Assembly (NCBI GenBank): GCA_023245355.1
Contig: JAHFKN010000005.1
Location: 33,290 to 97,289, forward strand
Direction: 5' to 3'
DNA: 64,000 nt
Origin: Candidatus Gottesmanbacteria bacterium
GTDB taxonomy: Bacteria; Patescibacteriota; Microgenomatia; UBA10105; UBA927
The notes under the pieces were generated by a model that was given only the letters and a program-made list of their open reading frames with translations, was not told the DNA's origin and made no database searches. Below, piece by piece: positions 1 to 64,000 of the stretch (its first letter is position 1; each line of letters starts with the position of its first letter). A program made the position numbers and the translations under genes.

Positions 1-94
1 TTCCCTCCTGGGGGAACAGTTTCTCGATCTTCCCTTTGTGACCTTTGTCTTTTCCGATCGTCACGATAATAGCGTCGCCTTTTTTGAATTTCAT
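1..94 (-). CDS. rplX: 50S ribosomal protein L24 (N-terminal part; gene runs off window start)
   Basis: Reverse complement of 1-94 translates MKFKKGDAIIVTIGKDKGHKGKIEKLFPQEG, a typical L24 KOW N-terminus; lies immediately downstream of rplN as in the spc operon. Confidence 0.8.
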   Translation of the reverse strand, partial: MKFKKGDAIIVTIGKDKGHKGKIEKLFPQEG

Positions 95-95
95 A

Positions 96-470
96 TTAAT
101 ATACCTCGACTGCCAAACTTGCGATCTTATCAAACCCTTTTTCTTTTACCTCGCGTGCCACCGGTCCGAATACCCGGGTTCCCCTCGGATTCTGATCCGG
201 GGTATTGTCGATAACAACCCCTGCATTATCATCAAACCGTATATAGGAACCGTCTGCGCGGTGATATTCTTTCCGCGTCCTCACAATCACCACATGTACG
301 AGTTCATCGTCTTTTACGATCCCCAGCGGATCTGCCTTTTTCACGACACACTGGACTACATCTCCCAGCGTCGCCGTCATTTTTTGCCCGCCGCCGTAGA
401 TATGGATAATCACCATTTCCTGGGCTCCTGAGTTATCGGCAACTGTAATTTTTGTGCGTCGTTGTACCAT
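96..470 (-). CDS. rplN: 50S ribosomal protein L14
   Basis: 124 aa; MVQRRTKITVADNSGA... is the canonical L14 N-terminus. Confidence 0.95.
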   Translation of the reverse strand: MVQRRTKITVADNSGAQEMVIIHIYGGGQKMTATLGDVVQCVVKKADPLGIVKDDELVHVVIVRTRKEYHRADGSYIRFDDNAGVVIDNTPDQNPRGTRVFGPVAREVKEKGFDKIASLAVEVY

Positions 471-473
471 AGG

Positions 474-716
474 TTATTTTGTCAATTTTTTCGTAACGAT
501 AAAATGTTTTGTTTTGCTGATCGGTTTGGTTTCCGCAACCGTCACCTGATCACCGACTGCAATCTCCATGCCGGTCACGTGTGCGACAAAGTGTTTGGTG
601 CGTTTGATTGTTTTTCTGTATAACGGATGCTTTGAAAGCCGTATGACTTCCACAACCACCGTATCTTTCATACTGGTAGAAATCACTATTCCTGTAAATT
701 CTTTGTGTTGTTTCAT
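474..716 (-). CDS. rpsQ: 30S ribosomal protein S17
   Basis: 80 aa; S17-like OB-fold sequence; position between L29 and L14. Confidence 0.9.
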   Translation of the reverse strand: MKQHKEFTGIVISTSMKDTVVVEVIRLSKHPLYRKTIKRTKHFVAHVTGMEIAVGDQVTVAETKPISKTKHFIVTKKLTK

Positions 717-934
717 ACTGTACCTACTTTCTTTTCTGTGAGCTCTTTCTCACGTTTAATCGAAAGCAACGCTGCAAGTTTACGGCGTAACTCTTTGGCT
801 TCGCGTCTGTTTTTTACTTCCTTCGTCTGCATCGTTAACCGGACTTCGGCAATTTTCTTGCGTAATTCTCCGGCTTTTTTGCCGAGCTCAGTGACTCCGA
901 TACCGTGTAATTCATCTTTATCGCGCTTTTTCAT
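713..934 (-). CDS. rpmC: 50S ribosomal protein L29
   Basis: 73 aa Lys/Arg/Glu-rich helical protein; 4-bp overlap with rpsQ; operon position. Confidence 0.85.
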
Positions 935-1347
935 ACTGTTTTCTCCCGGGTTATAAATTTACTTTTGATCGGTAATTTGATTCCGGCCAACCGCATGGCA
1001 TGTGCTGCTAATTCCCGGTCCACTCCTGCCATTTCAAACATGACCCGGCCCGGGCGCACGACACATACGTATTCTGAAACATCTCCCTTGCCGCTTCCCA
1101 TACGTGTTTCGGGAGGCTTCTTCGTAATCGGCTTATCCGGAAATATCCGGATCCATACGCGGCCTCCGCGGCGGATCGTGTGTGTAAGTGCACGGCGGGA
1201 CGCTTCAATCTGCCTGCTGCTTACCCATCCGGCTTCCATCGCCTTGAGTCCGAACTCCCCAAACGACAATGTTGAGCCCCTGATTGACAGACCGCGGCGC
1301 TTGCCCCGGAATACTTTTCTGTGTTTTGCTCGTTTTGGTGCTAACAT
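931..1347 (-). CDS. rplP: 50S ribosomal protein L16
   Basis: 138 aa; [11 protein letters not shown]...[14 protein letters not shown] typical L16. Confidence 0.95.
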
Positions 1348-1365
1348 ACGTATATATACTGATTG

Positions 1366-2046
1366 TTATATTGCTGCTGTCTTCTTACAAATCCACACTT
1401 TTACTCCGACATATCCTGATTTCGTAAGAGACGGCACTTCTGCATAATCCACTTCCTCACGGATCGTTGAAAGCGGTATCGTCCCTGCTTTGTACGTCTC
1501 GCGGCGTGCGATTTCAGCTCCCGCAATACGGCCTGCCAATTTGATCTTGACACCTCGGGCTCCTGCCGTCATCACCCGCTCTACCGTCTGCATGCATATC
1601 CGTTTATGCGGCATGCGCTTGATAAGCTGATCGGCGATATTGGTAGCTACTATCTGTGCGCTCAGATTCGGTTCTTTTACCGGCTCTACCACGACTTCTA
1701 CTTTTGTTTTCAGCTGGTCAAATGCTGCTTTTCCGAGTTTCCGTACGTGCGCGATCCTCCGGAGTTCACCCTCGATAAATTTCTTCACTTCTTCAAGTCC
1801 CGTGCCTCCGCGTCCGATAACCAACCCCGGACGTGATACGTGAAGCACAACGCGGATTTTGTTGATGGACCGTTCGATCTCCGCCTGCGCAAGGCCGGCC
1901 GGTTTCAGACGTTTCGTCAATGATTCCCGAAGCAGCACATCCTGCAACAGTAAGTCTGCGTAGTGTGCATCATCAGCAAACCACCGTGACACCCATGTGT
2001 ACAATGGCCCAAGTCTGAATCCGTACGGATGAATTTTTTGTCCCAT
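1366..2046 (-). CDS. rpsC: 30S ribosomal protein S3
   Basis: 226 aa; MGQKIHPYGFRLGP... KH domain; S3 signature. Confidence 0.95.
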   Translation of the reverse strand: MGQKIHPYGFRLGPLYTWVSRWFADDAHYADLLLQDVLLRESLTKRLKPAGLAQAEIERSINKIRVVLHVSRPGLVIGRGGTGLEEVKKFIEGELRRIAHVRKLGKAAFDQLKTKVEVVVEPVKEPNLSAQIVATNIADQLIKRMPHKRICMQTVERVMTAGARGVKIKLAGRIAGAEIARRETYKAGTIPLSTIREEVDYAEVPSLTKSGYVGVKVWICKKTAAI

Positions 2047-2049
2047 AGG

Positions 2050-2400
2050 TTATTTACTGCCTTTCTCTTCGTCTTTCAATATTACTTTTACGTGTGTCAT
2101 CCGTTTTTTGTAGGAATGTGCCATACCGCGGCTTGCTGCATGCCACCGTTTCAGTACCGGTCCCCCCATAACGTCAATGGCCGCAACAATAAGCGTATCT
2201 GCCGTAGCTTTTTTCTGCACTGCATTGGCGACAGCCGAGTCAATTAGCTTTTTAAGCGGCTCGGCAGCATGTTTCGGTATGGAACCCAGTGCAGACAGTG
2301 CAACACCGACTTTTTTACCGGAAATCGCACGGGCGACCAACCGCACTTTGCGCGGGCTCGTCCGTATGTATTTTGCTGTCGCTGTGTATTCCATATGCAT
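2050..2400 (-). CDS. rplV: 50S ribosomal protein L22
   Basis: 116 aa; AKYIRTSPRKVRLVARAI motif of L22; alternative start MEYTAT at 2394. Confidence 0.9.
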   Translation of the reverse strand: MHMEYTATAKYIRTSPRKVRLVARAISGKKVGVALSALGSIPKHAAEPLKKLIDSAVANAVQKKATADTLIVAAIDVMGGPVLKRWHAASRGMAHSYKKRMTHVKVILKDEEKGSK

Positions 2401-2684
2401 TATGTCTTATCCAATACGCGCTTCGTCACCTGTCCGTGACCTCTAAACGTCCGGGTCGGTGAAAATTCTCCCAAGTGATGTCCTACCATGTTTTCCGTTA
2501 CGAATACCTCGGTAAATACCCGGCCGTTATGAACGGCAAACGTGATTCCCACAAACTCCGGGCTGATCACACACGCTCTCGACCATGTCTTGATCGCTGA
2601 GTGATCTCCGCCTGCCTTTTGCTTATTAATTTTAGCTAAGACGCGCGGGTCAATATATGGTCCTTTTTTGCTGCTTCGTGCCAT
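2400..2684 (-). CDS. rpsS: 30S ribosomal protein S19
   Basis: 94 aa; [13 protein letters not shown]...HNGRVF...GHHLGEF canonical S19. Confidence 0.95.
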
Positions 2685-2686
2685 AA

Positions 2687-3442
2687 TTATTTCCTCCGAC
2701 CGACAATAAACCGGTCACTGTATTTACGTAATTTCCTCGTTTTCTTTCCCATTGTCCGTTTTCCCCACGGGCTTTTCGGAGATTTCATACCGATACCGCT
2801 TCGTCCTTCTCCTCCGCCGTGCGGATGAGATCTCGGGTTCATTGCTACTCCACGGACTGTCGGACGTATACCCATGTGCCGTGAACGCCCTGCTTTGCCG
2901 ATGACTCTGTTTTTCCGGTCTTCATTTCCCACCTGACCCACGGTCGCTTTGCAGGCTGCGTCAAATACGCGCGTTTCGCCCGACGGAAGCTTCACCTGAA
3001 TCAAATTTCCGTCTTTTGCCAATACGGCTGCTGAGTTCCCTGCGGAACGCACCATCTGGGCGCCTCTGCCCGGTTTGATTTCAAGATTGTGTACCAGTGT
3101 TCCGACCGGAATACTTCCGAGCGGCAGGCAGTTTCCGACATTTGCATCAATATTGTCGCCGGAAAGCACCGTGTCGTTTACCTTAAGACCCAAGGGGGCT
3201 AGTATATACCGTTTTTCCCCGTCGCGATAGACTAAAAGTGCGATGTCGCTCGACCGGTTCGGGTCATAAATGATCTCCGTGACTTTGGCGGGAACCCCGT
3301 CTTTATCGCGTTTCCAGTCGATAATCCGGAAATACCGTTTCTGTCTGCCGCCCTGATGACGTACCGACACGTGACCAAACACATCCCTCCCGGAATTTTT
3401 GGGCAATATTTCGACAAGTGACCGTATAAAAAGTTTTTGCAT
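2687..3442 (-). CDS. rplB: 50S ribosomal protein L2 (short N-terminus)
   Basis: 251 aa; ...YILAPLGLK..., [29 protein letters not shown]; N-terminus about 20 aa shorter than E. coli L2, with only 15 nt to rplW stop. Confidence 0.93.
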
Positions 3443-3457
3443 ACTTTTGTAAAATTG

Positions 3458-3751
3458 TTACGCTTTTGCCTGTTCTCCGATATCAAACACTGCAATCTTC
3501 TGACCTTTCACAAGACGTACCATCGCTTTTTTCCAATCCGTGTGCCGCTTCATAATCATCTTTTTTCCCGTGCGGTGCATCTTGCCGACGCGGCGGATAG
3601 TGCGGATTTCGCGGACCGTCACATTGTAAAGACGGCTTATCTCTTTGGCAATCTGCTCTTTTCTGGCAAACGCCGTCACGGCAAAGGTATACCAGCCGGT
3701 TTGGGCCAGCGCCATGGATTTTTCGGTGATAAGCGGTCGGGTTTGTTTCAT
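3458..3751 (-). CDS. rplW: 50S ribosomal protein L23
   Basis: 97 aa; L23-like; operon position between L4 and L2. Confidence 0.9.
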   Translation of the reverse strand: MKQTRPLITEKSMALAQTGWYTFAVTAFARKEQIAKEISRLYNVTVREIRTIRRVGKMHRTGKKMIMKRHTDWKKAMVRLVKGQKIAVFDIGEQAKA

Positions 3752-3752
3752 A

Positions 3753-4484
3753 TTATTTCGTCAACCCCGATTTTATCGGGGTAAAATGTGCTTTGCTTTC
3801 TTCCAGAGCCTTTTTTGTAAAAATAATTTTCTTGTGCGTTATCAGTGCGTACGGGTGCAGATCTTTCGCATTCATGAGTGTCACATACCCGATATTCCGG
3901 GCAGCTTTCACGAGATTTGCCGCATCCTTGGAAACGATAAGCAGTACCTTGTCCGTGGCTTCAGCTGCCGAAAGAACTGCAGTAACCAGTTTTGTTTTCG
4001 GTTCCATATCCTCCATGCCGTCCACGATCATGGTATCGGCGGCCTTGGCACTTAAGGCGGAAACGAGAGCACCGCGTTTCATGCTTTTACTCATGTTCAG
4101 ATGATAATCCCGTGTAACAGGCCCGAATACTACTCCGCCGCCCACAAAAATCGGGGCCCGGATAGATCCGTGACGTGCTTTTCCTGTGCCTTTCTGACGA
4201 TAAATTTTCCGGCTGGATCCTTCCACTTCTCCGCGGGTTTTTGCCTTTGCTCCGCCCTCGCGCTGATTCGCCAGATACACACGGACGGATTGCGCCAACA
4301 GATTCCCGTTTACTTTCGCACCGAACAATTCAGCAGGAAGCGTCATTTTTCCGGTCGCTTTCCCGTCCAGACCGATGACTGACACGGAAAGTCCGGCTTC
4401 TTTTTTCGCTTCCGGAACTTTTTTGGCTTTTTCGGCTGTTTTCGGTGCAGCTTTTTTTACTTGTTTGGTTGAATTCGTTGCCAT
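3753..4484 (-). CDS. rplD: 50S ribosomal protein L4
   Basis: 243 aa; KGTGKARHGSIRAPIFVGGGVVFGP core motif of L4; Lys/Ala-rich N-terminal extension. Confidence 0.9.
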   Translation of the reverse strand: MATNSTKQVKKAAPKTAEKAKKVPEAKKEAGLSVSVIGLDGKATGKMTLPAELFGAKVNGNLLAQSVRVYLANQREGGAKAKTRGEVEGSSRKIYRQKGTGKARHGSIRAPIFVGGGVVFGPVTRDYHLNMSKSMKRGALVSALSAKAADTMIVDGMEDMEPKTKLVTAVLSAAEATDKVLLIVSKDAANLVKAARNIGYVTLMNAKDLHPYALITHKKIIFTKKALEESKAHFTPIKSGLTK

Positions 4485-4487
4485 AGG

Positions 4488-5129
4488 TTATGCTTTCTTT
4501 GTCTTTGCCGGTTCTTTCGAAATAATAAGGAGCCCGTTAATGGCTCCCGGTACTAATCCTTTGATCGTAATATGGTGGGTTGTCGGATCGACGGCTACCA
4601 CTTTGAGATTGCGCACCGTTACGGTGTCGTTGCCCATCCGGCCTGCCATTTTTTTGCCTTTATAGACACGTCCCGGCGTGGTGGTCTGACCGATGGATCC
4701 CGGTGCACGCTCGCGGTCTGACTGACCGTGTGTCCTGGGTCCTCCGCGGAAATTATGCCGCTTCACTACTCCGGCAAATCCTTTTCCTTTGCTCGTTCCT
4801 GTGACCCGGATGGTATCTCCTGCCGCAAATACCGATTCAACGGCAATCTGGGAACCCGGTTTTTCCGTTTCCGCAATTTCGCTTACCGTAAAACTGCGCA
4901 AAAAACGGAGCTTTTGTTCCAGCCCCGCTTTTTTAAGATGTCCGATTTCCGCTTTACTCAGGTTTTTGATTGTACCGAATCCGAGTTGGATGCTTTTGAA
5001 GTGTTCCTGATTTTCAACCTCGGTAATCCAGTTGGGACCGGCCAAAATTTCCGTGACGGGAATTCGCTTCCCTGCCTCATCAAAGGCCTGCGATTGTCCG
5101 AGTTTATATCCTAATAATGCCTGTATCAT
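4488..5129 (-). CDS. rplC: 50S ribosomal protein L3
   Basis: L3 family; MIQALLGYKLGQSQAF matches the L3 N-terminal consensus; longer ORF could start at 5147. Confidence 0.9.
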   Translation of the reverse strand: MIQALLGYKLGQSQAFDEAGKRIPVTEILAGPNWITEVENQEHFKSIQLGFGTIKNLSKAEIGHLKKAGLEQKLRFLRSFTVSEIAETEKPGSQIAVESVFAAGDTIRVTGTSKGKGFAGVVKRHNFRGGPRTHGQSDRERAPGSIGQTTTPGRVYKGKKMAGRMGNDTVTVRNLKVVAVDPTTHHITIKGLVPGAINGLLIISKEPAKTKKA

Positions 5130-5144
5130 ATAGATTCGTCTCCA

Positions 5145-5173
5145 CAAAAAAACGACCTCGGTTGAGGTCGTTT
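5145..5173 (-). terminator. Hairpin plus U-tract (intrinsic-terminator-like) between rpsJ and rplC
   Basis: Minus strand reads gggttAAACGACCTCaaccGAGGTCGTTTttttttg: 9-bp perfect stem, 4-nt loop, 7 T. Confidence 0.5.
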
Positions 5174-5303
5174 AACCCGTCTGCCAACTGGCAGATACCG
5201 GTTTCACGCTCATCCGAGACTTTTGGTTACCCCTGAGACACACACGCTTTGTCGCGTCATATCAGGAAGCGTAAGTATACCAAAGTATCTCTTCGAAAAC
5301 AAA

Positions 5304-5612
5304 TTACATTTTAATCTCGACGTCCACGCCTGCCGGGAGGTCAAGATGCATGAGTTGGTCTATCGTCTTGTCTGTCGGTTCCACAATGTCTATGAGTCGT
5401 TTATGAACTTTGATCATAAAGTCTTCCCGGCTGTTCCGGTCGATAAATGTAGCCCTGGCTACGTTAAAGTGCGTTTTATCGGTCGGAAGCGGCACCGGAC
5501 CCACCACGCGCGCACCCGTGCGCACTGCAGTGTCCAGTATTTTCTGGCAGCAGTCATCAATGATCCTGCTGTCATATGCTTTTAATCTGACTCGAATACG
5601 ACCTTTCGGCAT
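5304..5612 (-). CDS. rpsJ: 30S ribosomal protein S10
   Basis: 102 aa; MPKGRIRVRLKAYD...GPVPLPT canonical S10. Confidence 0.95.
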   Translation of the reverse strand: MPKGRIRVRLKAYDSRIIDDCCQKILDTAVRTGARVVGPVPLPTDKTHFNVARATFIDRNSREDFMIKVHKRLIDIVEPTDKTIDQLMHLDLPAGVDVEIKM

Positions 5613-5655
5613 TGTGTGTTAAGGTGCCTTTGAGTTACGTACTGCTACGATGCTC

Positions 5656-6843
5656 TTAAGCGACAATTTTTGTAACAACTCCTGCTCCTACCGTGTGACC
5701 GCCCTCGCGGATAGCAAACCGAAGACCTTCTTCAAGCGCTACCGGCACGATCAATTTCACTACCATCTTGGTACTGTCACCCGGCATGACCATTTCTACG
5801 CCCTGCGGCAATGTACATTCTCCTGTTACATCTGTCGTCTGGATGTAGAATTGCGGTCTGTAACCCGTAAAGAACGGTGTGTGTCGTCCGCCTTCTTCTT
5901 TGGTTAATACGTAGACTTCGGCTTCGAATTCCGTATGCGGTTTAACGCTTCCGGTCGCTGCCAATACCTGTCCGCGCTCAACCTGCTCTTTTTCAACACC
6001 CCGGAGCAATACTCCGATGTTGTCGCCGGCCAGTCCTTCGTCGAGTGTTTTCCTAAACATTTCGACTCCGGTTACAACCGTTGACTGTGTTGGCTTGATA
6101 CCGACGATTTCAATGGTTTCTCCGACCTTCACCTTGCCGCGGGACACGCGTCCGGTGACCACTGTTCCCCGGCCTTTGATAGAGAAGACATCCTCTACCG
6201 GCATAAGGAACGGTTTGTCGAGTTCACGTACCGGATCCGGCACGTATTCGTCGACGGTCTTCATAAGTTCTTCGATTGCTTTTTCTGCCTCCGGGTCACC
6301 CTGAAGTGCTTTGAGGGCACTGCCGCGGATAACCGGAATCTTGTCGCCCGGATACTTATATTTGGTAAGTAACTCGCGGACTTCCATTTCAACAAGATCC
6401 AGAAGCTCTTTGTCCTGTACCATATCGCATTTGTTCATAAATACGACAATGGCCGGTACGTTTACCTGACCTGCGAGCAGAATGTGTTCGCGGGTTTGCG
6501 GCATCGGACCGTCGGGTGCTGAAACGACTAAGATTGCACCGTCCATCTGCGCGGCTCCAGTGATCATGTTTTTGACATAATCAGCATGTCCCGGCGCATC
6601 AATGTGTGCATAGTGCCGTTTGGCTGTTTCGTATTCAGAGTGATGGATGTTTATGGTGACTCCGCGGGCCTTCTCTTCCGGAGCATTATCGATTTCTTCG
6701 TACTTCAGCGCCTTTGCCATGCCTGATTTGGCCAGCACGTGCGTGATAGCAGAAGTAAGCGTGGTCTTCCCATGGTCGACGTGACCGATGGTTCCTATAT
6801 TCAAATGCGGTTTGCTGCGAACAAATTTAGCTACGTCTGCCAT
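5656..6843 (-). CDS. tuf: Elongation factor Tu
   Basis: 395 aa; [23 protein letters not shown] GTPase motifs; full-length EF-Tu. Confidence 0.97.
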
Positions 6844-6928
6844 ACTACCTCCTTACAAAACAAATTATGTTTATAAAAATAATTAATCGACCTTAGAAAT
6901 TAAGTCGCTTTCGACATTTTAGCACATC

Positions 6929-9034
6929 TTAGACGTTTTTCGCAATAATCTTTTCCTGGATATTTTTCGGTACCTCTTCGTAATGACTCGGCTCCATGTA
7001 ATACGTAGCCCGGCCTTTAGACAAACTCCGTAGTACCGTCGCATACCCTGACAGTTCTGCAAGCGGCACCATAGCCAGGATAACCGTAACCGTTCCCCGC
7101 TGCTCAGAACCCATAATCTGCGCACGTCGTGCGGACAGATCGCCGATACAGTCTCCCATGTATTCATCGGGAGTCGTCACTTCCACCTTCATGATCGGCT
7201 CGAGTATCGTAGGATCGGCATGTTTTACTGCATCCTGAAGCGCCATGGACCCTGCGATCTTAAATGCCATTTCAGAGGAATCGACATCATGATAACTTCC
7301 GTCATAAAGTGTGGCTGACATATCGACCAGCGGGTAGCCGGCGAGCACGCCGTTTTCCATCGCCTCGACGATACCCTTTTCTATCGGGGGGATAAATTCA
7401 TTCGGCACACTTCCGCCTTTGATCGCATCGATAAATTCAAATCCTTCACCGCGGGCTTTCGGCTCTATCGTAATCATTGCGTGTCCGTATTGGCCGCGTC
7501 CTCCGGTCTGGCGGATGTATTTCCCTTCTCCCTCGGCCAGCTTCTTGATCGTTTCTTTGTACGCGACTTGCGGCGCTCCGACATTTGCTTCTACTTTAAA
7601 TTCACGCTTCATGCGGTCAACCAAAATCTCCAGGTGAAGTTCTCCCATACCCCAGATAATGGTTTGATTGGTTTCCAGGTTGCTTTTGATCTTAAACGTG
7701 GGATCCTCTTCAGAGAGACGCTGCAGTGCATATCCCATTTTTTCCTGATCGTTTTTGGTTTTGGGTTCGATTGCAAGCGAGATAACAGGATCAGGGAACG
7801 TGATTTTTTCCAAAACGATCGGGTTTGCCTTGTCACACAGCGTATCTCCCGTGATCGTATCTTTAAGTCCCACGACAGCCACGATTTCTCCGGCAAACGC
7901 TTCGCGGATTTCTTCCCGCTGGTTGGCGTGCATGAGTAACAGCCGGCCGACGCGTTCTTCCGCGCCTTTGCTGGAATTATAGGTATACGAACCGGATTCT
8001 AATTTTCCGGAATATATACGGACATAGGTAAGTTTTCCTACGTGCGGATCAATCTGAATTTTGAATGCCAGTCCGGAAAACGAATCGTCACTCACGCGCC
8101 TTCTCGTGATGTGTTCTTCCGTTTTGGGATGAATACCCGTGACCGCAGGAAGATCCAACGGAGACGGCAGATAATCCACGACGGCATCAAGAAGCGGCTG
8201 AACTCCTTTGTTCCGGAGACTCGTACCGCAATAAATAGGCACGAGTTTGTAGTCGATGACTGCGCGGCGCAGCGCCGCTTTGAGTTCATCAATCGTGGGC
8301 TCGGTACCGGCTAGGAATTTTTCCAGCAATGCATCGTCCGTTTCGGAAATCCGTTCCACCAGATCACTCCGGGATTTGATCACTTCATCTTTCAAGTCTG
8401 CAGGAATTTCGGGGAGTTCATCGGGGTGTGCGCCAAGATCGTCGGTATTCCATACGTACGCTTTGAGCGTCAGTAAATCGACAATACCTTTATATGTCTG
8501 TTCCTTGCCGATCGGCACGACCATGACGGCGGTCCGTGCACCAAGTCTTTGTTCAATTTGCTGGATTGTGTGCCGGAAATCCGCGCCGATTTTGTCCATT
8601 TTATTGACGAAACATATACGCGGCACTTTGTATTTATCTGCCTGATGCCACACGGTTTCCGATTGACTCTGCACGCCCTCTTCTGCGTCCAGGACGGTAA
8701 TACCTCCGTCGAGCACGCGAAGACTGCGTTCTACCTCGGCGGTAAAGTCCACGTGTCCGGGAGTATCGATGATGTTAAATCTGTATCCTTTCCAGAATGT
8801 GGTGGTAGCGGCGGATACGATCGTGATACCGCGCTCTTTTTCCTGCTCCATCCAGTCCATTTGCGTCGTGCCCTCGTCGATGTCGCCGATTTTATAACTT
8901 CTGCCTGTGTAATAGAGGATGCGTTCCGTGGTCGTCGTTTTCCCGGCATCGATATGCGCGATAATACCGATGTTGCGCACTTTATCGAGCGGCACATCGC
9001 GGTTTTCCGTAAGTGTTGTCGTAGGATTTGCCAT
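6929..9034 (-). CDS. fusA: Elongation factor G
   Basis: 701 aa; [20 protein letters not shown] GTPase motifs; EF-G domain layout. Confidence 0.97.
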
Positions 9035-9061
9035 AGGTTTATTAGTATTTTATCAGAAACA

Positions 9062-9083
9062 ATAAAAAACCCGCGGAAGCGGG
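9062..9083 (-). terminator. GCGAAGC-type mini-hairpin plus U-tract about 25 nt upstream of the fusA start (attenuator/terminator-like)
   Basis: Minus strand: atCCCGCttccGCGGGttttttatt; 5-bp GC stem, GAA-type loop, 6 T. Confidence 0.45.
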
Positions 9084-9553
9084 ATATAGTCTGCTTCAAC
9101 AATCAACATGACAATTGTACAGGATTTTCCCGCGTCTGTCTAGGGATTTTAACGGTCTTTCCGCCCGGGCAGGCTTCATGCGCCATGCGGTGCAACCGGA
9201 CGATTCGTTTTTATGTGCGTCTTGAACGCAGCATGTCACGGAGTGCCGCGAAGGAAAATCTTCCCTGACTTTTACACGGCAGCGAATCGGCAAAAATTGA
9301 ATGGAATTGGTTGAGATGATTCGGAGGAGCGACTCTCGTGCAGACGGTAACACCGTCTTCCGAGCGGACCCGGCGGTAACTTCGCTCGCTTTTCACATCG
9401 AGCCACGGACACGGGTTTGTACACGTACAATAGCCGGCTCCTGCTTCGCGGCTCAAATGAAGTGTGATCGTGTTTCCGTCTGCCTGAACTGTCCGGGTTG
9501 CCATTCAATGCGATACCATACTGCGTTTTACAAAAAAAGTAAAGCAACTTGAA

Positions 9554-11239
9554 TTGCCGGAGCAAACCCCGTACGCTTATATGTACGAAACATTACACTG
9601 TATGATTATCCTTATTCTGTTCGCGTTCTTCGGAGGGATCATCACTATTCTTTCCCCGTGCATACTCCCGGTGCTTCCGATTGTATTATCCGGAACCGTG
9701 ACCGGCGGCAAAAAACGGCCGCTCGGGGTGATTACCGGATTTATCATCAGCTTTTCGTTCTTTACATTGTTTTTAACGTCTATTGTCCGCGCGACAGGGC
9801 TTTCGGCTGATGTACTCCGATTCGTCGCCGCGTTCGTGATCGGATTTTCCGGATTAAGCCTTCTTATCCCCGCGCTCCGAACTATAACGGAAACCCTGCT
9901 GTCCAACGTCAGCCGGCTCGCTCCCAAACAAAACACCGGGGAAGGATATCTGTCGGGAATAGTAATCGGCATGAGTCTCGGACTTTTGTGGACACCGTGC
10001 GTCGGACCGATTTTAGCCTCAATTATCACGCTTGCGGCAACCAGCAGCGTCGGATTATCCGCCATCATCGTCACACTTTCGTATGCATTCGGCACAGCTA
10101 TCCCGCTTTTTGCCGTCATGACAGGAGGAAGAGTACTCCTCAACAGACACCCGTGGCTTACAACTCACACGGGTGCACTGCAAAAAGGATTCGGCGTACT
10201 TATGCTCCTTACGGCCATAGCCATCTACAATTCATGGGACAGGAACGTTCAGACCTATATTCTGCAAACGTTCCCTAAATACGGCGCGGGACTTACCAAA
10301 CTCGAAGACAACGCGCTTGTCCGCACACAATTACAAACGTTCAATAAAGGAGGGGCCATGATACCAAATATACTCAATTCAGATTACGGCAACGCACCGG
10401 ATTTTATCGCGGGCGGCCAATGGTTTAACAGTGAGCCGCTTACAATTGACGCGTTACGCGGCAAAGTTGTATTAGTCGATTTCTGGACATATACCTGTAT
10501 CAACTGCATCAGAACACTCCCGTATATCAAAGCATGGCACGAAAAATACAAAGACCGGGGTCTCGTAATCGTCGGCGTCCACACACCGGAGTTTGAATTT
10601 GAAAAAAATCCTATCAACGTCAAAAAGGCGCTCGGGGATTTCGGCATCACGTACCCGGTCGTACAGGACAATGACTATGCCACATGGCAGGCCTATGCCA
10701 ACCATTACTGGCCGGCCAAATATCTGGTCGATAAAAACGGAAGGATACGCTATACCCATTTCGGCGAGGGTGAGTATGACCAAACGGAAACGATGATCCA
10801 AACATTACTTTCGGAAACAGGTGCTGCCGTAAACATTCCGATCGTTAATCCAGCCTATCAGGTACAGACACGGACGCCGGAAACATACTTAGGGAAGGCG
10901 CGCGGAGATTACTCCCGCATCACTACGTCGGGCAAACTATCCCAATCAGAAGAATTTACCAATCCCTTACAGGGGGCCAGTCTCACGTACCGCTTTGACG
11001 CAACAGAGGTATTTCTCGTCATGCGGCCCAAAACACCCGGTACTGTGGCAAAAATAAAGGTCACGCTGGACGGAAAAGACGCGGGTGAATTCGCAGGAAG
11101 TGATGTGATAAACGGAGTGGTAACGATTGACGGCGACCGGCTTTACAAACTCATCAAACTCCCGGCAATCGGCACCCACATACTGAAACTGGAATTCCTG
11201 GACGGGAATGCGGAGCTTTACGCGTTTACATTCGGCTGA
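9554..11239 (+). CDS. DipZ-like thiol:disulfide interchange protein: CcdA/DsbD transmembrane domain fused to a TlpA/ResA-like thioredoxin domain and a C-terminal beta-rich domain
   Basis: N-terminal multi-TM region with LSPCILPVLP and second Cys (WTPCVGP), typical of CcdA. Central thioredoxin fold with WTYTCINC active site (CxxC). Architecture as in mycobacterial DipZ. Likely true start at MIILILF (9602). Confidence 0.75.
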   Translation: MPEQTPYAYMYETLHCMIILILFAFFGGIITILSPCILPVLPIVLSGTVTGGKKRPLGVITGFIISFSFFTLFLTSIVRATGLSADVLRFVAAFVIGFSGLSLLIPALRTITETLLSNVSRLAPKQNTGEGYLSGIVIGMSLGLLWTPCVGPILASIITLAATSSVGLSAIIVTLSYAFGTAIPLFAVMTGGRVLLNRHPWLTTHTGALQKGFGVLMLLTAIAIYNSWDRNVQTYILQTFPKYGAGLTKLEDNALVRTQLQTFNKGGAMIPNILNSDYGNAPDFIAGGQWFNSEPLTIDALRGKVVLVDFWTYTCINCIRTLPYIKAWHEKYKDRGLVIVGVHTPEFEFEKNPINVKKALGDFGITYPVVQDNDYATWQAYANHYWPAKYLVDKNGRIRYTHFGEGEYDQTETMIQTLLSETGAAVNIPIVNPAYQVQTRTPETYLGKARGDYSRITTSGKLSQSEEFTNPLQGASLTYRFDATEVFLVMRPKTPGTVAKIKVTLDGKDAGEFAGSDVINGVVTIDGDRLYKLIKLPAIGTHILKLEFLDGNAELYAFTFG

Positions 11240-11240
11240 T

Positions 11241-11534
11241 TTATAATCCGATGACAAGCGGTTTGGACCACTGACAGGCGTTCCTGATGCAGGAACATTG
11301 TTTGCCCATAAGTTTTTGCGCGAGCTTGGGATCAGGATAACAGACAGTGGCTCCCCCGCCTGACCCGCAGATTTCTCCGTTGCACCCGCCTCTGCCGCAG
11401 TCAGCCGATACGGCGCATGCCTGATTACTGTTTAGCGATTGTAACTGCGGATCCGGTATCCGCAGCGGGGAAACATACCGCCATCCGAATAACAGCAGGA
11501 ATAATACTGCGACAACTATCACTATCCGTTTCAT
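11241..11534 (-). CDS. Small membrane-anchored 8-Cys protein (hypothetical)
   Basis: About 98 aa from MKRIVIVVAVLFLLLF (N-terminal TM/signal) followed by CAVSADCGRGGCNGEICGSGGGATVCYPDP...CSCIRNAC; long ORF to 11600 would overlap the upstream gene. Confidence 0.45.
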   Translation of the reverse strand: MKRIVIVVAVLFLLLFGWRYVSPLRIPDPQLQSLNSNQACAVSADCGRGGCNGEICGSGGGATVCYPDPKLAQKLMGKQCSCIRNACQWSKPLVIGL

Positions 11535-11551
11535 AACGATGACCGCCCGTC

Positions 11552-11938
11552 TCACGGATTTTCCGGCGGGAAAAAGATCAATTCGGTATAGTCTCTGCAC
11601 CGTTCGTCGTGGTCCGCTTTCAGCACCGCGATATCTTTTTTCTTCTCACGGAAAAACAGCATAAAAGTCGAAACAGCCGGACGGAGCCACGGGAGCAAGC
11701 GCGCCGGTGACCCGTTCTCTGCCTGTGCCAGGCATAAATCCCAGTCCGTTATCACGGTAAATGAATTGGTACACGACCCTTTCCGGTCGGCCAATACCGT
11801 CTGCGACTGGGTAGTAATCGTGTCCAGTGAATCCTGATACAGCTCATTGCAGGCTTTTGCCCGCTGCCGGAATCCCAACGCATAGGAAGAAAAAACAGCA
11901 AAACACAACACAATGACGATAAGAGGAATGAATTTCAA
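11552..11938 (-). CDS. Small secreted protein (hypothetical), 3 Cys
   Basis: 128 aa, N-terminal signal peptide MKFIPLIVIVLCFAVFSSYA; compact packing with neighbours. Confidence 0.45.
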   Translation of the reverse strand: MKFIPLIVIVLCFAVFSSYALGFRQRAKACNELYQDSLDTITTQSQTVLADRKGSCTNSFTVITDWDLCLAQAENGSPARLLPWLRPAVSTFMLFFREKKKDIAVLKADHDERCRDYTELIFFPPENP

Positions 11939-11949
11939 GTCTATGTATA

Positions 11950-12552
11950 TTATCCGTCTTTAAAATTCCACAATGCAAGCGCAACAAAGGTGCGGTACGG
12001 TTTCCACCTGCCGGACAACCGTTCCAGTTGCCGCACCGTCGGCTCGCGTTTCATGCGGTAGAGCATCTGGATTGCGCGCCGTAACCCCAAATCGCCGTAG
12101 GAAAACACGTCTTCCCTCCCCAACGAAAACATCAGAAACATTTCCGCGGTCCACCGGCCGATTCCTTTGACTGCGGTAAGACTCATGATAACCTCCTCAT
12201 CCGTCTTCGGGGAAAGCGAATTGAGCACAAGCGTTTTGTCTGACACGGCACCGGCCAATGCTTTCAGATATCCGGCTTTGGCTCCTGATATACCGGCACT
12301 GCGCAGTTCCTGATCGGGCTTAAGGAGAAGCAATCCCGGCGTCACGCGCTTATTCGGAAAAAGAGCGCGGAACCGGAGGAAAATTGTTCTGCCGGCTTTT
12401 TCTGATAGCTGCTGATTGATAATTGCCTCGGCCAAATCCAAGAACGGATTCTTGGAAACGGAAAGCTTCCTCGTTCCGATATGGGAAATGATCGGAGCAA
12501 GTACCGGGTCTGACGCAAGTAATTGCTGCCGGATACGGGAAAAATTGTTCAT
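11950..12552 (-). CDS. HhH-GPD base-excision DNA glycosylase (AlkA / DNA-3-methyladenine glycosylase II-like)
   Basis: Helix-hairpin-helix plus Gly/Pro loop and catalytic Asp region (VKGIGRWTAEMFLMF...GDLGLRRA); alternative longer start at 12603 overlaps the upstream ORF. Confidence 0.75.
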   Translation of the reverse strand: MNNFSRIRQQLLASDPVLAPIISHIGTRKLSVSKNPFLDLAEAIINQQLSEKAGRTIFLRFRALFPNKRVTPGLLLLKPDQELRSAGISGAKAGYLKALAGAVSDKTLVLNSLSPKTDEEVIMSLTAVKGIGRWTAEMFLMFSLGREDVFSYGDLGLRRAIQMLYRMKREPTVRQLERLSGRWKPYRTFVALALWNFKDG

Positions 12553-12556
12553 ATGA

Positions 12557-13033
12557 TCAGTCGGCCGGATAATACTGTTCCAGTGTTCCGTGTGCGGGAA
12601 CAAACCCGAACTGCAATCTGCGGTTTACCATAATCTGATGATGCGGAGGGATGACAACGGCTGCTGCTATCCGGTCGTACACCATGCGCACGTAGTCTGC
12701 CATATGCCGGTCGCTGCCCTCCGGGAACCAAAATTCGGCAGAGCGCAGCATATCGCGGTCGATTTTGAGTACCCCCATGGCCCACGCGCGCCGGTACGAC
12801 GGAGCTGCTGCTGCCATAAGCTTCGGAAACTCTTCATCGTTGCGGCATTCGGCAAATACCGGCGGCGTCCGTCTGTCGGGGCGAAGCGGTATCCCGACCC
12901 GGATCCGCTGATCGATTCGCAGCATCCGTACATCAAGCGGGCTTTCTAATTCACGGGAAACAAATCGCTGTACGGGGTCAGTGTCACCCCAAATCGTGGG
13001 AACGTAATCTATGGTAAGCAGTTCGACCGGCAT
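12557..13033 (-). CDS. Hypothetical protein (158 aa)
   Basis: ORF packed tightly between rpsG and the glycosylase gene on the same strand; no family recognised. Confidence 0.45.
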   Translation of the reverse strand: MPVELLTIDYVPTIWGDTDPVQRFVSRELESPLDVRMLRIDQRIRVGIPLRPDRRTPPVFAECRNDEEFPKLMAAAAPSYRRAWAMGVLKIDRDMLRSAEFWFPEGSDRHMADYVRMVYDRIAAAVVIPPHHQIMVNRRLQFGFVPAHGTLEQYYPAD

Positions 13034-13055
13034 GAATTACCTAAGGTAATGCAAT

Positions 13056-13529
13056 TTACCACTTGAAGTGAGCAAACGCCTTGTTTGCATCTGCCATACG
13101 GTGCACGGTGTCACGCTTTTTGATCGCTTCGCCCGTTCCTTTGGACGCATCCAGAAGTTCAACGGCAAGCTTTTCGGCAAACGAATGGAATTCGCGGTTG
13201 GAACGTTTCTTGGCAAATTCCACAATCCAGCGGATAGCAAGTGCCACTCTTCTGTCTCCGCGGACTTCCATAGGAACCTGGTAACTTGCTCCTCCGACCC
13301 GGCGGGCTTTGACTTCTGTTTTGGGGCCAACCGTGTTTATTGCGGTTTCGAATACTTTGATCGGATCCTCGCCCTTTTCCTTGATGATATCGAGCGCTTT
13401 GTATACGAGTGCCTCTGCAACCGTTTTTTTGCCGCTCAACATGACGCGGTTTATAAATCTCGACACTAACCTGCTGCCGTAGACCGGATCTGCAGGAAGT
13501 AATTTATGATATGTTTTGCTTGTTCTCAT
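13056..13529 (-). CDS. rpsG: 30S ribosomal protein S7
   Basis: 157 aa; S7 family (…[13 protein letters not shown]…[14 protein letters not shown]). Confidence 0.95.
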
Positions 13530-13543
13530 AAGAATGCTTCGTA

Positions 13544-13981
13544 TTATGATGCTTTGGCGGGAACCGGCCCGTCATTTGTTTTTTTGGTTCCGTATCGGCT
13601 GCGTCCCTGGCGGCGTGTTACAACGCCTGTCGTATCAAACTTTCCGCGGACGATATGGTATTTGACTCCTGGTAAATCAGGAACACGGCCTCCGCGGATC
13701 AAAACGATTGCGTGTTCCGTCAGCTCATGTCCGATACCCGGGATATACGCCGTCACTTCCTGTTTGTTGGAAAGTCTCACTCTGGCCACTTTACGAAGTG
13801 CTGAGTTCGGCTTCTTCGGTGTCATGGTTTTGACGAGTGTTACCACTCCGCGTTTAAACGGAGCCGGCAACGTCTTGGTGATACCGTCTTTCGCATTAAA
13901 AAATTTGCGCAACGCGGTAGCCTTGATCTTTTTGGCTTTGCGATGTCTTCCGTGTCTGACTAATTGATTTACTGTCGGCAT
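13544..13981 (-). CDS. rpsL: 30S ribosomal protein S12
   Basis: 145 aa; [12 protein letters not shown]...[18 protein letters not shown] canonical S12. Confidence 0.97.
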
Positions 13982-13987
13982 ACTATA

Positions 13988-16900
13988 TTACTCCCGTATC
14001 ATTGCCCGTTCTGCTGAAACAGGAATGAGTCGTCCGATTATAACGTTTTCTTTGAGTCCTAACAACTTGTCTTCTTTGGTCGCAAGCGCTGCATCGGTCA
14101 ACACGTTGGTTGTTTCCTGGAAACTTGCGGCTGACAACCAGCTCTCCGTATAGAGTGCGGCGCGGGTAATACCCAGTACGACGATGTGTGCAGTCGCCGG
14201 TTCTCCGCCTTCAGCAAGTACCCGTGCGTTTTCTTCGCGGAACCGGTTTTTGTCAACCAATTCTCCGGGCAACAGCATCGTATCCCCTGACGTATCAATA
14301 CGCACTTTGTCACTCATCTTGCGCACGATTGCCTCAAAATGTTTGTCATGGATGGAAATACCCTGAGACTCGTATACCTTCTGGACTTCCCCGATCAGGT
14401 AATACTGCGCTCCGATAAGCCCCCGTACCTGCAGCACTTCCTTCACATCCAGATATCCGCTGCCGAGCTGGTCGCCTGCGGCGACGAGATCGCCGGTCTT
14501 TACATTGATTTCACTCGTGAGCGGAACAAGATATTCCCGTTCTTCCGGCGGCTTCATGGTGGTATTGGTGATTTTCACCTTATACCCCTGCGGGGTCTCG
14601 GTCACTTCTGCCTTGCCTGCGATTTCAGCAACAGGAGACAGGTTTCTCGGTGTCCGTGCTTCAAATAACTCTTCCACACGCGGCAACCCCTGGGTAACGT
14701 CGAGTCCGACGATACCTCCGGCATGACGCACACGCATGGTCAGCTGTGTACCCGGTTCTCCGATAGACTGTGCGGCCATGACTCCGACCGGTGTTCCGAT
14801 CTCAACCAGTTTGGTGGTCGCGTAGTCACGTCCGTAACAGGTGGCGCAGATACCGATTTTTGCGGCACAGGCAATCGGTGAGCGGACCAGCACTGCTTCT
14901 ACATTGGCTTCATCAACCAGCTTGGCCGTTTCTTCCGTAATTTCTTCTCCCTGTTTCACAAGTACTTTCTTGCTTCCGGGTACCAGAATATCTTCTGCAC
15001 TGAATCTGCCTGCAAGGCGGTTGGCAAACGGAATCTGACGTCCGTCTTTTCTGGACAACACCCAGCCTTCCGTAGTTCCGCAGTCAGCCAGACGGATAAT
15101 GACATCGTGTGCCACATCGACCAACCGGCGGGTCAAATACCCTGCATCGGCGGTCTTGAGTGCCGAATCGGTAAGTCCCTTGCGGGATCCGCGGGTACTT
15201 GTCACGTATTCGAAAATAGAAAGTCCTTCGCGGTAGTTACTCTTGGTCGGAAGTTCCACGATTTTCCCGAGCGGATCGACGACCAATCCTTTGATAGCAC
15301 ACAATTGCTTCAGTTGATCTTTGGAAGCCCGAGCCCCTCCGGAATCGATAATCATCTTCACCGGATTATCTGCCGCCAGCCGTTCCCAGGTAAGATCCGC
15401 GATACGTTCCGTCACTTCGATCCAGACTTCATTGGACAACCGTTTCTTCTCTTCGATGGTGATAAGACCCATCTGGAAATTCTGATCGATTTCTTTGGCT
15501 TTGGTATCGGCACCTTTGATGATTTCGCCCTTTTCCGCAATGGATTTGTTATCAAATACGGACACGGATAATCCGCCGCAGAGTGTGGCTCCGTAAAATC
15601 CGATGTCTTTGATCGCGTCGATAAGATGCGTAACTTCTTCTTTGGTGTACATGCCGAATGCTTTGGTAATAAGCTGCTTGATAGTCGCGGCTTTTACCGG
15701 TGCATTGATGTAGCGGAGCCCTTCCGGCAACACTTCATTGAACATGAGCTTCCCGACGCTTGTCACTGTCATGACACCGTTAATCCGGATTTTGATCGGT
15801 GAACGGAGCGGCACTTTGCCGGTCTGATTGGCGTAGATTGCTTCCGCTTCGTCAGAGAATATCGGAATCAGCTTGTCTTCCATTTTTTCTTTGGACGGAT
15901 CGACGGTGGTGAGATAGTAGCAGCCGATAATCATTTCCTTGTTCGGAACCGTGATCGGAGATCCGTCAGCGGGTTTTAACAAGTTGTGCGTCGGCAACAT
16001 GAGATCGATTGCTTCCTGCTGGGCTGCTCCCGAAAGCGGGATATGGACTGCCATCTGGTCTCCGTCAAAGTCGGCGTTGTATCCGGCACAGACACACGGA
16101 TGAATCCGGATTGCGGCACCCTCAATCAATACCGGGTAAAATGCCTGGAATCCTAACTTGTGCAGGGTAGGTGCACGGTTCAACATGACCGGATGATTCT
16201 TCGTGATTTCTTCCAGTATGTCGTATACTTCGGGGGTTCTGCGTTCCAGTACGTTTTTGGCGTTTTTCACATTAGGAGCAATACCGCGTACGATCAACTC
16301 GCGGAGAACAAACGGCTTGAACATCTCAAGCGCCATTTCTTTCGGAAGTCCGCATTGATTGAGCTTCAACTCCGGTCCTACGACGATGACGGAACGACCC
16401 GAATAATCAACGCGTTTTCCAAGCAGGTTCTGACGGAACCGACCCTGTTTGCCGCGAAGCATGTCGGAAAGACTGCGGAGCGGCTGGATCACCGTTCTGC
16501 TGCTCGGGCGTTGGGTTGCGTCTATCAAACTATCGACTGCTTCCTGCAACATGCGTTTTTCGTTGCGCAGAATGATTTCCGGCGCACCCAAATCCATAAG
16601 GTGCTTCAAACGGTTATTGCGGTTGATGACACGGCGGTACAAATCGTTCAGATCGGATGTGGCAAACCGACCCCCGGTCAGCTGCACCATAGGGCGCAAA
16701 TCCGGAGGAATAACCGGCAGCATATGCATGACCATCCAGGCCGGATTGATCATGGATTTACGCATACCGTCTACCACACGCAGGCGTTTCGTCGCTTTGA
16801 CGTGGCGCTGTCCGCTGGAATTCTGAATCTCTTCACGGAGCTCTGCTGCTAATTTATCCAGATCGATCTTTTTGACGACTTCGAGCATTGCTTCCGCTCC

Positions 16901-17710
16901 CATGCCGACCTTGAGAAACGACGCGGCATCGTAGTCCAGGAGACGTAAATATTCGTCTTCGGTGATCGTCACGCGCGGCTTGATACTTTTGACAATTGCC
17001 GTAATCTGCTCGATAACCTGCTGGATTTTGCCTGATTCCTTCTCGACCTGATCATCGAGTGTTGCAAATTCCTGACGTTCCCGGAGCGTTAACTCGGAAA
17101 TTGCCAAGTCCTGGGCTTCTTTGCCCTGAACGGATGCGATGACGTCGGCTTTTTCTTTGGCGACTTCTTTTTTGCGCTTTTCACGCTCTGTATTCACCCG
17201 GCTCGTCAGATCGGCAATGCGCTTTTCTCCCTGCTGTGCAAGTCCGGTAAGCACTTTTTTCTTCTCATCGTCATCGACTGCGACGACCAGATACTGTGCA
17301 AAGTAGATGACACCTTCAAGCGCGCGCGGAGAAATATCCAGAAGCAATGACAGTTTGCTCGGAGCACCTTTGAAAAACCATACATGAGCCACGGGAGCTG
17401 CCAGCGTGATGTGGCCCATGCGCTCGCGCCGTACTTTACTCTGGGTAACTTCGACACCGCATTTATCACAGACAATTCCGCGGTACCGGATCCTCTTGTA
17501 TTTGCCGCAGTAACATTCCCAGTCCTTGGTAGGTCCGAAAATGCGTTCGTCAAATAATCCGTCTTTTTCCGGTTTGAGGGTGCGGTAGTTGATTGTTTCC
17601 GGTTTGATAACCTCGCCGTATGACCAGGATTTGACCTCGTCAGGAGACGCGAGTTTGATAAGTAACCCGGTAAAATCAACGATATTTGCGAAATTTCCTT
17701 TTTTGTCCAT
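13988..17710 (-). CDS. rpoC: DNA-directed RNA polymerase subunit beta-prime
   Basis: 1240 aa; NADFDGDQM catalytic motif, zinc-binding Cys clusters, bridge helix/trigger loop regions. Confidence 0.97.
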
Positions 17711-17711
17711 G

Positions 17712-20700
17712 TTATTCTCCTTCTTTAACCGGCGCTTCCGCAGCTTTTACTTCCGGTTCTTCCTGTACTGTTTCCTGTCCGCTCACTTCCGCAAGTTCCT
17801 TGGCAACTTTTTCCACGACTTCTTCTTTGACCGTGTCGGAAATCACCGGCGGCTTGGCCGTGACGACTCCCGTCGGGATAACATTAAGCCCCAATGCCTG
17901 CAGTTCTTTGACCAATACTTTGAACGATTCCGGAACAGTTGACGCCGGGATATCGGTTCCCTTGACGATGGCTTCGAATGCTTTCGCGCGTCCTACCACG
18001 TCGTCGGATTTGATCGTTAACATTTCCTGCAATATGTGTGCTGCGCGGTGGGATTCGAGTGCCCAGACTTCCATTTCTCCCAACCGTTGTCCTCCCATTT
18101 GCGCTTTTCCGCCGAGCGGCTGTTGCGTCACCAGTGAGTACGGTCCGGTGCTTCTGGCATGTGTCTTGTCTTCTACCATGTGGATAAGCTTTAAGATGTA
18201 GCCGATACCGACCACGATGGGTTCTGCGTACGGTTCGCCTGTTTTTCCGTCATAGAGCGTACTCTTGCCGGAAAGCGGCAGTCCGACTTTTTCCATTTGC
18301 CCGGTCATCCGGTCTTCCGATACGTGTTCAAACACCGGAAGCGCGACTTTGATGTTCAGTTTGGATTCCGCGAGCCCAAGATGTGCTTCCAGTAATTGGC
18401 CCAAATTCATACGGGACAATACGGAAAGCGGCGAGATGATGATGTCGATGACGGTTCCGTCTGCCAAATACGGCATGTCTGCTTCTTTGACGATTTTGGA
18501 GATGACGCCTTTGTTCCCGTGGCGTCCGGCCAATTTGTCTCCGACGACGACTTTACGCATCTGCGCCACTTTTACGATAATCTTGCGGTTGGTTCCCGGT
18601 TCCAGTTCATCGCCTTTTTCTTTGTCCAGAGTCACGACATCGATGACGGTTCCGCGTTCGCCGTGCGGCAGCCGCAGAGACGTATCGCGTACTTCACGGG
18701 CTTTTTCTCCGAATATGGCGCGCAGCAGTCGTTCTTCTGCAGTCAGTTCGGTTTCACCCTTCGGCGCGATTTTTCCTACCAGGATATCATTGGGACCGAC
18801 ATCGGCTCCGACGACGACAACGCCGCTTTCATCTAAGTTCCGGAGTGCTTCCTCGCCGACATTGGGAATATCGCGGGTTGTTTCTTCCGGTCCAAGCTTC
18901 GTGTCTACGACACTGCATTCATGTTCTTCGATGTGGACACTTGTCAGTAAATCTTCGCGTACCAAACGGGAAGAAATCACGATAGCGTCTTCATAGCCCA
19001 ATCCTTCATAACTCATGTAGGCAATCGTCAGGTTGGATCCCAGTGCCAATTCTCCGTTTTCTGAGGCCGGTGCTTCGATTAACACGTCTCCTGCCTGTAC
19101 TTTGTCACCGATATTGACGAGCACTTTCTGGTTGTAGCATGTCGATTGTGATGTCCGCTTGAATTTCTGCGGTTCGTAGGAATTGATATCGCCGTTCTTG
19201 TATTTCACTTTCACGAGCCCTGCGTCTGAGTAAATAACCTCTCCGTCGTCCGTGGCTTTTACCAGTCTGCCCATGGCTTCTACAACAGCCCCTTCCATAC
19301 CTGTTCCCACAACCGGAGACTGCGGGATCAGAAGCGGAACTGCCTGACACTGCATGTGCGTACCCATCAGGGCACGGTTGGCCTCATCGTGTGCCAAAAA
19401 CGGAATAAGAGATGCCGGAGCACCGACGACCTGCCTCGGAACGATATCGATATATTCGATATTGGAAGCATCCGTTTCCATGTAATCGCCCTTGAACCGG
19501 ACCGGGACACGGTCAGCCAGGATAAATCCGTCGCTGTCTTTGGGTAATTCTGCGTGCGTGATGTAGTGCTGCATCTCGTCATTGGCGTCCAGGTAGACGA
19601 TATCGCCCGTTGCCCGGATCTTGGTTTTATCGCCTCGTGTCACTTTTTCTACTTTGCGGTACGGAGATTCCAGGAATCCGTATTCGTTTACCCGGGCGTA
19701 GAGCGCCATATAGGTTACCAAACCGATATTCGGTCCTTCCGGACTTCTGACTGGATCGACGCGGCCGTATTGTGATGCATTGATGTCACGGATAGAGAAG
19801 CTCGCGCGTTCCCGGGAAATTCCGCCGACTCCCATAACCGTCAGACGGCGCAGGTTGTCGATTTCCGCCAGAGGATTTGTCTGATCCAATATCGTGGAAA
19901 GCTGGCTGGTACGGAAAAAGTCATTGATCGATGCGATAATCGGGCGTGCATTCACGAGATGCGTCGGGGTCAGATCTTCCGCATTCGGACCTGCTAAACT
20001 CATTTTCTCACGGATAGACCGTTCAAGCCTGAGTACGCCGACTCTGAATGCATTCGTCGCTACCAATTCTCCTACGCGGCGTACCCGTCGGTTGCCGAGG
20101 TGATCGATATCATCGACGTCGCCTTTGCCGTTTGCCAATGTAATAAGGTATTTGATGCCGCCGACGATATCGTCTTTTGTCAGCACCCAGTTTTCCTTAA
20201 GATTCGGAACGGTAAGACCCAATTTTTTGTTCATCTTGTAGCGGCCGACGCGCTCTAAGGAATACCGGCGGTAGTCAAAGAACATGGTGCGCAGGAGTTC
20301 CTGTGCGTTGTCCAGTACGATCGGCTCTCCCGGGCGGAGCTTGCGGTACAGTTCCAAAACGGCCTCGTTGGAGTCCGTGGTCGTGTCTTTGGCAAGCGTC
20401 GCTTTGATGAACTGATGTTCCGGATTTACGTCGACATCGGCAAACAGGCGCTGAATCTCTTCGTTGGATCCGAATCCGACTGCGCGTAAAAATGTGGACG
20501 CCACAAACTTGCGGCGGCGGTCGATTCTCACCATCAGCACGTCATTTCTCGTTACGAAAAATTCCAGCCAGCTGCCGTGCATCGGGCGGATTTCCGCACT
20601 ATATAATGTGCGCCCCGTCGAAGGATCCACTTCTCCGGTCAGGTAAATACCCGGGGAACGGACCAATTGGTTCACGACGCAGCGCTCGATACCGTTGATG

Positions 20701-21068
20701 ACGAACGTTCCGCGTTCTGTCATGGCGGGTATATCTCCTAAAAATACTTCCTGGGTGAGTTGGTGTCCTGTTTGTTTGTTGGTGAGAGTTGCTTTTACTT
20801 TGAGGGGCATGTCGAAGGTGAGGCCTTTTTGCTGCGCAATTTCCGGGGTAAGCCGCGGTCGTCCGAAATAATAATCCCCGAATGCCAGTTCCCAATTCTT
20901 TCCGGTGAAATCCGTCATCGGCGTCACTTCGGAAAGCAGTTCTTTAATTCCGTGTTCCAAAAACCATTGATATGACTCGCGCTGTACGAGGGTAAGATCC
21001 ATTTTCGGAAGATCCGGATACTCGGTTCCCCAAAAATCGCGCTTGTAATTGGAAGCTTTTGATGCCAT
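17712..21068 (-). CDS. rpoB: DNA-directed RNA polymerase subunit beta
   Basis: 1118 aa; conserved beta-subunit blocks (…[13 protein letters not shown]…); stop 1 nt before the rpoC start. Confidence 0.97.
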
Positions 21069-21115
21069 CTATAATTCCTTATAAAATACCGCCGGTTTGT
21101 ATGTTGTAAAGAACG

Positions 21116-21144
21116 ACAAAAAGAAGCGAACAATGAACGTTCGC
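21116..21144 (-). terminator. Hairpin plus U-tract in the rpoB 5' leader (attenuator-like)
   Basis: Minus strand: GCGAACgttcattGTTCGCttcttttt, located between a consensus promoter and the rpoB start. Confidence 0.4.
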
Positions 21145-21170
21145 CTCCTTAAGGCTATTCAAGTTACATA

Positions 21171-21198
21171 ATTATAACCGCGTTTGGCAGTTTGTCAA
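21171..21198 (-). promoter_or_regulatory. Consensus sigma70-like promoter upstream of rpoB
   Basis: Minus strand: TTGACA-16 nt-TATAAT (cTTGACAaactgccaaacgcggtTATAATtatg), about 120 nt upstream of the rpoB ATG. Confidence 0.55.
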
Positions 21199-21273
21199 GC
21201 AGGCAGTAACGGGCCGCATTGACACAGTGTTCACCGGCACCTCATACTTACTATATATAAAGGAGGGATATCT

Positions 21274-21693
21274 ATGTTTTTCTTTACCCCTATTCACTAC
21301 GTAGCAGTACTGGCCGCAGCTCTCTCGTCTATGGTCGTCGGGTTTCTGTGGTACTCGCCGCTTTTGTTTGCCAAGCCGTGGATGAAGTTGTCCGGACTGG
21401 ATGAAAAAAGCATGAACGCCGCCAAAAAAAATATGCCCATACCGTATACGGCATCATTTCTCATGTCGCTTGTCATGGCATACGTCATTGCACTTCTTAT
21501 CAACTCCCTGCTGGTTGCAACACTTGCTGAAGGATTGATGCTCGGAGGATTGGTGTGGCTCGGATTTATCGCAACGACGATGGTAACCGGGGTATTATTC
21601 CAGCGCGTTGTGTGGAAATTATTTTTCATCAACAGCGTTTACCAACTCGTTTCCGTGCTCGTTATGAGCGCCATACTCACGCTGTGGATCTGA
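21274..21693 (+). CDS. DUF1761-like small integral membrane protein
   Basis: 139 aa, 4 predicted TM helices; strong SD (aaaggaggg) 8 nt upstream; TTGACA-like -35 at about 21222. Confidence 0.6.
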   Translation: MFFFTPIHYVAVLAAALSSMVVGFLWYSPLLFAKPWMKLSGLDEKSMNAAKKNMPIPYTASFLMSLVMAYVIALLINSLLVATLAEGLMLGGLVWLGFIATTMVTGVLFQRVVWKLFFINSVYQLVSVLVMSAILTLWI

Positions 21694-21709
21694 AAGTTTG
21701 TTGTCCCTC

Positions 21710-22231
21710 TTACGGATTGAGCAGCCAGAGGCTGTAGTTTAGTACGGTGGCAAATGACACCCACGCTAAGTACGGCAGCATGAGATACGCGCTGACGGAA
21801 TCCAGCACATCAAATTTGAGGGTTAAGATAATGATCATGACCCACAGTGCGCCGATATCCGCAAACCCGAGCGGAATATTCTGACCTCCGAAAAATATGA
21901 TCGACCAGATAGTGTTGATGAGCAGGTGAGCCAGGAACCAAAACACGGCACTGCGCACTGCACGCTTACCCAATCCCAATTGCGAGATGCGGTAGGCAGC
22001 TATTCCCATCATCGCGTACAGCGTGATCCACACAGGGCCGAATATCCAGTTCGGAGGACCAAATGACGGCTTGACCAGCCCGGCATACCACGTGGGTATG
22101 GAGGGCATCGTAAATAACGCGCCGATGATTCCCGCCGATTCACAAAGGAGTATCCAGCTTACCAGTGAATACCAATTGATCGGAGATTTTTTCGGCTTTT
22201 TTGAAATACTGCGCGTTATTTTTTGTTTCAT
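21710..22231 (-). CDS. tspO: TspO/MBR family tryptophan-rich sensory protein
   Basis: 173 aa, 5 TM, Trp-rich conserved blocks (WYAGLVKPSFGPPNWIFGPVWITLY…LAWVSFATVLN). Confidence 0.8.
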   Translation of the reverse strand: MKQKITRSISKKPKKSPINWYSLVSWILLCESAGIIGALFTMPSIPTWYAGLVKPSFGPPNWIFGPVWITLYAMMGIAAYRISQLGLGKRAVRSAVFWFLAHLLINTIWSIIFFGGQNIPLGFADIGALWVMIIILTLKFDVLDSVSAYLMLPYLAWVSFATVLNYSLWLLNP

Positions 22232-22243
22232 ACATCTACTGTA

Positions 22244-23002
22244 TCACAGCATCAATTGTCCCTCTATAGTTTCGTGTGTTCCCGCCTTTTTCCGGTACCG
22301 GCAATATTCGCAGTCCTCTGAAAACTTGGGATACGAATCCGCATCCAGACATGCTTTCATGGCCACAAGCGTCGGTTCTACCCAGGTAGTATCGCCTGTA
22401 TGCGCATGCAGCGTAAGCGCAAATTCCAGCTTGCCGTCGAACTGCTCGCGGTTTTTGGTCGCATTGGCATACACGATATACGCCGTGTCAGAAACGGCAA
22501 ATCCGCTTTCCCTGAATATCCACTGATACATTTCCAATTGTTTCTTGTACCCTACTTTCCACTGATCTTCCAGGGATATTTCTTTTTCCGTCGAGGTAGA
22601 CTTGTAATCGACGATGATAAGTTCACCGTCAGGATTGACCCATATATCATCCACCGCGCCGAATACGAGGAAATTCGTTTGCTCATGCAGCACCTGTTTG
22701 CCTACGAAATTTTCGCGCCAGATATCCAGATCTTTGTGGACAAACGGAATCGCATCGACGCCGTAGCGTTTAACGATCTCATGTTTTTTGCCGGTCTTCC
22801 TCAGGATGTCGAATTCCTTTTTCAGCAGTGCATCGACGGCGGAGTTTAACGAAAATCCCGGCATGCTCGGCCGCGACACCCCGAGTCTGCGGTCAAAATA
22901 AAAACACCGGGGACACTCGCGGAACAAATCGACTTTGCTGCGGCTTACTTTAAACGGATCCTTTGAAGCGGGTGTATAGAGTTTGCTGCCGGTCCATGCC
23001 AT
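22244..23002 (-). CDS. Cas4/RecB-family PD-(D/E)XK nuclease with 4-Cys Fe-S cluster (orphan, no CRISPR context)
   Basis: N-terminal CPRC, motif II/III …D…IVDYKS, QLEMYQW (QxxxY), C-terminal C-x12-C-x2-C; matches the PDDEXK_1/Cas4-like arrangement. Confidence 0.7.
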   Translation of the reverse strand: MAWTGSKLYTPASKDPFKVSRSKVDLFRECPRCFYFDRRLGVSRPSMPGFSLNSAVDALLKKEFDILRKTGKKHEIVKRYGVDAIPFVHKDLDIWRENFVGKQVLHEQTNFLVFGAVDDIWVNPDGELIIVDYKSTSTEKEISLEDQWKVGYKKQLEMYQWIFRESGFAVSDTAYIVYANATKNREQFDGKLEFALTLHAHTGDTTWVEPTLVAMKACLDADSYPKFSEDCEYCRYRKKAGTHETIEGQLML

Positions 23003-23025
23003 ACATTGCAGTATATCATCAAAAT

Positions 23026-23283
23026 TTACCGGGAACCGAAGCGGGCACGCGGCCGGGTACGGGATCTCACCGGCAGCGTCATCATATACTCCACAACTGC
23101 GTCAGGGGCAGTATCTGCATACACCGGATTACCGTGTTCATCTACACTGATTACTAAACGCACGTCTTCTTCGGCTACCAATCCTCTGGCTACCCGGTCT
23201 GCGAGTTTACGCTCTTCTGTAAGGGGGTGGGAACGGAACGCGCTCCTCCGTCTGCGATCATGGTTTTCCTGTCTTCCTGCCAT
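23026..23283 (-). CDS. Hypothetical small protein (85 aa)
   Basis: Fills the gap between two same-strand genes exactly; no recognisable family; Arg-rich. Confidence 0.3.
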   Translation of the reverse strand: MAGRQENHDRRRRSAFRSHPLTEERKLADRVARGLVAEEDVRLVISVDEHGNPVYADTAPDAVVEYMMTLPVRSRTRPRARFGSR

Positions 23284-23335
23284 ACCGCAGGCGAGTATAG
23301 TAAAAAGAAGGGATAAGAAGCAAGCCCGGGCGGAA

Positions 23336-23734
23336 TTATTCTGTCGTTATACCCTCGAAATGCTCATCATCAGCGAGCGCCTCATCGCGCGTCCTGTGCA
23401 CCGTGCCGTCCAGATGATGGGCCGGGCTATAGAGCGTATACAGTTTGAGCATGTCCGTTTCCGACGTATTGATCACATTATGACTGGCGCCTGCAGGTAC
23501 GACCACTGCCGTCCCGTCCGATACCGCATGCGGCACGCCGTCGATAATCACGGTCCCTGTCCCCGATTCAAACCGGAAAAACTGATCGTTGTCCGCATGG
23601 ATTTCTTCCCCGATTTCTTCCCGCGGCGCAAGATTCATGAGCACGAGCTGGCTGTGTTTACCGGTATACAGCACGGTGCGGAAGTTTATATTTGCTTTCG
23701 TTAACTGTTCGATTTTTCCGACGTATCCCTTCAT
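23336..23734 (-). CDS. Cupin-domain protein
   Basis: 132 aa; two-His cupin motif region (…EEIHADNDQFFRFESGTGTV…VVVPAGASHNVIN). Confidence 0.7.
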   Translation of the reverse strand: MKGYVGKIEQLTKANINFRTVLYTGKHSQLVLMNLAPREEIGEEIHADNDQFFRFESGTGTVIIDGVPHAVSDGTAVVVPAGASHNVINTSETDMLKLYTLYSPAHHLDGTVHRTRDEALADDEHFEGITTE

Positions 23735-23796
23735 ATATACCCAGTATAGGACACCGGCAGGAAAAACAGTGTGAAGAACATTACAGAATGTCCGCG

Positions 23797-24441
23797 TTAG
23801 TCGTTTTCCGCAATCTCAACGGACGTGATGACCACGGGTTTCACCGGTCTGGAATTTTCGCGCCCGTCCTGAATCGTTTCTGCTTTTGAAATCACATCAA
23901 CCACACCCAATCCCTCAGTCACTTTTCCGAAAATGACATAATCATGGGACAAATCCGTATCGGTCTGTACGATAAAAAACTGGCTTCCGTTTGTATTGGG
24001 GCCGGCATTGGCCATCGCGACCGTCCCGCGTTTATAGGTGCCGGTAAACGGCTCGTCGTCAAACCGGTATCCGGGGCCTCCGGTGCCGTTGCCTTTGGGG
24101 TCCCCGCCCTGAATCATGAATCCCGGGATGACGCGGTGAAACGGTGTATTTACATAAAAACCCTTGCGCGCTAAATACACGAAATTATTGACGGTTTTGG
24201 GCGTTTCTTTGGCGGTTAACGCGATGATGATTTTCCCCTCAGTCGTCATAAGCGTCGCCGTATATTTTTTCGTGACATCAATCTGCATATCAGGGGGTTT
24301 TGTAAGACCGGCCTGCTCCTGTGTAGGTTGTACCTGTGTTTGCTGATTATTCATATTCGCTCCTCTCGGCCTGCGCACATACATCACGGCGGCAAACAAC
24401 AACACTCCGACGATTGCCACCCATATATACGTCTGCTTCAT
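23797..24441 (-). CDS. ppiB: Peptidyl-prolyl cis-trans isomerase, cyclophilin type (membrane-anchored/secreted)
   Basis: 214 aa; N-terminal TM; FHRVIPGFMIQGGDP…GTGGPGY…FGKV cyclophilin signature. Confidence 0.9.
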   Translation of the reverse strand: MKQTYIWVAIVGVLLFAAVMYVRRPRGANMNNQQTQVQPTQEQAGLTKPPDMQIDVTKKYTATLMTTEGKIIIALTAKETPKTVNNFVYLARKGFYVNTPFHRVIPGFMIQGGDPKGNGTGGPGYRFDDEPFTGTYKRGTVAMANAGPNTNGSQFFIVQTDTDLSHDYVIFGKVTEGLGVVDVISKAETIQDGRENSRPVKPVVITSVEIAEND

Positions 24442-24467
24442 AGAAGAATTCTATAGTACCCGAAATA

Positions 24468-24833
24468 TCAGAGAACTTCACCCACTAAAATATCCGGGTC
24501 GAAATATTTTTCCAGCAGCGAGAAATTTTTTACGTTCGATCGGAAAAACAGATCCAGCACGATACCGATATACGGGATAAACCCGAACACCGAATCGACC
24601 GTGATGTTCCACATCATGCGGAAATATACCCATGTAGGGACACGCAGTTTGGCTGCAATCCAAAAAAGATAAAACGACGTGAGTGTTGCCAGCAGATTCC
24701 CCAACCCGGGGATCACGTCCAGCATCGGATCGATGCCGAACCGGATACCCAATACGTTAAACCGCAAATCCATAACTCTGGTAAGTCTGCGGGCAAAATC
24801 GACATGTGCGCGAAGAGAAGCCAACTCACTCAT
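24468..24833 (-). CDS. DUF4112-like small membrane protein
   Basis: 121 aa, 2-3 TM, conserved GIDPMLDVIPGLGN and P-x-W blocks. Confidence 0.5.
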   Translation of the reverse strand: MSELASLRAHVDFARRLTRVMDLRFNVLGIRFGIDPMLDVIPGLGNLLATLTSFYLFWIAAKLRVPTWVYFRMMWNITVDSVFGFIPYIGIVLDLFFRSNVKNFSLLEKYFDPDILVGEVL

Positions 24834-24912
24834 ATTTGTAAATTATAACACCCGATATCCATGCGTATTATGAAAATCAACCGCTTGCATGAAGTGCACA
24901 CACTCGGTATAG

Positions 24913-25470
24913 TTGCTGCATATGACAGATACAACATGTCCCAAATGCGGCAATCCGTTAGGTCCGATAGTAGAAACCAAATCAGGCAAACAGATGCAGA
25001 AATGCAGCACCGGTCACTGGAATCCGGAAACGAAAAAAAATGAAGGCTGCGACTACGTGAAGTGGATCGTACCCGAACCCAAAGCGCTCGATGAAAAATG
25101 TCCCAAATGCGGCAGCCCGCTCGTCATGATGGTGACGCGCTTCGGCAAAAAGATGAAGAAATGTTCGACCAACACCTGGAACCGGGAAACGAAAAAAGCC
25201 GAAGGCTGCGATTATGTAGAGTGGATAAACGGCAGTACCGAACCGCTGGATGAAGATTGTCCCGAGTGCGGCAAAAAACTTGTCCTCTATACGACCGCAA
25301 GCGGCAAGAAAATGAAAAAATGCTCGACCTCAGGATGGGACCGGGAAAAGAAACAGGCGACCGGATGCACGTACGTGCAGTGGCTCAAGCCGGGAGAATA
25401 TCCCGCGGAACACAAAGCAAACGGCGAGGAATTTTTGCCTCCGGAACCTCCCGACGCGGAAGACGCGTAA
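24913..25470 (+). CDS. Stand-alone protein of three tandem topoisomerase-type C4 zinc ribbons
   Basis: Three ~60-aa repeats CPKCGxPL…GKKMKKCST..W…GCDYVxW, same pattern as the C-terminal Zn ribbons of topoisomerase I (zf-C4_Topoisom); repeats also visible at DNA level. Confidence 0.7.
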   Translation: MLHMTDTTCPKCGNPLGPIVETKSGKQMQKCSTGHWNPETKKNEGCDYVKWIVPEPKALDEKCPKCGSPLVMMVTRFGKKMKKCSTNTWNRETKKAEGCDYVEWINGSTEPLDEDCPECGKKLVLYTTASGKKMKKCSTSGWDREKKQATGCTYVQWLKPGEYPAEHKANGEEFLPPEPPDAEDA

Positions 25471-25473
25471 CGG

Positions 25474-25710
25474 TTACGAACCCAACAGGAGATTGGATTG
25501 TCCTGCCACAGAATCGGCAAGTTCCTTAAGTTGTGCTGGTGTCATGGTTGCGATACCTTTCCGGTCCAAACCGGTAAGCAGCATATCCCCTTCTTCCGTG
25601 ACCGACAGGCGGCGGCGGAATCCAAACGGCTTATCCGACAATCCCCGCGCACGTCTCTCAGAGGCATATCCCGGTAATGCACCTTGCTCACGCTGTGTTT
25701 TTCTTGTCAT
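25474..25710 (-). CDS. Hypothetical small protein (78 aa)
   Basis: ORF fits exactly between the Zn-ribbon gene stop and the hflX start; no family recognised; could be spurious. Confidence 0.25.
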   Translation of the reverse strand: MTRKTQREQGALPGYASERRARGLSDKPFGFRRRLSVTEEGDMLLTGLDRKGIATMTPAQLKELADSVAGQSNLLLGS

Positions 25711-26901
25711 ATGGGGATATTATACGCCTGCCATGCAATAGCCCTCATACCGTATAATGAAAACGTGCCGACTATCACCCAACCCACCCGCATTCTGTTT
25801 GTATATCTGGCCCGTCCGAAAATCAGCCGTTCCGAAATGGAAAAGGATGTGACGGAACTCTGGCAATTGGTGGCTACGCTGGGCAACGCCACCGTCACCG
25901 ATATCATCACGCAGCACGGGAGTATCACGGCAGCGACCTACATCGGAACCGGCAAAGTAGAAGAAGTGCTCGCTTATCTGGAATCGCATCCCATCGACAC
26001 GGTTATCCTAAACGGCACACTCACCCCCAGCCAGAAATTTAAACTCATGAAACAATTTTGGTCCGTGAATCCGACTATTCAGGTATGGGACCGGGTAGAT
26101 TTAATTCTTGCGATATTTTCTCATCATGCCAAAACCACGGAAGCGAATTTGCAGATAGAACTTGCGCGTATGCATCATATGGGCCCCCGGATTTACGGCA
26201 TGGGTATGGAACTTTCCCGTCAGGGAGGCGGCATCGGCACCCGCGGTATCGGAGAAACCAACACGGAACTCATGGAACGCCACTGGAAACGCGAAATTAA
26301 AAAAGTCCGCGATATGCTCGATAAACTGACAGCCAACCGCAAGCGCCAGATGGAACACAGAAAAAGTATGGGGCTACAGACTATCTCCATCGTAGGCTAC
26401 ACCAACGCCGGCAAAACATCACTGTTTAATGTGCTCACACACAAAAAACATCTGGTAGAAAACGCGCTGTTTGCGACTCTGGATAGCACGGTAGGAGAAG
26501 TCTATATGTCCTCGCTTGGAAAACAGGTCGTCGTGTCCGATACCATCGGGTTTATCAGCAATCTCCCGCCGGATCTGATCGAGGCATTTACCTCTACGCT
26601 GATGGAATCCGTGCACGCGGATGTAGTGCTGCATGTCATCGACGCCGCGGATCCTGACATCGCGGAAAAAATTCTGGTGGTAAGCCGAATCTTAGACGAA
26701 CTGCATATACCGGAAGAAAAAGAAGTGCTGGTGTTTAACAAATCGGATGCCATTACCAAAGCTGACCGCGACAGAATAGAATCTAACATTCATGACATTC
26801 CGTTTGTATTTGTTTCTGCCAATACCGGAGAAGGAATCGATACACTCATAACCGATATCTTCCCCAGGTATCTGCGTCCCGCGGATCACGTGACGCACTA
26901 A
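25711..26901 (+). CDS. hflX: GTPase HflX
   Basis: HflX N-domain (…TYIGTGKVEEV…), coiled region, G-domain GYTNAGKTSLFN, DTIGF, NKSD; start uncertain (25684, 25711 or a non-ATG nearby). Confidence 0.85.
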   Translation: MGILYACHAIALIPYNENVPTITQPTRILFVYLARPKISRSEMEKDVTELWQLVATLGNATVTDIITQHGSITAATYIGTGKVEEVLAYLESHPIDTVILNGTLTPSQKFKLMKQFWSVNPTIQVWDRVDLILAIFSHHAKTTEANLQIELARMHHMGPRIYGMGMELSRQGGGIGTRGIGETNTELMERHWKREIKKVRDMLDKLTANRKRQMEHRKSMGLQTISIVGYTNAGKTSLFNVLTHKKHLVENALFATLDSTVGEVYMSSLGKQVVVSDTIGFISNLPPDLIEAFTSTLMESVHADVVLHVIDAADPDIAEKILVVSRILDELHIPEEKEVLVFNKSDAITKADRDRIESNIHDIPFVFVSANTGEGIDTLITDIFPRYLRPADHVTH

Positions 26902-28247
26902 AGGGAAACTTCCTGATGCAGCACCGGCATCGTGATGTCGGAGACACCCAGATCCTGTGTAATTTTTGCGGCGAGTGCTTTTCGCGGACCGTCTTCTCCG
27001 TGCGTCAAAAATACTTTCTGCACGTTTTTGATTTCTTTAAGCCAGGTCATAAGCTGCTGCTGATCCGCATGCGAACTCATGGACTGCGTATCGGAAACAA
27101 TCGCTTTTACGTTTACCGTGCGTTTGTCGATCTTTACCGTTTTGCTGCCCTCGAGTAACTCGCGGCCCAATGTCTCGACGCCCTGATATCCCACGATAAG
27201 AAGGCGCGTGGAGGGAATGGGCAGATACCGTGCCGCATGTCCCACGATTCTGCCTCCGGTCATCATGCCGCTTCCGGCGATGATCACTTTGGCTCCCAGC
27301 GTCGCATCGATGAGGCGCTGCCCTTTTTTCTTTTGGATCATGGTGACTCCCGGAAATTCAAACGGACTCCCCTCCCTGAACTCTTCCTGCACGTACGCTT
27401 TGAATGCTTCGGGGTACCGCGTATAAATCGTGGTTGCCGCGTTTCCCATCGGGGAATCCATGTATACGGGCGTATCCTCACGGACTTTGCCGTCTTTTTT
27501 CAGGTGCATGATCATGTGCATGAGTTCCTGCGTGCGCTGCAGGGAAAATGCCGGGATAAGCAGCGTGCCGCCGTTTCCCTCTACGGCTTTTATTTCCGAT
27601 GCCAGGATGTCCATAGGATCATCGGCAGGATGCAGTCTGTCGCCGTAGGTCGACTCCATGACGACCGCATCCGCGGATTCCACAGGCTCCACATCGGGCA
27701 ATAAATTATCCGGACTGTTTCCCACGTCTCCGCTGAACACGATTTTCCGAATAGACGAATTTGCCCGGGTATCTTCTATCACGACACTGGCCGACCCCAG
27801 TATATGCCCGGCGTCATACATGGTGACGATAAAATCCCCGATGGTTTCCGGCGCATGATAATGCACCCGTTTAAACTGTTTGGTCATTTGGATAACCTGC
27901 TCTTTGTTGAACAAAAACGGTTTCTCGTCTTCCTCTGCTACCTTTGCCGTATCCAGAAGTGATAATTCCGTTAAATCCGCAGTTGCCGACGTCATATAGA
28001 CCGGACCGGTAAATCCATGGGAAAGCAGAATCGGCAGTCTCCCGCAGTGATCCAGGTGCGCATGTGTGAGGATGACAGCACTCAGCGTACTTGCGTCGTA
28101 TTCGAATTTCCGGTAATTGAGAGATTCGATTTCGGCTACTCCCTGAAACATCCCGAGATCGATGAGAATTGACTGGCCGGAGCCTGAGGTGAGGACGTAA
28201 CTTGAGCCGGTGACGGTACCGGCAGCACCCATGAATTTTATCTTCAT
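26898..28247 (-). CDS. MBL-fold beta-CASP family RNA-metabolising hydrolase (CPSF/RNase J-like paralogue)
   Basis: 449 aa; HAHLDHCG metallo-beta-lactamase motif 2, beta-CASP motifs, C-terminal …SMSSHAD…; distinct from the RNase J at 60.6 kb. Confidence 0.8.
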   Translation of the reverse strand: MKIKFMGAAGTVTGSSYVLTSGSGQSILIDLGMFQGVAEIESLNYRKFEYDASTLSAVILTHAHLDHCGRLPILLSHGFTGPVYMTSATADLTELSLLDTAKVAEEDEKPFLFNKEQVIQMTKQFKRVHYHAPETIGDFIVTMYDAGHILGSASVVIEDTRANSSIRKIVFSGDVGNSPDNLLPDVEPVESADAVVMESTYGDRLHPADDPMDILASEIKAVEGNGGTLLIPAFSLQRTQELMHMIMHLKKDGKVREDTPVYMDSPMGNAATTIYTRYPEAFKAYVQEEFREGSPFEFPGVTMIQKKKGQRLIDATLGAKVIIAGSGMMTGGRIVGHAARYLPIPSTRLLIVGYQGVETLGRELLEGSKTVKIDKRTVNVKAIVSDTQSMSSHADQQQLMTWLKEIKNVQKVFLTHGEDGPRKALAAKITQDLGVSDITMPVLHQEVSL

Positions 28248-28283
28248 TTCTTCACTATACTATATCGGCGCGATATTTCAGCA

Positions 28284-29447
28284 TCACTCTTCTATCAGCG
28301 GGAGCCCTTCTTCTACACTCGCCTCTGGTTCCTGCACTTTGAGTTCCGGCAGTGTTTTGCCGACTACTCCCTGCAGATCCCCGTGCATCCCCTGCGTGTG
28401 ATCGATGACTTTGCGTAACTGCTTCTCCTGTCTGGCCCATTTGGTCTGGAACCAGCGTTTCTCCCGCTCCACTTCATCCTGCATACTGCCGAACGCTTCG
28501 ATGATCGCGTTCATGCGGTGGGTAAATTCTATACTCGTGATGTAGCGGTACAATTCCTCTTTTTTCTCGTCTTTCCCGCTCTGGATATCGCGCACGAAAT
28601 TTTCTCGGATGAGTCCGTACCGCAAGGTCATAGCAAGAGGCACGGCAAATTTCTGCATACAAATCCAGATGCCGTTATCGTGCATATAGGTCGTGAGTCC
28701 CTTGGGCGGATCGGTGACCACGAGAATGGATAAATGCGCTTTCGCCTGCCGGGCATCTTCCCGCAGTTTCGGAGCCCAGGTGTCGGACCACTTCGCATTT
28801 TTGGATTCCCACAGCATCATGCCGCATTCCCGGCCTTTTTTGTCCACGACGCGCTGCAGGATATCGGCTCCCCGCTGGCCCTTTTTCACTTCCTCGATAA
28901 TATCCATGGGAAATTCGTGCTTGAGCTCTTCCTCGAGCACCAGCTCCAACGACTCGCCCTGCGCCTGCTGAGAGCCTTGCTGCAGTTTTGTTTTGAGTTC
29001 TTCGATCTGCTTGAGCGCGACAGAATAATTCTGATCCTTTTCGCGGTCTTTGAGTTCGTGTTCTTCCTGCACTTTTTTCCGGGCTTCATCGCGGATTTTG
29101 GCTTCTTCGTCTGCCAGTTTCTTTTTCATTTCCAGTTCGCGCTCTTCGTCTTTACGGCGGAGTTTCCGCAGGTCTTCGCTCAGATCCTCGAGTTGCTTAA
29201 GCAACCGTTTGTTGCGTTCCTTTTCTTCTCCCGCATCTGCTTCCAGCGCTTTCATGCGCTCTTTGGCGTCTGCTGCTAATTTTTCCGTCACGGTTTTTAC
29301 CGTCTCTTCCCGCATGCGGACAAGCGCTTCTTCATGGCGCTTCTTTTCTGCTGCGAGAATTTCTTCGCCCACCTGATGGCGGAACGCTTCCGTCGGCTCG
29401 AAGTACTGGCCGCATTTAGGACACTTGATGGATGCCTGATCACTCAT
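28284..29447 (-). CDS. DUF2130-like coiled-coil protein with N-terminal C4 zinc ribbon
   Basis: Start MSDQASIKCPKCGQ; long Lys/Glu-rich coiled coil; globular C-terminal domain; resembles DUF2130 family proteins. Confidence 0.55.
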   Translation of the reverse strand: MSDQASIKCPKCGQYFEPTEAFRHQVGEEILAAEKKRHEEALVRMREETVKTVTEKLAADAKERMKALEADAGEEKERNKRLLKQLEDLSEDLRKLRRKDEERELEMKKKLADEEAKIRDEARKKVQEEHELKDREKDQNYSVALKQIEELKTKLQQGSQQAQGESLELVLEEELKHEFPMDIIEEVKKGQRGADILQRVVDKKGRECGMMLWESKNAKWSDTWAPKLREDARQAKAHLSILVVTDPPKGLTTYMHDNGIWICMQKFAVPLAMTLRYGLIRENFVRDIQSGKDEKKEELYRYITSIEFTHRMNAIIEAFGSMQDEVEREKRWFQTKWARQEKQLRKVIDHTQGMHGDLQGVVGKTLPELKVQEPEASVEEGLPLIEE

Positions 29448-29659
29448 ATGAAAAGTGTCTGTACTGTACAGAGTTACACGCGGGAGTGCAAGTTTACAAA
29501 ACAAAAACATTTAAACCGATACAGAGCACGTCTAACCTATTAAATGTGAGTTCGCTAATACTATATTTTAACAAGATAATTGAGGCAACATTTCTACCTA
29601 AGTAAAAATTACTTTTGTATCTGGACCTTTTACTAATTTTCTTGTATACTTAGTGCCGA

Positions 29660-30535
29660 ATGAAAAAACAAAAAACTGCATCAAGAAAAAAACATCGCAA
29701 TAATATAAAAGTTGCTTTATTTGCAAACCCTCCTATTAATTCAATTATAGCAGGAGACTGTGAAGCTGTACTCAAACAATTTCCTGAAAATTCAATCGAT
29801 TTGATAATCACGTCCCCACCATATTCAGACAAACGCAAAAACACATATGGCGGAATCCACCCAGATAAATATGTTGATTGGTTTTTACCTAAGTCGGAAC
29901 AGTTTTATAGAGTATTAAAGCCGAATGGCACATTTATCTTAAACATTAAAAATGGCGCTTCTGACGGAGAAAAACATATATATATACTAAATCTGATTTT
30001 ACGGCTTAGACAGCAAGGTTGGATTTGGACAGAAGAATTTATTTGGCACAAAAAAAATTCTTTTCCAGGAAAGTGGCCAAACAGATTCAGAGACGCGTGG
30101 GAACCCTGCTTTCAATTTAATAAACAAAAACAATTCAAAATGTTTCAAAATAATGTTATGGAACCCATTGGAGATTGGTCAAAATCAAGATTTAAATATC
30201 TTACTTTAGAAGATAAAAGGAGAACGGAATCAACAGTTAAAAGTGGATTTGGAAGAAATGTATCTAATTGGGTATCTCGCAAAATGGTATATCCTACAAA
30301 TGTTCTCCATTTAGCCACTGAAAGTGCAAATAAAGATCATAGCGCAGTATTTCCAATTTCACTACCTACATGGTTCATTAAATTATTTACTCAAAAAGGG
30401 GATGTAGTGCTCGATCCATTCGTAGGGTCAGGAACATCTGCTCTCGCTGCCAAAAAATTAGAAAGAAATTATATTGGGATTGACATACTTAACAGGTATT
30501 GCTTAGTGGCAAAAAGAAGGCTATTAGCGAAGTAA
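29660..30535 (+). CDS. DNA methyltransferase, beta-class (N4-cytosine or N6-adenine; SPPY motif suggests m4C)
   Basis: 291 aa; catalytic motif IV SPPY (…DLIITSPPYSD…) precedes the AdoMet motif I FVGSGTS near the C-terminus (IV→I order = beta class, ParB-like methylase family); AT-rich gene. Confidence 0.8.
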   Translation: MKKQKTASRKKHRNNIKVALFANPPINSIIAGDCEAVLKQFPENSIDLIITSPPYSDKRKNTYGGIHPDKYVDWFLPKSEQFYRVLKPNGTFILNIKNGASDGEKHIYILNLILRLRQQGWIWTEEFIWHKKNSFPGKWPNRFRDAWEPCFQFNKQKQFKMFQNNVMEPIGDWSKSRFKYLTLEDKRRTESTVKSGFGRNVSNWVSRKMVYPTNVLHLATESANKDHSAVFPISLPTWFIKLFTQKGDVVLDPFVGSGTSALAAKKLERNYIGIDILNRYCLVAKRRLLAK

Positions 30536-30543
30536 TTTTGCGC

Positions 30544-31521
30544 CTAAACTGTTTTCTCTAGTACTTCGTACGTATCAGTGCTAATACCAAATTGAGGACT
30601 GTTCATAACGGTTTCGTTTGGATTTTGGAATACATCAATATCGACAGGAATACCATTCTTCATATAGACATAATATATATAGTATCGACCTTTTAGCCTA
30701 CATGCAGCATTATACTCATTTCTACTAAAATAAAATTTAACTCTGGGTGAAATACCAGACTTAACTTCAATAAACCTATTAAAAATAGAACTATCTTTAT
30801 CCTCGAAGGATGCAATATCATACCCCGCAGCTACGTTACGACTTGCGACATAATCTACTCTTTTCGCTTGATCAAAAGCAGAATTCAGTTCTAAACGTCT
30901 AATTTCACTTTTAATAACATATTTTTCCGCAAGCACAGCTTGTCTAATCTTTTCAGCTTCAGCTCTCAAAAAATCTTCTGGCGAAATTAATCTTATTGAA
31001 TCCATTATAATCGGGTCAAATAAAGTACTGTACTGAGTAGCAATTAAAAATTGTGACACATTACTAACTAAAACACCCAATTGGATCAGAACATTAAATA
31101 ATATCTGATCAGCAATTGAGGTTGATTCTGCTTTACTTAGAAATATCTCTCCATGACTTCCTATTTTAAAGTGTGAAAAAATATCTTTTATACCGCTTTG
31201 TATACCAGGTATCTCAAATAAACGATTGCTAATTAATTTTTTTTGAGCAGCATTAGGCTCTAGAATATAATGGCTTTCTTTTTTCAATGCTAAATTTAAA
31301 TATATATGGCCTAAATCAGTTATTTGGAGTGAATGGTCAGTAACGCAAATAAATCCCAGTGTAAGACAAAAATTTTTAGCAAGGGCAAAAGAATCTCTAA
31401 CTGGAATAACATATTGTGTCTTATAGTACTCAGCAACATCTAGCTCGAGCGATCTCTGGCCTATTTCAAGTGCCTTAGATGATGCCAAAAAACGATTTAT
31501 AGTTTGGATATCAGTAATCAT
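30544..31521 (-). CDS. DUF3883 (NOV_C, restriction-endonuclease-like) domain protein
   Basis: 325 aa; C-terminal GYDIASFED…FIEVKSGISPRVKFYFSRNEYNAA…YYIYYV matches the DUF3883 core (GYDI…IEVK…NE); 4-bp overlap (ATGA) with the upstream helicase gene. Confidence 0.65.
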   Translation of the reverse strand: MITDIQTINRFLASSKALEIGQRSLELDVAEYYKTQYVIPVRDSFALAKNFCLTLGFICVTDHSLQITDLGHIYLNLALKKESHYILEPNAAQKKLISNRLFEIPGIQSGIKDIFSHFKIGSHGEIFLSKAESTSIADQILFNVLIQLGVLVSNVSQFLIATQYSTLFDPIIMDSIRLISPEDFLRAEAEKIRQAVLAEKYVIKSEIRRLELNSAFDQAKRVDYVASRNVAAGYDIASFEDKDSSIFNRFIEVKSGISPRVKFYFSRNEYNAACRLKGRYYIYYVYMKNGIPVDIDVFQNPNETVMNSPQFGISTDTYEVLEKTV

Positions 31522-33425
31522 ATGTTGATATCTTTAATAGTTTGTTCAAAATCCCTAGAAAATTCGACTTTATCATCACTCACCTCATCTAATTTAGTTT
31601 CTAAATTCAAAACTTTAAAATCATCGTTCAATATTTTAGCCATTCTCTGACACTTTTCGATCAACCGTCTATTGACGGTTTCATCAATGGTACTCTCCGT
31701 CTGCAATAAATAATAATTTGTCTTTGTGGAAGAATTAAGTCCAACGCGATGAATCCTGTCAAGTGACTGCATGTACTGTCCTGCATTAAATGTTCTATCT
31801 AAATATATTGCATCATGACATACATCGTGAAGTGATATTGATTCACCGCAAGCACCAGGGTTAGCAATTAATACTCTACAATTCGGATCGGATTTAAATT
31901 TCTTTATTCTAATCTCTCTATTGTCATTTTTATCTAACTGATCATTAATGGGTATATCACCATATATTACCTGAGGATCATAGTCCTTAAACATACTCCT
32001 TAACGTTTTAATATTATTTATCCAGACGGACCAAATAACAACTTTCTTAGATTTACTTATATTTAAAATTTGGCGTGCCAGCTTATCACATTCCTTTAGT
32101 TTAGGTGGAATTTCGTATTTACTATAATTTTTTATTCCTTCAATCACTGAGGGCTCAAGATATTTAGACATCTTGTCTGCTTTAATTCCGGAAATGTTAA
32201 ATTCTATAGATTTTTCATAAAGTAATGATGGGTTTGATGCGGCTTGCATAAGTCTAATCATTATCGATCTTCTTAATTCTACTAATATTGATCTGTCTTT
32301 CTTAGCTATGTTAAATTCCTCAATGCTAGCTCGTTTTATGGACGCGTATATTCTTTGTTGAAGAGTGCTTGATTTCACAATTACCTGATTAAATATTGGA
32401 TTTGGTAAATGTAGTTGGCTTTTTTTAACGCGCCGATAAAAGGGCATCAATTTTTTTCTAATAAGTTCTTCTGCATCTTTTCTCTTGGTTATATTTACAA
32501 ATTGGCTCCTAGTTCCGGCTATTGTTCTGTCAAGAAAATAAAATTGGCTCCATAAATCAAGGAGCGAATTTGGAAGGGGCGTACCTGTAAGTATTATTCT
32601 TCTCTCAGCGAATAAACCTAGCTGACAAACTGCACTCGACCAAATTCCGCCGGCAAACCTTTTTATATTATGAGATTCATCTAAAACCAATAAAAATTTA
32701 CCAGAACGAAGAAGCGCTGATATTTCAGCTACATCCGCTGCCGCAGTTTGATATGTAGTAATAAATATATTATATTTTTCGGGACGATTATATAATCTAA
32801 TTCGACTTGATTTAGGTCCAGTTATTCTGATTATTAGAGGTTTTGTGTTAAAGCATTTTTCATATTCTTCTGTCCAAGCTATATAAGCAGCACTAGGAGC
32901 GATTATAAATAATTTATCAATCTTATCATCACTCTCCAGGAGGGAATATGCTGCGTATAACATCGTAGTTTTTCCACTTCCCGGAACAGAGAAGTTTGCT
33001 GCGTAGGGCACCTTAACCATTAACGACACTGGCTCCTCTTGATACTCTTTTAGAGTTCTAATAAACTTAGTTGCTTTTAAATCCGATCTAGGCGAGTGCT
33101 TAATATTTAGCAAATCACTAGCATTTTTTATAATTTGCATCCTATATTTTTGATCAGAAGATGCTTTATTTATTAATGTTATTGCGTCATCATTAGCCAC
33201 AAATTTTAACTTTTCGCTAGCGATAAGATCTATAACTTGCCTAACAATTTCATAAAATTCCTGAGAGGAATAGTTTTTAGTGCTTAAACTATATCGATGT
33301 CGATCGTGTGAAGAAAAATCCAATGTCGTCTCGAGTGTTATGGGTAATAACGAATCATCTAGAGAAGATGGTATCTTTAGGGTAAGATCATTTAAACTTG
33401 GACTATAGCAGATTTCTACCCTCAT
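31518..33425 (-). CDS. SNF2/SWI2-family DEAD-like helicase/ATPase
   Basis: 635 aa; Walker A VPGSGKTTM, DEXH box LVLDESHNIK, motif III ILTGTPLPN, motif VI QSLDRIHRVG; unique ~130-aa N-terminal region. Confidence 0.85.
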   Translation of the reverse strand: MRVEICYSPSLNDLTLKIPSSLDDSLLPITLETTLDFSSHDRHRYSLSTKNYSSQEFYEIVRQVIDLIASEKLKFVANDDAITLINKASSDQKYRMQIIKNASDLLNIKHSPRSDLKATKFIRTLKEYQEEPVSLMVKVPYAANFSVPGSGKTTMLYAAYSLLESDDKIDKLFIIAPSAAYIAWTEEYEKCFNTKPLIIRITGPKSSRIRLYNRPEKYNIFITTYQTAAADVAEISALLRSGKFLLVLDESHNIKRFAGGIWSSAVCQLGLFAERRIILTGTPLPNSLLDLWSQFYFLDRTIAGTRSQFVNITKRKDAEELIRKKLMPFYRRVKKSQLHLPNPIFNQVIVKSSTLQQRIYASIKRASIEEFNIAKKDRSILVELRRSIMIRLMQAASNPSLLYEKSIEFNISGIKADKMSKYLEPSVIEGIKNYSKYEIPPKLKECDKLARQILNISKSKKVVIWSVWINNIKTLRSMFKDYDPQVIYGDIPINDQLDKNDNREIRIKKFKSDPNCRVLIANPGACGESISLHDVCHDAIYLDRTFNAGQYMQSLDRIHRVGLNSSTKTNYYLLQTESTIDETVNRRLIEKCQRMAKILNDDFKVLNLETKLDEVSDDKVEFSRDFEQTIKDINI

Positions 33426-33439
33426 TTAGTGAATTCTAT

Positions 33440-34570
33440 TTATTTTTTCTTTGTAAGTACAATTATTATTGAGGAAATTTTCTTCAAATATTTTTTCACC
33501 TCAGGTGTTATGTCATAATCAGCGTCTTGATACTTATTAAATTGCTCATAAATAGAAACAATTATTTCCAGTGGCTTATTTTCATCTTTCTTAATTTTTA
33601 CCCTTTCGTTTGCTTCATCTATTTTATCTTTAAAAGCCTCCTCAGAAATTTTACCTTTCTTTAATTGCTCAGTAGCATGAGAAGCTAATTTAGTTTTCCA
33701 ACCATACTTTCCAAATTCCCTAACATCTCTATAAGTGCACCCTGATTTTATATACGCAAATTGCATCTCAAGTAACTGCTTTATCTCAACAGCGTTAGAT
33801 CCTTCACTCCTGAACTTCCTTTGATTTTTTTCCACCTCCGTAATTACTTCGGTAATTTTCTCATCTTCTATTCGTTTATAGTCGATTTTTCCCCAGGAAA
33901 ATTTTGAGTAGGCCTCCAAATATTTCAACTGTGCCAAATGCTCCGAAATGTACTTCTCATCTCGCAAAAGAAGAGCCGCTAGCTCCTTTTGAGTCATTCC
34001 CTTATTTAATCCCTCTTGTATTTTAATTAATTCATTTACCGCACCAAATCCTATCTTAAAATCCTTTGCGTATTGTAATCGTGCTTCAATCTTATAAATT
34101 TCAGTTTCATTAATGCTTCGTGGTAATATCACAGTTTCTAAATAAGAATACTTATCATCTCCAGTTTCTTCATAAAGCATGGTAAGAACTGCCATACGCC
34201 TATTTGCATTTATAACTACTCCAGCCGCCGTTATGACACCTGGGTCAATTTGACCTCGTTTTTTTAAATCTTCTTTTAACACCTTGGTATCATGAGGAGA
34301 TTTTGTAAGTAATATGTTTCTAACCTCACTTGAATCATCAGGATTACGTGTATTTAACTTTCGACGACGAGACGCTTCTAACATTTCAAGATCAGCCGCG
34401 AAACGACCATTTTCGACATTAAATATTAACAGCTTAATGGGAAGACGATAAACTGGGAGATCTTGAATTTGACCTTCGATTTCTATTCTTTGAATTCTGT
34501 CTCTTACACAAGTGGGGTTACTTTTTATATAGGCTTCAATTCGCTGTTCATAAGTACTATTTATCGTCAT
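33440..34570 (-). CDS. ParB/Srx-fold (DGQQR/DGQHR-like) N-terminal domain protein with long Lys/Glu-rich helical C-terminus
   Basis: 376 aa; LPIKLLIFNVENGRF (ParB box-like N-x-x-N-x-R) and GVVINANRRMAVLTML (resembles GERR / DGQQRLTTL arginine finger block); family assignment by motif only. Confidence 0.5.
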   Translation of the reverse strand: MTINSTYEQRIEAYIKSNPTCVRDRIQRIEIEGQIQDLPVYRLPIKLLIFNVENGRFAADLEMLEASRRRKLNTRNPDDSSEVRNILLTKSPHDTKVLKEDLKKRGQIDPGVITAAGVVINANRRMAVLTMLYEETGDDKYSYLETVILPRSINETEIYKIEARLQYAKDFKIGFGAVNELIKIQEGLNKGMTQKELAALLLRDEKYISEHLAQLKYLEAYSKFSWGKIDYKRIEDEKITEVITEVEKNQRKFRSEGSNAVEIKQLLEMQFAYIKSGCTYRDVREFGKYGWKTKLASHATEQLKKGKISEEAFKDKIDEANERVKIKKDENKPLEIIVSIYEQFNKYQDADYDITPEVKKYLKKISSIIIVLTKKK

Positions 34571-34636
34571 ATTATTAATATATAGAACTAACTATTAATA
34601 TAACTATGTAATTATACACCCTCTAAACGGCTTTCG

Positions 34637-34924
34637 CTATGAGCCTGGTGGCAGAAACGTCGCCCAGACAATAAATCCTATAACCAAGAGAATGAATGCC
34701 CCTATCATCACCACGAGAACACGAATGAGTATTTTTACCAGTAACGGATCGAGCACCTCGTTATAATATTTGTCTGCTTTCCTGTATTCATGTGAGAGCG
34801 GCCGGAAAATAAGATAAAGCGGTACACCGATGTACACAATCACATCTCTCACAAACGCATTCCATCGGTACGGCACGATCGTGAGGGAAATCCGGACCTC
34901 TGTGGGAAACCGTATTTTTGCCAT
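34637..34924 (-). CDS. Small membrane protein (hypothetical)
   Basis: 95 aa, two hydrophobic helices; normal GC content (outside the AT-rich island). Confidence 0.4.
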   Translation of the reverse strand: MAKIRFPTEVRISLTIVPYRWNAFVRDVIVYIGVPLYLIFRPLSHEYRKADKYYNEVLDPLLVKILIRVLVVMIGAFILLVIGFIVWATFLPPGS

Positions 34925-34951
34925 GCCTCCTCAATCTACCACAATAAGAAG

Positions 34952-35401
34952 TTACACTGCTAACGCGTCGAAATCAGCAAGTATCTGCCCGGAGTGGGAC
35001 AGAGGATTTACCGAGTCGTAAAATTTCGCCACCTCACCTTTGGGATTTATAAGGTACGTTATGCGCCGGACGCCGGGGCGGCCTAGAAACTGCTTTTCGC
35101 TCCACGCGCCGTACGAACGCATCATCTCGGTACTCTCATCGCTTAGCAGCGGAAACATAAGTTTGTATTTGTCCGCAAACTTTTTGTGGGAATCCACGCT
35201 GTCTTTGGACACTCCCAGGATCACCAATCCCCGCTTTTCAAACTCATGTATGTTGTCCCGGAAATTACAGGCTTCTTTGGTACAACCAGGCGTATTGTCT
35301 TTGGGATAAAAGTACAGGATTACCCATTTGCCGCGGTACTCTGCAAGCGTATGCAGCTTCCCGTTCTGATCAGGGAGGGAAAATTCATGAGCGAGTATCA
35401 T
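34952..35401 (-). CDS. bcp: Peroxiredoxin Bcp (AhpC/TSA family thiol peroxidase)
   Basis: 149 aa; FYPKDNTPGCTKEAC peroxidatic Cys motif. Confidence 0.85.
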   Translation of the reverse strand: MILAHEFSLPDQNGKLHTLAEYRGKWVILYFYPKDNTPGCTKEACNFRDNIHEFEKRGLVILGVSKDSVDSHKKFADKYKLMFPLLSDESTEMMRSYGAWSEKQFLGRPGVRRITYLINPKGEVAKFYDSVNPLSHSGQILADFDALAV

Positions 35402-35482
35402 TGATCATTATTCTACCACGGAAACCAACAACCCACCGGTATGACCCGATGGGTTGTATAGTAAACAATCCTATATTGTCAG

Positions 35483-36109
35483 TTAAAAAATATTTCCGGA
35501 ATCTGCCGGTAATACGTTTATCTGATTTAACCATGTTCCGTGATTTTCTTCAGCCTTGTAAATCCATCCCCACCACGGCTGAGCAAAATTCGTCACATTA
35601 TCAAAATACTTACCCATCCAACTTACATAGGTACATGCGGAACCGGTTATATCACATCCATAATCCACTGTTCCGACAGATCCATGCGTCGGCCAAAGCG
35701 GTTCTGTTTTCAGCGTTCCGTTAAACGTAGCACGGTACCCTCCGCGCATTTCACCTTTGACGTCTTCACCAATCACTTCGGAACCTCCGGGGCCGGTTTG
35801 TCCTGCAATCGCCTCAAATTTTCCTTCGTATTTGACGGTAGCACACCAGCTCGTTTCAGACTCTTCACCGACTTGCCAGACCTTGATATGTCGTGTGTAG
35901 TTATCAAAGGCCCAATTGCCTCCGAATCCGGAATCTACATCATTTTTCACTTTTTCCTCGACATTAATCACTACGGGGCCTTCTTTTTCACATGCTTTAG
36001 GATTCAGTTGTCCTTCGTCACCTAAATGAAGTTTTTCCGAATCTGCAGATACAGGAAGTGCCAGAGCAAAAAATGCTACTACTGCTATAAACATTGCAAA
36101 TTTCTTCAT
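35483..36109 (-). CDS. Secreted protein (hypothetical)
   Basis: 208 aa; signal peptide MKKFAMFIAVVAFFALALPVSA; Gly/Trp-rich; SD ggaggtg 8 nt upstream. Confidence 0.5.
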   Translation of the reverse strand: MKKFAMFIAVVAFFALALPVSADSEKLHLGDEGQLNPKACEKEGPVVINVEEKVKNDVDSGFGGNWAFDNYTRHIKVWQVGEESETSWCATVKYEGKFEAIAGQTGPGGSEVIGEDVKGEMRGGYRATFNGTLKTEPLWPTHGSVGTVDYGCDITGSACTYVSWMGKYFDNVTNFAQPWWGWIYKAEENHGTWLNQINVLPADSGNIF

Positions 36110-36138
36110 GTTATTTCTTTCACCTCCTCTCGTTTTCC

Positions 36139-36159
36139 CAAAAACCCCGCGAAGCGGGA
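36139..36159 (-). terminator. GCGAAGC-type mini-hairpin plus U-tract 10 nt upstream of the RBS of the 35483-36109 gene
   Basis: Minus strand: atCCCGCttcGCGGGgtttttggg; near-identical to the hairpin upstream of fusA. Confidence 0.45.
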
Positions 36160-36208
36160 TTTATGGTTACTAAACTCATATTTCAGAAAATATTCGCTAA
36201 GTAACGCA

Positions 36209-36233
36209 TAAAAAAGTCCGCACTCGGCGGACA
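36209..36233 (-). terminator. Second intrinsic-terminator-like hairpin in the same 5' leader
   Basis: Minus strand: GTCCGCcgagtGCGGACtttttt (6-bp stem, 6 T). Confidence 0.45.
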
Positions 36234-36380
36234 GGTAATCATAGAATTGATCGGTAGTAGAACACAGATTTGTAGTTTGTCACTATAAGACATGCTTGTC
36301 AGTGAGGTTTCGTACATTTACCGGCTTTCTGAGGCTGCCGAAACGTATAACCGACACGCTTTCGGTGCTATACTTTCCCT

Positions 36381-37241
36381 ATGGTGCGTAACCAAAAGCA
36401 GCATGCTCCATTCCGGACAGGAATCGTTGTAGGAATCATGGCTCTCTGCTTTGTGTTCGGTATCAAATTTGCCCCGAAACAATCCACACTCCGACCGCTT
36501 CCTGTGCCGCCGCAAACGGCGGAAATTTCGCTCAGCGGTCCGCTCACGCTCCACACGGTGAATGAATCCGTCCTGGGCGCGCAAACCATAGATCCGGTCG
36601 ATTTCGTCAACGAAATAAATGCCGCACGTGCCAAATCAGGAGTGCTACCGCTTCGGCTAAATGCCACGCTCATGCGGGCCGCCAAAATGCGTGCGGAAGT
36701 GATTAAGAAACATCAAAACTTTTCCCACCAGGACCCGTATGAGGGGATCGAACTCGGCACCGTGCTGCCCAAACTGCAGTATTCGTTTGTGTATGCGTCG
36801 GAAAACATCGGTATGGGAGGCATATCTGCCGCTAATTTCGTCGAAGGATTTATGAACAGTACATCGCACCGCAATAATTTGCTGGACCCCAAGCTCACGG
36901 ATACCGGAGCGGCTATTGTGGACGGGCCGTACAAACAATATTACGTCAATTACGCAGTCCAGCTGTTTGCCATCCCCGGCGGCAAAGCGGAATATTTGGG
37001 ATACAAAGATTCCGATAAAGAAGTGTATGAAGCGGAACTTGCCTCGGTCAAAGAAAACCTCCACCCACTCATCTGGGTTATACAGAAAATCAGGCGTAAC
37101 CCCGTGTATACCGATGCGTATTACACCAAACTCAAACGGCAGCAATTTATCCTGGAAACAATCCTTGCCCGCATGCGTGACACCAAACCGCTGGAGAACC
37201 GCGACGTCACGCTGATTTTGGAATACAATTCCCTCTTATAG
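36381..37241 (+). CDS. CAP/SCP/PR-1-like extracellular domain protein
   Basis: 286 aa; N-terminal TM; CAP motifs (…HQNFSHQDPY…GENIGMG…MNSTSHRNNLLDP). Confidence 0.7.
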   Translation: MVRNQKQHAPFRTGIVVGIMALCFVFGIKFAPKQSTLRPLPVPPQTAEISLSGPLTLHTVNESVLGAQTIDPVDFVNEINAARAKSGVLPLRLNATLMRAAKMRAEVIKKHQNFSHQDPYEGIELGTVLPKLQYSFVYASENIGMGGISAANFVEGFMNSTSHRNNLLDPKLTDTGAAIVDGPYKQYYVNYAVQLFAIPGGKAEYLGYKDSDKEVYEAELASVKENLHPLIWVIQKIRRNPVYTDAYYTKLKRQQFILETILARMRDTKPLENRDVTLILEYNSLL

Positions 37242-38336
37242 CTGCAACTCAGCGCTCGCCTTTTCCATAGCGTTCAATACGGTCGCTGCTTCCGTATTTG
37301 CCAAAAAATACGGCTGGCCGTAATCGACTATTCTCACCGGCAAATACTGCACGTCTATAAGTTTGTTATCGTAAAATACGTATTTCCCCACAACTCCCCG
37401 CTTGGTTTCTTCGCTCCATTCCTGATCAAATACGAAATTGCCGTGCGCGTAGATAATAAATGCATCCTTATACAGCTCCACGGGCTCTATCCAGTGCGGA
37501 TGATTGCCTAGTACCACATCCGCCCCGGAATCTACCGCCATATGCGCCAATTCGCGCTGACGGGCACCCGGCTGCGTCACATACTCCGTGCCCCAGTGAT
37601 ATGCCACAATCACGACATCCGCATTGTTCTCTGCCTCTTTGATATCGCGTGCGATTATTACCTCATCTGCCCACGGCACGCCCGGTTCCTCATGTCCGAT
37701 ATCGTTGTACGATAGGAATGCAAATCTGGTTCCCTTCACGGTTGTATACACGACACTTCCGGAAACCGGAAGAATCCCGGCCTGTGTAAGCACACGCTTC
37801 GTTTCCTCTATCCCCGCTTCGAAATAATTACCGACATGATTGTTACCCAGTGTCGCTATATCTATGCCCGCGTACGTAAGCCCCTCCGCTGCTCTCGCAT
37901 CTCCGCAAAATACCATACCGTCTATTGTCGGCGTGCAGGAAGACAGAAGCGGCGTTTCCAGATTGATCACCGTGATATCTGCAGCGGATAAAACGTCTGC
38001 TGTTTTTTCAAACGGCCAACGGAAGTTATTGCGCCTGACCATACCGGAATTTACCGATCGCGCCGGTATGACATCGCCGGTTGCTATCATCGTGACTGTT
38101 TTTTCCGGCGGCAACGCGTTTACCCATGAGTGATCGGCGGCAAATATACTGCCAAGTGTAAGATGCGAAGCCGGAAAGAGAGTTACGGAGTCCTGTATCA
38201 GTGCCACGCCGGACGGAAATTCCGTGTCCCCTAACACATCGGGAGCGGACCTGGCGGCGGGACTACGGATATACCAACCGTACGCAGCAAACAAAAGTAT
38301 GACGATGCCAACCGGCAATAATTTCCTGAGATCCAT
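37236..38336 (-). CDS. capA: CapA/PGA_cap family metallophosphatase-like protein (poly-gamma-glutamate capsule synthesis family)
   Basis: 366 aa; signal anchor; GNNHVGNY, GNHPHW metallophosphatase motifs typical of CapA. Confidence 0.8.
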   Translation of the reverse strand: MDLRKLLPVGIVILLFAAYGWYIRSPAARSAPDVLGDTEFPSGVALIQDSVTLFPASHLTLGSIFAADHSWVNALPPEKTVTMIATGDVIPARSVNSGMVRRNNFRWPFEKTADVLSAADITVINLETPLLSSCTPTIDGMVFCGDARAAEGLTYAGIDIATLGNNHVGNYFEAGIEETKRVLTQAGILPVSGSVVYTTVKGTRFAFLSYNDIGHEEPGVPWADEVIIARDIKEAENNADVVIVAYHWGTEYVTQPGARQRELAHMAVDSGADVVLGNHPHWIEPVELYKDAFIIYAHGNFVFDQEWSEETKRGVVGKYVFYDNKLIDVQYLPVRIVDYGQPYFLANTEAATVLNAMEKASAELQL

Positions 38337-38387
38337 GATGGGAATGCTCCCGGCCTGATTGTATCACGGAGGCAAAAACCGACTCGT

Positions 38388-39200
38388 TTAGCGAAGCTTC
38401 CAGTAGGATATAAGCGTAACCCAAAACTCACGGAGTGCTGCGAAAAAATGCCGGGCAAAACTTGTTTTCGGCGTGTTTGCCGAAGAAGTCGCCGGCAGTT
38501 TGTTTTCACTCGGCGGCAATACTGATGCCCCGTCCTGGGTTTTCAACAATTCTACCGCGCGCAGGAATTGTTCAGCAGGGTGACCACCTTGCAGCAATAC
38601 CGAACCGGACAACTTTTTCCGGTCTACAAATACCGTTGAAGGTATGCCGGCAGCGTCTACTTTAGGAAGTAGCGATTGCCCGATTACTTTATCGGTCGTC
38701 ACACGCTGCTTATGCACGGGGTTGTTTTCGTTTGCTACACAATCCGCGTATTCTTCCTGGTTTCCTATCCCGGGGTATAGCCCGAGAGACGGATACGGTT
38801 TGGCGTCGTTTTCCACATATGCACGGATATTCGGCCAGAACGCCTGCTGGGCCGCCAGACACCCCGAAGATACCAACACATCCGATCTGCTGTCACGGTA
38901 CGCTAACACAAAATGCACGTACCAGACACGGACGTCATTGGGATATGCGGCAATCACATCCTGGATCTGTTTGGTAAGTACGCCGCCGCTGAAATTTGTT
39001 TCCGACGCATCTGCGATTACGAATACATCGTAGCGTGCGTTTTCCGGGCCAACCGGAATACCGATCTGCTTCATCTGCGCCACCGTTTCAGGCGTAAGGC
39101 TCACCAAGCGGAGTACCGCGTCATCCTGAGCGACTACCGACCCTCCGGTAAGAAACCCCAAAATCACTGCAACTACAACAATCCCGATTATGCGTTTCAT
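38388..39200 (-). CDS. Exported thioredoxin-fold/DsbA-like protein (putative)
   Basis: Start MKRIIGIVVVAVILGF (signal); DsbA-like length and secondary pattern, but only a single Cys (SSGC), so activity is uncertain. Confidence 0.45.
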   Translation of the reverse strand: MKRIIGIVVVAVILGFLTGGSVVAQDDAVLRLVSLTPETVAQMKQIGIPVGPENARYDVFVIADASETNFSGGVLTKQIQDVIAAYPNDVRVWYVHFVLAYRDSRSDVLVSSGCLAAQQAFWPNIRAYVENDAKPYPSLGLYPGIGNQEEYADCVANENNPVHKQRVTTDKVIGQSLLPKVDAAGIPSTVFVDRKKLSGSVLLQGGHPAEQFLRAVELLKTQDGASVLPPSENKLPATSSANTPKTSFARHFFAALREFWVTLISYWKLR

Positions 39201-39262
39201 ACCTATATGTCCTTCGCGTAACAAGATCAGTATAGCATGGGTGTGATATACTGCAGGCGCAG

Positions 39263-39502
39263 ATGAACGACATCATAACCGTCGAAGAAGCTGCCCAGTT
39301 TCTCCGCAAACATCCGGATACGGTACGCCGGTGGATAGAAACCAAAAAACTCAAGGCCCGCCATCTTTCCGCAGGAGGACACGGTATTTACGCGATTTTA
39401 CGGAGCGATCTTCTGGAAGTAGCTATCTCGGGATCCCTGGAAGCCAAAGAAAAACCAGTCAAACACAAAGCTTCACCCCAACAGCGCACGCTGCCGATTT
39501 AA
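39263..39502 (+). CDS. Excisionase/MerR-type helix-turn-helix DNA-binding protein
   Basis: 79 aa; ITVEEAAQFLRKHPDTVRRWIETKKLKA matches the HTH_17/excisionase family consensus. Confidence 0.6.
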   Translation: MNDIITVEEAAQFLRKHPDTVRRWIETKKLKARHLSAGGHGIYAILRSDLLEVAISGSLEAKEKPVKHKASPQQRTLPI

Positions 39503-39515
39503 CCTACACCTTTTC

Positions 39516-40007
39516 TCACATCACGACATCCCCGCAGGCGATGTAGTTTTTGTCATCAGACCATGAAGCGCTCACCGTGATAGCCATCGGAAGTTCGCTC
39601 CGCAGCTTATCTATCCCGAACGGCAGTACCGTTGTCGATTTTTTTCCCACAACCAGCGTTAATGTGTGTTTGATATCACCTAAATTCGCGCACGTTCCGC
39701 TATGCAGGGATATCGGCTGCGGCGGACCGATGCCGGTGAGCTCGCCGTCCATACTGACGCGTATTTCCGCCTTGCCTCCCGTCTCATCCAGTATCACGAC
39801 TCCTCCCGTGGATAATTGGTTTACGCCGGACAACCGGAACGTTACGGAGTTATCTAATGTATCCGGGGATGTCGGCGTAGGAGCTATCACATCAGCCGCA
39901 TTCGGAGGTTTCACCACGATGAAATAGTTGAGTAAAATCGGAAAAAGCAAAGCTACGACTGCGACCAATCCGACTCCCCACCATTGATATCTGCGCAGGC
40001 TGTACAT
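39516..40007 (-). CDS. Membrane-anchored exported protein (hypothetical)
   Basis: 163 aa; N-terminal TM (WWGVGLVAVVALLFPILL); no family recognised. Confidence 0.4.
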   Translation of the reverse strand: MYSLRRYQWWGVGLVAVVALLFPILLNYFIVVKPPNAADVIAPTPTSPDTLDNSVTFRLSGVNQLSTGGVVILDETGGKAEIRVSMDGELTGIGPPQPISLHSGTCANLGDIKHTLTLVVGKKSTTVLPFGIDKLRSELPMAITVSASWSDDKNYIACGDVVM

Positions 40008-40060
40008 AGTGTATATCCAGTATACCCCACGACAAAAAAAATATCTGCAGGATTGTCCGC

Positions 40061-41845
40061 TTACCAGCTCCCGCCTCCACCCCCGCCCCCGCCGCCTCCG
40101 GAAAAGCCGCCCCCGCCGGAAAATCCCGACGAAAATCCCCTGGACGAACGGTGCGTGACCGATGCTTGGAATGACATGGTCATACCGCTGCCGATGCTTC
40201 TGGTAAATACTATGCTGTTAAATCTCCCGCCGGACGAACTCTGGTACCACTCGGGATTTTGGAGCCCCAGATCTTTAAACCGTTTTGCCCAGATTTCCTC
40301 GACGCCGAATGCCACGGCAAACGGCAGTAATTTTTCGAACATCATCTGATTTTTTGCCTGAAACGCCAGTTTTTTATCCTGACTTGTGAGAAAATTCCGA
40401 AGCGACCGGGCGACTGCCGCCTGCTCGGAACCGAACAGCGTTTTTTTCGGCATGCTTTGCCCGAACGTGAGAGCCACCAGAAACAAAATCGGATTTGCCG
40501 TCATAAACGCGAAAAATGCCAATACACCGTAAGACATGCGCATCGCATTCGGATTGCTCGGGAAAAACTGTTCGGATACCAGCGAGTCATAGAGCATTTT
40601 TTTCACCGATTCTATGGTTTCGGAAATATCCGTCTTTTCCACGCTTACCCGGGATTTGACACCGAATATCCCATCCAGCAGTTTCTGTTCAAACGCCCGG
40701 AGCGACATATCGCCATCCCACTCCTTCACTTTTTCCAGATCAAACGTTTCTTTTTTGGTCTCAATAATTTTTATGTACCCGCGCCGGGCAAGATCGACAA
40801 TGCTCGCATAGATATCCCGTAAATCCGCGCGCTCATCGATGAGCGTTCCCGTTTCGGCGGGAGTCAGATCGCGTTTATATTTCGTCCGCGGGGGACTAAA
40901 CCATGCCCGTACCTCACCCATGGCGGGCTTCGGATCCCGGCCGCCCGTCCACCATTTGCGGATAACGATAATCGGGGTCACGATGTACCAGAGCACGGCG
41001 ATGATGCCGATAACTATCAGCGCGATTTTCCCCTCCCGGGTCTCAAAAAACGGCACGAGTTCCCGCGGCTCCAGCACTGCCACCGTGTTTTTGGGAAACC
41101 CGACCACGTACGTAAACCCCTCGTATGGACCCAGCGGACGTGTTGCTTTCACGCTCACATTCCCGGCCGAATACGACGAGGTGCAGAATTTTTCCTTTGA
41201 CCCCTGGGTGCCGACAAAACAATCCGTGTTCACATCGGAAGCAGCGAGACTCGCGGGGAGCGAAATAGCCGACGTTGCATGAAGAGTCGGCACTTTCCAC
41301 GTCGTACCGACGGCGTTCCAGTACAATTCGTCATGACCGGGAAAATACGTAAGAGCGCCCTTTACATCATACGTTAAAACATACCAATGACTGCCGTCTA
41401 TGGTCATGTCGGCATCTCCGATTTTGTACGTAAGGCTGGTTCCGTCGTCCGTTGTCGTAAATTGGTACGGTTTATCTTCATCGTCTGTTACCCGCATGCC
41501 GATGATAGCAAGCGCATACTTTTTCCCGTCTGCATTGGTTTTTACATACGGGATGGTACGGAATATGCCGTGCCTGGGCTCCGGAAAATTATACAAAATC
41601 CGTTCGGTTACGGACACGGACCCGTCGGCGTGAATGGCAGATTCCGTTTCGTAGGTATCTATATATTCGCCCGTACCGGAAACCTGTTTATCTGTCGTGG
41701 TGGTGGTGGTCGTGGAATTCGTGGTGACGTTGTACTGTATCCTGATGCCGTTCTTTTGATACGTTACGGCAGACACAAACGGAACCGCCACAAGGGCGGC
41801 AACGAGAGAAGCGACGACAGAAAACACAAATAATACCTGCTTCAT
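40061..41845 (-). CDS. DUF2207-family membrane protein with poly-Gly C-terminal tail
   Basis: 594 aa; signal peptide, large extracellular N-domain, internal TM helices, C-terminal …GGGGFSGGGGGGGGGGSW; DUF2207-like topology. Confidence 0.65.
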   Translation of the reverse strand: MKQVLFVFSVVASLVAALVAVPFVSAVTYQKNGIRIQYNVTTNSTTTTTTTDKQVSGTGEYIDTYETESAIHADGSVSVTERILYNFPEPRHGIFRTIPYVKTNADGKKYALAIIGMRVTDDEDKPYQFTTTDDGTSLTYKIGDADMTIDGSHWYVLTYDVKGALTYFPGHDELYWNAVGTTWKVPTLHATSAISLPASLAASDVNTDCFVGTQGSKEKFCTSSYSAGNVSVKATRPLGPYEGFTYVVGFPKNTVAVLEPRELVPFFETREGKIALIVIGIIAVLWYIVTPIIVIRKWWTGGRDPKPAMGEVRAWFSPPRTKYKRDLTPAETGTLIDERADLRDIYASIVDLARRGYIKIIETKKETFDLEKVKEWDGDMSLRAFEQKLLDGIFGVKSRVSVEKTDISETIESVKKMLYDSLVSEQFFPSNPNAMRMSYGVLAFFAFMTANPILFLVALTFGQSMPKKTLFGSEQAAVARSLRNFLTSQDKKLAFQAKNQMMFEKLLPFAVAFGVEEIWAKRFKDLGLQNPEWYQSSSGGRFNSIVFTRSIGSGMTMSFQASVTHRSSRGFSSGFSGGGGFSGGGGGGGGGGSW

Positions 41846-42865
41846 TTATCGGAGATACTTTGTAACGTTGGCGTTATGCTCTTCCAGTGTCCTGGCATAA
41901 TGCACAGCTCCCGACGGGTCATGAAGGTAAAACATGTAGTCGGTCTTTTTGGGATATATCGCGGCTTTCACGGCGGCGATTCCGGGATTGCAGATCGGCC
42001 CCGGCGGTAACCCGGGATTTGCATACGTATTATACGGGGATTTCACCAGCTTATCGTCTTCACTCAGAACCTTTTTCCACCATGTTTTTTCCTGGGACTG
42101 ATACCCCAGGGCAAACTGCAGCGTCGCATCCGCCTGAAGCGGCCAGCCCTTCTCCAGCCTATTAAGCAGCACTCCTGCTATCACCGGGCGGTCTTCGTCG
42201 GTACGCCCTTCGCGCTCGACGATGGAAGCCAATGTGACGATATCATCGAGTGTCATGCCTTTGGCCTTGATATCCGCGCGCATCTGCGGCGTCACTTTTT
42301 TGTCGAATGCGGACGTAAATATAGAAATGACAGCTCCGGCTGTAGCATCCTGCGGGATGAGGTACGTATCAGGAAACATATAGCCTGTTTTAGCACTCCG
42401 GAGGAATTCACTTTCCGGCATGTTAAGATTTTTGGCAAGCGCGGTAGCAATCTCTTCGTTCCGCCACCCCTCAAGCGTGGTCACCCAGATATCTTCAAAC
42501 CCGTGCGTCAGTTCGCGGGCAAGCGTACGGCTGTCCATCGTGCGGTTCAGCCTGAATTCCCCCGCCTGCAGATTCCGTTCTATCCCCATGAGTTTTACCA
42601 GCACAAAAAACGCAGTCGAGCTCCGGATCAGATTATCGCCTGCTAAATTTGCCGCTATGGCGCGCACGCCGTCTCCTGCATTCACGCGGAATGTCACCGG
42701 ATCCGTGTCTTTGGGGTCTACTGCCCGTGTGCTGTCAAACCACCAGGCTAAACTGCCGCCCACAAAAAGCAGCACTACCAGAAGAAATACCATCACCCTC
42801 GTGATAACAGCGTTACTTGATTTCATGAAGAAGCGCCCGGCGGTATTTTTTCGCCGCGGGATCAT
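41846..42865 (-). CDS. mltG: Endolytic murein transglycosylase MltG (YceG family)
   Basis: 339 aa; N-terminal TM; YceG-like catalytic region (…LASIVEREG…PGLPPGPICNPG…); probable true start MKSSNAV at 42826. Confidence 0.85.
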   Translation of the reverse strand: MIPRRKNTAGRFFMKSSNAVITRVMVFLLVVLLFVGGSLAWWFDSTRAVDPKDTDPVTFRVNAGDGVRAIAANLAGDNLIRSSTAFFVLVKLMGIERNLQAGEFRLNRTMDSRTLARELTHGFEDIWVTTLEGWRNEEIATALAKNLNMPESEFLRSAKTGYMFPDTYLIPQDATAGAVISIFTSAFDKKVTPQMRADIKAKGMTLDDIVTLASIVEREGRTDEDRPVIAGVLLNRLEKGWPLQADATLQFALGYQSQEKTWWKKVLSEDDKLVKSPYNTYANPGLPPGPICNPGIAAVKAAIYPKKTDYMFYLHDPSGAVHYARTLEEHNANVTKYLR

Positions 42866-43004
42866 ACATATAGATACGTCCGCACACGCAATCTACACGC
42901 ACCATACCTGCTCCTTCCTTGGTTGGAAGGGGTTTGCCGCATCCCACGCATTTTCCCTGTGAGAGCAGCCATGCCTGTACCGGACCTAATAAATTTTTAA
43001 ACAT
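42813..43004 (-). CDS. Small 4-Cys zinc-ribbon protein
   Basis: 63 aa; CVGCG…CVCG. Confidence 0.4.
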   Translation of the reverse strand: MFKNLLGPVQAWLLSQGKCVGCGKPLPTKEGAGMVRVDCVCGRIYMYDPAAKKYRRALLHEIK

Positions 43005-43014
43005 ATGCGACGTG

Positions 43015-44274
43015 TTATTCCACTGCGTACACGGGCATCGACTTGAGCGTTTCCGCAGCTTCCTTGAGTCTCCATTTGTCAGAACTGTAAATCGTAGCTA
43101 GTATATCACCTTTGTCCACCCGCTCTTCAAGTTTCCGGTTCAGATACATCCCTGCTTTTTTGTCCGTCGGACATCCCAAAATCCTGCAGATGACCGTAAT
43201 CTGCTGATTATTCATACCGGAAATCATTCCGTGTTTTGACGCTTTATACGCGTAGACATATTTACCCGGCGTCAGCTTGCTGCTTGTGATATCCGGGTGC
43301 CCGCCCTGGGCCTTGATGATTTCGCGCATTTTTTTGAGTGCCTTGCCGGACGTGAGCAGCTCACGCGCCGCTTCTTCGCCGTCCATATCTTTCTTGCCCG
43401 GCGTGTCCGCAAAACAAAGCGATAACAGTTTGCCGGCTAACCGGAGTGCTTTGGCTTCCAGCGCCAGAGGACGGCCGGGTGCCTGTTCCAGCACCTCAAA
43501 TACGTCGCGCGCTTCCAGCACCGGCCCGATGCCGCGGCCGGCATTCTGACGGATTTCATTGATATCGACGACGACTTTTATTTTGAACCGTTTCCCCAGC
43601 ATGATAAATTTCCTCGACATCAGTTCCGCATCTTTGAAATGCTGGATTTTCATCGTGGGACCTACCGGCAGATCCAGCACCAGATGATTTGCACCCGACG
43701 CGATTTTTTTGGCCATGACGGAGACGATAATTTTATCGTAGGATTCGAACGCCAGCGGACGCTCAACCTGAATCAAAATATCATCGGCAGGAGCCAGTCC
43801 CACATGGCCGCCCCATACGATACACCCGCCTACCTTGTTGACGATATTGGTAATCTGGGCCGTCGTGAATGTCACGGGAGCGACCACTTCCATCGTGTCC
43901 GCCGTTCCTGCCGGAGACGTAATCGCACGCGTAGACGTTTTGGGGATTTTGTAACCGGCAGCGGCGATAATGGGAACGACGATCATCGTGGTACGCGTGC
44001 CCGCTACCCCGCCTGCGGAATGCTTGTCCGCAACAATGCCCGGAAACTTCAGCCGCGGGCCGGTCGCAACCATGGCTTTGGTAAGCGAGTAGAGCTCCTC
44101 ATCGGAAAATCCTTCTTTAAATCCGGCTGCGGCAAAATATGTCGTAAGGACGGGACTCAGTTTTTCATTGGCGATTTCATCCATGATGGAATAGATTTCG
44201 TCATAGTTTAACCTCTTGCCGACAAGCTTTTTTTTGATAGCGTTAATGGCTTTTTGCTGTGAATCCGCAGTCAT
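43015..44274 (-). CDS. Thymidine/AMP phosphorylase family protein (DeoA-like; putative AMP phosphorylase)
   Basis: 419 aa; ADKHSAGGVAGT phosphate-binding motif and glycosyl-transferase family 3 fold. Confidence 0.85.
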   Translation of the reverse strand: MTADSQQKAINAIKKKLVGKRLNYDEIYSIMDEIANEKLSPVLTTYFAAAGFKEGFSDEELYSLTKAMVATGPRLKFPGIVADKHSAGGVAGTRTTMIVVPIIAAAGYKIPKTSTRAITSPAGTADTMEVVAPVTFTTAQITNIVNKVGGCIVWGGHVGLAPADDILIQVERPLAFESYDKIIVSVMAKKIASGANHLVLDLPVGPTMKIQHFKDAELMSRKFIMLGKRFKIKVVVDINEIRQNAGRGIGPVLEARDVFEVLEQAPGRPLALEAKALRLAGKLLSLCFADTPGKKDMDGEEAARELLTSGKALKKMREIIKAQGGHPDITSSKLTPGKYVYAYKASKHGMISGMNNQQITVICRILGCPTDKKAGMYLNRKLEERVDKGDILATIYSSDKWRLKEAAETLKSMPVYAVE

Positions 44275-44276
44275 GG

Positions 44277-44981
44277 TTATATCCTCACTAATCTGGCTTT
44301 TACGTTAAGCCGGTATAAATATGTACCCGGAGGGACGCAGGTTACCAGAGTAAGATACGAATCATCAAACCGCTGCTCCAAAGGAGACAGATCGGTCGGC
44401 TCAACGACAATTTTTTCCGTTACCTTATACGTATAGTCTAACCCGTCATAGGTCAGATTGATATTTGCCCCGACTTTTATCGTGGGGAGTGTGGCAAACA
44501 CGGTTTTATAATCCTTCGTTCCGCGGAAAAACTGCGGCAGGGTAGAATGTCCGAAGATAACGGTATTGCCGTATTCGCCGGGCAACCCTGTGCCTCCGTA
44601 ATGGATCAGGCTTTTCCCCAAATCATCACCGGCGATAATCACGCTGGCATCTTTTATCCCCAGCGAGGGAATCGACAGCGTATAACTATTCACCGGTGCG
44701 GATACTTTTTTCTGCGGGGAGGTCGGAAACCACGTATTGGGGTCCGTGGTGTTTTTGACGCCGCTGGCATATGCCGTTTCCGCGGGTTTGAAACCCGACA
44801 AATCCCCAATGGGACTCACGGTTTTGGCTAATACCACCTGATCAATGAAGAAAAACGAAACGATCGGCCATACCGTCCAGAGGATAATCATAAATCCCAT
44901 GGCCATAAGCATGTATGAAACGATTACCGGTCGCGGAACCGGTCTGCGGGGCACTGATTTAACGTATCGGTACATTGGCAT
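44277..44981 (-). CDS. Sortase (transpeptidase)
   Basis: 234 aa; N-terminal TM; catalytic His (FGHST) and LTLVTCVP (TLxTC) motif. Confidence 0.8.
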   Translation of the reverse strand: MPMYRYVKSVPRRPVPRPVIVSYMLMAMGFMIILWTVWPIVSFFFIDQVVLAKTVSPIGDLSGFKPAETAYASGVKNTTDPNTWFPTSPQKKVSAPVNSYTLSIPSLGIKDASVIIAGDDLGKSLIHYGGTGLPGEYGNTVIFGHSTLPQFFRGTKDYKTVFATLPTIKVGANINLTYDGLDYTYKVTEKIVVEPTDLSPLEQRFDDSYLTLVTCVPPGTYLYRLNVKARLVRI

Positions 44982-44989
44982 ACCATCTA

Positions 44990-47359
44990 CTATGGTACCA
45001 TGACCGTGACGGTGATGTTGTCGCGCTTGAGGGGTAAACGCGACTTGGTGGGAGAGAGGAAGAAACGGAATTCTGCTCCGCTCACTCCCTTGGTTTCCTT
45101 GAGTATGGCAAGCGCCGAATTCACGTCACGGCCGGCAAGCGATTGTTTGAGCGCCGCTTCATCAATCTGCGGAAGCGCTACCGCTACGAGTTTGGCAGTC
45201 AGGGTAATCGTACCGTCTTTTTTCACCGTCACGTTGTTCACCGAAACGGTCGTCTGTTCGGGCGCCAAGGTGTACCCTGCCGGAACTTTTGCCTCGACCA
45301 GTTTGGAAAGCGCCGCTTTGATATCCCCGTCTGAAATGCTGATCCCGCTTACTTTTACCGTCACTTTCCCATGCAGCTCCTTCGCTTCCTGATCCAGCTC
45401 CGCATCAAACACTTTTTCGGAAACGTCCGTTTTGACCGTTGCATCGATTAACCTCTCACCGCTTGCCACCGTCAGCAGCTGCTGCTTGGCCTGAGTGACT
45501 AAATCGGCAGTCAATGCCTTGACGAGCGCATCCTGATCGGCACGGGAAACAACCGTTACCTGTTTACTGGTACCCCCGGTAAATGCGGATTCGTTCCGTG
45601 CGGAAACCTGCGTACTGTTTATGTTGGCAAACGTAAATTCGGAACTCGCCGTCACGTTCCCGTTGGGACCGATATCGCGTGCCGTGACATTGGCATTTGC
45701 TTTGCCGAATGTGATGGACCCGATACTTTCACTGGCCGATGCCACACTCACGTCGCTGTCCAGCGTGAATGCCACGCTGCCTGTTGAAAGCACTGTTCCT
45801 TTGGGAAATGTTTTGCCGGTCGTCACTTTGTTGTATATCGTGACCGTTCCTTTGGCCGGATCGCCCACGTTCTTTTTGCCGGTTACTGCAATTGTTTTTT
45901 CTCCGCTTACCGACTGCTCCTGCACTTTGCCCGGAATAATTTTGGTCGCAGGATCCGCAACGGTGGCTGAGGCATCGACGGAAACGACAGTTGATTCATC
46001 GACGGACTGGCTTGCAACCAGTACCGTGACCGTCGCTCTGGGCAGAACATAATACAGACCTGCCGCTATGGCAATAATGATAACGGCTCCGATAATAAGC
46101 GGAAGTGCCCCGCCGCGCAGTTTGGGGAATTTGGTAAATACGTTTTTGATTGTATCCAGCCCGCCCGGAGGAAATGCCGGCATATGAATCTTCACAGGAA
46201 ACAAAATGGGTAATTTACTCCCCGCTTGTGCCGGGCGTGCGGCAGATGCAACGGGGGGCTTTTGCCGTTCCAATACGTCTTCCCGGCTGAACCCGAGCGC
46301 TTCCGGACTCACGACTTCTACATTGGAAAGTTCCTCATTGCGCGATGTGTCTTCCGCAACCATCTCTTCATCCTCCACTGCGCCGTCTTCTTCGGCCTCT
46401 TCTTCATCCGCCGCTCCGTCTCCGGAATTCTCCGGCTCATCTTCATCGCCTTCCGGTTCGGTTCCGGATTCTTCTGTTTCCTCATCGGGCTCATCTGCCG
46501 CAAGAACTTCCCCGTCTGCTTTCGTGTCACGGGCAGTAGTTGGCTGCGCGACAACCGTGGAAACGACTGCTGCTTCTGCTGCAACACTCTCGCCGATTTC
46601 CTGTGACAACTCCGATGCCCCTGCAAGGGAAATAGATGTAAGCAACGATTCGACGGAAATAATTTCTATTTTGGGAAAATGCAGAAAATTCGTCCGGGTC
46701 GGCCAGGGGTGCTTTAATAATTTCGACCGGATTTCCTCCAGTACGACGGAATTGCCGCCGTACAGTAATATGCGCGAGGGAAGCACGTCACCGTCCTGAT
46801 GCTTTTTAAGCGACGCTTCCAGCGCTGCAGCCGGATCATCGTCTATGTCCAGATGATCCTCATGCGTCAGATTACCGACGCGGAACAGGCTGACGAACGC
46901 ATGTTTGCCGGAACACCCCAGCAATATCATACTGGCCGGTACGCCCTCATCTTTTTTGAATGAAAATGCGATGGCCTGGGGGAGCGGCACAAACCCGACC
47001 GGAGTCAGTTCCAGCATTGTCGTGAGTTTTTTAAGATGGGGGCGTACCGCATCAAGAATGTTTCCTTCAGAGGTAAGATACGCTCCCGGCATACCGAAAA
47101 CTGTTTTGGAAATCGCTTTGGCCACTCCGACTTTATCTTCTGCCGCGGAAAGCAGGCGGTCTGTTACCTGTATCCTGGATTCCCAGGTGTCTTCTGCTAT
47201 TACCGCGTGGGCAAAACTGGTAACCTTGGGAATCCCCTCCGTATCCACGTGCCAGGTGGCGACGGCCGCCGCATCAATATCCAGATACAGCGAAAAAAAA
47301 TAATCCTTCGCCTCTTCCTTTTTCGGCAGTAAATCTGCAAGTACGTGTGGAAATTTCAT
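44990..47359 (-). CDS. Large bitopic protein: cytoplasmic actin-like ATPase-fold domain (FtsA/PilM-like), acidic linker, TM helix, extracellular Thr/Ser/Val-rich beta domain
   Basis: 789 aa; N-terminal FFSLYLDIDAAAVATW and ILLGCSGKHAFVSLF resemble actin-fold phosphate loops; DE-rich linker; TM LPLIIGAVIIIAIAAGLYYVL; domain calls are by pattern only. Confidence 0.5.
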   Translation of the reverse strand: MKFPHVLADLLPKKEEAKDYFFSLYLDIDAAAVATWHVDTEGIPKVTSFAHAVIAEDTWESRIQVTDRLLSAAEDKVGVAKAISKTVFGMPGAYLTSEGNILDAVRPHLKKLTTMLELTPVGFVPLPQAIAFSFKKDEGVPASMILLGCSGKHAFVSLFRVGNLTHEDHLDIDDDPAAALEASLKKHQDGDVLPSRILLYGGNSVVLEEIRSKLLKHPWPTRTNFLHFPKIEIISVESLLTSISLAGASELSQEIGESVAAEAAVVSTVVAQPTTARDTKADGEVLAADEPDEETEESGTEPEGDEDEPENSGDGAADEEEAEEDGAVEDEEMVAEDTSRNEELSNVEVVSPEALGFSREDVLERQKPPVASAARPAQAGSKLPILFPVKIHMPAFPPGGLDTIKNVFTKFPKLRGGALPLIIGAVIIIAIAAGLYYVLPRATVTVLVASQSVDESTVVSVDASATVADPATKIIPGKVQEQSVSGEKTIAVTGKKNVGDPAKGTVTIYNKVTTGKTFPKGTVLSTGSVAFTLDSDVSVASASESIGSITFGKANANVTARDIGPNGNVTASSEFTFANINSTQVSARNESAFTGGTSKQVTVVSRADQDALVKALTADLVTQAKQQLLTVASGERLIDATVKTDVSEKVFDAELDQEAKELHGKVTVKVSGISISDGDIKAALSKLVEAKVPAGYTLAPEQTTVSVNNVTVKKDGTITLTAKLVAVALPQIDEAALKQSLAGRDVNSALAILKETKGVSGAEFRFFLSPTKSRLPLKRDNITVTVMVP

Positions 47360-47370
47360 TCAGGTATGGT

Positions 47371-49236
47371 TCAGGTAAGCTTGGCGTAAATTCTGCGTAC
47401 CCCTGCACTGCTTGCTTCCTCTTTTAGTATTGTAAAGTGGCCCAACGCCCCTGTAAAGCTCACATGAGGCCCGCCGCAGAATTCCGCCGAGAAATAATCG
47501 TCCCGGGTTACCGCTTCCGGATTGGTTCCTTCCCGGAGGCCCACGAAATACACGCTGACACGGTCGGGATATTTGGTGCCGAATTCCATCTGTGCACCGA
47601 TTTTTTCCGCGTGCTCTTTGGGCATTTCCACGCGGGTCACGGGCAGATTTTTTCCGATTGCAGCATTTACATATTCCGTAACGTTCGTCAGTTCCTCGGG
47701 CGTAAATTTCCGCGCAAAACTCACATCTATCCGCAGCCGCTCTGCCGTAATGTTGCTGCCCCGCTGTTTGATGGACGGATCGACCAGTTTCTGCAGCGAC
47801 GCCAAAAGCAAATGATGTGCCGTATGAAGATTCGTCGTCGCCTCGCTGTGATCGGCAAGCCCGCCCTTAAACATGCCAGCGGCTGCCGTACGGGAAAGCT
47901 CCTGATGTTTGCGGAATTCTTTCTGGAATTCTTCCCGGTCAACCTCCTGGCCTTTCTCAAGCGCCAGTTCGTACGTGAGTTCCCACGGAAATCCGTAGCT
48001 TTGCAGCAGATCAAATGCGACCGTACCGGTAATCGTTTCGTGTTTCCCCAGCTGTACCAGACCGACGTTTAAGACCTTTTCAAACCGGGTGATTTCTTCT
48101 TTGAGTATCTGGCCCTTATCCAAAAATTCCGGACTCTCCGCGTCAAAATACACGCCGTTATAAATAACACCAACCTGTCGGTACACACTCATCCCTAATT
48201 CTGATTTGGATCCGTTCCCCCCGAGTTGGTGCATTTTCACGACCGCCCTGCGGATTAACCGCCGCAGCACATATCCCTGCTGTTTATTGCCGGGAAACAA
48301 TCCCTCGTTGATCATAAACGCGGCGGCTTTCAGATGATCGGCTATCACGCGCATCGCCTGCGTCTCTTTGGGGTTCTTCCCGTATTCCATGCCGCTAAAC
48401 GTTTCGAGCAGCGTCATGATCGGGGCAAACAGATCAGTCCGGAATACATCGGGGTTATCAGCGACTGCCGCACACATGCGCTCCAGCCCTCCGCCGAAAT
48501 CCACATTCTTCTGGGATAATTCCTTGAGCGTTCCGTCCGGCATTTTCTGATACTGCATAAACACGGAGTTAGCTATTTCCATGAACCGTCCGCAATCACA
48601 GTTCGGATGACAGACGTCGTGTTTGTAGGCAGATTTCTCATGCAACCCTAATTCCGCGCCGAAATCAAAAAACACTTCGCTGTCCGGTCCTCCCGGCTCT
48701 CCCGGCGGCATCTTTTCCGGTTCCCCCGACCTGCTCCACCAGTTTTTTTTGGCAGGATAGGTGAATATCCTCGCCCCTACTTCCGCCTTGATGCCGACAC
48801 CCTCAAACAATGTTTTCCAGATTCCGATGGATTCCGTATCTTTCGGCACGGAGTCGTTTCCCTCAAATACGCTCACATACAAACGCTTGGGATCAAGCTT
48901 GAGTTCCGTCACCAGAAACCCGAATATCCAGGTGAGCTGTTCTTTTTTGAAATAATCCCCCAGACTCCAGTTACCCAGCATTTCAAAAAATGTCGTATGA
49001 CGGTTATCTCCCACTTCATCTATATCCTGCGAACGGAATGACTTCTGGCTGTCGACCAGACGCGTACCTGCCGGATGCTTTTGCCCCAGAAGATACGGAA
49101 CGAGCGGCTGCATACCCGAACTCGTAAACAATGTCGTGGGATCGTTAAGGGGGACAATGGGCGCTGAAGGGATCTCTGTATGCCCCTGTTTTTGAAAGTA
49201 TCCGATATATTTACGTCTGATATCAGCCGATTGCAT
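47371..49236 (-). CDS. alaS: Alanine--tRNA ligase (short form lacking the C-terminal C-Ala/DHHA1 region)
   Basis: Class II aaRS catalytic core and editing domain with HxxxH…CGGxH zinc motif (TAHHLL…CGGPHV); about 620 aa from MQSADIRRKYIGYF versus ~870 aa for canonical AlaRS. Confidence 0.85.
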   Translation of the reverse strand: MQSADIRRKYIGYFQKQGHTEIPSAPIVPLNDPTTLFTSSGMQPLVPYLLGQKHPAGTRLVDSQKSFRSQDIDEVGDNRHTTFFEMLGNWSLGDYFKKEQLTWIFGFLVTELKLDPKRLYVSVFEGNDSVPKDTESIGIWKTLFEGVGIKAEVGARIFTYPAKKNWWSRSGEPEKMPPGEPGGPDSEVFFDFGAELGLHEKSAYKHDVCHPNCDCGRFMEIANSVFMQYQKMPDGTLKELSQKNVDFGGGLERMCAAVADNPDVFRTDLFAPIMTLLETFSGMEYGKNPKETQAMRVIADHLKAAAFMINEGLFPGNKQQGYVLRRLIRRAVVKMHQLGGNGSKSELGMSVYRQVGVIYNGVYFDAESPEFLDKGQILKEEITRFEKVLNVGLVQLGKHETITGTVAFDLLQSYGFPWELTYELALEKGQEVDREEFQKEFRKHQELSRTAAAGMFKGGLADHSEATTNLHTAHHLLLASLQKLVDPSIKQRGSNITAERLRIDVSFARKFTPEELTNVTEYVNAAIGKNLPVTRVEMPKEHAEKIGAQMEFGTKYPDRVSVYFVGLREGTNPEAVTRDDYFSAEFCGGPHVSFTGALGHFTILKEEASSAGVRRIYAKLT

Positions 49237-49330
49237 GGGGTTAATTATACCACGCAATTGTTTTTGTAATACTTCCCACTGCATTTTTTCTTTACCAGGG
49301 TATATACTGATTTTTGGATTGATTATACCC

Positions 49331-50104
49331 ATGAAACGACTGCCGATACTCTACATCATTCTCATTATTTTCTTCGGCCTGCCTATTATCCTCTGGGCAG
49401 TAGGCACACAGAACCAGGATATACGGAGCCGTGCGGATCTCACCCCGACTGCCACGCCGTCAGATACGCCTCCGGTCACGCCTACCCTTACTCCTACACC
49501 GTCTGCCACACCGACACTTACCCCGACACCGACGAACAGCCCGCCGCGGTGCAGCGGCTTGTCGGTCAATCCGGGTTCAGGTGTCCGGCCGCTCACCGTC
49601 AACTTCAGCTGCGCCGGGTATGATCCTGACAATGACATTACGGCTGCAGAATTCGGGTTCGGCGGAAGCGAAAAACGCTTGGTAGAAAAACCGGCGGGAA
49701 CATTCGGATCCATCACCACATCCTATACGTATACCCAGGCCGGAACGTACCATGTCACGTGCCGGGTACGGGACAACAACCAGGCATTTTCCAATTATCC
49801 TGACTTCTGTAAATTTACGGTCGTCGTGCGGGATCCGATTGCGACAACGACTACCCCCAAAGTCACTCCGGTACCCACGAAAAATACGACCGTGACCAAT
49901 GACGATCTGCTTATCTTTACCGGCGGCAACCCGACTGCCACGCCGACTATCACCCCGGCGCCTACGGCGATCACTCCGGTGCCCGTGCAGACACAGAGTT
50001 GGTGGTCCAATGAAAAAATTGCGCAGCTTACCATGATGGTAATCGTGAGCGGACTCACGATCATCGTAGCGCTCCTGCTCCACGGGTTTTTCGACAAACG
50101 ATGA
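49331..50104 (+). CDS. Exported PKD-domain protein with Thr/Pro-rich linkers and C-terminal hydrophobic anchor
   Basis: Start MKRLPILYIILIIFF; (TPT/TPS)n linker; PKD-like core PLTVNFSCAGYDPDNDI…YTYTQAGTYHVTCRVRDNN; second TP-rich linker; C-terminal TM plus basic tail. Confidence 0.65.
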   Translation: MKRLPILYIILIIFFGLPIILWAVGTQNQDIRSRADLTPTATPSDTPPVTPTLTPTPSATPTLTPTPTNSPPRCSGLSVNPGSGVRPLTVNFSCAGYDPDNDITAAEFGFGGSEKRLVEKPAGTFGSITTSYTYTQAGTYHVTCRVRDNNQAFSNYPDFCKFTVVVRDPIATTTTPKVTPVPTKNTTVTNDDLLIFTGGNPTATPTITPAPTAITPVPVQTQSWWSNEKIAQLTMMVIVSGLTIIVALLLHGFFDKR

Positions 50105-50129
50105 CGCGAAAGCGTACAATAACCCCTAC

Positions 50130-50483
50130 ATGCAGATAGTGAAGCAAAAAAAGACCCGGCGTGTTGACGCATCTTCTACCACATCGGTCGAGGAGTACAT
50201 TATGCCGGAGCCGTCCATCAGCGGAACCACGGCAATCATTTACGGCCGCTATCCGGAAAAAGGATTTGCCGTAAACACCGTCTGCCATGAACTGGCACTG
50301 GTTCTGAGCGGAAACGGATTTATCAGCACCGCGCGCAAAAAAACAGCTATTGAACTGGGTGACTGCATCCTGATCCAGCCCAATGAAAAATTTTACTGGG
50401 ACGGGCACATGGCGGTATTTATCGTGTGCACCCCCAAATGGAAACCGCAACAGCATAAAATAACGGATGTAAAACCATCATGA
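50130..50483 (+). CDS. Small cupin-like protein (hypothetical)
   Basis: 117 aa; beta-rich; possible start MPEPS at 50202. Confidence 0.4.
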   Translation: MQIVKQKKTRRVDASSTTSVEEYIMPEPSISGTTAIIYGRYPEKGFAVNTVCHELALVLSGNGFISTARKKTAIELGDCILIQPNEKFYWDGHMAVFIVCTPKWKPQQHKITDVKPS

Positions 50484-51454
50484 TAGATCCGATCCACCGC
50501 ATCGACACGGCCTTACCCATAGACGATGTCGTGAAAAAAGCAGCGATTGCATTCAGTCTCGGTGACGTACTCACCTATTCCGTTATCCCGACGGGATATC
50601 AGGAATACAATATCGATTGCGCTGCTTCTTCGGGCAAATTTATCATCAAAATATTTTCCCATGACAAACCGCGCAGCCGTATTGAGGATGTCGTCTGGGG
50701 ATATACCCGGCTTGCCTCCCTCGGGGTTCCGCTTCCTACCCTTAAGACAATGAATGACAACGGATATATCATGGAAATCCCTGCCGTCCGGCAGGCTGCC
50801 TCGTTTCTTTGCGTATTCGAATACTTCACCGGGAAACCGATGACGCATATTGCCGTAACCGACGCCGATCTCGTAACGCTTACCCAAGCCCTTGTCACCA
50901 TACACAAAACCAAAAAAACAATCGGCCGGTATTACGACACGCTCGGCATTGCCAACCTCGAAGCAGAATACGAACAAAAAGGCGACGCCCTGTTCCCGGA
51001 TGAAACAGCGCTGATCAAACCGGTTATTTCGAAACTGCACAAACTCAATACTGCCTCGTTTCGCCAAAGTATAATCCACGGCAGTATGGAAAAAGAAAAC
51101 GTTCTGAAAAACACCGGAGGATCGGTATGCATACTGGATCTGGGGTGCATGGACTACAACGCGTCTGTGTTTGATATCGCAACATATATTGCAAATTTCT
51201 CCGCCTATCTGCCGGAAGCCAAACGCGTCAATGTGATCAATGTAATCCTCACTGAATATCAGAAATCCCTCCCGCTTACGCCTCAGGAGCTGGCCGCCCT
51301 GCCGGCACTTATCCGCGCGCAATATGCAGCCTATATCGTCGGCATGACTCACCACATGAGAAGAGACCATGACATGAGTAAACAGACGCAGACGTGGCTG
51401 GATAGAGGCTGGGACGGGTTGCGGGCATACACCAACGTAAAATCGCTTATATAA
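50480..51454 (+). CDS. Aminoglycoside/choline-kinase-like phosphotransferase (APH family, protein-kinase-like fold)
   Basis: 324 aa; Brenner-like IHGSMEKENVL and CILDLGCMDY (catalytic/metal-binding Asp) motifs. Confidence 0.7.
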   Translation: MIDPIHRIDTALPIDDVVKKAAIAFSLGDVLTYSVIPTGYQEYNIDCAASSGKFIIKIFSHDKPRSRIEDVVWGYTRLASLGVPLPTLKTMNDNGYIMEIPAVRQAASFLCVFEYFTGKPMTHIAVTDADLVTLTQALVTIHKTKKTIGRYYDTLGIANLEAEYEQKGDALFPDETALIKPVISKLHKLNTASFRQSIIHGSMEKENVLKNTGGSVCILDLGCMDYNASVFDIATYIANFSAYLPEAKRVNVINVILTEYQKSLPLTPQELAALPALIRAQYAAYIVGMTHHMRRDHDMSKQTQTWLDRGWDGLRAYTNVKSLI

Positions 51455-51464
51455 TCCTCAGGAT

Positions 51465-52319
51465 ATGATCGCCTATCTTTTCGGACTGATTGCATATTTC
51501 GGCTGGGGATCCGGAGATGTATTCGGAACGTTTGCTACCCGGAAAGTCGGCCCGTATATCACGACATTCTGGGCATTCGCGTTTGCCGCCATACTCGGAA
51601 GCTTTTATATCCCGTTTGCCTTAGGAGATCTCCGTGCGTTCACACCTACCCTTTTGTTGCTGAATCTGTTGCTCGGCATCATGTACGTGGGCGGCAACCT
51701 CATATTTAACGAGGCACTCCGTCTGTCCAGTGCGCCGATTGTCGGCACGATCGGCGGATCATTTGCCGCGCTCACGGTGCTGCTTTCATATCTGTTTTTG
51801 GGAGAAACAATTTCTGTAACACGGATTGCACTTATCTGTGTCGTATTTTTGGGCGTATTCATAACCACCACCTCGCACAGTCAGAAAAAAGATGCCGGGT
51901 TTACCAAAGGAATTATATTGGCACTCATCAGTCTTGTCGTGTGGGGCATCTACTTTACGTTTAACAAAGTCCTCATGAGCCGCATGGGTTGGTTTTGGCC
52001 CAATTACATACCGATGTTGTTATTCCCGCTTATCGGCATCTATATGAAATGGAAACATATTCCGTTTATACTCCCCAAGCGCGATGTGGCAATTCCGCTT
52101 TTTTTCAATGCACTGATGTTGCGGGGAGGTGATGTCGCGTTTAATATCGGGGCAAGTCTGGGACTGACCGCCACGGTTGCTCCGTTGGGCGGCGCGTATC
52201 CCACGCTGTTTGCGGTATTGTCATATTTTGTCTTCCGGGATCCGCTCAACAAAAAACAGGTTGCGGGCATCATCATTGCGTTAACAGGGTTAGTTGCGTT
52301 AGGATTTGCTGGGAGGTAA
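51465..52319 (+). CDS. EamA/DMT-family transporter
   Basis: 284 aa, 10 predicted TM helices in two EamA repeats. Confidence 0.7.
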   Translation: MIAYLFGLIAYFGWGSGDVFGTFATRKVGPYITTFWAFAFAAILGSFYIPFALGDLRAFTPTLLLLNLLLGIMYVGGNLIFNEALRLSSAPIVGTIGGSFAALTVLLSYLFLGETISVTRIALICVVFLGVFITTTSHSQKKDAGFTKGIILALISLVVWGIYFTFNKVLMSRMGWFWPNYIPMLLFPLIGIYMKWKHIPFILPKRDVAIPLFFNALMLRGGDVAFNIGASLGLTATVAPLGGAYPTLFAVLSYFVFRDPLNKKQVAGIIIALTGLVALGFAGR

Positions 52320-52327
52320 ATTCACCT

Positions 52328-52654
52328 ATGCACGAAGCCATCCTTGTCATGATCTCCTGTGATGACAAAAGCCAGGCGGAACAAATCGGCGAACAGCTGT
52401 TAAAACATAAACTTGCCGCCTGCACCCAGATCGTGAACCACGCCGATTCCATGTTCCTCTGGCCGCCCCGTAAAAACCAGATAGATTATGCGGATGAATC
52501 CTTACTTCTCGTTAAAACGCTGGACGAAAAATGGGCAAAACTGGAGCGCGAAGTGCTGAGCCACCATACGTATGAAAATCCGGAGATTATCGCTATTCCG
52601 CTTGCTCACGTGACGAAGCGATATCTTCTGTGGCTTAAAAGCGAACTCTCGTAA
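52328..52654 (+). CDS. cutA: Divalent-cation tolerance protein CutA
   Basis: 108 aa; CutA1 family (…AACTQIV…; trimeric PII-like fold family). Confidence 0.8.
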   Translation: MHEAILVMISCDDKSQAEQIGEQLLKHKLAACTQIVNHADSMFLWPPRKNQIDYADESLLLVKTLDEKWAKLEREVLSHHTYENPEIIAIPLAHVTKRYLLWLKSELS

Positions 52655-52684
52655 ACACGCGGCGCTTTTCGTATACTTCTATGC

Positions 52685-53533
52685 ATGTTGTGGTTTCTTT
52701 TGGCCATCGGAAGCGCATTTATTTTTGCCGCTCAGGAACTTCTCATGCGGATCCTGGCCGTACGGACCGGCTCGCCCAGACTGTTTGCCGTTGTGTTTAA
52801 TCTGTACGGAGCCGCATTTGCAATCCTTCTTTTTCTGTCTGAACGGGGATCGCTTGCGGCATTGTGGGGACTTACCCCGGTCCAGTATACGCTCCTTGCT
52901 TCGACTATCATCCTGTATGGGTTGTATGAGCGGACGCAGTTTTTTGCACGCAGCGGAACGGACGCGTCCACGTTTGCCATTATTTTCCGGCTCAGTACCG
53001 TCATCGGATTTATCGGCGCGATTTTTTTCCTGCAGGAAGCCATGACACCCGGGAAAATCGCGGGGGTAGTCCTTATCATTCTGGCGTCACTGCTTTTGGT
53101 CTACAAAAATCCGAAATTTAAATTTACTCCGGCATTCGGCTACGCCGTACTCTGTGCAGTACTGTTGGGGCTAACAAGCGTATTGGATAAACCTGCATCC
53201 GCGTTTCTTCCTGCATCACTGTATAGTTTTGTCGTGTGGTGCCTGCCAATCGTCATCATCGCGTTCCCGCGTGTCACAAAAAAAGAAATTGTCAGGGAGC
53301 TGCATATAGGCGGATGGAAAGTGGCGCTCGCGGCTCTGTTAAACGTCGTCGGATACATCATGTATATCAACGCATTGTCACTTGCGGAAGCATCCCGGGT
53401 AAACCCGATCGCGGCAACCAGCGGTATTCTTACCGTAGCCGGCGGCATCGTGCTGCTTAAGGAACACGGTCATCTTTGGAGAAAAATTGCAGCGGGAGTG
53501 TTGGCATTTATCGGCGTTATTCTGCTCCGGTAA
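52685..53533 (+). CDS. EamA/DMT-family transporter
   Basis: 282 aa, about 10 TM. Confidence 0.7.
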   Translation: MLWFLLAIGSAFIFAAQELLMRILAVRTGSPRLFAVVFNLYGAAFAILLFLSERGSLAALWGLTPVQYTLLASTIILYGLYERTQFFARSGTDASTFAIIFRLSTVIGFIGAIFFLQEAMTPGKIAGVVLIILASLLLVYKNPKFKFTPAFGYAVLCAVLLGLTSVLDKPASAFLPASLYSFVVWCLPIVIIAFPRVTKKEIVRELHIGGWKVALAALLNVVGYIMYINALSLAEASRVNPIAATSGILTVAGGIVLLKEHGHLWRKIAAGVLAFIGVILLR

Positions 53534-53642
53534 TGCTTACGGCAGATCATCGACGAGACTTGATATTCCATATCAGCGTTTCCTCCATATCCAAAAATAC
53601 GCTGCAGTATTACAATGCGGATAACCAGACAAAGGAGGCCAC

Positions 53643-54626
53643 ATGAAAATCAGCATAAAGGACATAACACAGTTGGCAAGAAAAGCCCTGAAAAAATACG
53701 GTTATACAGACAGGGAATCAGCAATTATCCTTGATATTCTTCTCTATGCGCAACTCCGGGGCAATAATCAGGGCCTCGTTAAATTAATCGGCAAAGGCAT
53801 ACCAAAAAGCCCGAAAGCGGGATTGATTTCCATTACCAAAGAAACAAAATTATCCGCCATGATTGACGGCAGTAATAATATGGGCATGATAGCTATGAAA
53901 CAAGCAATGGAAATGGCAGTTGCCAAGGCGCGCGAGCACGGATTCGGCATTGTGGGAACGTTTAATACCTATTCTTCTACCGGTGCTATTGGGTACTACG
54001 CTGCACATATGGCACGGGAAGGATTTATCGGCTTTGCGTTTGCCGGATCACCCCCGACAGTAGCGCCGCACGGCTCTTATGAAGCGCTCTACGGCACAAA
54101 CCCGCTTGCCATCGGCATACCAGCAAAACCCGAACCAGTAGTGCTGGATATGGCAACTGCCGCCATGGCCTACTATGGACTTATTGAGGCAAAAACTGCC
54201 GGAAAAACCATTCCTGAAGGGTTCGCATACGACAAAAACGGCAAACAGACGACAGATCCAGATGCGGCAATGGATGGTGCTATCAAGAGCTTCGGAGGAT
54301 ACAAAGGATCCGGGCTGGGATTTATAGTTACTGCGTTCACCGGTCCGCTTGTCGGAGCGGCTTTTGCCGGGGTAGGAAAACGCGGTGACTGGGGAAATCT
54401 CATTATGGCTATTGATCCGGAACTATTGGTAGACCGTAATACGTTCCGAAAAAATGTTACAGAACTTGCCAAGCGGGTTAAAAAAACCAAAACGCTCCCG
54501 GGAGTGAAAGAGATACTGCTTCCCGGCGAACGCGGAAATAAACTCACAGCAAAGCGTACGAAAACCGGAACGATTGAAATCGAAGACAATCTTTACAATG
54601 AACTCAAAAAAGCCGCAGCAAACTGA
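53643..54626 (+). CDS. Ldh_2 family malate/L-lactate/sulfolactate dehydrogenase
   Basis: 327 aa; Ldh_2 family blocks (…GYTDRESAIILDILLYAQLRGNNQGLVKL…HGFGIVG…). Confidence 0.8.
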   Translation: MKISIKDITQLARKALKKYGYTDRESAIILDILLYAQLRGNNQGLVKLIGKGIPKSPKAGLISITKETKLSAMIDGSNNMGMIAMKQAMEMAVAKAREHGFGIVGTFNTYSSTGAIGYYAAHMAREGFIGFAFAGSPPTVAPHGSYEALYGTNPLAIGIPAKPEPVVLDMATAAMAYYGLIEAKTAGKTIPEGFAYDKNGKQTTDPDAAMDGAIKSFGGYKGSGLGFIVTAFTGPLVGAAFAGVGKRGDWGNLIMAIDPELLVDRNTFRKNVTELAKRVKKTKTLPGVKEILLPGERGNKLTAKRTKTGTIEIEDNLYNELKKAAAN

Positions 54627-55533
54627 CATCCCGTTTTTCGGCCTCGTATCAACCCGGAGTTTATCCATTGGGTTTTTAGTTATTGTTTCCGCCGCATACA
54701 CACTATTGTCCGTCGGAAGCCGGCTTCTCGCAGAAGGATTCCAACCCATGACACAGGTGTATATGCGCGTTGCCCTTGGTACATGTGCGTTATTGATACT
54801 GCTTCGCAAAAATATCCGATGGAATAATTTTCGTGCGCTTTCCACCCGCGACATTTGGATTCTCCTGTCTATGGGGACACTCGGATATTCCGTCGCTGTG
54901 TATTTTGTTACCTTAGGCGCGTTGAATGCCAAATTAGTAAACGTCGCAATAATATTTGCCTCAGTTCCGTTTTTTTCTTATGTGTACTCTGCGGTTTTCC
55001 TGAAAAAACCAATTGACTTCAAATTAACAGCGCTGCTATTTGTGTCATTTATTGGCATAAGTTTCGTTGCGACAAAATCATTTGTCCCGCACCTTACTGC
55101 ATTTGGTATAGGCGAATGGTTTACACTGCTAGCAACCGCCACCATGGCATGGTTTTATGTCGGAAGAAAATTACTAAGCTCCCGCCTGAACACGAGCGAA
55201 ATTACCATTGCTGTTATGTCTATCGCCGTCATATCCGGAATAGGATTAGCATTGATACGTGGGGAAACATTTTCGCTAACGGCATTTACCAACCCTCATG
55301 TGCTTCTCGGCCTTGCCATCGGCGGATTTATGAATGCGCTAGTCAATCCAATTGAAATTTTTGCATTCAAGCATTTAGACGCAGTTATCGGTAGTCAAAT
55401 ACTGCTTCTCGAAAATGTATTTGCTCTGATTATCGGGTATCTTATATATGCGGAGACAATTACCTTTCCGGAGTTAATCGGCGGGCTCATCGTTGTCGGA
55501 TGTGTCTATGTTGCCAACCGGCTACCGCAATGA
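54598..55533 (+). CDS. EamA/DMT-family transporter
   Basis: About 10 TM; start uncertain (overlaps upstream gene end by about 28 nt at the chosen ATG). Confidence 0.6.
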   Translation: MNSKKPQQTDIPFFGLVSTRSLSIGFLVIVSAAYTLLSVGSRLLAEGFQPMTQVYMRVALGTCALLILLRKNIRWNNFRALSTRDIWILLSMGTLGYSVAVYFVTLGALNAKLVNVAIIFASVPFFSYVYSAVFLKKPIDFKLTALLFVSFIGISFVATKSFVPHLTAFGIGEWFTLLATATMAWFYVGRKLLSSRLNTSEITIAVMSIAVISGIGLALIRGETFSLTAFTNPHVLLGLAIGGFMNALVNPIEIFAFKHLDAVIGSQILLLENVFALIIGYLIYAETITFPELIGGLIVVGCVYVANRLPQ

Positions 55534-56957
55534 AATCCAAGCGCCCTACCATCATTACTATATTATCGGGAGGCGCACTGCTAACTGATGTATGCGTGTA
55601 TCTGTTCATTGCATTGTATACACTCGCCGCAACTCTCGTTTCCCTCCACCGGTTCTGGCAGTATGAAGTATTTTACTATGACTTCGGAATCTTTGACGCC
55701 GCTATCTGGAAAGTGGCTCACTTCAAACTTCCGATTGTGGATCACCTGGTAGTCGGCGGCAAACTGATATTTGCCGATCATTTCAGCCCGAGCATGTTTC
55801 TTTTATCTCCCATATATTGGATCACCAGCCGCCCGGAAGCACTGCTGATTGCCCAATCGCTCGCCGTAGGGCTAAGCGCCCTTGTTTTGTATGCGCTCGG
55901 AAAACACGTTCTGAAAAACCCGCTGGCTATATTTGCCGTTATCGTTTCCTATCTTTTATTTGTCGGCACGCAGAACGCCCTGATAGCCGATATCCACGAA
56001 GTGACGTTCATGATGCTTCCGCTGATGTTCATCTTTTATGCAATCGCCGCAGACCGGAAAAAACTTTTCTGGATCAGTTTTTTTATCACATTAGGCTTTA
56101 AGGAAAGTTCCTCGCTCCTGGGTATGGGACTTGCCGTATATATATATTTGTATAACCGAAAGTGGGCCAAAACCGCGCTTCTCGTCGCCTGTATATCCGC
56201 GCTCTGGGGATATCTCACAACACAGGTGATTATCCCGTATTTTTACGGCCAGAAATATTTTTATACGCCGTCCCTCAACCCGAACCCGTTTGTGACACTA
56301 CTTACGCTCTTCGATGATCCGATAAAGCGGAAAACGCTGCTTTGGAGCTTTACGAGTTTCGGATTCCTGCCGCTTTTGTATCCGCCGGCCTGGCCGCTTA
56401 TCCTGCAGGACATCGCCGCACGGTTCATGCAGAAAGAATTTGCACTCCGGTGGGGACTCGGCCTCCACTACAGCGCACAACTGGCCGTCATCATGGCTGT
56501 ATCTTCCGTCATGGCCATACGGACAATCAGCACGCGGTTCCGCGCGCCCCTTGTCGTTACCGGCATATCGGTGCTGCTTATTCTTGTGTCTGTGTATCTG
56601 CACCAATTCAAACTCCACGGACCGCTCGGGCTCTCATACAATCCGGCGTTTTACGCGCACACGAAAAATTTCGCGTTTCTGAATGATTTAATCAGCAGGG
56701 TACCCAAAGGAGCAACCGTCATGGCGCAAAACAATATCGCACCGCACATGATCCATACGCATGATGTCTATTTACTCCGGGAGTCCTACAGCAGTTTCAT
56801 GCCGGAGTATTTCGTGCTGGATCTGCGGGATGGCCAGAACTTCAACGATTTTTTCGGCGCGCGCATCGACGTGCTGAAAATTACGCTTCCTAAGGATACA
56901 AATTATGAAGTCATCTACCGGACAAACGATCAGATGATATACAAGCGGAAAAAATAA
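55530..56957 (+). CDS. DUF2079-like polytopic membrane protein (GT-C-like fold, putative glycosyltransferase)
   Basis: Start MKSKRPT; about 12 TM with a large C-terminal extracytoplasmic domain. Confidence 0.55.
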   Translation: MKSKRPTIITILSGGALLTDVCVYLFIALYTLAATLVSLHRFWQYEVFYYDFGIFDAAIWKVAHFKLPIVDHLVVGGKLIFADHFSPSMFLLSPIYWITSRPEALLIAQSLAVGLSALVLYALGKHVLKNPLAIFAVIVSYLLFVGTQNALIADIHEVTFMMLPLMFIFYAIAADRKKLFWISFFITLGFKESSSLLGMGLAVYIYLYNRKWAKTALLVACISALWGYLTTQVIIPYFYGQKYFYTPSLNPNPFVTLLTLFDDPIKRKTLLWSFTSFGFLPLLYPPAWPLILQDIAARFMQKEFALRWGLGLHYSAQLAVIMAVSSVMAIRTISTRFRAPLVVTGISVLLILVSVYLHQFKLHGPLGLSYNPAFYAHTKNFAFLNDLISRVPKGATVMAQNNIAPHMIHTHDVYLLRESYSSFMPEYFVLDLRDGQNFNDFFGARIDVLKITLPKDTNYEVIYRTNDQMIYKRKK

Positions 56958-56971
56958 TCCCCGCGTTCGCT

Positions 56972-57355
56972 TCAGCGCTTTTTGGGGAGGTTCTTGAATT
57001 GTTTCCGCAAGGTTGCGGTCGTTTCCGCACCTTTTTGCTGCATCTCCTGGATATGAGCAAGGGCAATATCGATTTTTTCAGCAGCCGTTTCGGTGACCTC
57101 TTCTTTTTTAGTATCTATGGATTCCATCACTTTTTCTTTCATTTCCTCACCCTGACGCACTAATTCCTTGCCTTTGGACTGCAGCTCCTCCAGGCGTTCT
57201 TCCAGTTCATCCAAAACGTCCCGGCCTTTATCTTCGATGAGCTTCCCCGTCTTTTTGCCTTCTTTGGTTCCCAGGAAAAAAATCACCAGTGCGCCGATTA
57301 AGCCGCCGATGAAAAATCCGAATAAAAATTTGCCGTCGTTACTGTTGTCAGACAT
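56972..57355 (-). CDS. YtxH-like membrane-anchored coiled-coil protein
   Basis: 127 aa; N-terminal GxxxG-rich TM (FLFGFFIGGLIGALVIFF) then Lys/Glu helix. Confidence 0.5.
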   Translation of the reverse strand: MSDNSNDGKFLFGFFIGGLIGALVIFFLGTKEGKKTGKLIEDKGRDVLDELEERLEELQSKGKELVRQGEEMKEKVMESIDTKKEEVTETAAEKIDIALAHIQEMQQKGAETTATLRKQFKNLPKKR

Positions 57356-57356
57356 A

Positions 57357-57620
57357 TTATTCTCCTTCCGTGTCGGGTTTTTTCCGGAACGTTTTAAATA
57401 CGGATAATGCAGCTTTGATTCCGCTCATGACGCCCGACATACTGGCGACGGAATCACCGACCGTGCCTGTCACTTTTTTCGCATCGTCTAACATCGTGTT
57501 CATTTTCATGATGGAGATACGGATTTCCTTGAAGATATACCACACCTGAACGCCTAAAAGCACGAGAAGAAGGGTTAAAATAAAACTGATGACGATAATG
57601 GTTAGCTGTACAGGATCCAT
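57357..57620 (-). CDS. DUF948-like small membrane protein
   Basis: 87 aa; N-terminal TM then helical domain; 1-nt spacing to the downstream gene. Confidence 0.45.
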   Translation of the reverse strand: MDPVQLTIIVISFILTLLLVLLGVQVWYIFKEIRISIMKMNTMLDDAKKVTGTVGDSVASMSGVMSGIKAALSVFKTFRKKPDTEGE

Positions 57621-57717
57621 GGGCAGAATTCCGAAAAAACTTTGTTCTAAATGTGCTATCTGAGTATGCCGTAAACTGCGCTACGTGTCAATTCCGATTT
57701 ATGCCATGTATTTTGTC

Positions 57718-58356
57718 TCACGGCTGGTAACCGACTTCTTTTGTCACCGTGGTCATTTTGCCGAACCGGCTGGTAGCGGTAACCGTAATTTTGTTTACCC
57801 CGGGCTCAACGGCTACCTGCTCGTAAAATTTACCGTCATCCCGGACAATGGTTGAAATACCGTTTATCGTAACCGTGGCATCCCGATCGGACTGCCCCTC
57901 TACGGCAATTCGGCTGCTTGAAACTATCTCCTGATTAGTGGGACTCACTACGGTAAGCGGCGGTGCTTTCCCGATGCGGAAATACTGGTTACCCAGATAG
58001 AACAAAAATACGACAAGAAGCACGCTGATAAGCAGCGCGACGAATCGCCCCGGAGTCAGATGAAGCCATGATGCCTGGAAAGGTTCCGGCACTCCCTGTG
58101 GCAGTAAACTGGCTTTCGATACGTCCGTCATCTGCCGCCGGAAAAATGCCATCATCGCGTCCGTAGGCAACCCCAGATATTCCGCATAATTGCGGACAAA
58201 TCCTTTGGCATACGACGGACTCGGCAACGCGGCAAAATTATCCGCTTCCAGCGCGACAATATATTTTTCACGGATTTTTATCACCCGTTCCACATCCTGA
58301 GGAGTCAGGCCTTTTTGTAACCGCGCTTCCTGGAGCATGCTTCCGACCGTCTTCAT
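57718..58356 (-). CDS. rodZ: RodZ-like cytoskeleton protein (HTH_25 + TM + C-terminal DUF4115-like domain)
   Basis: 212 aa; N-terminal XRE-type HTH (MLQEARLQKGLTPQDVERVIKIREKYIVALE), central TM, C-terminal beta domain. Confidence 0.6.
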   Translation of the reverse strand: MKTVGSMLQEARLQKGLTPQDVERVIKIREKYIVALEADNFAALPSPSYAKGFVRNYAEYLGLPTDAMMAFFRRQMTDVSKASLLPQGVPEPFQASWLHLTPGRFVALLISVLLVVFLFYLGNQYFRIGKAPPLTVVSPTNQEIVSSSRIAVEGQSDRDATVTINGISTIVRDDGKFYEQVAVEPGVNKITVTATSRFGKMTTVTKEVGYQP

Positions 58357-58365
58357 GAGGATATC

Positions 58366-60534
58366 CTAACTTTCTTTGGATTCAGCCTGGCTGTTGAGGA
58401 AATCATCCGGATTTTTAATCAGTACGTCACGGGGTTTGGACCCTTCTCCCGGACCGATGATGCCCGCCATCTCCAGCTGATCCAGAATCCGTGCCGCACG
58501 GGCGTATCCTACCGATAACCTCCGCTGGAGTAACGATGCGGACGCTTTGTCATATTGGCATACCAAACGCAGCGCATCTTCAAACAACTGATCTCTACCG
58601 TCACCCCCGGAGGTATTGCCGCCTTTCTTCATGGCACTTGAGGGCTGACTTAACACTTCTTCGGTATAATGGACTTCGACCTGTTTATTTTTGAAAAACT
58701 CCACGACTTTTCCGACTTCTTTGTCGGACACGAACGTTCCCTGGATACGCATCGGCTTTGCCTGATCCGGAGGAACATAGAGCATGTCACCCCTTCCGAG
58801 CAGCTTCTCGGCACCCGGCATATCGATGATGACGCGTGAGTCAATCATTGAGGACACGTTAAATGCGATACGCGCCGGGATATTGGCTTTGATAAGCCCC
58901 GTAATGACATCGACGCTCGGCCGTTGGGTAGCAACTACCAGATGAATTCCTGTCGCGCGTGCCATCTGCGCGATGCGGCAAATCGTATCCTCGACTTCTA
59001 CGGGGGCGTAGGCCATAAGATCTGCCAATTCGTCGATGATGATGACGATAAACGGGAGCGCCTGGAATCCTGACAGCTCGTTAAACCCGTCGATGTTACG
59101 CACCCCGACTTCCGCAAATTGCTTATACCGGCGTTCCATTTCCTGGGTCGCCCACCGTAATGCCGATAATATTTTGTCCGTTTCCACGATGACAGGTGTT
59201 AAAAGATGCGGCACGCCGTTGTAGCCTACTAATTCCACGCGCTTCGGATCGACGAGAATGAGACGGACTTCAGCCGGTGACGTACGGTACAGCAAGCTGC
59301 AGATCCAGGAGTTCAGAAGCACCGACTTACCGGATCCGGTCGTACCGGCAACCAGCACGTGCGGCATTTTTGCGATATCCCCGATCATCGGATTCCCGGA
59401 GACATCCAGTCCCATCGCAACCGACAGCTTGCTCTTTGCTTTTTTCATGTTATCGGCAAGCAGCATGCGTTTAAGGGTTACGAACTCAAGTCCGCGGTTG
59501 GGAATTTCGATTCCGACCAGATCCCGGCCGGGAATCGGCGCTTCGATACGGACCTGACCGGTCGGGGCTGCAAGAGCCAAAGCCATATCACTTGCCAATG
59601 ATGTAATTTTTGAGACTTTGGTACCCAGGGAAAGTTTGATGGCGTATTGGGTGACGGCCGGGCCGGGATTCACTTCCACGACGTCCGCCTGTACGCCGAA
59701 GCTGTCCAGTGTTTTTTCAATAACGTCCGCATTTTTGCGTACGTCTCCGCGGTCTGCTTTCTCACCCGGTCCGTCGGAAAGCATCGTCACGTCCGGATAT
59801 TCCCACATCTTCATATCCTGAGCTGCTGCAAGCGCGGGAGAAATAGATATACCATTGCTTTCTTTTTCTTTCGGAGTAGTTGTTCCCGATTTTTGCGGCA
59901 CCGGGGGAGGAGTCATGGGATTCTTAAGAAGCGGCTTTTCATTATCCGTGGAACCGATCTTAAGCTGTGCCTTTTGCTGTCCTCCGATCACAAGTGGTGC
60001 TTTCTGGTTCCTAGCACCCAGGGAGGCAAACCACTCAAGTATGGTTTGCGCCCCCATCAGCAGGAAATTGATAAACCGGTCAAGAGACGCATTAAACATC
60101 ACAATCACTCCGATAAGGATAACCCCCAGAAAAAGTAACGTGGCACCCTCAGGAGCAATGGCGTCCGATGTGAGCATCCATACCGTATCGCCGGTATCTC
60201 CTGCGCGCGTGAGCGAAAGCAGGCCCACCAGCATAATCCCGAGCCCCAACGGCACATTCTGATTCCCTAAGTCCGACTTCACCTTAAAAAACAATGTGCT
60301 GGCTGACACCAGGAACACCGGAAGCAGGTACATGACCCATCCGAAGTGGTTAATGAGGCTGCTCCGCAGTGATGAGAGCATGGCGCCTTCACCGAAAAAC
60401 GACAGACTGATGGCGGCAGCAAACAACCAGAACCAAATAGCGGCAACCGTATACACGGTCTGCTTCTTGAGCTTCAGACCAAATCCTTTGCGTTTATGAT
60501 ATTTGCGTTTCGACTTTCTAAATTTAAATGCCAT
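58366..60534 (-). CDS. ftsK: DNA translocase FtsK/SpoIIIE
   Basis: N-terminal 4 TM; motor domain with Walker A GTTGSGKS; C-terminal gamma winged-helix (…LLQRRLSVGYARAARILDQLE…); TTGACA-16-TATAGG promoter-like sequence upstream at about 60600-60630. Confidence 0.9.
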   Translation of the reverse strand: MAFKFRKSKRKYHKRKGFGLKLKKQTVYTVAAIWFWLFAAAISLSFFGEGAMLSSLRSSLINHFGWVMYLLPVFLVSASTLFFKVKSDLGNQNVPLGLGIMLVGLLSLTRAGDTGDTVWMLTSDAIAPEGATLLFLGVILIGVIVMFNASLDRFINFLLMGAQTILEWFASLGARNQKAPLVIGGQQKAQLKIGSTDNEKPLLKNPMTPPPVPQKSGTTTPKEKESNGISISPALAAAQDMKMWEYPDVTMLSDGPGEKADRGDVRKNADVIEKTLDSFGVQADVVEVNPGPAVTQYAIKLSLGTKVSKITSLASDMALALAAPTGQVRIEAPIPGRDLVGIEIPNRGLEFVTLKRMLLADNMKKAKSKLSVAMGLDVSGNPMIGDIAKMPHVLVAGTTGSGKSVLLNSWICSLLYRTSPAEVRLILVDPKRVELVGYNGVPHLLTPVIVETDKILSALRWATQEMERRYKQFAEVGVRNIDGFNELSGFQALPFIVIIIDELADLMAYAPVEVEDTICRIAQMARATGIHLVVATQRPSVDVITGLIKANIPARIAFNVSSMIDSRVIIDMPGAEKLLGRGDMLYVPPDQAKPMRIQGTFVSDKEVGKVVEFFKNKQVEVHYTEEVLSQPSSAMKKGGNTSGGDGRDQLFEDALRLVCQYDKASASLLQRRLSVGYARAARILDQLEMAGIIGPGEGSKPRDVLIKNPDDFLNSQAESKES

Positions 60535-60643
60535 AGTTTCGGTAATCTCCAGTATAGAAACAGCCACGTACGAATGCAACGCCAACACCCTACTCCCCTT
60601 ACCTACTAATATCCTATAGTAAATATAGGGGAGGTGTCAAGTC

Positions 60644-62425
60644 TTATACTTCCAGCACCACCGGAACGATGAGCGGGCTTCTGCCTGTTTCCTTGAGGAG
60701 GTATTCCTTCAGCGATTCTTCTATGCGTTTCTTGACCATCTGCCAATCGGTTATTCTCCCCTTTTTGAGGGTAAGGGCGTGCTCAGCGACAGATGACGCC
60801 CGGTTGAGTAATTGCTGAGACCCTTTGGCATACACGAACCCGCGCGTAATAATCTCCGGCGGACTAATCATGCGGCCGTTTCTCCTGTCGACGGGAATGA
60901 CTACAACCACTATCCCCTCGTGGGCTATAACCTGCCGGTCCTTGAGTACCACGTTTCCGACATCACCGATACCTAACCCGTCGATCATAATATCTTCAAG
61001 CGGAACGCGGTCAACAATGCGGGGCGCTCCATGCTCACTGAACTCCATCACCTCACCGTCTTCGGGAATCAATACTTCCCGTTTGTCATATCCCAAATCA
61101 CCCGCGAGTCTGCGGTACTGCATGAGATGCTTATACGTGCCGCCGATCGGCCACACATATCTGGGTCCGACTGCCGACAACAAAAGCATCATGTCACCTG
61201 AACTTCCGTGTCCGGATACGTGAAGGTCTTCCATGATATCGCTGTAGGAAACCCGGGCTCCGTGCCGGTATATCTGATCGATCAGCTTATTGACGTCATT
61301 TTCCCGTCCCGGTATCGGATCGGCGGAAATAATGACCGTATCCGCATCGGTAAGCCGGACCATTTTATGCGCGTCACTGGCAATCCTGAAAAGATTGGAT
61401 GACGGCTGTCCCTGTGCGCCTGCCACGACAAGAAATTGTTTCTCTGCCGGCAGCCGCTTAAGATCGCGGTCATTGATAATGACGTCACGCGGAAACTTCA
61501 TGTATCCCAATTTCACCGATTCCTCGACGTTTTTGTCGATACTGCGCCCCAAGAAGGCAATTTTGCGGCCGTGTTTTTGTGCAAGTTCTATTGCCAGCTG
61601 TATACGGGAGATGTTACTCGACTGGGTCGTAAACAACACCTTTCCGTGGCTTAACCGCAGCTCTTTTTCTATCGTCTCGCCGATAATCTGCTCCGACGGG
61701 GTAAATCCCGGTCGCTCACTCCCCAGACAGTCGGAAAGCATACAAAGGACGCCCTTTTTCCCGACGGCGTTAATTTTGTGCAGTTCCGACGGCTTATTGT
61801 CGAGAGGAGTCGGATCAAACTTGAAATCACTCCCGTGATAAAAAATGCCGATAGGTGTTTCTATGACCAGATGCGATGTATCCGGCACGGAATGCGTGAG
61901 ACGGATAAACGACACCTTAAACGGCCCCGCTTCGACGTGTTTATCGAAACTCATGCCCTGTACGCGGTCCCGAATCGGCGTTTCTTTAAGCTTCAGGTTG
62001 GCAAATGCGGCAGCCAGGGTAGGCGCATACATCGGGATTTTCCCTAACTTCGGATAAATATACGGAAGTCCGCCGATATGGTCGTCGTGACCGTGTGTAA
62101 ATACGATCGCGCGTATTTTATCGCGCTTATCCATAAGATAGCGCACGTCCGGAATCACTAAATCGACACCGAACATTTCTTCATCGGGAAACCCGATACC
62201 GCAGTCCACAATCAGGATATCCCGGAGCTTTCCGTCGTACCTGTACTCATACAGGTACATGTTTTTGGTTACGTTACCGGCGCCGCCCATGGGGAAAATA
62301 CGTACCGTATCTTTCCCGGTGCTGCTGCCGAATGATCTCCCTTCAAACACTTGTTTGGCCTGCGGTTGCTGTCCGTGCTGGACATACCGTGTATGCAGGG
62401 GGGGATGTGTATATGTTCTTTTCAT
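60644..62425 (-). CDS. rnj: Ribonuclease J
   Basis: 593 aa; HGHDDHIG MBL motif, beta-CASP domain, RNase J C-terminal domain. Confidence 0.9.
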   Translation of the reverse strand: MKRTYTHPPLHTRYVQHGQQPQAKQVFEGRSFGSSTGKDTVRIFPMGGAGNVTKNMYLYEYRYDGKLRDILIVDCGIGFPDEEMFGVDLVIPDVRYLMDKRDKIRAIVFTHGHDDHIGGLPYIYPKLGKIPMYAPTLAAAFANLKLKETPIRDRVQGMSFDKHVEAGPFKVSFIRLTHSVPDTSHLVIETPIGIFYHGSDFKFDPTPLDNKPSELHKINAVGKKGVLCMLSDCLGSERPGFTPSEQIIGETIEKELRLSHGKVLFTTQSSNISRIQLAIELAQKHGRKIAFLGRSIDKNVEESVKLGYMKFPRDVIINDRDLKRLPAEKQFLVVAGAQGQPSSNLFRIASDAHKMVRLTDADTVIISADPIPGRENDVNKLIDQIYRHGARVSYSDIMEDLHVSGHGSSGDMMLLLSAVGPRYVWPIGGTYKHLMQYRRLAGDLGYDKREVLIPEDGEVMEFSEHGAPRIVDRVPLEDIMIDGLGIGDVGNVVLKDRQVIAHEGIVVVVIPVDRRNGRMISPPEIITRGFVYAKGSQQLLNRASSVAEHALTLKKGRITDWQMVKKRIEESLKEYLLKETGRSPLIVPVVLEV

Positions 62426-62496
62426 ATGACTCTACTTTCTCTCTTTCGAGGCAGAAGTTTACCTGGTTTTTGGGGATGTAATAATCTCTCTGTTCT

Positions 62497-63597
62497 TTAG
62501 TAAACTTCTATAAAATTTTTGATATTTTCTTCCGTAATACGGAATGTTTTTGCCTTACCTTCCACAATGGACAGCGCGACTTTGCGGCATACACTGTTTA
62601 AGGTTCTTTCAATACTGCGGATACCGGCATCGTATCCTAAGGGCCGCACGAGCTTGGCCCACATACCTTCGTCTATCGTCAGATTTTCGCTTGTCAGTCC
62701 TGACTCCTTCATCAGGGCGGGCATCACGTAATCTTTCGCAATCCGTATCTTCTCCTCGTCCGTATAGGACGGCATCTGAATCGGTTCCAACCGGTCCAAT
62801 ACTGCTGTTGCGATATTGGTCGTGTTGTTGCTTGTTGCGATAAAAAGCACTTCGGACAAATCAAACGGATAGTCCATGTAATGATCGACAAACGCGGAAT
62901 TTTGTTCCGGGTCCAACAGCTCGACCAATACACCCATGATATCTCCGCGCGCATGCTCGGATACGCGGTCGATTTCATCAAGCAGGATAACCGGATTTTT
63001 GGTTCCTGCAAACCGGAGTCCCTTAAGAATCAATCCGATTTCCGCATCAGGACGCACCCGGGACTGACCGCGAAGCTCAAGCGCATCGGACATTCCTCCG
63101 AATGCGATACGCACAAATCTCCGTCCCATGGCCTGGGCGATCGATTTGGCGAGCGTCGTTTTTCCGGTACCGACCAATCCGACCAGACACAAAATCGGTG
63201 CCCGGCGCGCAAGCATCGCGTGGGTGGATTTCGCCTCTGTCTCACGCTTATCTGCTGCAACAGATTCCAGTTTCCACCGGTCCTGGTTTAATTTGATGAC
63301 AGCCAGATACTCCAGAATCCGCTCTTTGACGGGCTGTAATCCGTAATGATGGGTCTCAAGGATTTTACGGGCGTTGGCCAAATCGAGTTCATCGTTGCTT
63401 CGCTCGTTCCAGGGAAGGCTTACGACCCAGTCGATGTACCGGAGCATTTGTTCTATGTGAACGCGTGCGCTGATGTCATGTTCCAGCCGTTCAATTTCCT
63501 CGAGATTTGCGATAACCCGCGTTTCCATCTCGGGAGGAACATGCACCTCTTTCAATTTTTTACGGAGAATACCGACTTCATCGAGCAGTCTGGACAT
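62497..63597 (-). CDS. Lon-type AAA+ ATPase module (no LON N-domain, no protease domain)
   Basis: 366 aa collinear with Lon residues around the AAA+ module: HHYGLQPVKERILEYLAV, Walker A GLVGTGKTT, Walker B ILLDEIDR, VLDPEQNSAF, sensor/lid to …SVCRKVA…; ends at the lid, only 71 nt before rnj. Confidence 0.75.
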   Translation of the reverse strand: MSRLLDEVGILRKKLKEVHVPPEMETRVIANLEEIERLEHDISARVHIEQMLRYIDWVVSLPWNERSNDELDLANARKILETHHYGLQPVKERILEYLAVIKLNQDRWKLESVAADKRETEAKSTHAMLARRAPILCLVGLVGTGKTTLAKSIAQAMGRRFVRIAFGGMSDALELRGQSRVRPDAEIGLILKGLRFAGTKNPVILLDEIDRVSEHARGDIMGVLVELLDPEQNSAFVDHYMDYPFDLSEVLFIATSNNTTNIATAVLDRLEPIQMPSYTDEEKIRIAKDYVMPALMKESGLTSENLTIDEGMWAKLVRPLGYDAGIRSIERTLNSVCRKVALSIVEGKAKTFRITEENIKNFIEVY

Positions 63598-63613
63598 GAT
63601 TCTATACTATCAC

Positions 63614-64000
63614 TTAAAACCGTCTTCGTCCCCGGTCAAATCCGCCCCGGCGTCCGCCGCCTCCATGACGGTCTCCGCCGCCTGATCCGCCCCGGGCATC
63701 CCGGCGCTCTGCGGATTTCTTTTCGGCATCTTCCCCAAACAGCATGGAGAGATTGATTCTGTGCATATCGTCGATCTCCATAACTCTCACTTTTACCTTC
63801 TGGCCGATCGTGACGAGTTTTGCCGGATCATCGACAAAATCCACGCTCATTTGAGACACATGAACCATGCCTTCTTTGCCGGGCAATATCTCGACAAACG
63901 CACCGAACGGAAGAATCCGTTTGACTTCGCCCTCAAACTCTTCCCCTGGTTCGACATCGTGGGTAAGTCCTTCGACCCATTCGACTGCTTTCTGGACGTT
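63614..64000 (-). CDS. pnp: Polyribonucleotide nucleotidyltransferase (PNPase), C-terminal S1 domain part; gene runs off window end
   Basis: Reverse-strand translation …GEVKRILPFGAFVEILPGKEGMVHVSQMS…KVKVRVMEIDDMHRINLS… matches the PNPase S1 domain consensus (…DFGAFV…GKEGLVHISQ…), then a Gly/Arg-rich tail. Confidence 0.7.
   Translation of the reverse strand, partial: NVQKAVEWVEGLTHDVEPGEEFEGEVKRILPFGAFVEILPGKEGMVHVSQMSVDFVDDPAKLVTIGQKVKVRVMEIDDMHRINLSMLFGEDAEKKSAERRDARGGSGGGDRHGGGGRRGGFDRGRRRF

Follow-up and report, generated by a model that had tools for sequence, protein, structure and literature searches.

The AT-rich island at positions 29511-34636 of the window (the whole 64-kb stretch of DNA that was analyzed) is best explained as a horizontally acquired, self-contained, and methylation-protected defense module of the AbiR lineage that, judged from its genes, probably acts like an ATP-dependent restriction-modification (R-M) system. 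The island encodes a ParB-like protein, an SNF2 motor, a NOV_C nuclease, and a DNA methylase, and the ParB-like and SNF2 proteins are homologous to those of a Lactococcus lactis locus that matches AbiR.

Composition and gene content of the island

Base composition dropped sharply over the island between flanks of normal GC, as the sequence-only reading had described. The GC fraction in 500-bp windows fell from 0.50-0.53 to 0.31-0.37 over ~29.3-34.7 kb before rising again, giving 0.333 inside the island compared to 0.505 for the remaining window. Other 5.1-kb windows (n = 195) had a mean GC of 0.506 (sd 0.012, minimum 0.476), such that the island lay ~14 sd under the other 5-kb stretches and an AT-rich stretch of this kind occurred once in the 64 kb. 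Direct repeats, a tRNA, an integrase, and an Rfam element were all sought in the island flanks and none was found. The earlier proposal of horizontal acquisition was supported by the base composition together with a patchy distribution over bacteria and archaea. Only four supported ORFs of at least 60 aa were present in the island, and these matched exactly the gene content claimed previously:

29511-34636, no strand: AT-rich island (33.3% vs. 50.5% GC) between the DUF2130 gene and a 95-aa ORF/bcp
29660-30535, plus strand: beta-class DNA methyltransferase, 291 aa (Pfam N6_N4_Mtase, 1.2e-41; PADLOC MTase_II, 8e-51)
30544-31521, minus strand: putative effector nuclease, NOV_C/DUF3883, 325 aa (Pfam NOV_C, 1.7e-13)
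31518-33425, minus strand: SNF2-family ATPase/translocase, 635 aa (Pfam SNF2-rel_dom, 9.8e-24; ResIII; Helicase_C)
33440-34570, minus strand: ParB/Srx-fold protein of the AbiRb family, 376 aa, first gene of the operon (structure comparison)
34571-34636, minus strand: AT-rich operon leader, 66 nt, upstream of the ParB-like gene, with one weak promoter-like match (34598-34571)

The minus-strand genes formed a tight operon with a 14-nt gap between the ParB-like and SNF2 genes followed by a 4-nt overlap between SNF2 and NOV_C, where the reported ATGA shared by the SNF2 stop and the NOV_C start was verified. The methylase gene converged on this operon as described, with 8 nt separating the methylase and NOV_C stop codons. 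Promoter-like sites in the island were no more frequent than in shuffled sequences, and the leader match is therefore a candidate only. On the left side, the flanking DUF2130 protein was 387 aa in the public gene call compared to a 408-aa maximal ORF; its start probably lies near 29447, which leaves an intergenic gap of ~210 bp.

The domain assignments made earlier for all four proteins were borne out. The methylase carried both motifs previously pointed out, with motif IV (SPPY, aa 52-55) preceding motif I (FVGSGTS, near aa 264). Its nearest solved relative was the N4-cytosine enzyme M.PvuII (E 1.7e-30, full length) followed by other N4C enzymes, with weaker scores for adenine enzymes. The motif order, the SPP[YF] signature, and the proximity to m4C enzymes are those of beta-class N4-cytosine methyltransferases, and the island methylase is probably specific for N4-cytosine (m4C). 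The SNF2 protein retained intact motifs in its translation (GSGKT, DESH, LTGTP, and QSLDRIHRVG), its N-terminal ~147 aa had no assignment, and the protein gave no PLDc match.

The nuclease consisted of two N-terminal winged-helix units (~aa 6-67 and 91-160), a long helix, and a C-terminal NOV_C/DUF3883 core with the PD-(D/E)xK triad D235...E252-x-K254; nuclease activity of this domain has been demonstrated experimentally in YenY4I and HmaA. The winged-helix region was the most variable part of the nuclease among close homologs and was considered as a specificity domain co-evolving with the methylase. At a swap of methylase family (locus L062 vs. L048/53/54/58) it had diverged no more than the rest of the nuclease, which gives no evidence that the region reads the methylated site.

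No significant match to the ParB-like protein came from sequence searches of Pfam, NCBIfam, PADLOC, or the PDB, and its assignment was made by structure comparison alone. The modeled protein had a ParB/Spo0J/KorB-like N-domain, an HTH, and long C-terminal helices, displaying the ParB N-domain fold, the conserved arginine-containing loop, and the subsequent HTH of the ParB/Srx superfamily. Invariant residues in the N-domain were N51..N54-G55-R56, G106-Q107..G111, and N123-R124-R125-M-A, and E162 and Q166 were also invariant. ParB partition CTPases bear GERRxRA and ENLQR boxes for CTP binding; the arginine motif of the island protein read N-A-N-R-R-M-A, with the third Arg of GERRxRA missing. An hhalign comparison of the family profile with Bacillus subtilis Spo0J was not significant (E 0.22), although the GxxRR loop and HTH fell in register, and it is given no weight here. 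The family comprised ~1,900 clusters at 50% identity.

Conservation of the block and exchange of its partners

A genome scan seeded with alignment A1 provided 41 GTDB species-representative loci with sufficient flank from many bacterial and archaeal phyla, on which the bulk counts are based. The gene order ParB-like, SNF2, and NOV_C was kept in 39 of these loci, and the triad was intact in 32, decayed in seven, and absent in two. Intergenic gaps in the intact triads ranged from -47 to +54 nt. Individual loci also revealed ParB-like homologs (37-62% identical) within the same four-gene block. The NOV_C proteins of this clade were in every case found behind this SNF2, and distant stand-alone NOV_C proteins likewise followed an SNF2 and a ParB-like gene. 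The gene neighborhood, on whose conservation the sequence-only reading had made its interpretation depend, therefore recurs in other bacterial and archaeal genomes.

Purpose-built HMMs identified a methylase adjoining 36 of 39 triads. The gene after NOV_C belonged to N6_N4_Mtase in 16 and to the D12 class in 11 of 31 loci, a C5 methylase lay upstream of the block in locus L011, DUF1156-type methylases occurred in a few distant relatives, and an adjacent methylase was absent from locus L012. The tight linkage of methylases from differing families to the block is the classic signature of modification paired with restriction and agreed with the pairing suggested earlier. The genes upstream of the ParB-like gene were heterogeneous over 26 loci, and the defense and mobile neighbors of the relatives included CBASS, AbiE, toxin-antitoxin pairs, NERD-UvrD, Cas1, conjugative elements, and plasmids.

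In plasmid loci the invariant core was the ParB-like gene plus SNF2, and the nuclease took one of three forms: NOV_C as a separate protein, PLD as a fusion with SNF2 (such as PLDc_2 in the SNF2 proteins of L. lactis and L. plantarum), or a neighboring Type III Res. On Firmicutes plasmids a complete Type III Mod-Res preceded the ParB-like and SNF2 pair in one operon, and a Type II REase-like gene lay upstream of the pair on Azospirillum and Mesorhizobium plasmids. Distant homologs in phage genomes were confined to three tiny records, indicating that the gene set does not belong to phages.

Kinship with AbiR and comparison with other systems

AbiR from the L. lactis plasmid pKR223, a long-known but little understood system, makes its host resistant to phages by hindering the replication of their DNA. 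It depends on a DNA methylase, in whose absence it is toxic, and has been classed as abortive infection rather than restriction. It consists of AbiRa (~820 aa, sigma70-like), AbiRb (ParB-like), AbiRc (nuclease-SNF2), and the M.LlaKR2I methylase. The island ParB-like protein and its family profile matched AAF75618.1, a 398-aa protein of L. lactis bv. diacetylactis annotated as "unknown" (BLASTP E 7e-20; hhalign probability 99.5, E 3e-22), that is 99% identical to the ParB-like protein of the L. lactis locus L079. The island SNF2 aligned with the AbiRc-type 850-aa PLD-SNF2 protein of the same locus (29% identity over 591 aa, E 2e-57), which has an identical ParB-like to SNF2 gene order and adjoins an LlaKR2I-type R-M. 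From the organism name, the gene sizes, and the fold descriptions in a review, we infer that AAF75618.1 and locus L079 represent AbiRb and AbiR, and the PLD-fused L. lactis form matches the published AbiR description. The pKR223 plasmid has no entry in PLSDB.

The island thereby shares with the AbiR-matching locus a clear homolog of its AbiRb-type protein and, directly downstream, a homolog of the helicase part of its AbiRc-type protein. The differences from AbiR are that AbiRa is absent from the island; that AbiRc carries a PLD/SauUSI-like domain fused to its N-terminus compared to the separate winged-helix and NOV_C PD-(D/E)xK protein of the island; that AbiR uses the C5 methylase of a neighboring Sau3AI-like R-M compared to a small dedicated, probably m4C, methylase inside the island; and that the proteins are just 26-29% identical. 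The domains, horizontal origin, conserved block, and methylase linkage proposed by the sequence-only reading stood, but its view that no named relative exists for the combination did not, since the ParB-like and SNF2 core is homologous to the AbiR-matching locus. The island is consequently not of an unnamed kind but a new and widespread AbiR variant. Neither PADLOC v2 nor Pfam covers this variant, only generic PbeA/PLD/helicase and REase models of PADLOC v2 matched the AbiR-type locus, and a description of the four-gene system was not found in the literature searched for operons of ParB, SNF2, DUF3883, and methylase genes.

An identity with DISARM, Dpd, Zorya, the BREX helicases, or Hma was rejected, as matches were limited to the generic helicase core with scores far under the cut-offs and the partners were absent. 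The SNF2 scored 17-44 bits against NCBIfam models at the level of DrmD, DpdE, and ZorD (cut-offs 500-1500), and no DrmABC, DpdA-K, or ZorABC genes were present in the island or its flanks. The reported absence of DISARM, Dpd, Dnd, and BREX parts consequently held, extended to the Zorya partners, with PADLOC and NCBIfam matching the helicase core only.

Hma, a Type-1 BREX-related system, resembles the island in combining an SNF2 motor, a NOV_C/DUF3883 nuclease, and a methylase, with DUF1156-type methylases (as HmaB) in some relatives of the island system, and the exchange of REase and PLD nucleases is similar in BREX-related systems. HmaA is an SNF2-NOV_C fusion (~1150 aa) whose NOV_C nicking is essential for defense by an Abi-like strategy, whereas the island motor (635 aa) and nuclease (325 aa) are separate genes and a ParB-like protein takes the place of the HmaC DUF499 ATPase. 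No DUF499 or DUF1156 match occurred among the island proteins, and the PADLOC HmaA models did not match the island SNF2 or NOV_C at E<=0.01, although model PDLC00659 did match a related plasmid helicase.

Type III and Type ISP systems likewise unite an ATP-dependent SF2 motor, a PD-(D/E)xK nuclease, and a beta-class (PF01555) methylase. The island differs in that its motor is SNF2-type rather than Res-type (SNF2-rel_dom being the best match), its motor and nuclease are split compared to the single Res polypeptide of Type III (ResIII helicase with a C-terminal endonuclease), its methylase is short, Type II-like, and PvuII-like with no evident targeting role compared to the Type III Mod methylase, which carries the target-recognition domain, and it has an additional ParB-like subunit. 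The latter shares with the CTP-dependent DNA clamps ParB, KorB, and Noc the ParB/Srx N-domain with a conserved arginine motif, the HTH, and the helical C-terminus, and ParB/Srx proteins such as DndB, DpdB, and SspE recur across DNA-modification defense systems. However, the island family motif is (D/N)-(G/A)-N-R-R as opposed to GERRxRA or DGQHR, the protein has no significant match to any ParB model, and the island lacks ParA as well as partner genes of Dnd, Dpd, and Ssp.

Proposed mechanism, rival readings, and significance

In the proposed mechanism, the methylase, probably m4C-forming, would mark host DNA, and the SNF2 motor would move along unmodified DNA at the expense of ATP. The nuclease is predicted to contact DNA via its tandem winged-helix domains and to be physically coupled to the motor, after whose translocation the PD-(D/E)xK domain would nick or cut. 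The ParB-like protein, with its predicted nucleotide-binding N-domain, may license the motor-nuclease or recruit it, acting as a DNA-binding or loading factor gated by NTP, a role suggested by the combination of N-domain, HTH, and helical C-terminus as in ParB and KorB. A more far-reaching and tentative proposal, which is possible rather than probable, is that the ParB/Srx protein is a nucleotide-gated (possibly CTP-gated) clamp or loader licensing the SNF2 translocase-nuclease against unmethylated DNA, and that the ParB-like and SNF2 pair is the engine of a large unrecognized class of ATP-dependent R-M in bacteria and archaea that includes AbiR and has exchangeable nucleases (NOV_C, PLD, MutH-like, and Type III Res) and methylases.

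The genes could instead represent two adjacent systems, a Type II(-S)-like R-M of NOV_C plus methylase and a separate accessory or stand-alone ParB-like and SNF2 module that enhances or backs up R-Ms. DUF3883 figures in a survey based on REBASE as a group of presumed Type II REases, the winged-helix recognition and cleavage domains recall a Type IIS layout, and the pair adjoins the Type III Mod-Res of Firmicutes, the Type II REase-like gene of Azospirillum and Mesorhizobium, and the LlaKR2I-type R-M of L. lactis. This division is nevertheless unlikely given the SNF2/NOV_C ATGA overlap with comparably tight junctions in 32 loci and the consistent position of the clade's NOV_C behind this SNF2. 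In loci that lack NOV_C, moreover, the SNF2 protein itself carries a fused nuclease domain, suggesting that the motor needs its own nuclease.

An abortive-infection or addiction module is also conceivable, in which a latent toxin for host DNA, restrained by the methylase and triggered by infection, kills the cell or stabilizes the island with no selective destruction of incoming DNA. The Abi classification of AbiR with its impeded phage DNA replication and its methylase-dependent toxicity fit such a module, as does the Abi-like protection by nicking of the HmaA fusion; yet any R-M would be expected to turn just as toxic upon methylase loss, methylase families are swapped freely beside the block, as fits self/non-self marking, and a phage-protein sensor domain was not evident, making this reading improbable. 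Some homologs are labeled "ParB/RepB/Spo0J family partition protein" in RefSeq and several copies reside on plasmids or conjugative elements, as would suit a non-defense role of the ParB-like protein, remodeler, and nuclease in partition, maintenance, or repair of mobile elements beside an unrelated orphan methylase. A ParA gene was found neither in the island nor in the conserved block, no mobility or replication genes occurred in the island, the intact nuclease and methylase linkage was conserved in 30+ chromosomal loci, and AbiR confers phage resistance, so that a non-defense function is very improbable indeed.

The AbiR-lineage defense module favored here places the AbiRb/AbiRc pair in a large family across many bacterial and archaeal phyla whose members are invariably linked to a nuclease and in nearly all cases to a methylase as well, which recasts AbiR as one version of an ATP-dependent R-M family of modular build. 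Since its ParB-like component is missed by Pfam, NCBIfam, and PADLOC v2, defense censuses probably undercount this family. Testable predictions follow as to which residues are catalytic, whether the methylase is required, and whether the ParB-like subunit binds nucleotides, and a ParB-type nucleotide switch in immunity, if true, would be of interest to the chromosome-segregation field.

Composition and layout of the island

The 500-bp GC profile bore out the sharp compositional break claimed in the sequence-only reading, with GC falling from 0.50-0.53 to 0.31-0.37 across ~29.3-34.7 kb of the window. The GC of the island (29511-34636) was 0.333 vs. 0.505 for the remainder of the window, the 195 other 5.1-kb windows averaged 0.506 (sd 0.012, minimum 0.476), and no second stretch of comparable low GC occurred elsewhere in the 64 kb. 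All four genes recognized earlier were recovered as ORFs:

29660-30535, plus strand: methylase, 291 aa, Pfam N6_N4_Mtase (1.2e-41)
30544-31521, minus strand: nuclease, 325 aa, Pfam NOV_C (1.7e-13 at aa 198-288)
31518-33425, minus strand: SNF2 protein, 635 aa, SNF2-rel_dom, ResIII, and Helicase_C
33440-34570, minus strand: ParB-like protein, 376 aa, first operon gene

A gap of 14 nt separated the ParB-like and SNF2 genes, the previously noted ATGA overlap between the SNF2 stop and the NOV_C start was confirmed, and the methylase converged on the operon with stop codons 8 nt apart. The left neighbor of the island was a DUF2130 gene, and the right neighbors were a 95-aa ORF and a Bcp/AhpC-TSA peroxiredoxin gene. 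A search of its edges for tRNAs, integrases, Rfam elements, and flanking repeats was negative. The 95-aa hydrophobic ORF between the island and bcp (34637-34924, minus strand) had no family match and was present in public gene calls. The ~1.6 kb beyond it (34.6-36.2 kb, including bcp and a 208-aa ORF without a Pfam match) had an intermediate GC of 0.42-0.47, such that the right-hand boundary of the foreign DNA may extend further out. The DUF2130 ORF (28284-29510, minus strand) encoded 408 aa from its first ATG vs. 387 aa in a public assembly of the same sequence, giving an uncertainty of ~60 nt in the left border of the island and the methylase promoter region.

Component proteins

The ParB-like protein had no match by sequence in Pfam, PADLOC, or the PDB, and this component was absent from the PADLOC v2, Pfam, and NCBIfam models. 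Its alignment displayed the invariant blocks YRLP..L.FN..NGRF and GQ..PG.IT..G.VIN(A/G)NRRMA, the only recurrent sub-threshold Pfam families were ddrB-ParB (7/31 members), HTH_ParB, and KorB, and some homologues are named "ParB N-terminal domain-containing protein" in RefSeq. The initial ParB/Srx assignment was right, though it lacked HMM support. Proteins of the ParB/Srx type are known to act as DNA clamps that bind NTPs, as regulators, or as nucleases. One family member, P0102 (525 aa), carried an Mrr_N domain (Pfam 3e-24) fused N-terminally to the ParB-like protein, which is a further tie to restriction enzymes.

Motifs I, II, III, and VI of the SNF2 protein were all intact and its solved relatives were generic SNF2 remodellers. 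Residues E199, E206, R209, G233, D235, S238, E252, K254, and E269 of the nuclease were invariant among 29 homologues and constitute an intact D...ExK site, and DUF3883 nuclease activity is known in YenY4I and HmaA. In the AlphaFold model of the nuclease (pLDDT 87.5), an N-terminal pair of winged-helix units preceded a long helix and then an alpha/beta core. The second winged-helix unit was the most variable part (27-35% vs. 48-53% identity in close homologues). A natural swap of methylase family brought no extra winged-helix divergence in locus L062 compared to its relatives L048, L053, L054, and L058: the methylases were unrelated (D12 in convergent orientation vs. N6_N4), the ParB-like and SNF2 proteins were 61-64% and 65-73% identical, and the winged-helix region was still 62-66% identical despite the swap. 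The island methylase had SPPY before FVGSGTS, i.e., the beta-class order. Its best solved relative was the N4-cytosine enzyme M.PvuII (E 1.7e-30, full length), followed by other N4C enzymes with adenine enzymes weaker, and m4C is therefore the likelier product.

Conservation and spread of the block

With the ParB-like protein as query, a word-indexed search retrieved no more than 33 relatives, whereas exhaustive profile searching raised the number to 1,911 cluster representatives at E<=1e-3 (1,522 at <=1e-10), none of which was covered by Pfam. Homologues with 37-62% identity maintained the same order of ParB-like, SNF2 (~635 aa), NOV_C (~330 aa), and methylase, the last being N6_N4 in one locus and D12 class in two others. 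The neighborhoods of distant stand-alone NOV_C proteins again contained an SNF2, preceded by an unannotated protein that matched the ParB-like profile (E 2e-19 to 4e-74); the methylase in this group was C5 in one locus, N6_N4 in one, and missing in one.

Scanning one genome per GTDB species yielded 58 loci from Bacteria (Terriglobia, Verrucomicrobiota, Bacteroidota, Elusimicrobiota, Chloroflexota, Ignavibacteria, CPR groups, and Proteobacteria) and Archaea (Thermoplasmata, methanogens, Nitrosopumilales, Micrarchaeota, and Nanoarchaeota). Conservation of the block in other genomes, a check proposed in the sequence-only reading, was strong: according to our own ORF calls and HMMs, 32 of the 41 loci with sufficient downstream sequence had an intact co-directional triad (junctions -47 to +54 nt), seven were fragmented, and two lacked it. 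A methylase adjoined 36/39 triads by the same HMMs, and the gene after NOV_C was an N6_N4 methylase in 16/31 and a D12 methylase in 11/31. Pairwise identities correlated among ParB-like, SNF2, and NOV_C (Spearman 0.66-0.75) and far less with the methylase (0.21-0.24), indicating that the three proteins co-evolve and the methylase is exchanged. The block was more AT-rich than its flanks in 12/14 hosts and the closest block, L009, was in a host genome of 34% GC, as would be expected if the block is transferred repeatedly and comes from a low-GC source.

Several loci departed from this arrangement. The thaumarchaea Nitrosopumilus, Cenarchaeum, and Nitrosopelagicus (L039, L042, L045, and L049) had two tandem ParB-like paralogues before SNF2 and NOV_C, and ~700-aa neighbor genes in three of them were unrecognized by simple methylase HMMs. 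A Verrucomicrobiae MAG (L006:8001-10404, = L017) contained a ParB-like homologue (38% identical) without SNF2 or NOV_C, converging on a 397-aa PDDEXK_4 protein with an adjoining UDG-family gene, and this pair may be a minimal ParB-like plus nuclease variant. Split NOV_C, a 309-aa SNF2 insertion, IS481 between SNF2 and DUF3883, or multiple fragments characterized L019, L038, L057, L065-L067, L069, and L073. These copies indicate decay of the system, the usual end of costly defense genes, although some may be MAG assembly errors.

On plasmids, the constant pair was ParB-like (HMM E 1e-24 to 1e-45) and SNF2 (1e-99 to 1e-142). The nuclease differed among hosts. Azospirillum and Mesorhizobium plasmids carried NOV_C. 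In L. plantarum and Exiguobacterium, the SNF2 (~860 aa) had a PLD domain fused at its N-terminus, and MutH/Sau3AI-like REase, Dcm, and Vsr genes were nearby. Plasmids of Enterococcus, Lactococcus, and L. plantarum had a complete Type III Mod-Res immediately upstream of the pair. In the latter type (L074:1049-7170, L075:1008-9714, and L076) the ParB-like and SNF2 homologues came straight after Mod-Res with gene overlaps, and the next gene encoded a 201-aa protein without a family match, resembling a single operon of five genes in which a classical Type III system is linked to an AbiR-like core. In the Azospirillum and Mesorhizobium loci (L072:5048-5890 and L073:5051-5896) a 280-aa "hypothetical protein" overlapping the ParB-like gene start matched a PADLOC model for Type II REases (1.4e-18) and no Pfam family, such that these loci have two nucleases, whereas the annotation table listed no obvious methylase next to them.

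Kinship with AbiR and proposed function

Homologues of the L. plantarum ParB-like protein included many 398-aa L. lactis proteins, one being AAF75618.1/Q9KJ10 ("unknown [L. lactis subsp. lactis bv. diacetylactis]"). A 99% identical copy occurred beside type IV secretion genes on an L. lactis contig (L079) in the order 820-aa protein, 398-aa protein, 850-aa PLD+SNF2, opposite-strand C5 methylase, and 496-aa MutH-like REase (PADLOC REase_II 5e-275). AbiR confers phage resistance, and according to a 2026 review on Abi systems of lactococci, AbiRa of pKR223 is sigma70-like and matched to an 820-aa model, AbiRc has an N-terminal SauUSI nuclease-like domain and a C-terminal SNF2 ATPase, and AbiR adjoins LlaKR2I R-M, depends on its methylase, and is toxic without it; phage DNA replication is impeded by a mechanism termed "unclear". 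The L. lactis locus fits this account point by point, from which we infer that it is AbiR plus LlaKR2I. The window ParB-like protein matched AAF75618.1 by BLASTP (E 7e-20, 26% over 292 aa) and by profile (prob 99.5, E 3e-22, 343 columns), and its SNF2 matched the 850-aa protein from upstream of motif I (29% over 591 aa, E 2e-57), indicating homology of both to the AbiR-type locus. The first ~250 aa of the PLD-SNF2 proteins (L077:7094-9667, L078:5512-8100, and L079:10199-12751) matched PADLOC PbeA (E 1e-64 to 1e-67), such that the nuclease head of AbiRc-type proteins is common to the Pbe system; the window SNF2 gave only a faint PbeA match (3.5e-8, aa 94-271).

The initial interpretation found partial support: the view of the island as an R-M-like, horizontally acquired, conserved block stood, but given this homology (E 3e-22 and 2e-57) the block does have a named relative. 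The island is a relative of AbiR, but without AbiRa and the PLD fusion, two features that define AbiR. DISARM, Dpd, Zorya, BREX, and Hma were ruled out as only helicase cores matched, with scores far under cut-offs and partner genes missing. Hma/Type-1 BR systems share the logic of SNF2, NOV_C, and methylase, but have a DUF499 ATPase where the island has the ParB-like protein. The literature searched did not describe how large and how phyletically broad the ParB-like plus SNF2 family is, the modularity of its nucleases and methylases, or its identity with the AbiR core.

The analysis established the folds, intact catalytic motifs, operon structure, conservation, and AbiR-type homology, and the most likely reading is a restriction system; as AbiR is described as abortive infection, a toxin/antidote module is a less likely alternative. 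In the restriction reading, the methylase would mark self DNA, and the winged-helix nuclease and SNF2 would form a motor-nuclease, akin to a Type III/ISP or HmaA enzyme divided between two polypeptides, that translocates by means of ATP and then cleaves unmodified DNA. The ParB-like protein, in which all three ParB modules are present, would provide nucleotide-dependent gating or recruitment of the motor-nuclease.
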